From positions 1,749 to 65,748 of the IMG/VR virus record IMGVR_UViG_3300028549_000963: a stretch of DNA of 64,000 bases; one strand, given 5' to 3'. The notes under the pieces are model-generated. The model saw nothing but the letters and a program-made list of their open reading frames with translations, had not been told where the DNA came from and did no database searches. Position 1 is the first letter of the stretch, and each line of letters opens with the position of its first letter. The stretch comes from a virus (Duplodnaviria; Caudoviricetes). Of this stretch, positions 1-64,000 are shown in pieces. The position numbers and the translations under genes are program-made.

Positions 1-2722
1 TGGGGGGAAAACTGATAAATACGTTCGTTGCACCAGTGGGAGCATTCCCAGAGAAGGTGACACTGGTTAGTGCAACGCAATCTCGGAAAGCCTCAATACC
101 TATAGTTTCTAGCTTCGGCAGGTAGATATGAGTCATTCGGTCGCAGAATACAAACGCATAATCTCCTACAGACGTGGCATTGGGAAAGGATAAGTTTGTC
201 ATGCTTCCCCCTACAAATGCATCTACTCCGATATTCACCACATTAGGTAAAGACACACTAACTAACTGCACACAATTATAAAATGAGCCTATGTTCTTTA
301 TGTTGTTTCCTCCGCTGATAGAGATGATAGGCTTGTTGACAAAAACACTATTTGTAATCGCTGTCACAGGAAGACCATCCAGCATATCTGGGATAACAAC
401 CTCATTGGAGCCTGTGTAGTTAGTGATGGTGATCTCTCTACCGTCGCTCGTCCACGTCCAGTTGGTCGAGGAGAGGGGGTTTTGCCATGCGGAGAATGTG
501 AGATTAGTTGCCAACTTTCCAGATTGCATACCGACCGTGATTGTGGTATCTGTTCCGACCTTACCTTCAAGCGTCGTCTGGAGGTTCGTCCCTGCTATCG
601 TCACGCTGTCGCCGGTGAAGCGGCCGGCCGAGACTGTGTTGGTGCCTGCGGTAATGAGACCGGGGGTGTACCAATTCAGGGCTTCAGCCGTGTCGCTGAA
701 GTAGAGCCCGCGGTATGCCCAGTTAAGGGCCGTGATGTTCGAGGCGTCATAGAGGTCCCGGCTGGCCCAGTCTAATGCGACGGTTCCGTTAAAGTCATCC
801 CCGGTGCGGGTGATCAGCGTACGCGCTTCCCAGTCGATTGTCTTTCCATAGTTACCGGAACCCGTGGAGATGAGGTGGTGGCCGACCCAGTCGAGAGAGG
901 CGGAGACGTAGTCTATCAGAGTGCCTGAGCCTATGTCCAGGGCATAAAGCCCGGCCCCGGCGGTGAGCCCGTAGGAGGAGTCGTGCCAGTCCAGCATCAA
1001 AGTCCCGTTGGGGGCGTATAACTTGCGCCCGTCCGGATCTACGGAGGCTGCGGAGTCTGCGGAGGTGAGGACGTTCGTGCCGAGGTTGACGGCCGTCGTG
1101 GCGCCGGTGTAGGGGACGAGGTTCGTGTGCGCCAGGATGTTCGTATTGTGGACGTTGATGAGGCCGAGCGTGGTGTTCGTGGAGTTAATAATGGCGGCCC
1201 AGAGGCCGTTCGTAAAGGAGAGCAGGGCGGTGCGGTTGGTGACGGCCGCGATGACGGTGTCGACGCGCGTGACGCCGATCTGGGAACCTGCCTCGAGGGA
1301 GGTGTAGTACGGGTTCCCGCCGGAGGTGGCGTCGCCGGCGAAGAAGCCCGGGAAGTATGCCGTCGAGGTCTGGTTCGAGAGCACGCCGGCCGCCGGGGTT
1401 ACGACGGCGCTGAGGAGGAGGGCCTCGTTACCCGATGCGTAGTACCCCTGGGTCATCGTGCCGGGGGTGCTGTAGTAGTAGGCGCCAGAGTACAGGCGGC
1501 GCCACGCGACAGTTACCCGCGAGGTAACATTGTCCAGATACTGCGCGGAGGAGACGAACGCCAGTTCGGTGTCATCGACTGGGGTGGAAGCCGGGAAGAC
1601 AGCGCCGGTGTTCGGCGGTACGTAGCAGAAAATAGCGTTCGTGGCGCCTGTTACGGCATTCGTGGTGAATGCAGGGACCAGTGTCGACCCCGCTACGGGT
1701 TGGTGGTCGGTGTCGTAGCCTATGCCGGCGGTGACGGAGAGAGGCGCCGTCGACCAGGCATACCACTGGTAGTTGGTGTAGGGGGCCGTGACGCTGACTT
1801 GGTAGACGACGTTGGATGTATATTCCAGCCAGGAGTAAACCGGGTTGTAGTGGTCCACCAGACGGGCGGTCATCGCCGCGTTGTTGGTGTCCGTCAGGCC
1901 GTTGAAGAGTGCGAAGGCGTAGGCGCGGTCCAGGGCGTCCTGCGAGTCGACGTAGGCTGTCCCGGGCAGCGCCGTGACGTACCCCTGCAGGGTGGTGATC
2001 GAGTTGAGGTTTGAAAGGGCCTGCGCATAGGCGGCGTCCCAGGTCGGGCGCAGCTGTTCGAGGACGTTTAGCCTGGAGTTATTGGTGGCGGCCATATTAT
2101 AGGCGGCCGTCCAGGAAGGCGAGAGCCCGTCTATGACGCCGAGGCGGGCGGAGTTGGTCTGCGCGATCGCAAGGGCCGAATCCCAGTCCGCCGTGCGTCC
2201 GTTAAGGATGGCGATGGCGTTATTGTTCGTAAGTCCCATGGCGTAAGCCGCGTCCCATAGGGGCGATGAGGCCCGAAGGGCCGCGATTAAGGAGGCATTC
2301 GTCTCGGAAAGGGCCAGCGCCTGCGCCCAGGAGGCCGAAAGACCCTGCAAAGCCGCGATCGCGTTGCCGTTCGTGAGGCCCATCTGGTAGGCCGCGTCCC
2401 AGAACGGGACGGAAGCCACGAGGGAGGCGAGCGAGGCGGTGTTGGTGACCCCGGCTTCATAGGCCTGGGTGATTAAGTTGGTGAGGGCTTCAAGGGAGGT
2501 GACCCTCGGGCCGAGGGCGACGCCCACTGCCGCGGTAGACGCCGCCGCGGAGGCGGTGAGGGAGGCGTTCGAGAGGGTCGTGAAGCCGAAAGGGTCGGCC
2601 CGGGACCACATCGGCTGCTCATAGGGGACCCCTTCGAGTACGACGAGGCGATTCGTGGGGATCTGCGCGACGGCGGGGAGGGCTGCGAGCAGTAAAGTCG
2701 TGAAGAAGGTGCGGATGCGCAT
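1..2722 (-). CDS. Large adhesin/tail-fibre-like protein (3'-partial, >907 aa): signal-peptide-like N-terminus, WDAAY heptad-like repeats, LDW repeats, C-terminal BspA-type (LRR_5) leucine-rich repeats
   Basis: GGAGG RBS then ATG at 2722. My manual translation found no stop down to position 1, and the ORF track omits it, presumably because it runs off the edge. Starts MRIRTFFTTLLLAALPAVAQ; ends ...VVIPDMLDGLPVTAITNSVF...IGSFYNCVQLVSVSLPNVVNIGVDAF...LPKLETIGIEAFRDCVALTSVTFSGNAP, typical TpLRR/BspA repeats. Confidence 0.8.
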   Translation of the reverse strand, partial: MRIRTFFTTLLLAALPAVAQIPTNRLVVLEGVPYEQPMWSRADPFGFTTLSNASLTASAAASTAAVGVALGPRVTSLEALTNLITQAYEAGVTNTASLASLVASVPFWDAAYQMGLTNGNAIAALQGLSASWAQALALSETNASLIAALRASSPLWDAAYAMGLTNNNAIAILNGRTADWDSALAIAQTNSARLGVIDGLSPSWTAAYNMAATNNSRLNVLEQLRPTWDAAYAQALSNLNSITTLQGYVTALPGTAYVDSQDALDRAYAFALFNGLTDTNNAAMTARLVDHYNPVYSWLEYTSNVVYQVSVTAPYTNYQWYAWSTAPLSVTAGIGYDTDHQPVAGSTLVPAFTTNAVTGATNAIFCYVPPNTGAVFPASTPVDDTELAFVSSAQYLDNVTSRVTVAWRRLYSGAYYYSTPGTMTQGYYASGNEALLLSAVVTPAAGVLSNQTSTAYFPGFFAGDATSGGNPYYTSLEAGSQIGVTRVDTVIAAVTNRTALLSFTNGLWAAIINSTNTTLGLINVHNTNILAHTNLVPYTGATTAVNLGTNVLTSADSAASVDPDGRKLYAPNGTLMLDWHDSSYGLTAGAGLYALDIGSGTLIDYVSASLDWVGHHLISTGSGNYGKTIDWEARTLITRTGDDFNGTVALDWASRDLYDASNITALNWAYRGLYFSDTAEALNWYTPGLITAGTNTVSAGRFTGDSVTIAGTNLQTTLEGKVGTDTTITVGMQSGKLATNLTFSAWQNPLSSTNWTWTSDGREITITNYTGSNEVVIPDMLDGLPVTAITNSVFVNKPIISISGGNNIKNIGSFYNCVQLVSVSLPNVVNIGVDAFVGGSMTNLSFPNATSVGDYAFVFCDRMTHIYLPKLETIGIEAFRDCVALTSVTFSGNAPTGATNVFISFPP

Positions 2723-2738
2723 GGCGGGTCCTCCGTAA

Positions 2739-3314
2739 TTATGGGGTGGGGGCGGAAGCCGAGAGCAGGGCTGCCAGGAGCGCGGCGAACCGTGCCTCCC
2801 GTGCGTAGGCGTCGTTCGTCGGCATAGCGGAAATAGGGGTCAGCAGGGCGTACAGGGTGGCCTTCGGGATGTAGTCACGCGGGAGAACCGTGGCGCCGGC
2901 GTTGGAGTAGTGCGGATTCGAGAAGAACCGCAGGGTGCAGTCCATGAATATGCGTCCGTCTACCATTGAGGCCATCGCACGCACGTCAGCGTAGTCCATA
3001 GACTCCAAGGTAGCGGCGAGTGCCTGCGCTGCGGGGGTGTTCAGGGTGATATTCTGATACGCACGGTCCGAAGTGCCGGGGATCCAGGCGAAAACGGAGT
3101 CCTGGGCGACGGGGGCGGCGAGCGCGTTACCTTCGGAGTCGTAGATACCGAAGAGGATCTCGGCGGGTTCGACTATTCCGGGAGGTGTGGCGAGCACGAC
3201 TGTGATAGCGTCGCCGAAATGGAGTGACGCAGTGCCGTCCGGGACGCATGACATGGAGTCACGCCCGCAACGAAGGGTTAAAGTGGAAAATCCATCGGAG
3301 TCGTAGGCGTTCAT
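2739..3314 (-). CDS. Hypothetical, probably structural (baseplate/tail-associated) protein
   Basis: ORF track 2739..3359; start revised to ATG 3314 because a sigma70-like promoter overlaps the longer start. Directly upstream of the adhesin-like gene. Confidence 0.6.
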   Translation of the reverse strand: MNAYDSDGFSTLTLRCGRDSMSCVPDGTASLHFGDAITVVLATPPGIVEPAEILFGIYDSEGNALAAPVAQDSVFAWIPGTSDRAYQNITLNTPAAQALAATLESMDYADVRAMASMVDGRIFMDCTLRFFSNPHYSNAGATVLPRDYIPKATLYALLTPISAMPTNDAYAREARFAALLAALLSASAPTP

Positions 3315-3324
3315 AGTGCATACA

Positions 3325-3353
3325 ATAGTAGCACGGATTGACGGCGTGTGCAA
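3325..3353 (-). promoter_or_regulatory. Sigma70-like promoter (near-leaderless) for 2739..3314
   Basis: Minus strand TTGCAC (3353-3348), 17-nt spacer, TACTAT (3330-3325); ATG lies 10 nt downstream of the -10 box. Confidence 0.55.
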
Positions 3354-3373
3354 CAGCAAATTACAGAGAAATT

Positions 3374-3676
3374 CTACCGGGTGCCGGTAAGTGTTTTCCT
3401 CTGCGTGAGCCGTGGCTGGCGTTCGTTGACTGGGAGACCTCCGGACATCGGGTCGCGGGCCAGGAGGGACTCGTCGTAACGGCAGACCTTTACAAATACC
3501 TGGAACCCTTTGGTGGGCTTACGGTCTGTGATGACGAAACCGGCGTCCTGCTCAGTGGAACAGACGGCGGGGTCTTTCTCGAATACACGGGCGGCACGGA
3601 GGTACGCACGAGCCAGCGTGACGTCAGTGGCGGGGGTGTAGCGGATGCGTTTCGTTTTGGTAGTGGTCTTTTTCAT
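3374..3676 (-). CDS. Small basic hypothetical protein
   Basis: AGGAG RBS before ATG 3676 (MKKTTTKTKRIRY...); in frame with track ORF 3374..3712. Confidence 0.65.
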   Translation of the reverse strand: MKKTTTKTKRIRYTPATDVTLARAYLRAARVFEKDPAVCSTEQDAGFVITDRKPTKGFQVFVKVCRYDESLLARDPMSGGLPVNERQPRLTQRKTLTGTR

Positions 3677-3702
3677 GATAGCTCCTGTTGTTAATGGGAG
3701 AG

Positions 3703-3731
3703 ATCTTAGCACTGCTGGCGGATTATGTCAA
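3703..3731 (-). promoter_or_regulatory. Strong sigma70-like promoter
   Basis: Minus strand TTGACA (3731-3726), 17-nt spacer, extended TGn-TAAGAT (3708-3703), upstream of the RBS of 3374..3676. Confidence 0.7.
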
Positions 3732-4079
3732 TAGGGGGCCCCCTTTCGGGAGGGGGCCCGCCCCGGGTGGGGGCCTTATATACTACTTGATGGGGGTCGA
3801 TTGGCATTTCGCTGGAAAGCTCGCACGTGCGTGGATTAGAGCATGCGCTGTGCAGCTGGGTGGAGGCGAGACCGATCAGTGTCGCGTGTGACTCGTAACT
3901 CCCCACCCGCTCCAAACAAATTCATCTGTGGATACACAGAGTCCACCTGCGAGAGCAGCCAGGCAAGTGCCTGTGTCTGCATCGAGCAAGCATGCCAGTC
4001 TGGCTGGGGCTAGCTAGGTATGACACAACAACGCTACTGTGGGCAGAGACAGCCTGGATAGACAGGCAAGGAGACTACC

Positions 4080-4658
4080 ATGACGACAGACACAACAATT
4101 AAGACAATCGACGCAGTGACATTCGTGAGCTGCAAGGTACTCAGCGTCCCGACAACTGGCTGGCTTGCCAAGGCTCTAGCTGGTGAGGCGATCGAGTACA
4201 GCATCATCATCGACGGCCTCGCCGATGTGATGGCGGGGGAGAAGATCACGCGCGCCCAGGCTAAGGTACGCATCGCGGGTAAGCGCCGCAGTTCGCTGAA
4301 TGGCGCGCTCAAGAGCTGGGACTATGTCATCAAGTCGGGGTTCAACGACGTCACCAACCTCGCTGAAGGCGTCACGCCTCACACGGCCATACACGCCTCT
4401 GACGCGACAGCTGATGTCTCCAACGACACGCTGCTGCTCGGCGCCGTGCTGAAGGGCGAGTTCAAGCCCGGCAAGCGTGTGATGATCACCAACCTCGACG
4501 TCGCTGAAACCGAGACGTTCATGCGCAAGAAAGGCGAAGAGGGCTTCCGTCTGATCCTGGCGCGCAGCAAGACGCTGTCCTCGGAGATCTTCGTGGTCGA
4601 CGCCCCCGTCGTGACGTTGAAAGCGTCTGACATCGGCCTCAATGACGAGGAAGTCTAA
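4080..4658 (+). CDS. Hypothetical beta-rich protein with acidic tail, paralog of 5328..5975
   Basis: AAGGAG RBS; alignable blocks with 5328..5975; ends DIGLNDEEV. Confidence 0.8.
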   Translation: MTTDTTIKTIDAVTFVSCKVLSVPTTGWLAKALAGEAIEYSIIIDGLADVMAGEKITRAQAKVRIAGKRRSSLNGALKSWDYVIKSGFNDVTNLAEGVTPHTAIHASDATADVSNDTLLLGAVLKGEFKPGKRVMITNLDVAETETFMRKKGEEGFRLILARSKTLSSEIFVVDAPVVTLKASDIGLNDEEV

Positions 4659-4707
4659 CAACTGATCGCGCCCCCGGGTAACCGGGGGCGCGCACTGAGG
4701 AGGTGTT

Positions 4708-4896
4708 ATGGACATCAAAGAATTTATCAAGATACAATGCGGCGGATGCACATGCCGCAACCCCGGTAGCGAGGTATGCTGGTTCATGTGCGGCGCGGAC
4801 GGCAACGTCTGCAGATACTCATGCTTCCTGGAAAACGGGGAGACGACAGTGACGATAACAGAGGAGGGAGAACTTCTATGCACATCAAAGATCTAG
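4708..4896 (+). CDS. Small Cys-rich hypothetical protein
   Basis: GGAGG RBS; CGGCTC, CWFMC and CRYSC motifs. Confidence 0.55.
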   Translation: MDIKEFIKIQCGGCTCRNPGSEVCWFMCGADGNVCRYSCFLENGETTVTITEEGELLCTSKI

Positions 4897-5063
4897 CGGA
4901 CGCCTTCCAGGCTAAGGCCCAGGCGCACTGGGGCAAGGATCAACCGGATCTCGCAGGTAAGGCGCGGTCTATCGCGGTACTGCTACTCGACTACGATAAC
5001 GCAGTGACGGCGCAGGAGAATATGGATGAGTACATGAAGCAAGTGCCGCACAGGCCCTGCTAA
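4878..5063 (+). CDS. Small hypothetical protein
   Basis: GGAGGG RBS before ATG 4878; followed by a terminator-like hairpin. Confidence 0.55.
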   Translation: MHIKDLADAFQAKAQAHWGKDQPDLAGKARSIAVLLLDYDNAVTAQENMDEYMKQVPHRPC

Positions 5064-5067
5064 CATG

Positions 5068-5095
5068 AATAGGAGGCCCGCAAGGGCTTCCTATT
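5068..5095 (+). terminator. Terminator-like hairpin
   Basis: AATAGGAGGCCC-GCAA-GGGCTTCCTATT, 12-bp stem with GNRA loop; short U tract. Confidence 0.55.
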
Positions 5096-5327
5096 TAGAG
5101 CCCGACCGATTCGCCGCCGGGGCGGCACTGGGACGACATACCCGGGTGGGTCAGTTCATAGCCAAGGCATGCGACCGGTTTCAGTGCCCGCCCGCCCTCC
5201 CATCCTCGACCCCGGTACCCGGGGAAACAAATACAACTGAGTAAGTAGGTGACGAGTGTCACCCAACTGCTAACTATTACGAACATATCGCGATACCAAG
5301 CGTACCGCAGAAAAGGATACACACAAC

Positions 5328-5975
5328 ATGAAAGCAAAATCAATCTCAATCGACTTCCCCCGCGTCGAATCCGTGCCGGAGCAGAACTGGCGCGACAAGA
5401 TTAAGGCGGGTGAGCTGCCGAACTACAGCTTCAGCGTCTCGGGGCAGTCCCTCGTCACGCTCGAGGATGGTTCGTGCACGCGGCTGGACGTCCAGTTCCG
5501 CATCAAGGGCATCAAGCGGACCAACTCGCTTAACGGCCTGCTGGACAAGACCAGCTGGAAGTTCCAGCCCCCGCGCAGCGCGACGCTGGCGAAGGCCGCG
5601 ACGAAATCCGTCGTGCGTGACGGCGGCAAGGTCGTGGAAGAATTCGACCTCGCCGATGACGGCAAGTTCAAGTTCGACGAAGCGGGCTTGAACTACGACG
5701 ACGCCTGCCTCGGACTGCCCCTGCTGGGCTATCACGTCCAGGGCAAGACGCTCGTCCTTGAAGGCGCAGCGTACGAGGCCAAGAAGGTCCCCACGCGCGA
5801 CGGCTCGCAGAAAATCATCCTCGAGGTCTCGTCCGTCGACGGCCTGCAGGTGATTGACACCCCCGTCATCAGCGGCTCGATCGTCGCCGACGAGGACGAA
5901 GCCGAAATCACGGGCGTGGTCGCCGCGGCGGCTCGCAAGGGCAAGGCCGTGCCGGCCACCCTCGAGATCAAGTAA
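5328..5975 (+). CDS. Hypothetical beta-rich protein, paralog of 4080..4658
   Basis: AAAGGA RBS; shares SVP..W..K..AGE..YS, RI.G..R..SLNG.L and V.D.PV blocks with 4080..4658. Confidence 0.8.
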   Translation: MKAKSISIDFPRVESVPEQNWRDKIKAGELPNYSFSVSGQSLVTLEDGSCTRLDVQFRIKGIKRTNSLNGLLDKTSWKFQPPRSATLAKAATKSVVRDGGKVVEEFDLADDGKFKFDEAGLNYDDACLGLPLLGYHVQGKTLVLEGAAYEAKKVPTRDGSQKIILEVSSVDGLQVIDTPVISGSIVADEDEAEITGVVAAAARKGKAVPATLEIK

Positions 5976-6365
5976 CGCAGCACACCGCAACAGCGGTGCC
6001 CCCTTACCTCGCACGTAAGGGGGCACCGTACCAACCGAGGCAATGCTATGTCACGTCATACCATCTCCATGGGCGGTGTAGTCCTTACACGCGCCGAAGC
6101 GATCGTCCCAATCGACCGCTCAGCCATCAAGTAGCACGACGGCACGCACGGTACCCCAGTACCGTGCGTGCCCCCTTTTACAGCCCGACCCGTAGGGCCC
6201 CCAGTCACCGCGGCACGTACGATACGTACGGCACAACCTTTAAAACAAAACCATACGTCACGAGGGGCACGAGGGTGCCGCACGAGCCGTGGACGGAGGG
6301 TGACGCGGAGCGCAGGGATACGGGGGTCACGTACGAGCCGTGATTGAAGACGGACGCGGAGCGCC

Positions 6366-6897
6366 CCGTGACAAAATGTCACACCTTACAATTTTTACTA
6401 ATAGGCCAAAAATATAGCTAATCGATATTTGGATATCGATAAAACGATATCGATATCCAAATATCGATTAACTTCCTTAAGATTTTTAATTTATGTACTT
6501 TCCCTGCAAATCATGTACTTTGTATGTACTTTCAGATTTGCTATAAACTCTTTAATAATAATTACTTATATAGTTCTATGTACTTATGTAGTAAATTCTA
6601 TATTGGTTATGTAAATTTAAAAAAGGCCTATTTTGAGCTATATATGTATGTATATGTGTATTGTAGAACTTATAGTTCAGACTACATAAGTACATAGACC
6701 CCCGCAAGTGCCTCTCCCAGAAGGACTTATGGCTGATTTGAAAGTACATAGAAAGTACATGAGGTACATTGGCCCTTTTTAGGGCTCTTACGGCACTTTC
6801 GGCACCCTCGCCACCCCCGTGCCGCTCGCCACCCAGCCACCCCGAGGGGCTCCCCCGACACCCCCGAGTATCTGATACCGTGACAATTTGTCACACC
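6366..6897. other. AT-rich origin-like region with inverted ATGTACTT iterons, flanked by two palindromic boxes
   Basis: Non-coding and AT-rich. ATGTACTT at 6493, 6513, 6524, 6578; reverse complement AAGTACAT at 6688, 6742, 6753 (AGGTACAT at 6762). CCGTGACAA(A/T)(A/T)TGTCACACC at 6366-6385 and 6878-6897. Confidence 0.55.
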
Positions 6898-6999
6898 CCC
6901 TTTTGACCCTGAAACGCAGGCCTATCCCGCGCCCCGCGCCCTGCGTCCGACCCCCTTTACCGACCCCTCTTAGGAGGCTCATCATGAAAGGATACGACT

Positions 7000-7227
7000 A
7001 TGCTAATCAAAATGCCAGACGACTCGTGGCTCGACCCACGAGCCGTGAAAGCTATATACCACAACACCGACGAAAAGGTTGTATACGCCCACGTCGGCCC
7101 ATCTGAAGAAATTCCGTTCTTCCCACCCCACTGCAAGAAGTTTGAAAACTCCCCAGAGCCCACGCTCCAGGAACTCTCGGACACGATCGTAACACTCATC
7201 AACAACGAACTCGGGAGACGAGTATAA
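7000..7227 (+). CDS. Hypothetical protein
   Basis: AAAGGA RBS; compact spacing before 7239. Confidence 0.65.
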   Translation: MLIKMPDDSWLDPRAVKAIYHNTDEKVVYAHVGPSEEIPFFPPHCKKFENSPEPTLQELSDTIVTLINNELGRRV

Positions 7228-7238
7228 CTGAGGAGACC

Positions 7239-9194
7239 ATGAAAATAACGACAAAAGAATGGTTTGAAACCTTCCCGGAGCCCTGGCGCACCCAGGCCCT
7301 CGCAAACCTGCGGGACAACCCGTTCGATGCGGACTCGGGAGGCCGCCTGCACGAAACCCCCGCCGGAGCGTTGGATAACGCCTTCGACTGGGCCGAAACC
7401 ACCGAAGACGATGACTACTGGGCCGAGATCCACAACGGCCTGCTGGAAGATCCGGAGTATCTGCACCGCAAAGCCGCAGCCGAGCAAGGCAAAGCCGATA
7501 CAATGCACGGTACAGTGCACGGTACAGTGCACGGTATCCCTCCGGTCATGCTCAAAGTGGCCCCCGACGGAGAGCGGAGGTCGAACTACGACTGGCTGAT
7601 GACACTGCCCGAGCCTCACAGGTCCCGCGTCTTTCGCGAGACCGACAAGCAAGGGCGTACCGAGGAGCTCAAAGAGTCCGTGAGTCCCTCGCTCGGGCAG
7701 GCCCTCATGGGTTGCTGCGCCTGGCCGGACGTCGGATTCGCTTACTGGGACCGGCTGCAGCAGCACTGCGCCAACTCCCCGGGCGAGCCGATACCGCCGT
7801 CGATCAGCCTCCTCTATAAAGGAAAGGACGATACGTCTATGGAAATGAAGGTACGCGACTGGTTCGGCATGCTGCCTATGCCGATCTATGACTACGCGAT
7901 AAACGCATCGCGCGAGTCTCATAACGGCGACGCGGGGCTCGAACGTGACGCCGGCTCCCTCGGGCTCGCGCTTGACGCCGGTATCAACTGGGGCGGCACG
8001 GATGAGGGACGGGATTACTGGGAGTTCCTCAGCACCAAGCTGGATGACAACCCGGAGCTCATCCACGACGAGGAATTCCTCGACGAGGCCGAAAGCCTGC
8101 GGGAAAACAGGGGTCAACGAACGCTGGACGGATGGCTGAAGTCCATGCCGGAACCCTATCGCTCGGCCGCATACACGGCCGTCACCGACCAGGGTAAGCG
8201 CGACCGCCTCCATGGCAACAACTATGGCAACCTCGCAGACGCCCTTACTGGCGGCTTCAGCTGGGGGACAGCGGAAATCATGCCCGGCGTCGTAGTCCGG
8301 GACTGGTCGGGGATCGTAGGACGGGTTCGTAAGAACCCGAAGTATCTGGATGACCTGGTAGCCGGCGTGCTCGCAGAGAGAGCACCGGCAGGCGCGCCGA
8401 AAGGAACCTCCGCTAAGAAGGTCCTCACCGGCGACCACACCATGGAACAATGGCTCGACGCCATGGTTCCGGAGCCTTTCCGTTCCATCATCAAGGCGGA
8501 GAACATCCGCCAGAAGATGAACGAAAAGCTACGGCATTCGTACTACCGGCTGTGCGACGCCTTTTCAGGCGCGTTCTGCTGGACAGAAACGCCGCAGGGC
8601 GACGCCTACTGGCGTACGATCCACACCAAGCTCAAAGATAACCCCTCATACCTGCTCGAAAATGCCGAAAAGTATCCGGCCGCGCAGGAAACCGTATCAC
8701 CCACCATGGCCGCAGTGGCCGCAACAGAAAAGGAAGACACAATGAGAAACGCAAAGTATTCGATTCAGAAATTGATCAGCAAGGCCAAAACCGAACTGGC
8801 TAACAACCAGAAGGCGCTCGAACTCCGTGCGAAGGCCGAGAAGGAATTCGCCGAGTTCGCGAAGCTGGTCGAGGAACGCCGCACGGCGGACCGCAAGACG
8901 GCGGCGCCCGACGGCACCTACGTGCAGACGTTATGCACGGCACCCGTGCTGGCTAAGGACCTGCAGAAGGCCCTCCCCGAAGGCGCGAAGGTCCGCGACT
9001 CGCATAGCGTCTGCGTATACGTCAAGGTCCCGCGCGTGACGGACTACACCGCGCGCCTGAAGGCCGCGATCACGGATCTCGGAATGGTCTCCACCGAGGA
9101 GATCGAGTACAACGAGATCGTCGAGTTCCTGTTGCAGGACTTCTCCTGCTACAACGGCGCGACGCAAGATGACAAGACCGTCGGAATCATCTAA
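7239..9194 (+). CDS. Repeat protein: five ~70-aa W..PEP....A(F/C).W...G..YW repeats plus a C-terminal coiled domain
   Basis: GAGGAG RBS; repeats begin at TKEWFETFPEPW, NYDWLMTLPEPH, VRDWFGMLPMPI, LDGWLKSMPEPY, MEQWLDAMVPEPF; paralog at 13868..15124. Confidence 0.85.
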   Translation: MKITTKEWFETFPEPWRTQALANLRDNPFDADSGGRLHETPAGALDNAFDWAETTEDDDYWAEIHNGLLEDPEYLHRKAAAEQGKADTMHGTVHGTVHGIPPVMLKVAPDGERRSNYDWLMTLPEPHRSRVFRETDKQGRTEELKESVSPSLGQALMGCCAWPDVGFAYWDRLQQHCANSPGEPIPPSISLLYKGKDDTSMEMKVRDWFGMLPMPIYDYAINASRESHNGDAGLERDAGSLGLALDAGINWGGTDEGRDYWEFLSTKLDDNPELIHDEEFLDEAESLRENRGQRTLDGWLKSMPEPYRSAAYTAVTDQGKRDRLHGNNYGNLADALTGGFSWGTAEIMPGVVVRDWSGIVGRVRKNPKYLDDLVAGVLAERAPAGAPKGTSAKKVLTGDHTMEQWLDAMVPEPFRSIIKAENIRQKMNEKLRHSYYRLCDAFSGAFCWTETPQGDAYWRTIHTKLKDNPSYLLENAEKYPAAQETVSPTMAAVAATEKEDTMRNAKYSIQKLISKAKTELANNQKALELRAKAEKEFAEFAKLVEERRTADRKTAAPDGTYVQTLCTAPVLAKDLQKALPEGAKVRDSHSVCVYVKVPRVTDYTARLKAAITDLGMVSTEEIEYNEIVEFLLQDFSCYNGATQDDKTVGII

Positions 9195-9258
9195 GATTCC
9201 CCGGCACCCGCCCTCGCCACTGCCCCGCAAGGGGTACGCGCGGGCAATCCCACTTTCT

Positions 9259-9361
9259 AATGCCGGCCGAAGAAGTACATTGACGGATAAGCTCTTTCGG
9301 GGGCCCCGTGCGTGGCTTGTTGAGGCCGGCTCCACTGACTTACGGGTACGACACCGGCATT
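9259..9361 (+). ncRNA. Candidate three-way-junction structured RNA
   Basis: Closing helix AATGCCGG(9259-66)/CCGGCATT(9354-61); internal arms CCGAAG../..TTTCGG and CCCGTG/TACGGG; intergenic. Confidence 0.45.
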
Positions 9362-9438
9362 CTCTCCCTTATGGGAGGGGTATAAGCTCTCCTCGTTTTA
9401 TCTGGCGAAACGCCAGACATACCCACCACTTTCCTACC

Positions 9439-16177: not shown

Positions 16178-16418
16178 TTCGTCGGAACCCGCATACCCGC
16201 TCTCCTACTCAGCTGGCGACGGGATGTATACAGGCCTGACCAAACGCCAGAAAATCGCCGCAATGATCCTGGCCGGCATGTACGGTGACCCGAACCGTAT
16301 AGGAACTGTCCGCGGATATGCAAGGAAGGCGGTGGAAACTGCCGACACGCTGCTCCATACCCTCGCCACAATTGAACCCGGGGAACTCGGGCCAAAGGAG
16401 GAACATGGACAAGTTTAA
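16155..16418 (+). CDS. Phage hypothetical protein (PAYP...GLTKR...AA family)
   Basis: AAGGAG RBS; motif common in phage early regions. Confidence 0.7.
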   Translation: MDIQAKNDSSEPAYPLSYSAGDGMYTGLTKRQKIAAMILAGMYGDPNRIGTVRGYARKAVETADTLLHTLATIEPGELGPKEEHGQV

Positions 16419-16596
16419 TGTGACCATCTCGAGCGACGGCCCTAACGGCAAATCGTCACTCATGAAACTCATAGCCGAAGCGATACAGATATTCGGCTAC
16501 GATGTCACCTGTAAAGAGAACGGCGAAGTCGTCGGCCATAAGGACGGCGGAATGTTCTCCAACGGCAAGGCCGTGGAGATTAACGTAATTCAATAA
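16405..16596 (+). CDS. Small hypothetical protein
   Basis: GGAGG RBS, ATG 16405. Confidence 0.6.
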   Translation: MDKFNVTISSDGPNGKSSLMKLIAEAIQIFGYDVTCKENGEVVGHKDGGMFSNGKAVEINVIQ

Positions 16597-16605
16597 AGGA
16601 AAACT

Positions 16606-17211
16606 ATGAGTGAAACACCGATAGCCGCGAAAGGAGAGAAGAACGCGACGATCATTGAGATCAACCGGGCGTGGGAGACCTTCTCATCCCTAATAGGGGA
16701 TCTGAAGAATAAAATCCGGGAGATCGGATCCGTCGTAGCCTGGCTTCTGGACAATGATCCGGGGGCCCGCGAGATGTTCCGCCGGCTGGGGCTTGATCGG
16801 TTCACCGTCAACAGATTCGCTAAGGTCGGAAGGGGTACGCTCCTTCCGGAGCTTGCCTGTAACTACGGTGGACTTTTCGACAAATTCCCGACCGATCAAC
16901 AGAAGAAGGTACTTCACGAAAAAGTGGAAGCCGTCATACGGGAGGCGAACGGCACATACGCCACCATAATGGTCGACGTACTGGACGCGGACCCCACACT
17001 CCTGATGCGGGTCCTTGCAAGTGACCACATACGCACTCCTTCGGAGCAGAGGCAGTATATCGAAAGGTGTACAAAGGCCATACCTATGGCTGCGACAGCG
17101 GGAAGTACGCAGGAGACCTGGCGGGTATTAAGAGGCGGGAAACTGGAAGTAGCCGGCCCCTGCGTCTTCACGAGGTCGCAGCTGCTCTCCATACTGAAGT
17201 CGATGGACTAG
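16606..17211 (+). CDS. Hypothetical protein
   Basis: AAGGA RBS; 201 aa. Confidence 0.75.
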   Translation: MSETPIAAKGEKNATIIEINRAWETFSSLIGDLKNKIREIGSVVAWLLDNDPGAREMFRRLGLDRFTVNRFAKVGRGTLLPELACNYGGLFDKFPTDQQKKVLHEKVEAVIREANGTYATIMVDVLDADPTLLMRVLASDHIRTPSEQRQYIERCTKAIPMAATAGSTQETWRVLRGGKLEVAGPCVFTRSQLLSILKSMD

Positions 17212-17227
17212 AAATACGGAGGAACCT

Positions 17228-18049
17228 ATGGAAACACCGGAGGAAAAGAAAGCGCGAGGTAGGAAATACTATGCGCGGAACGCAGAACGCATACGCGCAC
17301 GGGTCCGGCAGTGGACTGAGGAGAACCGCGAGAAAAAACGATTGTATGATAAAAAGTACGCCGAAGAAAACAAAAAGCACATAACGGAGGTGCGCAGGAA
17401 ATACCGGGAACGGAATCACGAACGGATCCTAGAGAGGGGGCGCATCTGGCGAGAGAAGAACAAAGAAACGCTCCGTCGTAAGAAGAAAGAATACGCGAAG
17501 AGGAAAAAGGCGCTGGGTATCACGCGGAATCGCGAGAAGGATCTCGCGCGGTTGCGGATGATCTCCGCGAAAAACGGGGCCAACAGGATAAACATGGCCA
17601 TTAGGACCTTAACGTCCCTAGAAAACCAGACCCCAGAGCAGCGGGCCAAGATGATCAGAACCGCGGCGGAAGCACGCGTAAAGAAGGCGGAGAAAGAACG
17701 TATACGCTGTCGGGAAAAGGCACGCGAATACGCCCGCAAATATCCAGAACGGGTAAAAGAAAGTCGTAAAAAGCACTATGCGGAGCATAAAGCGAAGCAA
17801 GCCGCCCGGAAAAAAGCGGAATACCGCGCCATGACAGAGGAACAGAGGGCCAAGCTCCGGGCTAAGAAGCTGGAATGGTCGCGCAAAAACAGAATACGGT
17901 TATCGGAGAAGGCCCGCCGGTACCACTACGAAAGACGCGGACTCCCGGTTCCGCCTAAGAGAGTGGTAAATCCGAATTCAAGGAACGCGATCGCCCAGAG
18001 AAAATATAAGGCGAAGAAGAAAGCGTTACCGAACACCACTTCGGACTAA
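17228..18049 (+). CDS. Highly basic K/R-rich helical repeat protein (no nuclease motif seen)
   Basis: GGAGG RBS; repeated Y/W.E.N.E(K/R) units; no HNH or CxxC motif. Confidence 0.7.
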   Translation: METPEEKKARGRKYYARNAERIRARVRQWTEENREKKRLYDKKYAEENKKHITEVRRKYRERNHERILERGRIWREKNKETLRRKKKEYAKRKKALGITRNREKDLARLRMISAKNGANRINMAIRTLTSLENQTPEQRAKMIRTAAEARVKKAEKERIRCREKAREYARKYPERVKESRKKHYAEHKAKQAARKKAEYRAMTEEQRAKLRAKKLEWSRKNRIRLSEKARRYHYERRGLPVPPKRVVNPNSRNAIAQRKYKAKKKALPNTTSD

Positions 18050-18090
18050 CAAAAAACAAACTAACCCGAGGGACGTCAACCTCGGGAGTC

Positions 18091-18145
18091 CCTGTCCGTG
18101 ACTTATCCGTCACGCTGATGACGGCCTATGGAGGGCCGAAACAGG
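18091..18145 (+). ncRNA. Type III hammerhead ribozyme (variant with an extra C after CUGAUGA)
   Basis: CCTG-T-C / stem I CGTGAC-TTATCC-GTCACG / CTGATGA / C / stem II GGCC-TATGGAG-GGCC / GAAA / CAGG; GUC cleavage triplet ends at 18096. Confidence 0.85.
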
Positions 18146-18193
18146 AATTAGCTTGCGCTGAGAAGCGCATAACCTCACGAAGGGAACAACAGT

Positions 18194-18457
18194 ATGATCA
18201 AGATCGAGAAAAAGTTACTCGCCAACTTTAAGAAGGCGGCTGTCGCGTTAGTGGCCCCGGGCCCCCGGGCTCATATCACGAAGATATTCTTTGTAATCCC
18301 CGGCGTTCCGGGTGAAATCGAGGCGTGGGTCGGGAGCTTCCTCTCCTTCGCTCACCATCAGGATGGAAAAGAATCGAAGCGTCTACGCTTGAAAGATGGT
18401 GTGCGCTATGATAATCTCTCGCAATGGTTAAAGGAAACCGCCGCGAGGGAGATCTAA
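18194..18457 (+). CDS. Hypothetical protein
   Basis: AAGGGA RBS; first gene after the hammerhead. Confidence 0.65.
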   Translation: MIKIEKKLLANFKKAAVALVAPGPRAHITKIFFVIPGVPGEIEAWVGSFLSFAHHQDGKESKRLRLKDGVRYDNLSQWLKETAAREI

Positions 18458-18459
18458 AT

Positions 18460-18852
18460 ATGACTAAGAAGGAAAAGCGTCGCATCCAATTAGGGGTTCA
18501 AAAACGTGAACTCGAAAAAGGATTGCGATCGCTCCCGAAGCGCCGTCTCCGCCGCGTCATAACCGACGAACAGCGGGAGGAGCGGCGCATACGTTCCGAA
18601 CAAACCCGGCTTGACCGGCTGATGGAGCGTATCAGATTTCGTGAAATGCACAACGATTACGCCGAGACCGTCCAGGCTATCGAGGCCAAGCAGGCTTCCG
18701 AGGCACCCGGACGGTTCGGGCGTGGCGAATCCGCCCTGGATCAGTACGTCACTCATGACCTCATCCAGATCGACCGCGACTACCACGGCTGCAGACGGCT
18801 CAACGACCCCGACGACGATGGCGACACCGACGCCTGGGCGCGGGCCGATTAA
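18460..18852 (+). CDS. Hypothetical charged protein
   Basis: GAGGGAG RBS, ATG 18460. Confidence 0.65.
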   Translation: MTKKEKRRIQLGVQKRELEKGLRSLPKRRLRRVITDEQREERRIRSEQTRLDRLMERIRFREMHNDYAETVQAIEAKQASEAPGRFGRGESALDQYVTHDLIQIDRDYHGCRRLNDPDDDGDTDAWARAD

Positions 18853-19105
18853 GGAACTTATGACAGTCTTCGCTATTGAGACCACGAGCATCACGCTTCA
18901 CACGGATGCCGGAGATGGGATTTGCAGTCCGAAGGGGCACAGACTCTATCTCGATATTATCCTCGCGGATTACGTCCTCAGCATCCCGCTGTGGAAGATC
19001 CGCTAACGGCTTCCGCGCGATTTAAACGGCGCGCGGGGGACACACGCCCCGTTGCGGGCCCCGGGTGGGGTTCGCGGCGGGGTTCTTTAATTTCAAAGGA
19101 GACCT

Positions 19106-19489
19106 ATGGATTACCACACTATGTTCAGGAACCTCTGGGCGTGGATCGCCGAGGATCCCTCACGAGAGAAGCATGAGTGGCCGGGCTTCGTGGAGACAGG
19201 GCACATACCGAGCTACTGCCCGGCGTGCGCACACGCCGACCAGATCGGTACCGGCAACCCCGGCGACCGCTGCTATTACTGTCCGTTGGAAGACGGGGCA
19301 AAGAAATCGCAAGCCGGATTCTATGATGACAGGGCGTGTCTCGGCGGATTGTATACGCTTTATCTGACTGCGGCCGCGGACTACCGGAGCTACCGGGAAA
19401 TGATGGCTTCCGTGGAACTAATCGAAGAACAACGCCTGCGCGCCGTCAAGGCCGCTGAAGCGATACGCGACCTCGAATGGAAGGACTGA
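19106..19489 (+). CDS. Cys-rich conserved phage hypothetical protein
   Basis: AAGGAG RBS; W.WIAE.P...K..W, CPAC, CYYCPL, CL.GLY motifs. Confidence 0.75.
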   Translation: MDYHTMFRNLWAWIAEDPSREKHEWPGFVETGHIPSYCPACAHADQIGTGNPGDRCYYCPLEDGAKKSQAGFYDDRACLGGLYTLYLTAAADYRSYREMMASVELIEEQRLRAVKAAEAIRDLEWKD

Positions 19490-19590
19490 TATGCTCTGTA
19501 TCAACTGTAAAGGACGAAGAAGAGATGCAGGCTCTTATCGATAAACTTAACGCACTGGGCGACCTGTACGTTGACCTGGAGAACTGACCT

Positions 19591-19956
19591 ATGAACTTAT
19601 TCGGAAAAATGGGGATCACTACCGAGCACTTGTTCGGTAAAGGTTCCAAGCACATCGCGTTTAACTACGTCGTGCAAAGCGCCGGGGATAGCTTGGATCG
19701 CGCGGCTATCATCGGAACCACATGTTTTGCCAAAGACATGAGCTTCGGCGGGATAGCGAAGAAGACGCATACCCTCGTCATGTGCGATGCCATCGTGCGT
19801 CCGAGGCTGGTGGTCGTGTCTGACCACCTCCGGGGTGTCGGAACTAGCGGGATCCTGCGCGACGGTATAGCAAGCATAGATGGCTGGGTTACCCACGGTG
19901 AAGTAATTTACTGTGCCGATCCCGCAGACGCGAAGAAAATGGGGTTAAAGGTGTAA
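19591..19956 (+). CDS. Hypothetical protein
   Basis: ORF track; tightly packed with neighbours. Confidence 0.6.
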   Translation: MNLFGKMGITTEHLFGKGSKHIAFNYVVQSAGDSLDRAAIIGTTCFAKDMSFGGIAKKTHTLVMCDAIVRPRLVVVSDHLRGVGTSGILRDGIASIDGWVTHGEVIYCADPADAKKMGLKV

Positions 19957-19958
19957 CT

Positions 19959-20522
19959 ATGCGCGGAAAATCAACACGGAAGTATGACGTGTGGGGGATC
20001 CACACGGAAGCCGGCATCAAGAAAGTCGAAGTGCGCGTCTCCACGGGAGGCGCGCTCGTCCTCTCTGCCGTGATGGACGACGGTACCATCCTTACGGGGA
20101 CTGACGTCGACACCTTTCGCAGGGAGGTAAACGAATACGTCGTCGGGTTACATAAACTCGATTGGGAAAAGGTACTCGTTGTCTCCACCGCTGACCGTGA
20201 GAAATACGGACGGGAGAACTATATCAATGTCACGCTCGACTGGGGGATCTGCCACAGGGCCCAATTCTGTGGAAAGACTGTCTGGAAAAAGAAAGAAGGC
20301 AGCTGGCAAATGATCGACTACTACCACGGCATTCACGCCGGAGGGCCCGGCAGCCTCGATCGTGTGATCCCATATACCGAAGCCGGTGAAGCCTTCCTGC
20401 GAGCGACTGTCGCAAGTCTGGAAGCGTTTAGTAAAAAGATCGAGGACTTCTTCCAGTCGGATCAACTGCAACTATGTATCGAGCGGAACGCATTACTGCT
20501 ACCCGCAAAGGAGACTACATGA
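19959..20522 (+). CDS. Hypothetical protein
   Basis: AAGGTG RBS; 187 aa. Confidence 0.7.
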   Translation: MRGKSTRKYDVWGIHTEAGIKKVEVRVSTGGALVLSAVMDDGTILTGTDVDTFRREVNEYVVGLHKLDWEKVLVVSTADREKYGRENYINVTLDWGICHRAQFCGKTVWKKKEGSWQMIDYYHGIHAGGPGSLDRVIPYTEAGEAFLRATVASLEAFSKKIEDFFQSDQLQLCIERNALLLPAKETT

Positions 20523-20689
20523 TCAAGCGCTACGACGCGTACTTCGGCTCGAACGTGTCCATCGAACAGATCGCACACGAGGACCCCGAAGGCGCATGGG
20601 TAAAGTTCGAGGACATAAAACAGTTCTTCGGACTGCACGACCAACAGGACCTCATCACTGCCTGCCATAAAGCCAAGGATGACCTATGA
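20519..20689 (+). CDS. Small phage protein (MIKRYD...G.WVKFED type)
   Basis: AAGGAG RBS; ATGA overlaps at both ends. Confidence 0.6.
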   Translation: MIKRYDAYFGSNVSIEQIAHEDPEGAWVKFEDIKQFFGLHDQQDLITACHKAKDDL

Positions 20690-21264
20690 GAACACCTAAA
20701 AAACGCATGATCTTCGACACCGAAGCTCGTGACTTTGAATCCGTCAAGGCCGATCTCATCGACTGTCACGACAGTTCCGATGATCCGCCAATGGAACCGG
20801 GAGAGACCTGGGCTCCGACCGACAACCAAGTCTACGCCTCCATGAGTCTCGACACCGAAACCGACTGGGAGGATGCGCAGTACGAGTTGAAAAAACATCT
20901 CGGGAAGTTCGATATGTTTCTCGTCGTCGGCTCGAGCGGGACGTGGCAAGGCCCGAGAAGTGGCGGCAAGTTCTGCAAGAATCTCCAAGAGATGATGCAG
21001 TGCGTAAGCGCCTGCGAACAGTACGAACTGTATGACCGGAACGGGCGCCTGTGCATCGAGGGCAGCCACCATGACGGCCATAACAGCTTCGAGGTGAAAG
21101 CACTTACAGAACGCGGCCGTGCCTATGCTGAACGCATGGGCTATGATAATTGCAGAGAACTCCACAAGACCTTATGGGATTGGAATCTCTACACAAAGGA
21201 CATTCACTTCTCACACGAAGTGTGGGGATGTCCGAAACGGGAACACGAAAAGGAGACAACATGA
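20686..21264 (+). CDS. Conserved phage hypothetical protein
   Basis: ATGA overlaps; G.W.G, HHDG.N.F motifs. Confidence 0.75.
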   Translation: MRTPKKRMIFDTEARDFESVKADLIDCHDSSDDPPMEPGETWAPTDNQVYASMSLDTETDWEDAQYELKKHLGKFDMFLVVGSSGTWQGPRSGGKFCKNLQEMMQCVSACEQYELYDRNGRLCIEGSHHDGHNSFEVKALTERGRAYAERMGYDNCRELHKTLWDWNLYTKDIHFSHEVWGCPKREHEKETT

Positions 21265-21905
21265 AAAGATACACAGAACTCACCGATACAGAAAAACTGG
21301 CACTTGACGACACCACCTTCCTCGAAGCCGTACAGCTCGAGGCGGTCAAACAAGGACTGCAGATCCCGTTCTCCTACGAGGAACGCGTGAAGCATCTAAC
21401 GAAGGCCTTGTGGCCGAAGCCTGACCCGAACCACGTCATCGTGTATGAGCTCCTGTCCAAGCAGGGCTATAATATAGACACCACGGGAATTGCGTTCCTT
21501 AATCTAGAAGCGGCCCGCGCCGCTCTTACCGGAGCTCTCTGCATCCAGCGCAACTATGATAAGAAACCGGCAACATACTCGGGAACCGAGCATGAACCTG
21601 CTTTCGAGATCCGTGCGCTGAATCTCGGAGCGCCGACCGTTGCTAAAGGCGTGGCGTCCGTCAAGGAAGAGGCTCCGGATCTCGAGCCCTATGAGAAACT
21701 CTATACGGAATGCAGTGAGAACCTCACTGACCTTCGCACCAATGCCTACCGCCGTGAAGTGCGTATGGCGAAGCGGGAGACGTATCTGGCGCTTGCTAAG
21801 GGTGACCTGGCGATCGCAAAGAACTTCTGGGAGTCCACCGAAGGCGGTACGCCCTGGGATGAGCCGGAGAACCGCCCTGTAAACGCCGCTGAGACCGCGG
21901 AGTAA
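21261..21905 (+). CDS. Hypothetical protein
   Basis: AAGGAG RBS before ATG 21261. Confidence 0.75.
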   Translation: MKRYTELTDTEKLALDDTTFLEAVQLEAVKQGLQIPFSYEERVKHLTKALWPKPDPNHVIVYELLSKQGYNIDTTGIAFLNLEAARAALTGALCIQRNYDKKPATYSGTEHEPAFEIRALNLGAPTVAKGVASVKEEAPDLEPYEKLYTECSENLTDLRTNAYRREVRMAKRETYLALAKGDLAIAKNFWESTEGGTPWDEPENRPVNAAETAE

Positions 21906-21913
21906 GGAGACGT

Positions 21914-22189
21914 ATGCCGAAACGGCAATCGATCTGCGGAACGCACAATGATATCGGCGAAGTCCTTAACCGCATCAATCTCAAGGCAGATAAAATTATG
22001 TCTTTGTTAGATGGGGTAGAGGATCAATTAGCGATAAAAGCTCGTGAGCTAGCCAACGACATCGACTCTGAATGCCGGAACGCAATCGGACTCGTCAAAG
22101 AGGCATTGGAATCCGGCCAGGCGATGGAGCAGCGGTTGCACGAGTACAAGGACACGATTGAAGGACTCGGATTCAAACGAGTTAAATAA
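21914..22189 (+). CDS. Small coiled-coil hypothetical protein
   Basis: AAGGAG RBS. Confidence 0.7.
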   Translation: MPKRQSICGTHNDIGEVLNRINLKADKIMSLLDGVEDQLAIKARELANDIDSECRNAIGLVKEALESGQAMEQRLHEYKDTIEGLGFKRVK

Positions 22190-22196
22190 GGAGGGT

Positions 22197-22433
22197 ATGA
22201 AATTCGCATTCTACGATAGCCTCACCGAAGCCGCGCAGATCCTCGTTAAGGGGGTCTTCTGCGGCAAAATAAACTCGGTCTATGACTCGAGCCCTACACC
22301 TCTGACGGTCAAGCGCAGCGGACGCACCGTAACGCTGAACGACAGGCGTGAAGTTATCGTAGTCGTCAGCATCCCGCAATGGATACGCGACGGCTTCGAT
22401 AGCGAAGCGGCCTGGAAGGAGAAACATGGATAA
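22197..22433 (+). CDS. Hypothetical protein
   Basis: GGAGGG RBS, ATG 22197. Confidence 0.6.
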   Translation: MKFAFYDSLTEAAQILVKGVFCGKINSVYDSSPTPLTVKRSGRTVTLNDRREVIVVVSIPQWIRDGFDSEAAWKEKHG

Positions 22434-22728
22434 GAAAGAAGTAGAGACACTGGTGGCGGGCGTCAACTCCCTCTACAACCGGATCCAGATGAACAAGGAC
22501 ATCCTTGACGTCCGTCTCGGTAAGTGGGAACGACCGGTTATCCAGGTTACTATGGAGACCTTCCGTAGCCTGTTCAAAGGCCAGACGGCTAAGGAAACGC
22601 ATTGCCTGACCCCGAGCCACCGGGTCCTCCGCATAAACGTCGGAGAGGACGTCGATTCGGTTACCTTTGTCGCAAGCGAAAGCGAGGCGCCGGAGAAGGC
22701 CGAAGAACCGGCTACCGTGATCGTATAA
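22426..22728 (+). CDS. Hypothetical protein
   Basis: AAGGAG RBS; followed by a terminator. Confidence 0.65.
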   Translation: MDKKEVETLVAGVNSLYNRIQMNKDILDVRLGKWERPVIQVTMETFRSLFKGQTAKETHCLTPSHRVLRINVGEDVDSVTFVASESEAPEKAEEPATVIV

Positions 22729-22732
22729 GAAC

Positions 22733-22774
22733 AGACAGGCGATTCCCTTAAAACGGAGTCGCCTGTCTTTTTTT
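22733..22774 (+). terminator. Rho-independent terminator ending the early accessory block
   Basis: AGACAGGCGA/TCGCCTGTCT stem followed by a T run. Confidence 0.75.
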
Positions 22775-22785
22775 ATTTCCTGCGC

Positions 22786-22815
22786 TTGACAGGCGGCGCC
22801 CGACGGTGCTACCCT
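22786..22815 (+). promoter_or_regulatory. Possible sigma70-like promoter for the primase operon
   Basis: TTGACA (22786-91), 18-nt spacer ending TGC, TACCCT; immediately after a terminator. Confidence 0.4.
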
Positions 22816-22858
22816 TAAAAGCGTTTCTAAATCATGCATCATCAAGGAGAAGTTTATT

Positions 22859-23095
22859 ATGAATGCGGCGGCAATACGACAAGTGGATGTGCTATCCCTG
22901 ACAGATGTCACGGACTGCGAGATCCTCCTGGAAGAATTCAAACACGCGATCGAGCAGATCGACGCGGACATTGAAAACGGCTTCGGCGACGAAGACTGGG
23001 AGTACCGCGCCCGCAGGGCTCGGATCGAGATCGAGCATAAAACCAAGATGGTGACATTGAAGCGGGATAGTCTGAAGCAATCTATGAATAGTTGA
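22859..23095 (+). CDS. Small helical hypothetical protein
   Basis: AAGGAG RBS. Confidence 0.65.
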   Translation: MNAAAIRQVDVLSLTDVTDCEILLEEFKHAIEQIDADIENGFGDEDWEYRARRARIEIEHKTKMVTLKRDSLKQSMNS

Positions 23096-23112
23096 TCACG
23101 GGAGGATAAATA

Positions 23113-25617
23113 ATGGAATCAATCGATGTCGGCACGACCCTTGTGGCCTTGCCGAATTACGAGACTGCCGCTAAATGGGCCGTCAAATACCGCAGTATGG
23201 GCTTAAAGCACGTACATTGGACGGTAACAGCTTCCGATAAGGCGGCCGGATTGGGCAAAGGCCCGATCGTCAAGAACTGGAACACGATGGATTTCGGCGA
23301 ACCGCCGCCGTCCGAACGCGAATACCAGATGGGGTTGAAGACCGGAGCGGAGATCGTCGACGCCGAGGGCAAGCCGACAGGCCGGTTCCTGGTATGTATC
23401 GACGTGGACGATCCGGGGCTTATCGCGGAAGCCCGCAAGCTCCTGCCGCCCACGCAGATGATGGGCGGCAAGGAAGCCACCCCGTTCGCGCATTTCTTCT
23501 ACTCCGTCGACGCCCTCATGAACTCGTTCAAATGGACGGGTCTGCGGCACGACGGTTCGGTGGGCTGTCTGCTCGAACTGCTCTCCGTGACCCTCAACGC
23601 CGGAACGGTGCAGCAGGTCATGGTCACGCCCTCACGCCACTATAAGTCCGGCACTGACGTGACGTGGGTGAACAAGGACGGAACAAATCTGGGGCTGGAG
23701 GATACGATCGCCCCCGCCGAAGTCAAGGCCCTCGTCCTGCTCAAGGCCTGCCTCAAGCTCCTCGGAACCGCCAAGGGCGAGGTCGAACTGGTGGGACGCG
23801 AACGCGATCCGATCCGCGGACCGACCGAATTCGTGGCTCTGGAGGACGCCGCCGCGAAGCAGGAGGATGATGAGGGCCGGCCCGTGCAATCGCTCCTGGA
23901 TGCGAAGAGCGCGGCTCTGATCGTCGAGCACGCGGCTAACGAGCTCGAACAGGCCGAGCCCGGCAACATACAGACCTCAATGAACGCGCTCGTGTTCAAC
24001 GCGGCCTCGCTGCTGGCAGGCGGACTTACGGGACAGGAACTCACGGACAGGCTGCGCGACTTGCGCCGCCGGTGCCTCGAGGCCTTCGACGTAGTGGAAC
24101 AGCGCGTACCCGGCCAGGACTTCCGTAAATGGGAGTACACGGTCGACCGCGCGATCCAGCAGGGCGAGGCCACGCCGCGCAGGCGGGGCTCGCTCGCGGC
24201 TTACAGGCTGACCGACCAGGGCACCGCGGATCTGGTCGCCGAGGAATGGCGCGACCAGTACAGGTATATCGTCGAGGACGGCCGCTGGCTAACCTGGAAC
24301 GGGGTCCTGTGGACCGTGGAGAACAAGGGCCAGGTGCTGAGGGACATCAAGCACGTATTGCGCTGGGCGATGACACAGGCCATGTCCTCACAGGACAAGG
24401 ATTGGAAGGAGTCGGCGGTCAAGTATTACTATAAGGCCGAGTCCAAATCGAAGGCCGATAACGTCCTCTCGCTCCTGGCGGCGGACGCCGGCCGTGGCGG
24501 GCTCGCAGTCGAGATCAACGATCTCGATTCGGATCCGTGGATCTTCTGCTGCGCGAACGGTACATTCGACATCCGCACCGGGCAGCTCCGGCCTCACAGC
24601 CGGAAGGACCTATGCACCAAGTCAAGCCCCTACTCGTACGTGAAAGATGCGAAGCCCCCGAATGATATCCTCAAGGCGATGCGCCGGGCGTTCAGCCCGC
24701 AGCCCGATCCGGACTCCTGCGTCAGATACCTTCTGCGCTGGTTCGGTTACGTGGCCACGGGCGACGCCTCGCAGCAGAAGCTGCTGATCGTACATGGCGG
24801 CGGGCAGAACGGAAAGTCGGCACTCCTGGACAAGGTGCTCCGGTGGACCCTCGGCGACTACGCCGGGATCGTCGACAAAAGTGTCCTCGTGAAGTCCAAT
24901 AACACGAGTGCAGGTTCAGCCACCCCGCAGCTGGCGGACCTCAAGGGCGTACGGTTCGGACTCTTCTCGGAGACCGACCCGGGCGAGTACCTCAACGAGG
25001 CCACGATCAAAATGCTTACGGGCTCGGCGATGGTGCAGGCGAGACAGCTCTTCAAGGGCTTCTTCAAGTTCAAGACCGAGTGCAAAATCGTAATGGATAC
25101 AAACCATCTGCCGCGCCTGACGGGCGATGACTTCGCGATCATGCGGCGCGTACGGCCCATACCGTACGTCTTCCAGATCAGCGACAAGGACAAAAACGAT
25201 ACCTGGGCCGAACAGACGATAGACAAGGAAGGCGACGACTTCCTGACCCTAGTCCTAAACGAGGCACACATGTACTACAAGGAGGGGCTGGGCGCGGAGC
25301 CGGCATGCGTGACGGCCGAGACGGCCAAGTACGCCGCCGATAACGATACGATCCAGTCCTTCGTGGACGAGATGTGCGACCAGGATAACGGTGCGCGGCA
25401 CGAGAAGGTCAGTCCGATGCGCTACGAAGTCGGGGTCAAGGCCCTGTACGATTCGTACAAGCAATGGGCGAAGGACAACGGGTACCAGCAGTTCAATACG
25501 CGGAACGTATCCGCGAAGCTGCAGGCCAAAGGCTGGCATACCGAGCGCAAGACGCAGGGCTTCGTCTGGGTCGGGATCCGTCTGAAGGCCATCGAGCTAT
25601 CATTGGAGAAGAAATGA
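23113..25617 (+). CDS. Primase/polymerase fused to a P4/D5-family SF3 helicase
   Basis: N-terminal prim-pol-like motifs (VCIDVDD, H.FY, QVMVTPS.H); D5_N-like region (W..WNG..W, NGTFDIRTGQLRPH); Walker A GGGQNGKS; LA.L.G.R..SE; TN..P. Confidence 0.9.
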   Translation: MESIDVGTTLVALPNYETAAKWAVKYRSMGLKHVHWTVTASDKAAGLGKGPIVKNWNTMDFGEPPPSEREYQMGLKTGAEIVDAEGKPTGRFLVCIDVDDPGLIAEARKLLPPTQMMGGKEATPFAHFFYSVDALMNSFKWTGLRHDGSVGCLLELLSVTLNAGTVQQVMVTPSRHYKSGTDVTWVNKDGTNLGLEDTIAPAEVKALVLLKACLKLLGTAKGEVELVGRERDPIRGPTEFVALEDAAAKQEDDEGRPVQSLLDAKSAALIVEHAANELEQAEPGNIQTSMNALVFNAASLLAGGLTGQELTDRLRDLRRRCLEAFDVVEQRVPGQDFRKWEYTVDRAIQQGEATPRRRGSLAAYRLTDQGTADLVAEEWRDQYRYIVEDGRWLTWNGVLWTVENKGQVLRDIKHVLRWAMTQAMSSQDKDWKESAVKYYYKAESKSKADNVLSLLAADAGRGGLAVEINDLDSDPWIFCCANGTFDIRTGQLRPHSRKDLCTKSSPYSYVKDAKPPNDILKAMRRAFSPQPDPDSCVRYLLRWFGYVATGDASQQKLLIVHGGGQNGKSALLDKVLRWTLGDYAGIVDKSVLVKSNNTSAGSATPQLADLKGVRFGLFSETDPGEYLNEATIKMLTGSAMVQARQLFKGFFKFKTECKIVMDTNHLPRLTGDDFAIMRRVRPIPYVFQISDKDKNDTWAEQTIDKEGDDFLTLVLNEAHMYYKEGLGAEPACVTAETAKYAADNDTIQSFVDEMCDQDNGARHEKVSPMRYEVGVKALYDSYKQWAKDNGYQQFNTRNVSAKLQAKGWHTERKTQGFVWVGIRLKAIELSLEKK

Positions 25618-26147
25618 AAAAGTTCGTAGACATGCTGAAGGCGGGGATGGCGGCGGAGCCTCCCCGCCCGGCGCCGGCGGGGCCTATGGAAGGTTTCGAC
25701 CCGGAGGACCTTTCCATGGACAGCGTAAGCCCGTGCAGGACCCTGCGTCCGGGGCTAAGGCCCGTGGAGATCATCTCCACGGGGCACAGGACTCCGAGGT
25801 CGTGGTCGAACCAGGCGGACGGCCTGTCGGTGCAGCAGTTTAACATGCTGAGACAGGTATTCTCCGGACGGACGATAGAATCGGCGATAAAATATATCGC
25901 GCACCCGGAATGCGCCGCGGACATTAAAGCCTGGGCGCTGGAACACATAGTGACGGACTACTATATACCGCAGGGCGTGACGAGCTCACCCTCGATGCTG
26001 GCTATCTCGCTCGAGGGTTACCTCCTGCGCAGGAACTGGCCGGTGTCTTTCGCAGGCAACCTGACGGAGATCGGACTGACCGTGGCGGAAGCCCTGGGGC
26101 TGGAGATAACACAAAACGGAAGCGCACGCTGCTTCCTCAAGATATAA
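25614..26147 (+). CDS. Hypothetical protein
   Basis: GGAG RBS, ATGA overlap with the primase stop. Confidence 0.6.
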   Translation: MKKFVDMLKAGMAAEPPRPAPAGPMEGFDPEDLSMDSVSPCRTLRPGLRPVEIISTGHRTPRSWSNQADGLSVQQFNMLRQVFSGRTIESAIKYIAHPECAADIKAWALEHIVTDYYIPQGVTSSPSMLAISLEGYLLRRNWPVSFAGNLTEIGLTVAEALGLEITQNGSARCFLKI

Positions 26148-26235
26148 CCACAGGTAGAGGGATTAAAAAACAAATCCCTCTACCTATCATTTTTTAGTAG
26201 GAACAATCGGCGGAAACGCCAGCAAGGAGAACAGT

Positions 26236-27237
26236 ATGGACAAACCACTGAAAGTCACCATCGAACATCGGTGGATGAGCAACACGGACGCTGACAAATG
26301 CCTGACTGTCGGGAATAAGCGCATCCGCGGGTTCACGATCAAGCATTACGCAACGGAGATTGCGTGCAAGTACCCGGATAAGAAAGACCCGTCGAGGGGC
26401 GTCGTCATCTTCAACAACCGCACCTATAGTTCCCGCACGTCGGGGTTCCAGTGCAAGATCCGTCGCGCGATCCCAGGCACATGGAAGACGATTTACATCA
26501 ACAGCGACCGCTTCTGCCGCGGAGACGACTATGTGTCGACGCTGCGACGGGTGGCCTGTGCGCTGGGGATAATGTACGAAGACCAGGAGAAGCTCGTCAA
26601 GGAGATGAAGACGGCGAGACTGAAGAGCACACGGGCGAATCTCTGGAACCGCATCTGTTTTGCGCAGGAGAACGTCGAGAAACTCGCGAAGTTCCTCAAG
26701 CGTAAGCCGAAGGGGATGAAACGGTTTAAGATCGACGTCACAGCGGTATCAGCGGAAGCCACCGAGTATTACTTCGCGCAGGACGAAAGACGCACGGCCC
26801 GCTGGGCGAGACGGAACGAAGAATCCCGGAAGAGGCAGGAGCTTATCGACGCGGAACTCAAACTGACACAGGCTGAGCGCATCGCCAAATGGCGCGCCGG
26901 AGAACGCGTTTATGCCTGCATGTACAACGAACCCACCATGGTTCGCTTCTCGAAAGGTGGAACCCGCGTGCAGACGAGCCGCGGAGTCGAGATCCTGCTG
27001 TGCGACGCACTGCGACTGTTCAAACTCGCAAAAGCTATCCACGGTAAGGGGCTTCTGGAAGACTCGGAAACTCTTAAGCATATCGAGGAAACACGTCTGG
27101 CCATCGGAAGTTACACGTTAAATAAGATATCGCCGAATGGCGACGTCACTGTCGGATGCCACTTCATCAAATACGAAGAGATGGAACAACTGTTCAACCA
27201 GCTGCCGGACGAGAAGAAAGAGCTCGAACAAGTTTAG
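26236..27237 (+). CDS. Conserved phage hypothetical protein
   Basis: AAGGAG RBS; YS..TS..Q and V.TSRG.E...I...G.V.VGCH.I motifs. Confidence 0.8.
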   Translation: MDKPLKVTIEHRWMSNTDADKCLTVGNKRIRGFTIKHYATEIACKYPDKKDPSRGVVIFNNRTYSSRTSGFQCKIRRAIPGTWKTIYINSDRFCRGDDYVSTLRRVACALGIMYEDQEKLVKEMKTARLKSTRANLWNRICFAQENVEKLAKFLKRKPKGMKRFKIDVTAVSAEATEYYFAQDERRTARWARRNEESRKRQELIDAELKLTQAERIAKWRAGERVYACMYNEPTMVRFSKGGTRVQTSRGVEILLCDALRLFKLAKAIHGKGLLEDSETLKHIEETRLAIGSYTLNKISPNGDVTVGCHFIKYEEMEQLFNQLPDEKKELEQV

Positions 27238-27248
27238 AGATCAAAAAC

Positions 27249-27411
27249 GTACGCCAGGGTTGGCATACTATTCACGGAGACATACATTCGGCATTCCGGT
27301 TATCCGGTATGTCTCCGTGGGTCCCGGAGGGCCTGGCGTACCTTGTGTTACACCCTCCGGGATCGCCTAAACCCGCGACCGCGTCCGCGGGATAATAACC
27401 GGACGACGCGG
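27249..27411 (+). ncRNA. Candidate tandem-pseudoknot RNA
   Basis: GTACGCCAGG(27249-58)/CCTGGCGTAC(27332-41) crossed by TCCCGGAGGG(27322-31)/CCCTCCGGGA(27353-62); 13-bp hairpin 27273-85/27307-19; second H-type knot CCCGCG/CGCGGG with loop CCGCGTC pairing GACGCGG(27405-11). Confidence 0.6.
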
Positions 27412-27433
27412 AACTTTTTAACTAGGAGGACGT

Positions 27434-27730
27434 ATGGAAATGTTTATCGTTTTACTGAAGTACAACGTTATGTTCAATGACGCGGATGATGGCTGGTGCT
27501 ACGCAGGAGACGGAGGTCGAATACTCAAATGCTTTTCAGAAAAAGGCAAGGCGGAAGAGTTTATCGCTACCTTCGACCCAATAATCAAGCTCGCCGAGAA
27601 GGAGCATACAGTTTTTCCACGGCAGGCGAACAACCGAAAGCTGAAGAGCGTATTGGGTTGGGATCTACACGATTTCAACCAGTGCGAAGAAGGCTATAAC
27701 TTGGAACTGCAAACCGTAGAGGTTGAATAA
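27434..27730 (+). CDS. Hypothetical protein
   Basis: AGGAGG RBS. Confidence 0.65.
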   Translation: MEMFIVLLKYNVMFNDADDGWCYAGDGGRILKCFSEKGKAEEFIATFDPIIKLAEKEHTVFPRQANNRKLKSVLGWDLHDFNQCEEGYNLELQTVEVE

Positions 27731-27731
27731 T

Positions 27732-28103
27732 ATGAAAAAGAAAGATCCGAAAGCCCCGTACAAGGGGCTCACGCATGAGCAGTTCATGGCGAAACGCCAT
27801 CCCGACATGAAGATCGTGGAGATCGACGGCGATAAGATTATCGTCGGAGTTTTCTGCGGCTACGCGCAGGGTCCCATGACCGACACCGGCTGCGTGAACG
27901 TCTGTGAGAGGTACTCATCCTGCACTGCGGCGATGGAGAACAACGACCTCTGTCAGATCATCAGCCGTGACGGCGAACGTACGTGGTGCGACGTCTGCGG
28001 TGACACGATCGCCGACAAAGACGACATCGTCTACGTCCGTGTGCCAGGGAAGCGTTACAAGGTTTGCGGTGAAGACTGCGAAAAGAAGGTGAGGTCGAAA
28101 TGA
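27732..28103 (+). CDS. Zn-finger-like hypothetical protein
   Basis: CDVCG...CGEDC motifs; ATG 27732. Confidence 0.65.
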   Translation: MKKKDPKAPYKGLTHEQFMAKRHPDMKIVEIDGDKIIVGVFCGYAQGPMTDTGCVNVCERYSSCTAAMENNDLCQIISRDGERTWCDVCGDTIADKDDIVYVRVPGKRYKVCGEDCEKKVRSK

Positions 28104-28399
28104 AAAAAGAAAAAATTGACAAGCATAACGACGGAAAAATCCGCTTCGGCCGGCTACCGATACGCGTGCAGAATGAACTCAGATCTGGCAAGTATCGGAT
28201 TCAATGGTGGTCTATAGACAGGAAGAAATGGAATACGATTCCTGTTCGGGTAAACCATCCGTTTGGCGATATTGAAATATATCGAGCCTTACCCCCGAAG
28301 AAAGTTTTCATCCACGTCCGTGGCGGCGTGGCATACTGCGACCGCGTCCCGAAAGGCGTGGTTGTAAAGATTATCGACCACGATAACGAGGGAAGATAA
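28100..28399 (+). CDS. Hypothetical protein
   Basis: GAGG RBS; C-terminal I.VRGGVA....P.GV.V.IID.DN motif seen in phage ORFs. Confidence 0.65.
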   Translation: MKKEKIDKHNDGKIRFGRLPIRVQNELRSGKYRIQWWSIDRKKWNTIPVRVNHPFGDIEIYRALPPKKVFIHVRGGVAYCDRVPKGVVVKIIDHDNEGR

Positions 28400-28401
28400 C
28401 C

Positions 28402-28566
28402 ATGGAATACAAAGTAACATGGACGATCCAACTGGACGCGGATGACCCGCGCCAAGCCGCGGTGCTGGCGAAACAGATCATGATGGATCCCGATAGCATC
28501 GCGACTGTTTTCGATGTGACAAACGAAGAGACCAGTGAAAAGACGGAAATCGACCTCGTCGAGTAG
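28402..28566 (+). CDS. Small phage protein (Y.VTW.I.LDA..PR.AA family)
   Basis: Not in ORF track; GAGGG RBS; MEYKVTWTIQLDADDPRQAAVLAKQIM. Confidence 0.65.
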   Translation: MEYKVTWTIQLDADDPRQAAVLAKQIMMDPDSIATVFDVTNEETSEKTEIDLVE

Positions 28567-28578
28567 GAGAAAAACATT

Positions 28579-29925
28579 ATGAACCCGTATACTTGGCAGA
28601 TCCCTCTTGTCCGATCAGTGGTAACCAGCCTACAAAAAAATAAACTCTTCATATCTGGATTCCCAACGGGTTCTGGAAAGACGGTGATTGCTCTAGCCGC
28701 TGCGCGAGAGTTGAATATGAAGCACCTAATTATTGCGCCTAAAGTCAGTCTCACGCAGTGGCGGCGCGCGGCTGAATCAATGGGGTGCGCAGATCAACTG
28801 ATCGGCATCATCAATCCGGAACGGATCTCGAAGCCCGGAGGCTGCGAGTTTTATACTCGCGAAAGGCGCTGGGTGCTACCACCGAATTGCGCGGTGGTTT
28901 GGGACGAGCCCCATCGCTCGTGCTCCGGACCGAAGTCCGTCACAACCAAGGCGCTCGCCGAGCTAAAGGCTTTCGGCGCCTCGCTGCACGCCATGTCCGC
29001 CACGCTCGCTGACAGCCCGCTTAAACTGCGGGCCCTCGGCTGGTGGGCGGGCCTTCACCAATGGCACGACCCGTCATTCTACGGCTGGTGCAGGGCCAAC
29101 GGCTGCTCGCTCGAGGAGATGAAACGCTACGACCCGCGGACCGGCATGATCGGCACCCGGCGGGTCATCGAATTTACAAAGAACCGTGACGAGGCGAAAG
29201 CCTACATGGAAGGAATCCGCCGCTCTTTCGGCACTAGGTTCATGTCGCTGAAGCCGGAGGACATCCCGGGCTTCCCGACGGAGGACGTCGGCATTGAACT
29301 CATCGACCTTTCCAAGCAGGAGAAGGCGACGATCGATAACGCTTACGCCGAGATGTCGGAACGCATGAAATCCCTTACGGCTTCGCCAATGGCGGAGAGC
29401 GGGCGGGAACGTGAACGCGTCGAATTCGTCATGGCTGAAGCCGTGGCCGAACTCGCATCGAACTACATCGACGAAGGTAACAGTGTCGTCGTCTTCTTCA
29501 ACTTCACCGAGCCGCGACTGCGGTTCGAGGAGGCCTTCCGTAAGCTCCGGCCCGGGGAATCCCTGGCTGTAGTACGAGGAGCGCAGAAGGACGATGAACG
29601 CCAAGCCGGCATCGATGACTTCCAGGCTAACCGGACCTATTGCATATCCGTGATGGCTGAAGCCGGGGGCGCCGCGCTCAGCCTGCATGACGAGCTGAAG
29701 ATGCGTACCCGCGTATCGCTTATCCTGCCGGGTTGGAACTCCAGCACGGTCAAGCAATGCCTCGGGCGTATCAGGCGGTGCAACGGCACCCACGCCACGC
29801 AGCGGTTCATATTCGCCGCGGGCACCGTGCAGGAGCGCGTCGCCAAGACAATGCAGAGGAAGATCGATAACCTGGATGCGTTCAACTTCGCCGAAGAACT
29901 AACAGACACGGACTTGATTCCGTAA
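28579..29925 (+). CDS. Superfamily 2 DNA helicase
   Basis: Motif I PTGSGKT, motif II WDEPHR, motif III SAT, motif V EAGG..LSL, motif VI QCLGRIRR. Confidence 0.9.
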   Translation: MNPYTWQIPLVRSVVTSLQKNKLFISGFPTGSGKTVIALAAARELNMKHLIIAPKVSLTQWRRAAESMGCADQLIGIINPERISKPGGCEFYTRERRWVLPPNCAVVWDEPHRSCSGPKSVTTKALAELKAFGASLHAMSATLADSPLKLRALGWWAGLHQWHDPSFYGWCRANGCSLEEMKRYDPRTGMIGTRRVIEFTKNRDEAKAYMEGIRRSFGTRFMSLKPEDIPGFPTEDVGIELIDLSKQEKATIDNAYAEMSERMKSLTASPMAESGRERERVEFVMAEAVAELASNYIDEGNSVVVFFNFTEPRLRFEEAFRKLRPGESLAVVRGAQKDDERQAGIDDFQANRTYCISVMAEAGGAALSLHDELKMRTRVSLILPGWNSSTVKQCLGRIRRCNGTHATQRFIFAAGTVQERVAKTMQRKIDNLDAFNFAEELTDTDLIP

Positions 29926-29934
29926 GGAGGATCT

Positions 29935-30132
29935 ATGGACAACAGAACAGTACCGGCCGACGACCGCCGGGCCATTGAAATCCTCGGCATCCGCGGGATG
30001 CGCGAGATACTCGGCAGTCCGGACATCGATACGGTTAAGAAGGACGAGCTATTGTTCCGGGAACGTTCAGCCGTCGCTGACTATTACAACTGGCTGTTCG
30101 ACCGCGGACAGGAGAGAAAGGATACAAAATGA
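29935..30132 (+). CDS. Small hypothetical protein
   Basis: AAGGAGG RBS. Confidence 0.6.
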   Translation: MDNRTVPADDRRAIEILGIRGMREILGSPDIDTVKKDELLFRERSAVADYYNWLFDRGQERKDTK

Positions 30133-30232
30133 TTTACGTTAAGATCGCGATCACCATAGTAATGGGTCTGTTATTAATCGCCGTTATCGTCTTACCGTTC
30201 TGTATAAAAGACAGGGACGACCAGGAGGGGAA

Positions 30233-30463
30233 ATGAACAAGTACTCCATAAAGGTACGCCTTACGACAGTACTCGAGCGCTTCATAGAAATCGAAGCGGA
30301 TAACGAGGAAAACGCATGCTACGCGGCGGAGGAACAAGCCGGAGGTACGCGCTGGGTCACAGATCCGACGCTAATGGATGGTGTCGAGGAATGTGGAGAA
30401 TCGATCACCGCAGAAGTGGACGAGCTAATCGAAGGAGAGGAACCCGAAAATGAAAAAAGTTAA
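30233..30463 (+). CDS. DpnD/PcfM-like small protein
   Basis: KYSIKV....ERFIEIEADNEENA pattern. Confidence 0.6.
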   Translation: MNKYSIKVRLTTVLERFIEIEADNEENACYAAEEQAGGTRWVTDPTLMDGVEECGESITAEVDELIEGEEPENEKS

Positions 30464-30698
30464 AGAGAGCGGGCTCACGCAGGACTACACAGTCCTGCTA
30501 TCGAGACCTGATTACATCGCGGACGACCCGCTTGACACCTACTGCGACCACGTCTCCGAAACCTCGGAGAAGAAAGCCGTAGCGAAGGCCCGCGGGAACG
30601 CGAAGAAAGCAGACCGCAGTGAAGGCGAGCCGACGGACTACGCACTGCTGTTTGTCTGCAAAGGCCATGTGAGGGATCTTTCCTTCGAGGCGGAATAG
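30450..30698 (+). CDS. Small phage hypothetical protein
   Basis: GGAG RBS; YTVLLSRPDYIA motif. Confidence 0.65.
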   Translation: MKKVKESGLTQDYTVLLSRPDYIADDPLDTYCDHVSETSEKKAVAKARGNAKKADRSEGEPTDYALLFVCKGHVRDLSFEAE

Positions 30699-30704
30699 GA
30701 ACGT

Positions 30705-31160
30705 ATGAAAAAGTTTAAAGTAACCATTACGAAGAAAGAGATTTTCACTAAGGTCGTCGAGATCGAGGCGGAGACTGAAGTAGATGCACGCGAGATAGCC
30801 GGAGACGCACCGCTGGACAGCGGCTGGACTCACGAAGAGGACTCCACAGAACTTGAGACGGACGTTGAGCGCATCAACCCGCCGTACGACACCGTGGACT
30901 TCCCGGCGTACGCTCTCTCGGCGCTCTTCAACGATGACCTCTCCGGCATGTCCGGAGATGATCTGAAGCATCTGCACAACTGGACTCGCGAAACCGAGAC
31001 CAGGATCCGTGCGAACCACGGACAGAAGTGTCAGATCATCTACGACGCCGGCGAAGACACGTACTTCAGCACGGCGCAAGTCTTCGGGCTTCCGGCTACC
31101 TGTGTCGAGCTCGAGATCCACGTGATTCCGGAACCGGAATTCAAGGAGAATATGAAATGA
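30705..31160 (+). CDS. DpnD/PcfM-like N-terminal domain fused to a second phage domain
   Basis: MKKFKVTITKKEIFTKVVEIEAETEVDARE; second half P.YAL.AL.N.D.SG. Confidence 0.7.
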   Translation: MKKFKVTITKKEIFTKVVEIEAETEVDAREIAGDAPLDSGWTHEEDSTELETDVERINPPYDTVDFPAYALSALFNDDLSGMSGDDLKHLHNWTRETETRIRANHGQKCQIIYDAGEDTYFSTAQVFGLPATCVELEIHVIPEPEFKENMK

Positions 31161-31348
31161 AGTACAAGGTAAGACTGGATGTCGATCTCGTCCTGGAAGT
31201 TCCCGAGGGTACAACCGAGGACGAGTTCTACGAACTGTATCACAACATCGAAGGCGTCGAGCTGAACGCGAAGACCGGAAACGCGGGCAAGATCAACATC
31301 ACGGACTGCGTCGATACAGTGGTCAGCATTGAGGAATGGAAGCATTAA
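31157..31348 (+). CDS. Small acidic hypothetical protein
   Basis: AAGGAG RBS, ATGA overlap. Confidence 0.6.
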   Translation: MKYKVRLDVDLVLEVPEGTTEDEFYELYHNIEGVELNAKTGNAGKINITDCVDTVVSIEEWKH

Positions 31349-31350
31349 GT

Positions 31351-31815
31351 ATGTACACAATTAAAGGATTGAAATCGTTCATCGGGAACGAAGGCCACGG
31401 CTACAACGTAACCCTGTGCCGTGACGGAAAAAAGGTCGCGTTCGTCATTAACGACGCCTCAGGTGGAGAAGTGGACTTCCAGTGGTGCGACTGGAAGAAA
31501 GGCGGGTCCGTCGAGGAGGCGACTTTGCTCAAGTTCCTCGAAGGGAAGATGAGCCCGCCCCTCTTTCCTGGGGATACAGAAAGCCAAGAGACTCCGTCTT
31601 GCTTCGTCGCAGGGCTCATCGACGCCTACGAAATCGACAAGAAGATGCGCGCTCTCTGCAAGAAGTATCTGCTGATCCGCGTCACGGGCGACAAGGAAGA
31701 TGAGTACCGCACGATCAAGCAGAAGGATTCACCGGCGCTGCGGGACTCAGTCAAGAAGAGCGCTGCGACGGCGGGCAAGGAAGTCATCGAGTTCATTAAC
31801 GACAAGTACAGGTGA
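31351..31815 (+). CDS. Conserved phage hypothetical protein
   Basis: Y.IK.LK.F...EG.G....L..DGKKVA...ND..GG motif. Confidence 0.7.
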   Translation: MYTIKGLKSFIGNEGHGYNVTLCRDGKKVAFVINDASGGEVDFQWCDWKKGGSVEEATLLKFLEGKMSPPLFPGDTESQETPSCFVAGLIDAYEIDKKMRALCKKYLLIRVTGDKEDEYRTIKQKDSPALRDSVKKSAATAGKEVIEFINDKYR

Positions 31816-31823
31816 GGAGATTT

Positions 31824-32063
31824 ATGGGAAACGAATATAAAGACGTAAATGACGCGAAGGCCAAGCTGCCGGAGCTGATCAACAAAGCCCTCGACGAGAA
31901 GGGCGTATGGACGGTGACGACTTGCGCGACAGGCGCGATGTTCGGCTGGGACATGAACCTGCACTACGCGCTTGAGTGGTTCCAGCGTCATTGCCCCGAG
32001 CGGTGGCAGATCAAGAATATCTATCGGCACGAATGTACCGAGTGGACAATCACGGAGAGATAA
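31824..32063 (+). CDS. Small hypothetical protein
   Basis: GAGGAG RBS. Confidence 0.55.
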   Translation: MGNEYKDVNDAKAKLPELINKALDEKGVWTVTTCATGAMFGWDMNLHYALEWFQRHCPERWQIKNIYRHECTEWTITER

Positions 32064-32067
32064 AACT

Positions 32068-32544
32068 ATGCTAAGCAAGAAACAACTTATAGCACGCATC
32101 GCGTCCGGAGTGAAGGCGGAAGACGCCGAGAATCTGAAACGGACTAACGAGATCCGGGCGGAGCTTCTCCCCACGGTTTTATTAACGCAGGATGCGCTGA
32201 AAAAAGCCGGCATCGACTACGCCGGCTGGTGGAACAACGACCGTGGAAACGGATGCGGGCTCGCGTATAACCTGCGCATGTCCAGCGTGATTCCCGGCAC
32301 GGATGTCGAAATCTGTACCCGCAAGAGTCCGACCTGCGGGATAATCTTCACGGACGTTAAGCGGGAGACTGGCTCCACGAAAATCGAACGGAGCTTCCAA
32401 CTCATCTACCCGATGGCAGGAGAGCGGCCGAACGATGTCGAAGACTTCCAGCTGTACGTGGCGCTGATGATCTCCGAGCGCTTTCCGGACTCGAAATTCT
32501 CCGCGATCGTCTTTGACTACCGCGGGAACCGGAGGGTGACATGA
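32068..32544 (+). CDS. Hypothetical protein
   Basis: GGAG RBS, ATG 32068. Confidence 0.65.
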   Translation: MLSKKQLIARIASGVKAEDAENLKRTNEIRAELLPTVLLTQDALKKAGIDYAGWWNNDRGNGCGLAYNLRMSSVIPGTDVEICTRKSPTCGIIFTDVKRETGSTKIERSFQLIYPMAGERPNDVEDFQLYVALMISERFPDSKFSAIVFDYRGNRRVT

Positions 32545-32933
32545 GTAAATGGAACAACACCCCGGAGGGCGTGGCGGTAGCCCGCTCCTCCCACGGGGAG
32601 TTTACGTTCGACCTGCGTACAGGCAAAGTGCTGAGTACGAACCTCGACAGAGGCTTTGGAGCCAAACCTATCCGCGTTGACGTGCCGGAGCACCAAAGCT
32701 GGTACCGGAACTTTATCGAGAGTGGCTTCTGCTGCGATGTACTGGGTTTATCTTACTGGACACGTAAGTATTACGTACCAGCCTGCAGGGACTGGCGCAA
32801 GGATGTGATGGGCCGCAGGCAAGAGGATTCCATCTACGACTTCGGACCGGTCTCCGCGAAGGAGAAAGCCCAGAAGAGGGAGGGTCTCCGTCTTGAACGC
32901 GATTCGTCAAAGAAAGTGAGGATTGGAAAATGA
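32541..32933 (+). CDS. Hypothetical protein
   Basis: GGAGG RBS, ATGA overlaps. Confidence 0.65.
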   Translation: MSKWNNTPEGVAVARSSHGEFTFDLRTGKVLSTNLDRGFGAKPIRVDVPEHQSWYRNFIESGFCCDVLGLSYWTRKYYVPACRDWRKDVMGRRQEDSIYDFGPVSAKEKAQKREGLRLERDSSKKVRIGK

Positions 32934-33577
32934 AGACACTGACACCGTTTAACAACATGCCGAAGCGTGACGACGTCGTCGCGCAGATCACCAAAGGCCA
33001 TCCGGAGTGGACGAAGCGCAAGATTGAGAACGCCGTAAACCGCCGTATGGAAGAACTCCGGCTGATCGCGGAAGCAATGCCAGCGAACTACATCAAGATC
33101 AAGATTGAGTGGAAGCGCAGCGCGACGTGGGGGGCAAACCCCTCATGGGAAGCCTGGGTCTGGGGCGAGGATACCAAAGGCAAAGCGCCGGAGTACGGCA
33201 GCGACTGGCATAAATACGCCAAGGGCGGCCCGATCGGAGGCTGCGGATACGACAAGTGCAGCACCGCTACCGCGGCAGCGCTCAACGCATTGCTTACCCC
33301 ATGGCTGTTCCGCTTGAATCCGAAAATGCTTCTGCGTACACGCAACGACAGAGGAACAGTGACCTCCGGGGTCCCTTACGGATTCTGGACTGGACGTTCG
33401 GACCTGCAGGAGAAACCGTGGACGAACTGGACCCCCAGTTTCGACGGCGGCGTCGGAGTGGACTGTCACGAGAACATCGTGCGCTACCTCGGTGGTGAAG
33501 TCGTCACAAGCGAAAGCGGCGGCACCTGGGATCTGTACGTGTTCAAACTGCCACCGTTTAAGGAGCCAAAAACGTGA
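32930..33577 (+). CDS. Conserved phage hypothetical protein
   Basis: EWKRS.TWG.NP, GGCGYDK.STA.A.ALN, F.GGVG..C motifs. Confidence 0.8.
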   Translation: MKTLTPFNNMPKRDDVVAQITKGHPEWTKRKIENAVNRRMEELRLIAEAMPANYIKIKIEWKRSATWGANPSWEAWVWGEDTKGKAPEYGSDWHKYAKGGPIGGCGYDKCSTATAAALNALLTPWLFRLNPKMLLRTRNDRGTVTSGVPYGFWTGRSDLQEKPWTNWTPSFDGGVGVDCHENIVRYLGGEVVTSESGGTWDLYVFKLPPFKEPKT

Positions 33578-33828
33578 ACACAAACGTACTGGAGGGATTC
33601 AGATGCCCTAAATGCGGATCCGACGATAGGTTCCGCATTGAAGCCACGACGATGTTCGACGTGACCGACGACGGCACGGAACAGCTCGAAAGCTCAGTAG
33701 ATTGGAGTGACGAAAGCTACTGCGAATGCCGTACGTGCGCGCACTATGGGACCGTGAAGGACTTCAAGAGCCCCGACGAGAAAAAGGAACGCGGACTTCG
33801 CGTGGCCGAACTGGAGGATCACTTATGA
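33574..33828 (+). CDS. Zn-ribbon phage protein
   Basis: LEG.RCPKCGS...C.C..C...G.V.DF. Confidence 0.7.
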   Translation: MNTNVLEGFRCPKCGSDDRFRIEATTMFDVTDDGTEQLESSVDWSDESYCECRTCAHYGTVKDFKSPDEKKERGLRVAELEDHL

Positions 33829-34244
33829 AATACTGGGGAGACTTTCAAACGAAGTGGGGGTTCAGTGAAGGGGAGGCAACTCCCCAGGACGCCTGGGCCC
33901 ACCGCTTCGTTTATGTCCGGGAAATTAACCGGAAAGCTGCAGAGCTCGGCAGTAAAGTCCGCCTCATCGCGTACGACCGCGGGGGCATGCACAACAGCCT
34001 ATTAATTGTGCGCGTACCGTCGGAGATGCCGGAGGGCGTCTACTCGGAAACGGAGATGTGCAACGGCACCGCCGGTGAGAAAATTCCGTCGCTCTATTTT
34101 GATACAAAGGACGATGCGCGGATGGAAGCGGCAATCGATTACTTCACGTCTGATGAAGAGGAGATTGACAGCTATGTGCAAATCTCCGTGACGATCCTCG
34201 AGACGGATGACGACGGAGAAATCGTGGAGTCAAAAACATTATGA
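33825..34244 (+). CDS. Hypothetical protein
   Basis: GGAGG RBS, ATG 33825. Confidence 0.65.
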   Translation: MKYWGDFQTKWGFSEGEATPQDAWAHRFVYVREINRKAAELGSKVRLIAYDRGGMHNSLLIVRVPSEMPEGVYSETEMCNGTAGEKIPSLYFDTKDDARMEAAIDYFTSDEEEIDSYVQISVTILETDDDGEIVESKTL

Positions 34245-34561
34245 AACAATCAGAAGACTTCATGGCGGGGTATCATGCCGCCATTGAACTCATGCAGGCC
34301 TACGACGGCCCCGCGATGGTGACCGACGAACTCGTCGAGCACCTCGAGGAGCAGGAAGGCCGTCAGCTCGAACTCTACAAGCACAAATGTGAGACCGGAG
34401 GGATCAAGCGATGAGTACCTGGGAGATGTTTAAGTTCTGGCTGATCAAGGAGACGATGCCGTTGGTCATCTTCCTGATGATACTGGCATTACTTTTTGGC
34501 AGTATCTTCGTGTGGGCATGGGTTGAATGCACGATAAACGACTTCAAGAGATGGAGGAAGA

Positions 34562-35197
34562 ATGCGAAACGCCATAAAGATTGACGGCATGTCGATCGCG
34601 GCGGGGAACAGCAAGATGGGCAACATCATGCACATCAACCTGCCCCCGCCGATGACTTGCGACCACGATCTGCCGTGCTATAAGGACGGCTGCTACGCAA
34701 TGAAGTTCTACCGACTGCGGAAGAACGTAAAGACTAGTTGGGACTCCAACTGGGAAGCCCTACAACGCGACCGTAATAGGTACTTTGAAATTATCACGAA
34801 CGCCATACGTATGGTAAAACCGAAGATGTTCCGTTGGCACAGCGCAGGCGATATCATCGACCTGAACTACCTGTTCCGTATGGAGGACGTAGCCCGGAGA
34901 AATCCGGAAACGAAGTTTATGGCGTTCACGAAAAAATACGATCTCGTGTTCGATGCCGATAAGGAGTTTAAAGAGTACAGGACTGTGCCGCATACGCAGA
35001 TCATCCTCTCGGCATGGCCAGGAATGATCATACCGGAACATCTGAAACGGGAACATCCCGTCGCGTACATGTACGACGCAAAGAATGTGGATCCGGAGAT
35101 CCCGGAGACAGCGCTGCCGTGCGGCGGTGGCTGTGAGAAATGCGGAGTCTGCTGGCTGATGAAGCCCGGACAGTCGGTCGTCTTTGACCGGCATTAA
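34562..35197 (+). CDS. Gene product 88 (GP88)-like protein, Cys-rich
   Basis: GNSKMG, C-x5-C-x4-CYA, FRWHSAGDI, FTK, terminal C-x3-C-x2-C-x2-CW...V.F..H. Confidence 0.8.
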   Translation: MRNAIKIDGMSIAAGNSKMGNIMHINLPPPMTCDHDLPCYKDGCYAMKFYRLRKNVKTSWDSNWEALQRDRNRYFEIITNAIRMVKPKMFRWHSAGDIIDLNYLFRMEDVARRNPETKFMAFTKKYDLVFDADKEFKEYRTVPHTQIILSAWPGMIIPEHLKREHPVAYMYDAKNVDPEIPETALPCGGGCEKCGVCWLMKPGQSVVFDRH

Positions 35198-35205
35198 GGA
35201 GAAGT

Positions 35206-35610
35206 ATGAAGGAAAAAATAAAGACAATAAGGTTTGACGACATCGATGTATTTGATCCGGCAGACCAGGTATTCCAGCCGGAAACGGTTGACGCGATGAT
35301 GACGGAAGAGCAGGCGAAGGCGATCCGGCAAGCGATCGTGTTTGTTAAGAACCTTTCGTGGATGAATAAACCCAGCTGGCCGGGATCCGTAGAGTGCATC
35401 GTGTTTGAGAACAACCTGAACATGATGTATAATGGCGGGGACGAAGGGTTTAACCCGACGCAAGTCCGTATCAAATGCTACGACGGGAGCTTCTGTTTCT
35501 CGTTCTGTCACGACGACACGATTGACTATTACGAGACTGATTCAATTCAGCTGGAAATGCTGGAGGAGAAGATGCGGAAAGCCGGATGGCTACCGAAGGA
35601 GACAAAATGA
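35206..35610 (+). CDS. Hypothetical protein
   Basis: AAGGAG RBS. Confidence 0.65.
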   Translation: MKEKIKTIRFDDIDVFDPADQVFQPETVDAMMTEEQAKAIRQAIVFVKNLSWMNKPSWPGSVECIVFENNLNMMYNGGDEGFNPTQVRIKCYDGSFCFSFCHDDTIDYYETDSIQLEMLEEKMRKAGWLPKETK

Positions 35611-35858
35611 TCAAGTTCATCAAGACCGAAGCGGGTATCTGTACCGGCCGTAACGGAACCGTGGATATCAAAGGTATCGAGGTGGCGGTTATACACGCCG
35701 CCAGATCCGACGGAGCACTGTTCCGCATTGACTGCGTCAGCAAGGCCCGTGGGGTCTCGCTTAACGCCGGCTTCAGTATGGACACGGAGTGCGCACGCGG
35801 GCTGCGTGACGAACTCGCTAGGCTCGTCGCGAAGATCGACAGAGGGGAGAAGGTATGA
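35607..35858 (+). CDS. Hypothetical protein
   Basis: AAGGAG RBS, ATG 35607. Confidence 0.6.
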   Translation: MIKFIKTEAGICTGRNGTVDIKGIEVAVIHAARSDGALFRIDCVSKARGVSLNAGFSMDTECARGLRDELARLVAKIDRGEKV

Positions 35859-36382
35859 AAAGAGCTAAGTATTACACCGACGAATGGTGTCCGGAATGCG
35901 AACGCGAAGTCCGTATCCCCGCACGGGTAAAGCCCATGCCGAAATGTCCGAAGTGTCATAAGGATCTTCTGCCATGCTCGGCGTGCGACGATGAGACTCA
36001 CCGACGCTGCTCATCCTGCACGGACGGAGACTGCAAATTCAAACTGCACCCGGGATTCAAGGCAAAGAAGACGGGCTTCACACTGAAGGCGCTGCTCAAG
36101 GTAGCGGACAAGGCATACGACAGCTCCGTCGTCTTAAGCCCCGCCGTCGCAACCGTTGACGTAGGGGACACCCTTGCATCCTTTATCGTCCGTGAAATCA
36201 AGGACACGTTCGATGTATGGGCCACGAAACAGGATCAACTGCAGGAAGCCGCACGCGTGCTCCTGACTGCAACGAACCAGCTGGACGGAGTGCGAGCCGA
36301 ACTGAATAAGTGTTGGTACCGGATGAACGATCGGACGCAGAAGCGTAAGATACAAAAACGACGGAAGGAGATTAAGAAATGA
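35855..36382 (+). CDS. Zn-finger-containing hypothetical protein
   Basis: EWCPECE, CPKC, PCSAC motifs. Confidence 0.7.
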   Translation: MKRAKYYTDEWCPECEREVRIPARVKPMPKCPKCHKDLLPCSACDDETHRRCSSCTDGDCKFKLHPGFKAKKTGFTLKALLKVADKAYDSSVVLSPAVATVDVGDTLASFIVREIKDTFDVWATKQDQLQEAARVLLTATNQLDGVRAELNKCWYRMNDRTQKRKIQKRRKEIKK

Positions 36383-37641
36383 TGAAACCGAGACCATCAA
36401 GCATGCCGATGTTACAAGCATGCGCCCGCTGGGTCAACAGACCTAAAGCGGAAGATGACAAGAAGGATGACCTCGATATCGCCGCGGACGAGGGCACCCT
36501 CATCCACGCGACACTCGAGGCTCTCGCGGAACGGCCTGTCGTCAACTGGGACGACGCGATCGATAATGACTTCCAGCTTCCGGACGACCTCAAGTCCGTG
36601 GTGCGGGACGCGAGCCTGCAGGTCCGCGACATCTTCAGCCAGGGGCTGCCGGTGGTCACGAAACGGATCCTCGGTCTCGACTCCGAGGCCCACTACGAGA
36701 TCGACGACATCCTCTGGGAGGACGGCAAACCCGTCTACGCACCCCCTGCGGGACGCCCGTCCTGCCGGAGGATCATGGATGCGATCTACTGCGAAGTAGG
36801 TCTCGACTCCGGAGTATGCCTGCCGGGCACGGCCGACCTTGTCGGCATCCTCGGTACGCACGCCTGGCTCGTGGATTACAAGAGCAACCGGGTCGTACGT
36901 TCCCACGACGCCCAACAGGAAGCCTACATCGTCGCCCTGTTCAAGACGCTCCCGGAACTGCAAAGTGCCGAGCAACGCATCGTGGCGCCCCGCCTCGGGA
37001 ACGCCCACGCGCCCGCGATGTTCAGCCGCGATATGATTGGCTCGGTTTCCGCCGGGCTGCAGCATATTGTAGACCGCGCAGATGATCCGTTCAACCCGGG
37101 CGAGCCCGGCGAGCAGTGCGCGTTCTGCGCCGGTAACGGCCGGTGCCCCTACCAAGCGGCATCGCTGAAGGATATCATCGAGCCCGAAGGCGCGTTGATC
37201 CCCGCAGGCGCCTGGCGTGCACTGATGGATCCGAACATCACGCCGGAACAGCGCGGCTGGCGACGCGGAATCGCCAAGCAGATGGACATGTACTCCGACG
37301 CGATCAAGGATGACGATAAAGCGTGGGCCGAACAGAACCCCGGTGTCATGCCGACGGGCTGGACGGTATCACTCGCCCGCGGACGACTGTCCGTGGACAA
37401 GGAACGCCTGGCTGAATTAAACGAGAAGATCCGGTTGACGTTCGGACTCACTTATGAGATAATGGAGTCCTTCTCGGTGCCTGATCGCAAGCGCATCGCG
37501 GAGTATGTATCGATGGCACGCGGAATGTCGGCGGATGATGTGAGTAAGGACATGGATAAGGCAATCGCAGGATTCATGAAACGCGGAGCGGACACGGTCC
37601 GTTTCACGCAGGAAAAGATCAAGAAACAAATTAGTTCGTAG
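36379..37641 (+). CDS. PD-(D/E)XK nuclease (DUF2800/Cas4-like phage recombination nuclease)
   Basis: RPSS...L..C, A.EGT.IH..LE, GTAD, VDYKS, Q...Y, C.FC...CP motifs; adjacent to SSB and Pol A. Confidence 0.85.
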   Translation: MMKPRPSSMPMLQACARWVNRPKAEDDKKDDLDIAADEGTLIHATLEALAERPVVNWDDAIDNDFQLPDDLKSVVRDASLQVRDIFSQGLPVVTKRILGLDSEAHYEIDDILWEDGKPVYAPPAGRPSCRRIMDAIYCEVGLDSGVCLPGTADLVGILGTHAWLVDYKSNRVVRSHDAQQEAYIVALFKTLPELQSAEQRIVAPRLGNAHAPAMFSRDMIGSVSAGLQHIVDRADDPFNPGEPGEQCAFCAGNGRCPYQAASLKDIIEPEGALIPAGAWRALMDPNITPEQRGWRRGIAKQMDMYSDAIKDDDKAWAEQNPGVMPTGWTVSLARGRLSVDKERLAELNEKIRLTFGLTYEIMESFSVPDRKRIAEYVSMARGMSADDVSKDMDKAIAGFMKRGADTVRFTQEKIKKQISS

Positions 37642-37705
37642 GAATTTGATGTGACCCGCCCTATATCTGGGCGGGCGCATCCTTGCGCTAAAGGAGGCGC
37701 TAGAC

Positions 37706-37948
37706 ATGACAGAAGAAGGAACAGCACCAAAGGCAGCACGCAAGGCAGTGGGGCCTATGACGGTACGCATCGGAACCTGGGACGAAACAGGCACGGTGTT
37801 CACGGTAAAGAAATCTCTCGTCGGGCCTACCGATAAGGATATCAAGCTGGCATGCAAGGAGCTCGGTTACGGAACCTACTCCATCATCACCGGCCGCGAC
37901 TCCAAGGCGGTTCTCGCGAAGAAGGAGACTGACAGCTTTACTCTGTAG
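37706..37948 (+). CDS. Small hypothetical protein
   Basis: AAGGAGG RBS. Confidence 0.65.
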   Translation: MTEEGTAPKAARKAVGPMTVRIGTWDETGTVFTVKKSLVGPTDKDIKLACKELGYGTYSIITGRDSKAVLAKKETDSFTL

Positions 37949-37996
37949 AGCGCGGTCTGAAACTCAAGCAGTACAAATAAACGAAAGGACATTAAA

Positions 37997-38854
37997 ATGT
38001 CTAAGAAAAATGAAGCAAGCATCGGACAGGGTGGAGTGACAGTCGTACAGGCGGAAGCCGACGAGACAGCTCTCACCGTAATGGGCGGCGGGGAAGTGGT
38101 TCAGCGCCGCTCCGACGTCGCTGACGGACAGTACGTACAGGCCGAAGGGAAGATGTATTCCAGCTTCCTCAAGATCGCGTACGGCGTTGGCGAAGGCGCA
38201 AAGGCGGGACTCCCGTCCGGAGCGTGGTTCTTCCACGGAGCCACGGTTGCAATCAGCGGACCCAAAAAGCCACTCACCGTGGTCATTCTCAAGGCCGCCG
38301 GGTTCTGGAAGGAATGGACTGATTTCAAGGGCGGGAACAAGGATCTGCCGCGCGAGTTCGCGACAGAGGACCTGGCCAAGAAAGCGGGCCTTGTCACACG
38401 CTGGGCTCCTTACGGCAGCAGCGGACCGAAGCGCAACTGCGCACCGGCCGTTGACATGCTCCTCCTGGTGCAGGAACCGGAAGGCGGAAGCGGAAGCCCC
38501 GAGTTCACGATCCTGCTGGACGGCAAGCTCTACGCCCCGGCCCGCTCGGTCATCGACAAGAAGCAGTACGAGCAGATCGAGAAGATGCTCGCGCTGATTC
38601 CGCAACGCGACGCGGCCCTGCGCCGTCTGCCGCCGAACGCCGGTCGTACCGACGCATTCCCTGTCACGCTGACGACGACAGTCGATGTCCGTGACGACGG
38701 GAAGACGCTGGTCAACCTCGCGCTGAACTTCAAAACGGATGCGAACGATCAACCCGTCCGCAACACGGAGAAGTTCTTCGCCGATCTCGCGGCCTTCAAC
38801 GACATGCTCGCCGCGGCGTCCGCCGCGCCCGTGCCGACTGAAGACGCCGAGTAG
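37997..38854 (+). CDS. Probable ssDNA-binding/annealing protein
   Basis: Position between nuclease and polymerase; own terminator; beta-rich core; flexible acidic end (PTEDAE). Function inferred from context. Confidence 0.5.
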   Translation: MSKKNEASIGQGGVTVVQAEADETALTVMGGGEVVQRRSDVADGQYVQAEGKMYSSFLKIAYGVGEGAKAGLPSGAWFFHGATVAISGPKKPLTVVILKAAGFWKEWTDFKGGNKDLPREFATEDLAKKAGLVTRWAPYGSSGPKRNCAPAVDMLLLVQEPEGGSGSPEFTILLDGKLYAPARSVIDKKQYEQIEKMLALIPQRDAALRRLPPNAGRTDAFPVTLTTTVDVRDDGKTLVNLALNFKTDANDQPVRNTEKFFADLAAFNDMLAAASAAPVPTEDAE

Positions 38855-38860
38855 GCTACC

Positions 38861-38903
38861 GGGGTCCGGGTGTCCTCACGGACATCCGGGCCCCATTTCT
38901 TTT
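38861..38903 (+). terminator. Rho-independent terminator
   Basis: GGGGTCCGGGTGTCC-TCAC-GGACATCCGGGCCCC followed by ATTTCTTTT. Confidence 0.7.
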
Positions 38904-38920
38904 TATGATACGGAGGGATA

Positions 38921-40933
38921 ATGAAACATCGATTCAGCATTAAAGAGAACGAGGTCGTAGCTATCGACTTTGAAACCCTCTACGACTCCAAGACCAAGTA
39001 TTCGCTCAAGGTTATGACGCCGCATGACTACGTACGGCACCCCCGGTTCGATCCTTACCTCGTGGCGTTCGCCTCGGACGGCGGGGAACATTTCGTCGGG
39101 TCGCCTCTGGACTTCGACTGGGCGAGCCTGGACGGCGCGCACTTCGTCGCGCATAACGCGACCTTCGACGGCATGGTGCTCAAGCGCATGCACGAGTTGA
39201 GGATGATACCCTATTTCAAATACTCGCTGGACTGCACCGCGGACTTATGCGCGTGCCTGGGGCTCGGGCGTTCCCTCTATGACGCGGTCCAGAACATACT
39301 CGGCATGACCATCTCCAAGAAGGTGCGCGCCGACATGGACGGCAAGACGCTGAAAGACCTGACCGCGGACGAGGCTACGGCCCTGTACGAATACGGCGGA
39401 TCCGACGCGGACCTCTGCCTTGAGCTGTGGCGCGCGAAGTCGGCTGAGTGGCCTCAGCTCGAAATCGAAATCAGCCGTGAGAACCGCGAGGCCAACTGGC
39501 GCGGCGTGCGGATTAACAAGGGGGCTACCGTCGAAGCCCTGCGTATCCTGCAGAACAAAGCCGAGACCGCGCTCTCGATGATGCCGTGGGTAAAGGAGGG
39601 CGAGAAGCCGACCTCGACCACGGCGCTCAAAGAATATGCTGACCGGTTCGGCCTGCCGAGATTGAAAAGCTATAACAAGACGGATCCTCTGATGCAGGCG
39701 TGGGTTAAGAAGTATGCGCCGCTCTATCCGTTCATCCAGGCACGCCTGGATTACAGCTCGACCGCTCCGCACATCTCACGCGTGGAGGCCATGATCGAAC
39801 TCGCGGACCACGACGACGTTGTCAGATTCGACTCCCTCTACTTCGGGGCGCACACAGGCCGGAGCAGCGGAAGCGCGTCCGAGAAGGATAAGAGCGGCGG
39901 CGCCCGCATGAACTTCTTCAACATCCCGAAAGGCGATGACGACGGGCTCACGCACGGCGTAGACCTTCGCGGACTTATCATCCCGCGCCCCGGCAGGAAG
40001 TTCATCATCTATGACTTCTCGAATATCGAGCCCCGCGTGACCCACTGGGTTGCCGGAAGCACGGAGTTCTTGAAGCTCGTGGCGAAGGAGAACATCTACC
40101 AGGCTAACGCCAAGGCGATGGGCTGGTTCCCGTACGACGAGACGGGATTGAAGACGCGCAATAAGAAGCTCTATCAGCTATCGAAGGCATGCGTTATCGG
40201 AATGTCCTACAGAATGGGATCCGGAAAGTTCCTTGCGCAATGCAAGAAGATGGGCATCCAGCTCGATCCCGTGCCGAAGGACCAATGGAACCTCGACAGG
40301 CGGCTGAAGTTCGTGCTCGCCAACGTGGAGGGCATCGACTGGCGGGGTCCGGAGAACGAGGAGTACATCTGCGCGTTCATCGCGTCCGACCGCGTCGTGC
40401 GGGAATGGCGTGAAAAGAATCCCTTCGTCACAGCCCTGTGGAAGAACCTCGAGATAATGCTCCAGACCGCCGCGAAGAACGGCCAGAAGGAGTATACGTT
40501 CTCCCTGCCGTCCGGGCGGAAGAAGACTTACTACCGCCTTGGCATGCACGTCAAGCCGAAGAAGGTGCACGACCCGGACGACCCGACGAAGTTCGAGACG
40601 CGTATTGAGACCCAGCTGTACGCGGCCACGTCGAAAAGCGGGGACCCGATGTCCCTGCACGGCGGCGTGATCACGGAGCATCTCGTGCAGGCGATCTCCC
40701 GGGACATTATGTTCCAGGGCGCCCGCGACGTGTGGGAGTCTGAACAGGACTGGACATATATCGGAAACGTCTACGACGAAGTGGTATTCGAGGTACCTGA
40801 GTACGAGGCTATGCGGGCCACGGAAGTGATCCCGCGACTCCTGTGCAACGGCACATCAAGAGCGTGGACAAAGGACCTGCCGCTCGAGCTCGACCTCGAA
40901 GGCGGCGGCATAAAGGACAAGTATGAGAAATGA
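38921..40933 (+). CDS. Family A DNA polymerase with 3'-5' exonuclease domain
   Basis: ExoI IDFET, ExoII HNATFD, ExoIII Y...D; HTGRSSG; motif A DFSNIEPRV; motif B K......Y; motif C VYDEVV. Confidence 0.92.
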   Translation: MKHRFSIKENEVVAIDFETLYDSKTKYSLKVMTPHDYVRHPRFDPYLVAFASDGGEHFVGSPLDFDWASLDGAHFVAHNATFDGMVLKRMHELRMIPYFKYSLDCTADLCACLGLGRSLYDAVQNILGMTISKKVRADMDGKTLKDLTADEATALYEYGGSDADLCLELWRAKSAEWPQLEIEISRENREANWRGVRINKGATVEALRILQNKAETALSMMPWVKEGEKPTSTTALKEYADRFGLPRLKSYNKTDPLMQAWVKKYAPLYPFIQARLDYSSTAPHISRVEAMIELADHDDVVRFDSLYFGAHTGRSSGSASEKDKSGGARMNFFNIPKGDDDGLTHGVDLRGLIIPRPGRKFIIYDFSNIEPRVTHWVAGSTEFLKLVAKENIYQANAKAMGWFPYDETGLKTRNKKLYQLSKACVIGMSYRMGSGKFLAQCKKMGIQLDPVPKDQWNLDRRLKFVLANVEGIDWRGPENEEYICAFIASDRVVREWREKNPFVTALWKNLEIMLQTAAKNGQKEYTFSLPSGRKKTYYRLGMHVKPKKVHDPDDPTKFETRIETQLYAATSKSGDPMSLHGGVITEHLVQAISRDIMFQGARDVWESEQDWTYIGNVYDEVVFEVPEYEAMRATEVIPRLLCNGTSRAWTKDLPLELDLEGGGIKDKYEK

Positions 40934-41408
40934 GATTGGAATAGAAGTGGGGGCGCCGTTCTACCTGAACCCGCTCCGGCCTCTTCCCGTAGTCGCCAAA
41001 TGGGGGGACACCGGAGCCCTGACCAACTGGACGTCGGAGGAGTTCCGCAAGGAACTCGCCGGCGTCTATTGGCGGGTGGTGACCCGTACGATGCACGACG
41101 GCGGAGGTACGGGGATGCACAGCGAACTGCGCGTCACGTATGCGGAGGCCTGGGTGGCGAAGGTGCTGCTCGGCTGCGGGCCCATACCGGAAGGCATGTG
41201 GTGGTCCCTGTCCTTCGAGGACCGGGTGACCGGCACATACCCCGGAGTGGAAGTGCTGAGGGTCCTCGCAAAACAGACGGAAGAAGCTACGCAGCACTTC
41301 TTCGACGAGGGTGCGTATGCCGCGGCGAAAGCCGCGGAAAAGAACATAGCCAAATGCGTAAAGCATCTGGTGAAAGGAGTGATGGAGGATGAAACAAACA
41401 GGAAGTGA
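40923..41408 (+). CDS. Hypothetical protein
   Basis: Overlaps the polymerase stop; AAAGGA RBS. Confidence 0.6.
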   Translation: MRNEIGIEVGAPFYLNPLRPLPVVAKWGDTGALTNWTSEEFRKELAGVYWRVVTRTMHDGGGTGMHSELRVTYAEAWVAKVLLGCGPIPEGMWWSLSFEDRVTGTYPGVEVLRVLAKQTEEATQHFFDEGAYAAAKAAEKNIAKCVKHLVKGVMEDETNRK

Positions 41409-42087
41409 CGAACCGGATCGCGACCGGATCTGGACGGACTGCGCGGAGTGCGCTTACAAGCACCTGACCGCGGCTTGCGCGCTGATCACGGATGCAAGCG
41501 AAGAGCTCCACCCCGCGGATCCGAATTCCGTGTTCGCCGAGCGCGCGTTAATCCTATACGCGGAATCCCTCACGGGGTACCCGGGTAATCTGGATCTCGC
41601 GCACGGATGCCTCGCGGCGATCGAACCGCAGACGGACGCCATCCGCCTGGCGAGAAAAGCCTTGCTCAAGGGGACGGACATTGTTACACTTATATCCAAT
41701 GTGCGCGGAACGCAACCCGGCATGGGAGACCCCGTGACGATCGCCGCGGCGCATATTACCGAGGCCGTGCGGGAGATGCCTGAACTGTTCGACAGCGCCG
41801 GCGTATACGATGACATCCCGCAGTTCTTCTGCCGGAAGAAACCTGAGGTGCTGAGACTGCTCGCGGTCTCCTGCAAGAACATACGGAACCTGTACGCGTT
41901 GAGAGGAAAAGAGGTAGTATATGAAGATCCAAAAGACGAGCCTGCTCCGGAGAGTGAAGGAAGCCCTGCTCCTGTTGACCGGGAGGACCGGCCTGTACCA
42001 GTCCGTGAATACGATGCAGGCCACCTGGACTGCCAAACCAGGTGCGAGCCCCGGATCCGTCGCCGTAGTCCTGCATGTCACACTTAA
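41389..42087 (+). CDS. Hypothetical protein
   Basis: GGAGG RBS; 3' end overlaps 41921..42226. Confidence 0.6.
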   Translation: MKQTGSDEPDRDRIWTDCAECAYKHLTAACALITDASEELHPADPNSVFAERALILYAESLTGYPGNLDLAHGCLAAIEPQTDAIRLARKALLKGTDIVTLISNVRGTQPGMGDPVTIAAAHITEAVREMPELFDSAGVYDDIPQFFCRKKPEVLRLLAVSCKNIRNLYALRGKEVVYEDPKDEPAPESEGSPAPVDREDRPVPVREYDAGHLDCQTRCEPRIRRRSPACHT

Positions 42088-42226
42088 CAAGGTGTCCTAT
42101 ACCTGCAGGTACACGGTCGCCGGCGAAGTGCTGGCGAAGGGGGACCGCGAAGCGACCCTCCGTTCGTTCATGCAGGCCGAAGCCGCTCAACTCGTGAGGA
42201 AGATCTTATGTGGCGAGCAAACATAG
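41921..42226 (+). CDS. Hypothetical protein
   Basis: GAGGT RBS before ATG 41921; overlaps the upstream ORF by 167 nt. Confidence 0.5.
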   Translation: MKIQKTSLLRRVKEALLLLTGRTGLYQSVNTMQATWTAKPGASPGSVAVVLHVTLNKVSYTCRYTVAGEVLAKGDREATLRSFMQAEAAQLVRKILCGEQT

Positions 42227-42840
42227 AGACGACAGCGGAGATACGCGGGCATGTAGTCGTGCTGGGGTGTGACCCCGGCCCGACGCATTCCGCCTTCGCC
42301 CTGCTGAACATACCGTTCATGAAGATGCCGGAGCCCGGGGCGAGAGTCCTCGGCGCCTGGTATCTGCCGAACGGTGAAGTCTGGAAGACCCTGCCGAAGA
42401 TCGCCCACGACTTCCTGCTGAAGGGAGTCCGGATCGACGCCTTCGCCTACGAGTCCTGCGGATGCCAGGGCTCTGCGCCCGGGGAATCCACGTTCGAGAC
42501 CGCGGCGATGGGCGGCGAGGCGAGGGCGGTCATCCGCCCCCACGTCCACGCCACCTATTCATTCTCCCCCGACCGGTGGCGCTACGCGCTATGCGGGCAC
42601 GGGAATGCGAAGGATCACAACGTCGCGGAGGGGCTGAGAGCCCTATTCCCGGCGACCGGAGGCGGAGCGGACCCCACAACAGGCACCAAATCGCGTCCAG
42701 GGCCCCTCTGGGCGCTCCGGGAAGCGGGGGCGGGCGGTAACGCGGTACATCTGCGCGACGCCGTGGGCGTGGCCGTAGCACCGCTTCTGATACGGTTCCG
42801 TTCGGGCATCGACCCGGAAAGATTCAGGAGGACATGGTAA
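42208..42840 (+). CDS. RuvC-like Holliday junction resolvase
   Basis: VLGCDPGPTHSAFA (first acidic residue), FAYE (second), terminal D..GVA (third); K-rich G.GNAK loop. Confidence 0.7.
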   Translation: MWRANIETTAEIRGHVVVLGCDPGPTHSAFALLNIPFMKMPEPGARVLGAWYLPNGEVWKTLPKIAHDFLLKGVRIDAFAYESCGCQGSAPGESTFETAAMGGEARAVIRPHVHATYSFSPDRWRYALCGHGNAKDHNVAEGLRALFPATGGGADPTTGTKSRPGPLWALREAGAGGNAVHLRDAVGVAVAPLLIRFRSGIDPERFRRTW

Positions 42841-43517
42841 TGGAAGAGATAAAGGCAGAGATCGTCACGAGGGAGCCGGAGGAACTGGATGTCCGAAAGG
42901 ACTCGGATGTATTCCCGCTCGCTGACGAGGCGGTGTTCCCCGGGCTCACGGACGTGGGGCTGATGAAGGCGGCTTACCGCAAGTGGATGGAGTCCGACTC
43001 GACCACCCTCGACGAGGCTGCCGAGGCTGCCGGGGCCGACCCCCGTACCGTCGCCTACTGGGCGGACGTCGGGGACTGGCTGACGCACAGGCTCCGCACG
43101 ATCCGTGTCCGCGGCAAGGAGTCCGCCATCGCCCTGGAGCGCAAGCGCCAGGAGATGCGGGAGGAGCGGGTGATGAAGCAGATCCATCTCGCCACTTCGC
43201 TCGGGGATAAGATCCACGAGGCGCTAAAGCACAAGAAGGTCGTGGTCACCCGTGAAGGCGACACGCTCCAGCTCGAGCTGGCACCGAAGGAACTGAAGGA
43301 GCTCGCAGAGGCGGCGAAAGCCAGCGGCGATATGCTCGGGCGGTTCCTGGGGATCGCCGAGCCGAAGCAGCAGGCCCTGCCGCAGGATCAGAACGCGGAC
43401 GGGAGCGACGCCGGCGGAGAAGGTTCGCAACGACCCCTTGTCGTGGTGGTGCGTGGCGGCGGACTGCCGCAGATCCGCATGACCCCGGATAACAAGGGAG
43501 CCGTGATTGACGTATAA
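42834..43517 (+). CDS. HTH protein, terminase-small-subunit-like
   Basis: AY..W....TL.EAA..AG...RTV..WA..GDW helix-turn-helix followed by long helices. Confidence 0.5.
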   Translation: MVMEEIKAEIVTREPEELDVRKDSDVFPLADEAVFPGLTDVGLMKAAYRKWMESDSTTLDEAAEAAGADPRTVAYWADVGDWLTHRLRTIRVRGKESAIALERKRQEMREERVMKQIHLATSLGDKIHEALKHKKVVVTREGDTLQLELAPKELKELAEAAKASGDMLGRFLGIAEPKQQALPQDQNADGSDAGGEGSQRPLVVVVRGGGLPQIRMTPDNKGAVIDV

Positions 43518-43546
43518 AAAACAAATAAAGTCGGAGGTAAGAAAGA

Positions 43547-43735
43547 ATGAGTGATGTGAGAGTGAAAGAGCTGGCTGAATTTATAGGCCGGCACAAGAGA
43601 CTTGAAGAGTACGACGGAAACGTACTCATAGATCTCGGGGGAGAAGGGGACTACGTCCCGATCAAGAGCATGAGGCTCTTCCCCGGGGAGGGCAGCAGGA
43701 CTACCCTGGTGCTGAAGGCGGACAATGGGCAATGA
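43547..43735 (+). CDS. Small hypothetical protein
   Basis: GGAGG RBS. Confidence 0.55.
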   Translation: MSDVRVKELAEFIGRHKRLEEYDGNVLIDLGGEGDYVPIKSMRLFPGEGSRTTLVLKADNGQ

Positions 43736-44300
43736 CGCCATCGGAGCGGAAGGCTATGTCGAGATCGCCGTGACCCACGCCGAGCTGGTTGTCGAGTACC
43801 GGATCGTCTACGCGAAGGATCCCGAAGCCCTGGTGAAGTACTGTAAGAAACGCGGATTGCTGACCGCGTACTGCACCCTGGTCGGCGAGGAATACGTCGG
43901 CGTAAGCCAGGCGGAGCAGTCGGAAGGAGATCCGATCAGCGGCTTCACCGTCAGCCACACCTACCATACCGTGTCGGACGATGGCAAGCGCGGGGTCATC
44001 TATCTACTGGTCACACGCCAGGAGAGATGCGAGGAGCTCAGGACCTGGGCTCACGAGATCAGCCACGCCGCGGACTTCACGGTGGGGATCCTCGCGAAGG
44101 TCCACCCCGGGGTCTCCGGGAAGATGATGGGCGAACTGAAGGCGACCTGCGCCGAGCTGCTTGCGGACTCCGTCCGCATCCTCACCACAGGCAATCTCCG
44201 GACGGAAACGCCCATGTCACAGTTTCCGGGCACACTTGCCCGGGCGTTAAAGAGCGCGCACGTCGCGCCGGAAACAGGAGAGAAAGATGGGCACCAGTGA
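43725..44300 (+). CDS. HExxH (zincin-like) protein
   Basis: TWAHEISHAAD motif with a downstream E (GELKA..AE). Confidence 0.55.
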   Translation: MGNDAIGAEGYVEIAVTHAELVVEYRIVYAKDPEALVKYCKKRGLLTAYCTLVGEEYVGVSQAEQSEGDPISGFTVSHTYHTVSDDGKRGVIYLLVTRQERCEELRTWAHEISHAADFTVGILAKVHPGVSGKMMGELKATCAELLADSVRILTTGNLRTETPMSQFPGTLARALKSAHVAPETGEKDGHQ

Positions 44301-44583
44301 TAAATTCCCCGCGCTACGGCGCAGGGTGCAGTACCTTGAGAAGCGGATGAATGACTCCCGGAAGACAGGGAGACAGCCGCTATCGTTCGATGTGGCGGAG
44401 TACGCCGAGTTGCAGGAAGTGCTGAGGCGGATCGACAGATCCGTTCCGCGCCCTCGTGACGCACGGTACGACGAGCCGCCCGTCGTGCGCGAGGTGCGCA
44501 GGACCGACGGACCGCCCGTGTACGAGGAAGTGTTCGTACCGGGGGAGCCGAGGGGTTCGAGATATTACGGCGGCCAGTTATAA
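44287..44583 (+). CDS. Hypothetical protein
   Basis: AGGAG RBS. Confidence 0.55.
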   Translation: MGTSDKFPALRRRVQYLEKRMNDSRKTGRQPLSFDVAEYAELQEVLRRIDRSVPRPRDARYDEPPVVREVRRTDGPPVYEEVFVPGEPRGSRYYGGQL

Positions 44584-44594
44584 GAAAGGAAACT

Positions 44595-44909
44595 ATGGTT
44601 AAGAAAAAAGAGACGAAGAAGGTGCAGGAGCCCGGGCTCACAAACCTTGACGAGAAGATGCTGATCGACGAAGGCCTCTTCGACGGCAAGATCACCGGTG
44701 TCACCGACCTGGTCGACAACGGATGCCTGGTCGAAACCGAGACTAGCGTGTACGCGCTCACGGAGACGGAAACGAAGTTCCTGCGGGTCGTCGCGAGACT
44801 GTCCCTGTGCACGAACGTGATACGGGCAATGCCACTCCCGGACGGGCGTCAGCTCTTCCAGGGGAAGGCCAAGGACGGGCGTAAACTCTACACGTGGGGG
44901 AAGAAATGA
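44595..44909 (+). CDS. Hypothetical protein
   Basis: AAAGGA RBS. Confidence 0.65.
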   Translation: MVKKKETKKVQEPGLTNLDEKMLIDEGLFDGKITGVTDLVDNGCLVETETSVYALTETETKFLRVVARLSLCTNVIRAMPLPDGRQLFQGKAKDGRKLYTWGKK

Positions 44910-45259
44910 CAAACACGGTACTGGCTGCCGTCCTCGCCATCTACATGACGGAGAGTGATTGCGGACGGAACGTGCGCGACGGCGACGGCGGAAACGCCGT
45001 CGGGCCGTTCCAGACATGGAAGATCATGGTGAGGGAAGTGAACCGGGTGACCGGTAAGCACTACACCTACGCGGACCGCCGCGACTTCGTGAAGTCGCAG
45101 CAGATGTGCCGTGACTATCTGACCTGGCATTACAATAGAGGCGTCACGAACGAGTTGGCGTTGGCGTCGAAGTGGATCCGCCCTTACGGGCGGGCTCCGG
45201 AACGCCACGTAAGCAAGCTCCGTAAGGCGTTGCTGAAAGTGAAAGAGGTATTGACATGA
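44906..45259 (+). CDS. Lysozyme-like (i-type/destabilase or SLT-like) muralytic enzyme
   Basis: AI..TES.CG....DGD.G.AVGPFQ motif with catalytic-type Glu in the first helix. Confidence 0.65.
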   Translation: MTNTVLAAVLAIYMTESDCGRNVRDGDGGNAVGPFQTWKIMVREVNRVTGKHYTYADRRDFVKSQQMCRDYLTWHYNRGVTNELALASKWIRPYGRAPERHVSKLRKALLKVKEVLT

Positions 45260-46188
45260 CGGACAAAGAACAACAGTTTGTCACTGCGTGCAGGGCTACG
45301 TCGCTCAGCGACGAGAACCGTGCGCAATGGGAACAGTACTGTCATCTAACCTCCGCGGCGGCGAAGACCGCATACGCGGAAAGTGTGATCGACGAATGGA
45401 ACCGTATCCTCGCGGGATCCCCGAGCGGCAAGCCCCCGCCGGATGGGCGGTCTAAGGACTGGTATAAGGAGATCCCACGGGGTCAGTCGAACCCTATCCA
45501 TGCCGCGATGCAGAAGATATGTGATGACGACCTCAAGGCTCAGGAAAAGGATCCGACAGGACGTTCCGCTAAAGATGGCGGAGCTAAACTGGACGCAGGT
45601 AAACCGAGACTTGGATTGGTGCTCGGCGGGTTCGCCAACGCCCTTATCGAAGTCGGAAAGGTCGGCACTCTCGGCGCGGCTAAGTATTCGGACAACGGAT
45701 GGATGACTGTTCCGAACGCCAAGGAACGGTACACCGACGCGGAGCTCCGACACTGTCTGAAACGTCTCGCCGGAGAGATCTACGATCCCGAATGGGGGCT
45801 TCTGCATCTGGCGCATAACGCCTGGAACTCGCTGGCGTTACTCGAACTGGAACTCAGAAGGATCAAGACGGAGAAAGGGGAAACCATACCCGAAGGCACG
45901 ACCTTCGAGAAGGGTTTTGCGATGGTACCGAACGAGGGTCTCAAGTTTGTGATTAAAGGGGGTCTCCCTAAGTGCGAAGCCCTCTCAGGCTTCACGCCGA
46001 TCGACCCGACGGTTCCGGACAAATTTAAGACTAATCAACCAGAGAAGAAGGGAGGTGAAAAAGAAATGGTCAAGAAAGCTAAATGCGCCGCTAAAGGCGG
46101 AGCAGTCAAGCCCGCAGCCAAGCCCGCAGCCAAGGCGGCGATGCCTATGATGCCGGCTAAGAAGATGGCGAAACCCGCTAAGAAGTAG
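45256..46188 (+). CDS. dATP/dGTP diphosphohydrolase-domain (DUF5664-like) protein with K/A/P-rich C-terminal tail
   Basis: GAKLDAGKPRLGL, AL.EV.KV.T.GAAKY..NGW, RY.DA..RH, DPE.GL.HLAH.AWN.L.L. Confidence 0.85.
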   Translation: MTDKEQQFVTACRATSLSDENRAQWEQYCHLTSAAAKTAYAESVIDEWNRILAGSPSGKPPPDGRSKDWYKEIPRGQSNPIHAAMQKICDDDLKAQEKDPTGRSAKDGGAKLDAGKPRLGLVLGGFANALIEVGKVGTLGAAKYSDNGWMTVPNAKERYTDAELRHCLKRLAGEIYDPEWGLLHLAHNAWNSLALLELELRRIKTEKGETIPEGTTFEKGFAMVPNEGLKFVIKGGLPKCEALSGFTPIDPTVPDKFKTNQPEKKGGEKEMVKKAKCAAKGGAVKPAAKPAAKAAMPMMPAKKMAKPAKK

Positions 46189-46200
46189 GTGGAGATAGAA

Positions 46201-46237
46201 GCATCCGGGGGTAAAACCCGGGTGCTTTTATTTTTTC
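46201..46237. terminator. Terminator at the convergence of the + and - transcription units
   Basis: GCATCCGGG/CCCGGGTGC hairpin followed by TTTTATTTTTT; lies between the stops at 46188 (+) and 46228 (-). Confidence 0.65.
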
Positions 46238-46749
46238 TTCGCTGGAGCCGGCTTGGGGGGAGTTATACCCTTGACATCTTTCTTCCCGGATCCGGACCCG
46301 AGGCTCCAGGAGGCGTCCCTGTCTATTTCCGGTTTTTCCGTCTCTTCCGGCCCCTCGGCTTCTTCCATGCCCGGCTCGACCGGTCCGCGGGACCCGCCCG
46401 CCTCGACGCTCTCCTTCATCTTCTGCAGCACCGCTGTGTCCTGGTGCTTAGGGCCGAGCATCTCTATGGCGAGATCGAGCAGACGCGCCGTCTCAGCCTC
46501 CTGTTCCGGGGTTGCCGAGACTGACGTATCACGCGTCGCCACACGGGCGACGATCGTGCGCTTGAACGCCGTGTCGTCCTCCGCGTAGGCCGTGTTCGAG
46601 AAGAACTCGCGCTGCTCGGGGGTGGGCTCGAAGTTCGGTGTGAACTTCATGTCCTCCATCAGGAGGCGCAGTCCTTCATTCCAGGCGACGGCCATCGCGT
46701 CGCGCTTGTCGTTAAAGACTTCGGGGTTGATTACGATTTCCTTAGGCAT
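46228..46749 (-). CDS. Hypothetical virion-associated protein, in frame with the giant ORF
   Basis: AAAGGA RBS overlapping the giant-ORF end; I.INP...A.NE..RL.M....P.F..TPEQ motif. Confidence 0.75.
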   Translation of the reverse strand: MPKEIVINPEVFNDKRDAMAVAWNEGLRLLMEDMKFTPNFEPTPEQREFFSNTAYAEDDTAFKRTIVARVATRDTSVSATPEQEAETARLLDLAIEMLGPKHQDTAVLQKMKESVEAGGSRGPVEPGMEEAEGPEETEKPEIDRDASWSLGSGSGKKDVKGITPPKPAPAKKK

Positions 46750-46752
46750 GGC

Positions 46753-49700
46753 TTATTCCTTTCCCGTTCTGAAGAACCCTGCGGCGGAGGGGTTGTCCTG
46801 GAAGAACTTAACGTCCTTCTCCGTGATCTCGTTCGGCGGCACCACCTTGTAGCCTAGCACGGTCTGAGGCAGTTCGTCCGACGCGAGGAACGCGGAGACG
46901 TCACCGCCCAGATCAGCCGACTGCGACTTCCGAGTATCATACACGCCACGGCCGTACGGGTCAAGGAAGCTCTCACGGATCGCCTGGTTGGAGATCAGTT
47001 TAAGATCGCCCGTACGGTCAATGTGACGGTTCTTATCCCGCGACTTGATTGACTTCATCAGATCACGGTGAATGTAATTCAGCCGGAGGAGACCGCGGGA
47101 CGCGCGTTCCAGGCGTGCCACATCAGCCTTCTCGTTCGGGAATTGCGGGAGGGACTCCTGGATCTCTTCGTAGAGAGGGGCGCGGGCCTCGGCCATCGCG
47201 GCCTTCAGCTCGACCTTGGGATCATAACCGTTGATCCGCAGGGCGTCCAGGTGGTCGATGACCATGGACCGCATATCCGTCCAGGCGCCCTTGTGAGTCT
47301 TCGCGAGGGCGGCGTAGCTGTCCGCGTCGGCCCAGTCCGTGAAGATCTTCTTCATGTCCTTGACCGCGGTCGTCTTCGATGTACCCTTACGGATGATGCC
47401 GACGGCGGAGAGGGCACCCGCTTCCGGGGCCCTGCTGATACCGGCGACGGAGAACGGAAGGAACGCGCCGGCGAGGTTGGCCGTAGCCGACTTGCTCATA
47501 TCCGTCGTGAACCACCGCTCCCAGAAGCCGAGCTCGCTGAACGGCATATCCCACCCCATCGAGGGGTTCTTGCCGGAGAGGCCTTCGAGTGTGCGCTGCA
47601 CAGGCATCGACATCTTCGACGTGAACGACTGATAGGGATTGATGAACCAGTTCGCGACTTCCCAGCCCTGCTTACCGAAATGCATGTAGTACCGGCGCTT
47701 ACCGGTGGTCTTCATGTCGCCCTCGTCGCCCGTGAGCCCGGGGATCAGATCGCCGAACGGGATCCCGAGAACCGTACGCGGGAGCATCTTCTTCAGCCCG
47801 CCGATGAACGGGGAATTACCCATGCGCCGCAGGAGCGGAGTGATGTCCGCGTCATGCGCACGCCCGGGTTCATTCTTCCACATCGCCACCTTATCGTCAT
47901 CGTCGTCGCCGGATCCGCTTCCAATACCGTACGCAGCCAGCTGCATGAGAGCAGGTACGCCCCACATGACGTGGAAGTACATGCGCGCCCAGCGTCCGAA
48001 CAGGTAGGCGCGGGTCTTTTGCCCCGTGCTCATGCCGAACAGTCTGCGTGTCAGTACACCGCCGCCACCGGCGAGCCATGCGCCGAACGTCCATTCCCAG
48101 GAGAACCACATGACCTTCATGACGTTGAGGAACCGAGGAGTCATATAGGCGAAGTTCGTGAAATCAATACCGCCGATTTCGGGGTTGCCGATTTCACGGG
48201 CCCATTCGCGCATATCACGGACGGGATCGAACCAGCGACCGGCCTTCCGTGCGGCTTCCGCCGCGCGGTTCGTAGCCAGGGCCAGTGCGGCCATCTTCGT
48301 CGCGTTAATGAAATACTCGAACGCCAGGGTGGACGGAGCGTCGAGCAATCCGTTCATGACGGCCTTCGCGTGCTGCGCGGCCCTGTTACCATAGGTGTTA
48401 CGGACCATCGCCACTGCGGAGTCTATATCCCGCAGGAGGACGGACTTGTCATGGTCGGTGATGTTGCTCACGCGGGTGAGGATCTTCGCGTTCACCAGGT
48501 TGGCGTGGGTGATAGCCTTGATCAGAGCCGGGTCGTCCGAGCCGATCGTGTCGAGGAAGTCCATGAACTTCGGCGCGTCGAGACCCATGTCCTTCATGCG
48601 ATCGGAGAACCAGCCCTTGCCCTTCGCCATCTTTTCGACGGCGCGGCGCCCCGTTTCCGGCAGGAAGCCGGAGAGCGTGGCGGTCATGCCGGAGGCGGCG
48701 ACCTGGGACTCGAACACCGTGGCGATCGGGAAGAACCAGGAGAACATGACGCTCATGGACTTCGACCAGGTGAGGACGCGGTTCAGCTTCCCGTCGATCG
48801 CCGTCCTGTGCATAAATCCGCCGACCGCGAATAGCTGTTCCATCATACCGGAGGCTTCACCGCCCGTCAGCTTGTTGAGGATCGCGTATGTCGGATCGTC
48901 CGCCGGATCCTGGGCCGCCATCACTTCCGACACGCTTACGACTTCCGGCGGGAGCGTCACTTTCGTGAACCCCGTGGTCCGGACATCGCGGAGCATGTCA
49001 TAAAGTTTCTTGGCGTTCTCGCGCCCGCTCTTGGACTCGTCATAAACGAACATCGTGTCGCCCGGCCGGCCGTAGGAACGGATCCAATACCGCGCGGCGG
49101 CTTGCCACACGACATCCTGGATCGTATCGTCATTGGCCTCGCCGGGACGCATGATGATAAGGGGCTTTCCGTCCGGACCCTTCGTCAGCAGGGATGCGTT
49201 CAGCGCGGCCCTGTATTTGATAGCGCGACCCATGTCACGCCCGAACCGTCCGAGCGCCTCATAGGAGGTCAGGTTGGCGGGGAGTGCGCCCGTCATGTTA
49301 TAGATGTCATGGAAGGAAGGCCCGATAGAACCGAAGTCTACGTTCTCCTCGGCGGCCGCGCGTTCCATCGCATTCATGAAGCCTTCATAGCCGGCGTCCT
49401 TGAGGTCGACCTTCTTCACGAGGCCTCCGCGCCATGCCGTCTCATGCAGCTTACGCACGGACAGACGGTAGATCTCCGCCGCCAGATCCTTCAGCAGGGC
49501 GTTGGGTGTACCGAAGCCGGGGGCGACGTTCCGGAAGGACGGGTCGCTCGTGATCAGACGCGCGACAGTCTCTGCGGATTCGTTACCCTCGAACCGGGTG
49601 CCCGTGTTGAGATCACGGTACAGCTGGAGCATACGGGCGTAGTTCTGATTATCCGCCACGGATGCTACGGTCTTCCACCCCGAGAGGGATGTCTTGCTGA

Positions 49701-52700
49701 CCGAGGCCTTGACGGATTTCTCGAGGGAGTCATACGCCTTCTCGACTTCATCCCGGTACTCGGGTGTCGGGGGTACGTCACGTTTCCTGGCGTCCGCCTG
49801 GTAGAAAGCGCCGCCTCGGAACAGAGGAGCCATCGGGCCGTTGTCGAGCATCATCTTTCCTTCCGCGTCGGCGAGCCAGCCGATGGATGCGTAGGAAGTC
49901 TTGGCCTTCAGGTACTCGCTGCGAAGTTCCGTCGCCAGCTTCTCCATATCAAAGTCAGTCGACTCACGACCTGCGGCGATCAGCTTCTCCAGTGCGGACG
50001 AAAGTTTACCCGCGCGACCCTTGAACTCGGCATCAACTTCGTTCACGGGGATCGCGAAGCGGGCGTCGTACAGGGAGACGCGGCGTGTGCGCGAACCGTC
50101 GATCGACAGTTCCTTACGCTCACGGGCGTACAGCCAGCCGCGCTTATTCAACCGGTGCAGGAATACCTGCTCGGGGTCGTTCTCGTTATCCCATGCGTCC
50201 TCGAACCTGGTGGACGCGCGGGTCTCGCCGATCGCGCGCAGGATTGTCGCCAGAGCCTTGGTGCGCATGACCGCCGGTACGTTGTTGGCGATGTTCTCCA
50301 TGGCGATGTCGAGCTTGTACGTGCGCCCGGCTACGCCGGCCACGCGCTTTGCGGACATGTCCATAAAGGTCTCGACCAGTTCTATGTCAGTCATTGACGC
50401 CCACTTGACAGGGAGCACGTCATAGATCGTCTTCCACGGCAGGTCGGAGACTTCAAGAATGTTTCCGAGGGGCACGTTGGCCCTATCCTTCGCGCTTCCC
50501 GCCCGCATATAAACGGCCTTCGAGAAGAAGTCCACAAGGGCGTACTCCTCGCGGGAGAACTTATGTCCGAGTTCGTCACGGAAGAAACCGGAACGCAGAT
50601 ACTTGATGCGCGTCGCGAGGCTCTCATTGCTCTCCCAAGAGTACTTGCCGTCACGGATCGTGATGCCGGAGGCTTTCTCCTTGCGGGCGAACCGTATCAT
50701 CCCTTCGTCGCCGAGACCGAGCATCAGCCTCTGGTCCTCGGCCTTATGCAGGAACCGCGTAGCCGTGGCTTCCGTGGTGCCGTCCTGCAGGACGTCGCGC
50801 AGCTCGAGCCCGTCATAGTCCGGCAGCACGAAGCTGGCGATCCAGAAGTCCGTGCCGAGGATCTTGATGTCATAAGCGTCGATCTCATCGGCGTATCCGG
50901 TACGCTCGTTAAATTCCATGGCTTCGGAGAGCGAGGTCTCGCGGTCCGCGGCGATCGCCGTCCCGTCTTCGAGAGCGAGCAGCTCCTCGAATTGCGGGTT
51001 CTCGGATCCGCGCACGGCGTGTACGCCGGTGCGTCCGACAGCCAGCGCCGCGTGCAGATAGACGAGGGCGCGGACGCTCGCGTCATAACGCTGCCCCGCC
51101 CTGTCCTGACCGCGGAAGGATTCGAGCGCGAGGGCTTCGGTGATGAGGATCTTATGCAAGTTGCCCTGTACCGAACCGAGGGAGAGCATCAGAGCCTGGA
51201 ATTCACCCTGGATCTCCTGTGACTTATGCGCGGCTTTCAGACGGCCCGTGCGTTCATCCAGCAGAAGACCGCGGAGTTCGTTGAATGCGAAGCGGACGGT
51301 AAGCCCCGTCGGATTCGCGCTTCCGGGCGCGTCCATGAGTACCGCCGCCATGGCGTTCTTCTCAGCCAGGCGGATCATCTCATTGACCGTCGCGCCGAAC
51401 GTGACCCTCGCGTCGTGGGCGTTCTGCCCCACCAGTGCGTTGGCGATGTTCACAGCATGGCGGCTCTTCGCCGTCGTATAAGCCTTGCGGGCGTTCTGGT
51501 AGACTTCCTTGTCGAGCTTGTCCCTCATGTCCTCCAGATAAGTCTGTGACGCTGCGAGCCCGAGGAAGGCCTCACCTGTCTTGCGGTCCACTCCCGTCTC
51601 CCAATCCTGCAGGAGCTGGCGGGCCAGTTCGGAAGCCTCGAGGCTGTTGGCCCCGGCGACTACGATGCCCATGTCGGACTCTAACTTTTTCTTATCCGCG
51701 GTCTGGATCGACACGCCGGGCTTGACCTTTACGGCTTCCCCGACCTGTCTCGGCTGAACCACGGGCTCCGCGTTCTCGAGCCCTGTCTCCGCGGGGGCGT
51801 TCTCACGGGGAGTTTCCCCGTCGACATCGCCCGAGGGCTGCGCGGCACCTTCCGCCTGCGCTGACGGCACGGGGGCGACGGGCGTCCATCCCGGGACTCC
51901 GCTCTCGCGCGGTATCTCCCCGTAGGATCTCGCCAGCACGTTTAATTTCTTCGGGCGGAACTGGCTGAGTTCGTCTTCCTCGTCAATAAACGCGGAAGCG
52001 TCGATACCCTCTTCCATATCCTCGACCGGTGCCTGGGCTCCGACGGTGGTGGTCTCCGCGTTCGGGAGGGCTTCGCCGAAGATCGCGTCCACGATGGACT
52101 TCGTATGCGGCGTGGCCGTCGCGTCCACCAGGAAGGTGTCGGCGTTCTCCGCGCGGTAGAGTTCCTTCGTCTCGCGGGACAGGGGGATGATATAGGTTTC
52201 CGTGACGTCGAGGCCGCGCATCGCGAGGACGCGGCGGTAGGCCTCGATCTGCACACGGTGGCGTTCGCCCTTGGACTCGCCTTCGATAACACCGTCCACG
52301 CGATAAGTCTCGTTGTAGACGTTGGCGATGTGCGGGTTCGACTTCATCGTCTTCAGATCGTACAGCGCGTATGTGCCGTCGGCCTTGCGGACGAGAACGT
52401 CCACGGTACCGGCATCCTCGCCGGCCCATGCGATAAATTCGGTAGCCACGGCGCCCTTGGCCCGCAGGAAGTCCCGCAGGAACACTAGGTCCGCGCGGTC
52501 TGACGTCTCCAGCTTCCCGCTCAGAAGATCTTCGAGAATCTTATGCTCGACAGTCCCCTCCTCGGAGGTGGCGTTCCACTCAGCCATGACCTGCGCGACA
52601 GTCATGCTGCGCTTCTCGGCCTGCTGTTTAGCGCGGGTCTCGCGGTCGAAGAAGAACAGGCTGAAGTCGCCGATCTTCGTCGTGATGGAGTCGACTGTCC

Positions 52701-55700
52701 GGCCGTCCGGCAGATCGTAGACATGCTTTGTCTTATCCGACCCCTCGGCCTTGACTTCCCGCATGACCGCTCCGGGCATCGTCCGTGCGATGAAATCCTG
52801 CAGGCTTTCCTCGGGGGCGGGTTCCGCCAGCGCGTACTTGACCGCGGGGGTGTAGACGCTCGTCTCGAGGGCGCCGACCAGCATCTCGCCAGTTACGGCG
52901 CCGGTGATGTTACCGTCCGCGTCAGTGATGACGGCCTTGGGTCCGGCTGCGAGAGCCAGGTCCGCCGCGATCACATTGTCAGAGCGGTTCTGTCCGGCCA
53001 TCTGACCGTTCATGGCGGCCTCGAATAACGCCTTGTTTGCGGCGAACAGCCCGTCCTTCTTCATAAGGTCGCGACCGAACGCCGTGTCGAGCATGGCGCT
53101 ATATTCATTCAGTGCCTCCTGCGCGCGCTTCGTCTCTCCGGCGGCGGCGAGGATGTTGGCGTCAATCTGCACTGCGGACACAAGGGCCAGAGTCGCCCCC
53201 GGATCCCTGTAGCCGGTCTTGTCATAGAGGTAGGATACCCCGTTGGCCGTGCTTGCCGCGACGGGCAGGCCGCGCGCCGTGTAGTCCAATGACAACAGGC
53301 GCAGAGCGCGGGCCGCGGAGGCTGCGGAGAACTGGGCTGAGGCCTTCGTACGACCGTTCCAGGTGCCCTTCGCAAAGCCGAGGCCACCCTTGATGACGGC
53401 TGGTAACAGGTACGCATCCTTAGTCGCCTTGCCGGCTTCCGCCAGGGACAGGTACATGGAGGCGCGGGCCCGGTCAAGTTCGATCATGGGCTCCGAGGCC
53501 CCCTTCTCGCGGAGGATGACGGAAGTCTTCGGTTGCTCCGGGATCTTCTTTGTGCCGAGAACTTTCGGCGCCGCCACGGGTGTGATCGGTTCGTATCCGC
53601 GTGCCTTGATCTCGCCTTCTCCGAAGAAAGCCTGCAGCAGATCGGCTTCTCCCGCTCCTGTGTCGGGAGTACGGGCTTCGTACCCTGCGTGGAATACGCG
53701 GGGCTTCCCGCCTTCGTACAGGGACTGCAGCTCGGACACGGCGTTCGCCTCCAGGCGGAGGGTGTCCGCATCGGCTCCGAGTCCGTTGGCGACGGCATCG
53801 GCGACCTTGCGGCTGATCTCGAGCTGGACTTCCAGACCGAATGCGGGGAGCATCGACTGGCGTTCGCGCACGGAGGTGAGCGAGCGGGGCGCGGCGAGGG
53901 CCGAGTACTGCAACAGCAGGTAATAAATGTCGGATGCAGTGAACTGCTCCGTCACCTTATTGCCGTCCTTATCAAGGTACGTGAACGGGATCGTGCCTTC
54001 GGGGACTCCGTGAACCTTGGTCGCTCCGTCGCGGAGGGCCGTCAGACCTTCACGCATGCTTGTCGGAAGGCTGTCCCCGGATGAGGCGGAGGCCATGCCG
54101 ATCGTCGGCATCCGGTTACGGGTCGAAGGAGCGAGCACCGCCGAGATGAAATCATTCGACGGGATCTTGCCCGACCGGTACTGATCCGAGTATGCGCGGA
54201 AGAACCGGCTCCAGACCTGCTCGACTACGAGCGGGAACCGTACCGGCTTCTGTGACACGCCGCCGAACGCGACCAGTTCCTGTTCGCGCTCCGTGAGCAG
54301 GAGCTTGCCGGGGATGACGCGATCGATCTTCTCCTGCGTCTCTTTAGGTGTCATGTCCAGGGTCGCGCGGAACGGCAGGAACCGTTCGACGATGAGCTGG
54401 AGGGGTTCCTTATCAATAGTGACCGTGGCGCTGAGTGCGCCGTCCGCTCCGACCTTGACCGTGCTCTTCAGGATCTTGCCCTTCTTGGTCTGCGGAAGCA
54501 GGGTCTTCAACTCGCGGGCGAGCTTGGACTTCTCTATGGACCCGGAGTGCGCGCGGGAGGTCACTGCGAGCCACGCCTGTGACGCGTCAAGCAGAGCCAT
54601 CAGCCTCGGTTCGCGGACGGGTATGTTCAGACCGGCCAGCTTTTTCTTACCACCGACGATTGCCTCGCCCGCATTCCGGACGTCCTTCTCCAGACGCTCC
54701 ATCTTGTCGACGAACGCCCCGTCCATCTTGTTCCAGTCAAGAGCCCGTTTCATCTCCGCCACGGACTGCATGCCGCGGATAAGCTCGGCCACGCGGCGGA
54801 GCCCTTCGTATGTGGATGCGCTGACCCCGCGTTCGGACGCGAGAGCCACGATCTTCGAGGCCGAACCGGGGCGCATGAAAGACAGGATGCCGTCCTTGTA
54901 CGGATCGAGCGTGCCTTTCCTCTGCAGCTCCATCTCGTATTGCTTGATTGCCGCGCGTGCGGTCTTGTCCACGTTAGCCGTGTCCGTATGTCCGTCCGGG
55001 TCAAGGTCGAGTCTGTACATAGCCTCGATCGCCTTACCTTCATCCGACTTGAGCCAGGCCAGCCAGAGCGAATGGAACTCCTTGAAGCCAGCAAGGTCCT
55101 TCACCCCGCTGTTATACGCGAGGAAGGCGTATAGATCCATCGTGGCCGGCGTGATACCAGCGGTGATGGCCAGACCGTCCTTGAGGAAGTCGTACGTGCC
55201 ATTGGTGAGCACTGAAAGCATGAACTCCAGGAACCTCGCGGATTCCGCGTCCGGCTTGCCCTTACCACCGAATACGCGGGCCCACGCGGCCTTGCCTTCG
55301 GGCGAAAGTGCCGCGGGTGCCGTGAGAACCGGAGGCGCGAATGCACCTGTGGCAGGATCCGGGGAGAAAGCTGTGAGCTCGATGCCCGCGGGGATGACGT
55401 AGTCGAGGATGCCCGTACGGCAAGTGACTGCCAGTCCGCGTCCGCGCCCTGCAATTTCCGCGGCCATGGTGGCGAACTCCGCCGCCGCCTTAGAGTCCGT
55501 GAAGTCGGGCGCCGTGTGCCCGGGGAACTTTAACACCCCGTCGGTAAAGAGGGTGGACTCGACGCGGCCTGCGTTGGCCCAGCCGACGAAAGTCTCCAAC
55601 AGTCCGCCGATCCAGCCCGGCAGCTCGCCGACGTTGGCGCCCATGCGGGTCAGCTCGATAGCCATCGCGTTCGAGATCGCGCGGACGGCCTTGTCGTGCT

Positions 55701-64000: not shown

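Follow-up and report, generated by a model that had tools for sequence, protein, structure and literature searches.

The 55-base element at positions 18091-18145 of the window, by which we mean the whole 64,000-nt stretch of DNA that was analysed, is, judging by its sequence and its relatives, a genuine type III hammerhead ribozyme of a phage subfamily, with cleavage predicted. We observed the motif itself, found it statistically supported and a member of a covarying family, and saw that it sits in a recurrent arrangement of hairpin, ribozyme and start codon. Since 2010-2011 it has been known that phages have hammerheads between their genes, and the window hammerhead is an ordinary further case, the sole unusual feature of which is an extra C (C18122) in the core. 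As to its function, we think it likely that, within the untranslated gap in which it lies, it cleaves itself co-transcriptionally, separating two cistrons; cleavage in vivo, tolerance of C18122 and an effect on the fate of the mRNA are what we infer for this role.

Written as RNA, the + strand of the element reads CCUGU-C / CGUGAC-UUAUCC-GUCACG / CUGAUGA / C / GGCCU-AUGGA-GGGCC / GAA / ACAGG. The parts follow the type III order, with helices of 5, 6 and 5 bp made of standard pairs throughout, stems I and II being capped and stem III open, and the minimum free energy fold computed with RNAfold is the three-way junction. All of the conserved core is present, namely CUGAUGA at 18115-18121, GAA at 18138-18140, the A18141-U18095 pair (A15.1-U16.1) and C18096 at H17, a position that must not be G, while G16.2 pairs with C15.2 within stem III. 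Stem II consists of GGCC and one U.G pair and carries a 5-nt loop II. In an insertion-free core the G10.1-C11.1 pair would directly follow A9; here C18122 intervenes. An earlier note on this DNA, made from the letters alone, had called a type III hammerhead that cleaves after C18096. The core, the helices and the match to a covariance model agree with this call, the cleavage site being predicted, and the coordinates, the loop sequences, the UCC/GGA complementarity and the extra C that the note gave proved correct when the sequence was read again. All coordinates are collected in Table 1.

Table 1. Features of the hammerhead locus (window positions) and related ribozymes on other contigs (handle and position on the contig)
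Feature	Position	Strand	Remark
Upstream ORF, 273 aa, K/R/E-rich, stop codon TAA at 18047-18049	17228-18049	+	no Pfam or PHROG family
Strong hairpin, CCCGAGG / 8-nt loop / CCUCGGG, its 3' end 4 nt from the ribozyme	18065-18086	+	no U-tract after it on the + strand
Stem III, 5' strand CCUGU (G16.2 = 18094, U16.1 = 18095)	18091-18095	+	pairs with 18141-18145
C17, predicted scissile bond 18096/18097	18096	+	from its place in the hammerhead consensus
Stem I hairpin, CGUGAC / loop I UUAUCC (18103-18108) / GUCACG	18097-18114	+	strands 18097-18102 and 18109-18114, 6 bp
Core strand C3-A9, CUGAUGA	18115-18121	+	
Extra C between A9 and G10.1	18122	+	predicted pair with G12 (18138)
Stem II hairpin, GGCCU / loop II AUGGA (18128-18132) / GGGCC	18123-18137	+	strands 18123-18127 and 18133-18137
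G12-A13-A14 (18138-18140), then stem III 3' strand ACAGG (A15.1 = 18141)	18138-18145	+	
Small 6-bp hairpin with GAGA loop, between ribozyme and ribosome-binding site	18154-18169	+	
Shine-Dalgarno-like AAGGGA (18180-18185) and ATG (18194-18196) of the downstream ORF	18180-18196	+	
Downstream ORF, 87 aa	18194-18457	+	orphan in a 5.8-billion-protein collection
Unrelated hammerhead family with C after A9	L130:12626-12684, L138:2285-2339, L149:2909-2963, L159:1503-1559, L184:1968-2026; also L139, L166		
Contigs with hammerhead arrays	L060 (4 copies in 4 kb), L106 (4), L097 (3), L114 (3), L092, L105, L118 (2 each)		
Companion ribozymes (twister-sister, twister-P5 or type II hammerhead) on type III contigs	L056:4894-4973, L128:6019-6086, L126:1038-1107, L068:4860-4930		

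The relatives of the element were collected with a degenerate pattern (CUGAUGA, 0-1 nt, GGCC, 4-10 nt, GGCCGAAAC), which matched more than 119 viral contigs, nearly all of them with a full type I or type III hammerhead; parsing these contigs with a descriptor gave about 50 distinct type III copies. A covariance model (R1, from alignment A2) of 20 phage type III hammerheads, from which the window was left out, aligns to 18091-18145 from end to end with 62.9 bits (E 1.7e-16) and 15/15 pairs standard, although the training set was picked by a pattern derived from the core and stem II of this very site; this share of the score is there by construction, and the parts independent of that choice are stems I and III, G-U-C and loop I. 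The next matches of this model reach at most 12 bits, and among 70 family members the window hammerhead ranks mid-pack. In a model-based alignment of the family (A3), 96.3% of the cells are paired, both positions have changed in 12 of the 15 pairs, and the covariation score reaches 0.704 in comparison to 0.136 for shuffled and at most 0.085 for slid partners. The predicted helices are backed by this covariation among relatives, which is evidence at the level of the family.

In phages and prophages, hammerheads occur in clusters in the gaps between genes (PMC3088659). Like the type III hammerheads of phages, prophages and bacteria (Rfam clan CL00010, RF00008; PMC3088659, PMC6155905), the window hammerhead has the core, the type III topology and the GUC triplet, and it also shares with the known ones the G10.1-C11.1 pair, an intergenic place between small uncharacterised genes and, putatively, a Watson-Crick contact of loop I with loop II (PMC3088659). 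It differs from them in being one copy and not a cluster, in having no score in the Rfam models and in the extra C after A9. We also noted viral contigs on which near-identical hammerheads of type I or type III stand in arrays at a spacing of 0.5-1.5 kb, the window having a single copy, and type III contigs with a twister-sister, a twister-P5 or a type II hammerhead within a few kb, as found at Rfam gathering thresholds (Table 1).

The closest relatives are 18 copies, 2 viral and 16 metagenomic (L081, L126, L191-L206), that share the 15-nt stem II/loop II of the window, GGCC-UA[A/U/C]GGAG-GGCC, with one variable loop base allowed; this stretch is identical to the window in six, and the other 12 differ at the variable base only. 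A clear type III arrangement was found in 15 of the 18. Stems I and III are different throughout, with pairing kept, and loop I, where readable, has CC (once CU) at its end, facing the GG of loop II. Most of the clear type III copies resemble the window in having a 6-bp stem I, a loop I of 4-8 nt that ends in CC, one base inserted after A9 and a short stem III. They differ from it in their flanking genes, which are unrelated, and in the inserted base, which across the 18 copies is U (16) or A (2) and in no case C.

The earlier note had drawn attention to the complementarity of the two loops, where U18106-C18107-C18108 of loop I can pair with G18130-G18131-A18132 of loop II, and the comparison with relatives now adds evidence for it. 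As loop II varies in length, a model-based alignment splits the partners across columns, and we therefore assessed the contact with a register-free test. Complementarity of at least 3 bp was seen in 35% of matched loop pairs, compared to 13% of mismatched pairs and 16% of shuffled loops, and different subfamilies use different complementary sets (GCU/AGC, GCC/GGC, UCC/GGA, UCA/UGA and AGCA/UGCU). The CC/GG pattern of the subfamily, these alternative sets and the excess among matched pairs thus support a putative Watson-Crick contact between loop I and loop II in the window hammerhead. About 40% of hammerheads use a base-paired contact of stems I and II (a pseudoknot), and in type III such a contact is typical of ribozymes whose stem I exceeds stem II by two pairs (PMC3088659), a difference that is fitted by the 6 bp of stem I and the four G-C pairs of stem II in the window.

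The extra base after A9, which the earlier note had also pointed out, stands at a position that tolerates insertion in nature (PMC1636495): among 133 pattern matches on viral contigs the inserted base is U in about 40%, A in three and C in none. The CChMVd (+) hammerhead of De la Pena & Flores (2001), as described in PMC1636495, has a natural extra A10 between A9 and G10.1, and is alike in being an active type III ribozyme with a one-base insertion at the same core position; it differs from the window in that the base is A and not C, and in that the RNA is that of a viroid, in the global fold of which this base also plays a part. A dedicated search for C followed by the GGCC stem II gave no other copy among viral contigs and 13 matches in prokaryotic genomes (596 Gb), none of which looks like a true hammerhead. 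As candidates for C-bearing hammerheads these 13 were rejected, since they look coding or due to chance and are without stem I or GUC.

In nearest-neighbour folding with ViennaRNA, a C18122:G18138 pair is favoured by 2.0 kcal/mol (P = 0.96), and G12, which is G18138, is unpaired in 3.6% of the ensemble of the window hammerhead. The same pairing of the inserted base with G12 has a P of 0.38 in relatives with U (a U.G wobble) and of 0 in those with A. G12 is the general base of the hammerhead reaction; the C18122:G12 pair would therefore have to open for catalysis, and the activity of the ribozyme may be reduced by this predicted pairing of C18122 with a catalytic base. A C at the equivalent position of CChMVd is reportedly strongly detrimental. 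If one adds that none of the 18 closest relatives and none of the 133 viral-contig matches has a C here, and that three collections hold no other real copy of C with the GGCC stem II, the element could be read as a hammerhead by descent that has been crippled or much slowed: a U-to-C change would have let C18122 pair with G12 and extend stem II, leaving a core that is rarely active and either a relic or a weak, slow site. This is the alternative that survives best, and we still regard it as rather unlikely. The low share of free G12 and the favourable energy of the pair come from nearest-neighbour energies, which ignore the tertiary core, and the rest of the ribozyme is intact (the core bases, 16/16 pairs and the loop-loop complementarity), where decay should have brought further damage.

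A C at this position is also carried by other phages, which speaks against a crippled site as well. We found an unrelated family with the string CUGAUGA-C-GGC-AUGA-GCC-GAAAC, in five distinct sequences on seven large phage contigs (64-140 kb; Table 1), in which this string is invariant, loop I is UAAAAGU and stems I and III show compensatory changes. It agrees with the window in the inserted C, the predicted C:G12 pair, the type III order, the intergenic place, the hairpin upstream and the occurrence on large phage contigs, and differs in its 3-bp stem II, its AUGA loop and its 7-bp stem I with the loop UAAAAGU, and in that there is no obvious Watson-Crick complementarity between its loops. 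Two further copies, L173 and the type I copy L165, have C after A9 and the same predicted C:G12 pairing. As an independent family, L173 and L165 carry a C there, the base appears to be compatible with long-term retention. One could go further and see in the C after A9 a built-in brake, which would hold an inactive state by means of the G12 pair until it is released by temperature, by ions, by a protein or by the machinery of transcription or translation, but we consider this improbable.

The 273-aa and the 87-aa ORF, both on the + strand, are 144 nt apart with the ribozyme between them, so that its cleavage, itself predicted, would split a polycistronic message as the earlier note had claimed. 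The genes nearby form a + strand run of small uncharacterised genes that precedes a D5-type primase-helicase, a helicase, a PD-(D/E)XK nuclease and a family A DNA polymerase. The assignment of this run to an early operon in the earlier note is plausible by position only, with small + strand genes upstream of replication genes; an early or middle transcription unit is plausible. We found no sigma-70-like promoters in 17000-19500. The claim that the ribozyme is a second RNA-processing device in an RNA-rich phage found no support from these tools, as ARAGORN identified no tRNA or tmRNA in positions 1-64000 of the window and no Rfam family was found there. The tRNA-like RNAs that the earlier note had placed at 9439-10188 were not recognised by ARAGORN or Rfam.

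No orthologous locus was found by BLASTN against GenBank phages, through the flanking proteins or by tblastn against 205 other loci: BLASTN of 17000-19200 against GenBank phages gave no match, the upstream 273-aa ORF had weak partial matches only, and tblastn of eight neighbouring ORFs against the 205 loci gave one weak match (L002). Elsewhere in the window, a giant ORF of at least 5,748 aa (46753-63999, minus strand) occupies more than a quarter of its length and runs off its end, and an ORF at 45256-46188 (+) contains the N-terminal domain of a dATP/dGTP diphosphohydrolase (PF18909, E 1.4e-24), presumably a MazZ-type enzyme, associated with 2-aminoadenine (Z) genomes.

The surroundings of the ribozyme follow a pattern seen in its relatives. 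The 40 nt upstream of the window ribozyme fold at -15.0 kcal/mol, and the same stretch folds at -12 kcal/mol or below in 55% of 51 type III copies compared to 15% of controls (p = 3.6e-10), with the upstream hairpin mostly ending 0-5 nt from the ribozyme. Downstream, a Shine-Dalgarno sequence and a start codon follow in 43 of the 51 copies, at a median of 24 nt. The succession of stop codon, hairpin, ribozyme, and then Shine-Dalgarno sequence and start codon is thus a layout that recurs across about 50 phage examples, and it fits the idea of mRNA processing but does not settle it. In the window, the hairpin at 18065-18086 also scores as intrinsic-terminator-like on the minus strand, where it has a T-rich tail, with no minus-strand gene near.

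In the mechanism that we propose, stems I, II and III would form around the CUGAUGA / GAAA core while the polycistronic RNA is being synthesised, and the U-C-C of loop I (18106-18108) would kiss the G-G-A of loop II (18130-18132) and hold stems I and II parallel. The RNA would then cut itself between C18096 and C18097. The upstream product would end in the 18065-18086 hairpin followed by 10 nt and a 2',3'-cyclic phosphate, and the downstream product would begin with a 5'-OH and the folded ribozyme body, followed by the small hairpin, the ribosome-binding site and the ATG at 18194. With the two cistrons uncoupled in this manner, a different stability or translation of each would become possible, and we infer that the 5'-OH end may stabilise the downstream message. 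The processing of polycistronic transcripts is a proposed and unproven role of such hammerheads (PMC6765202).

Cleavage could also be imagined to act as a translational switch, in which the AAGGGA ribosome-binding site is masked by the UCCCU at 18089-18093, close to the cut on its 5' side, until cleavage frees it. In the minimum free energy and centroid folds of 18045-18200, 18089-18093 indeed pair with 18181-18185, and the duplex of 5' flank and Shine-Dalgarno sequence has an energy of -8.0 kcal/mol. Yet over 55 type III loci the mean energy of matched duplexes was -5.5 kcal/mol against -5.3 kcal/mol for mismatched ones (p = 0.43), 11% of unrelated flanks bind the window's Shine-Dalgarno sequence as well as its own flank does, and the hammerhead would be fully transcribed about 40 nt before that sequence. 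Activation of translation by such unmasking was dropped for want of an excess of matched duplexes across the 55 loci, and we regard it as very unlikely.

A loose type III descriptor (stem I of at least 4, stem II of at least 2 and stem III of at least 3 pairs) has one match in the window, the 18091-18145 site, and none in 25.6 Mb of simulated sequence, made up of 400 window-equivalents drawn, on both strands, from a first-order Markov model with the dinucleotide make-up of the window. When all 39 CUGANGA sites of the window were scanned for type I, II and III arrangements, 18091-18145 was the sole hammerhead, and no other of any topology was found. The core strings alone (CTGATGA-N8-38-GAAAC) are expected 0.26 times per window.

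Rfam 15 recognised no family at its gathering thresholds anywhere in the 64,000 nt, and a 351-nt slice with the site gave nothing at E<=10. The search with the Rfam hammerhead models, by which the earlier note had proposed to check its call, came back negative in both respects, the element staying below the gathering threshold of RF00008 (Hammerhead_3). The same models were run on 16 phage loci as a control (L022, L048, L081, L114, L016 and L017 are examples), where they missed all 14 type III and both type I hammerheads at matched positions but found a twister-sister, a twister-P5 and two type II hammerheads. Since Rfam misses 16/16 comparable phage copies, its negative result is uninformative for this class of hammerhead. 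That the site is a chance hammerhead consensus in a GC-rich structured spacer, the real role of which lies in its hairpins (e.g. as terminator or stabiliser), is an idea that the missing Rfam match and the unremarkable frequency of the core strings by themselves could suggest, but it is effectively refuted by the covariance model (E about 1e-16), by a stem II/loop II that is the same as in 6 natural copies and differs from the other 12 at one variable loop base, and by the lack of any match to the full descriptor in the simulation, and it also leaves aside that loop I ends in the same CC as in relatives and that the site is intergenic, on the coding strand and in a layout typical for the family.

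On a practical level, typical phage type I and type III hammerheads are missed by the Rfam models, so that annotation pipelines undercount them systematically, while a simple descriptor together with a purpose-built model detects them easily. Taken alone, the window hammerhead matters little; of modest value are the undercount brought out by the control and the natural test cases that this copy with its rare core variant, together with the C-bearing family, offers for the tolerance of a G12-pairing base in the hammerhead core. If the C after A9 did act as a brake, the proportion of cut and uncut message would be set by a hammerhead that is attenuated or conditional by nature, and the same principle would apply to the other, conserved phage family with this C.
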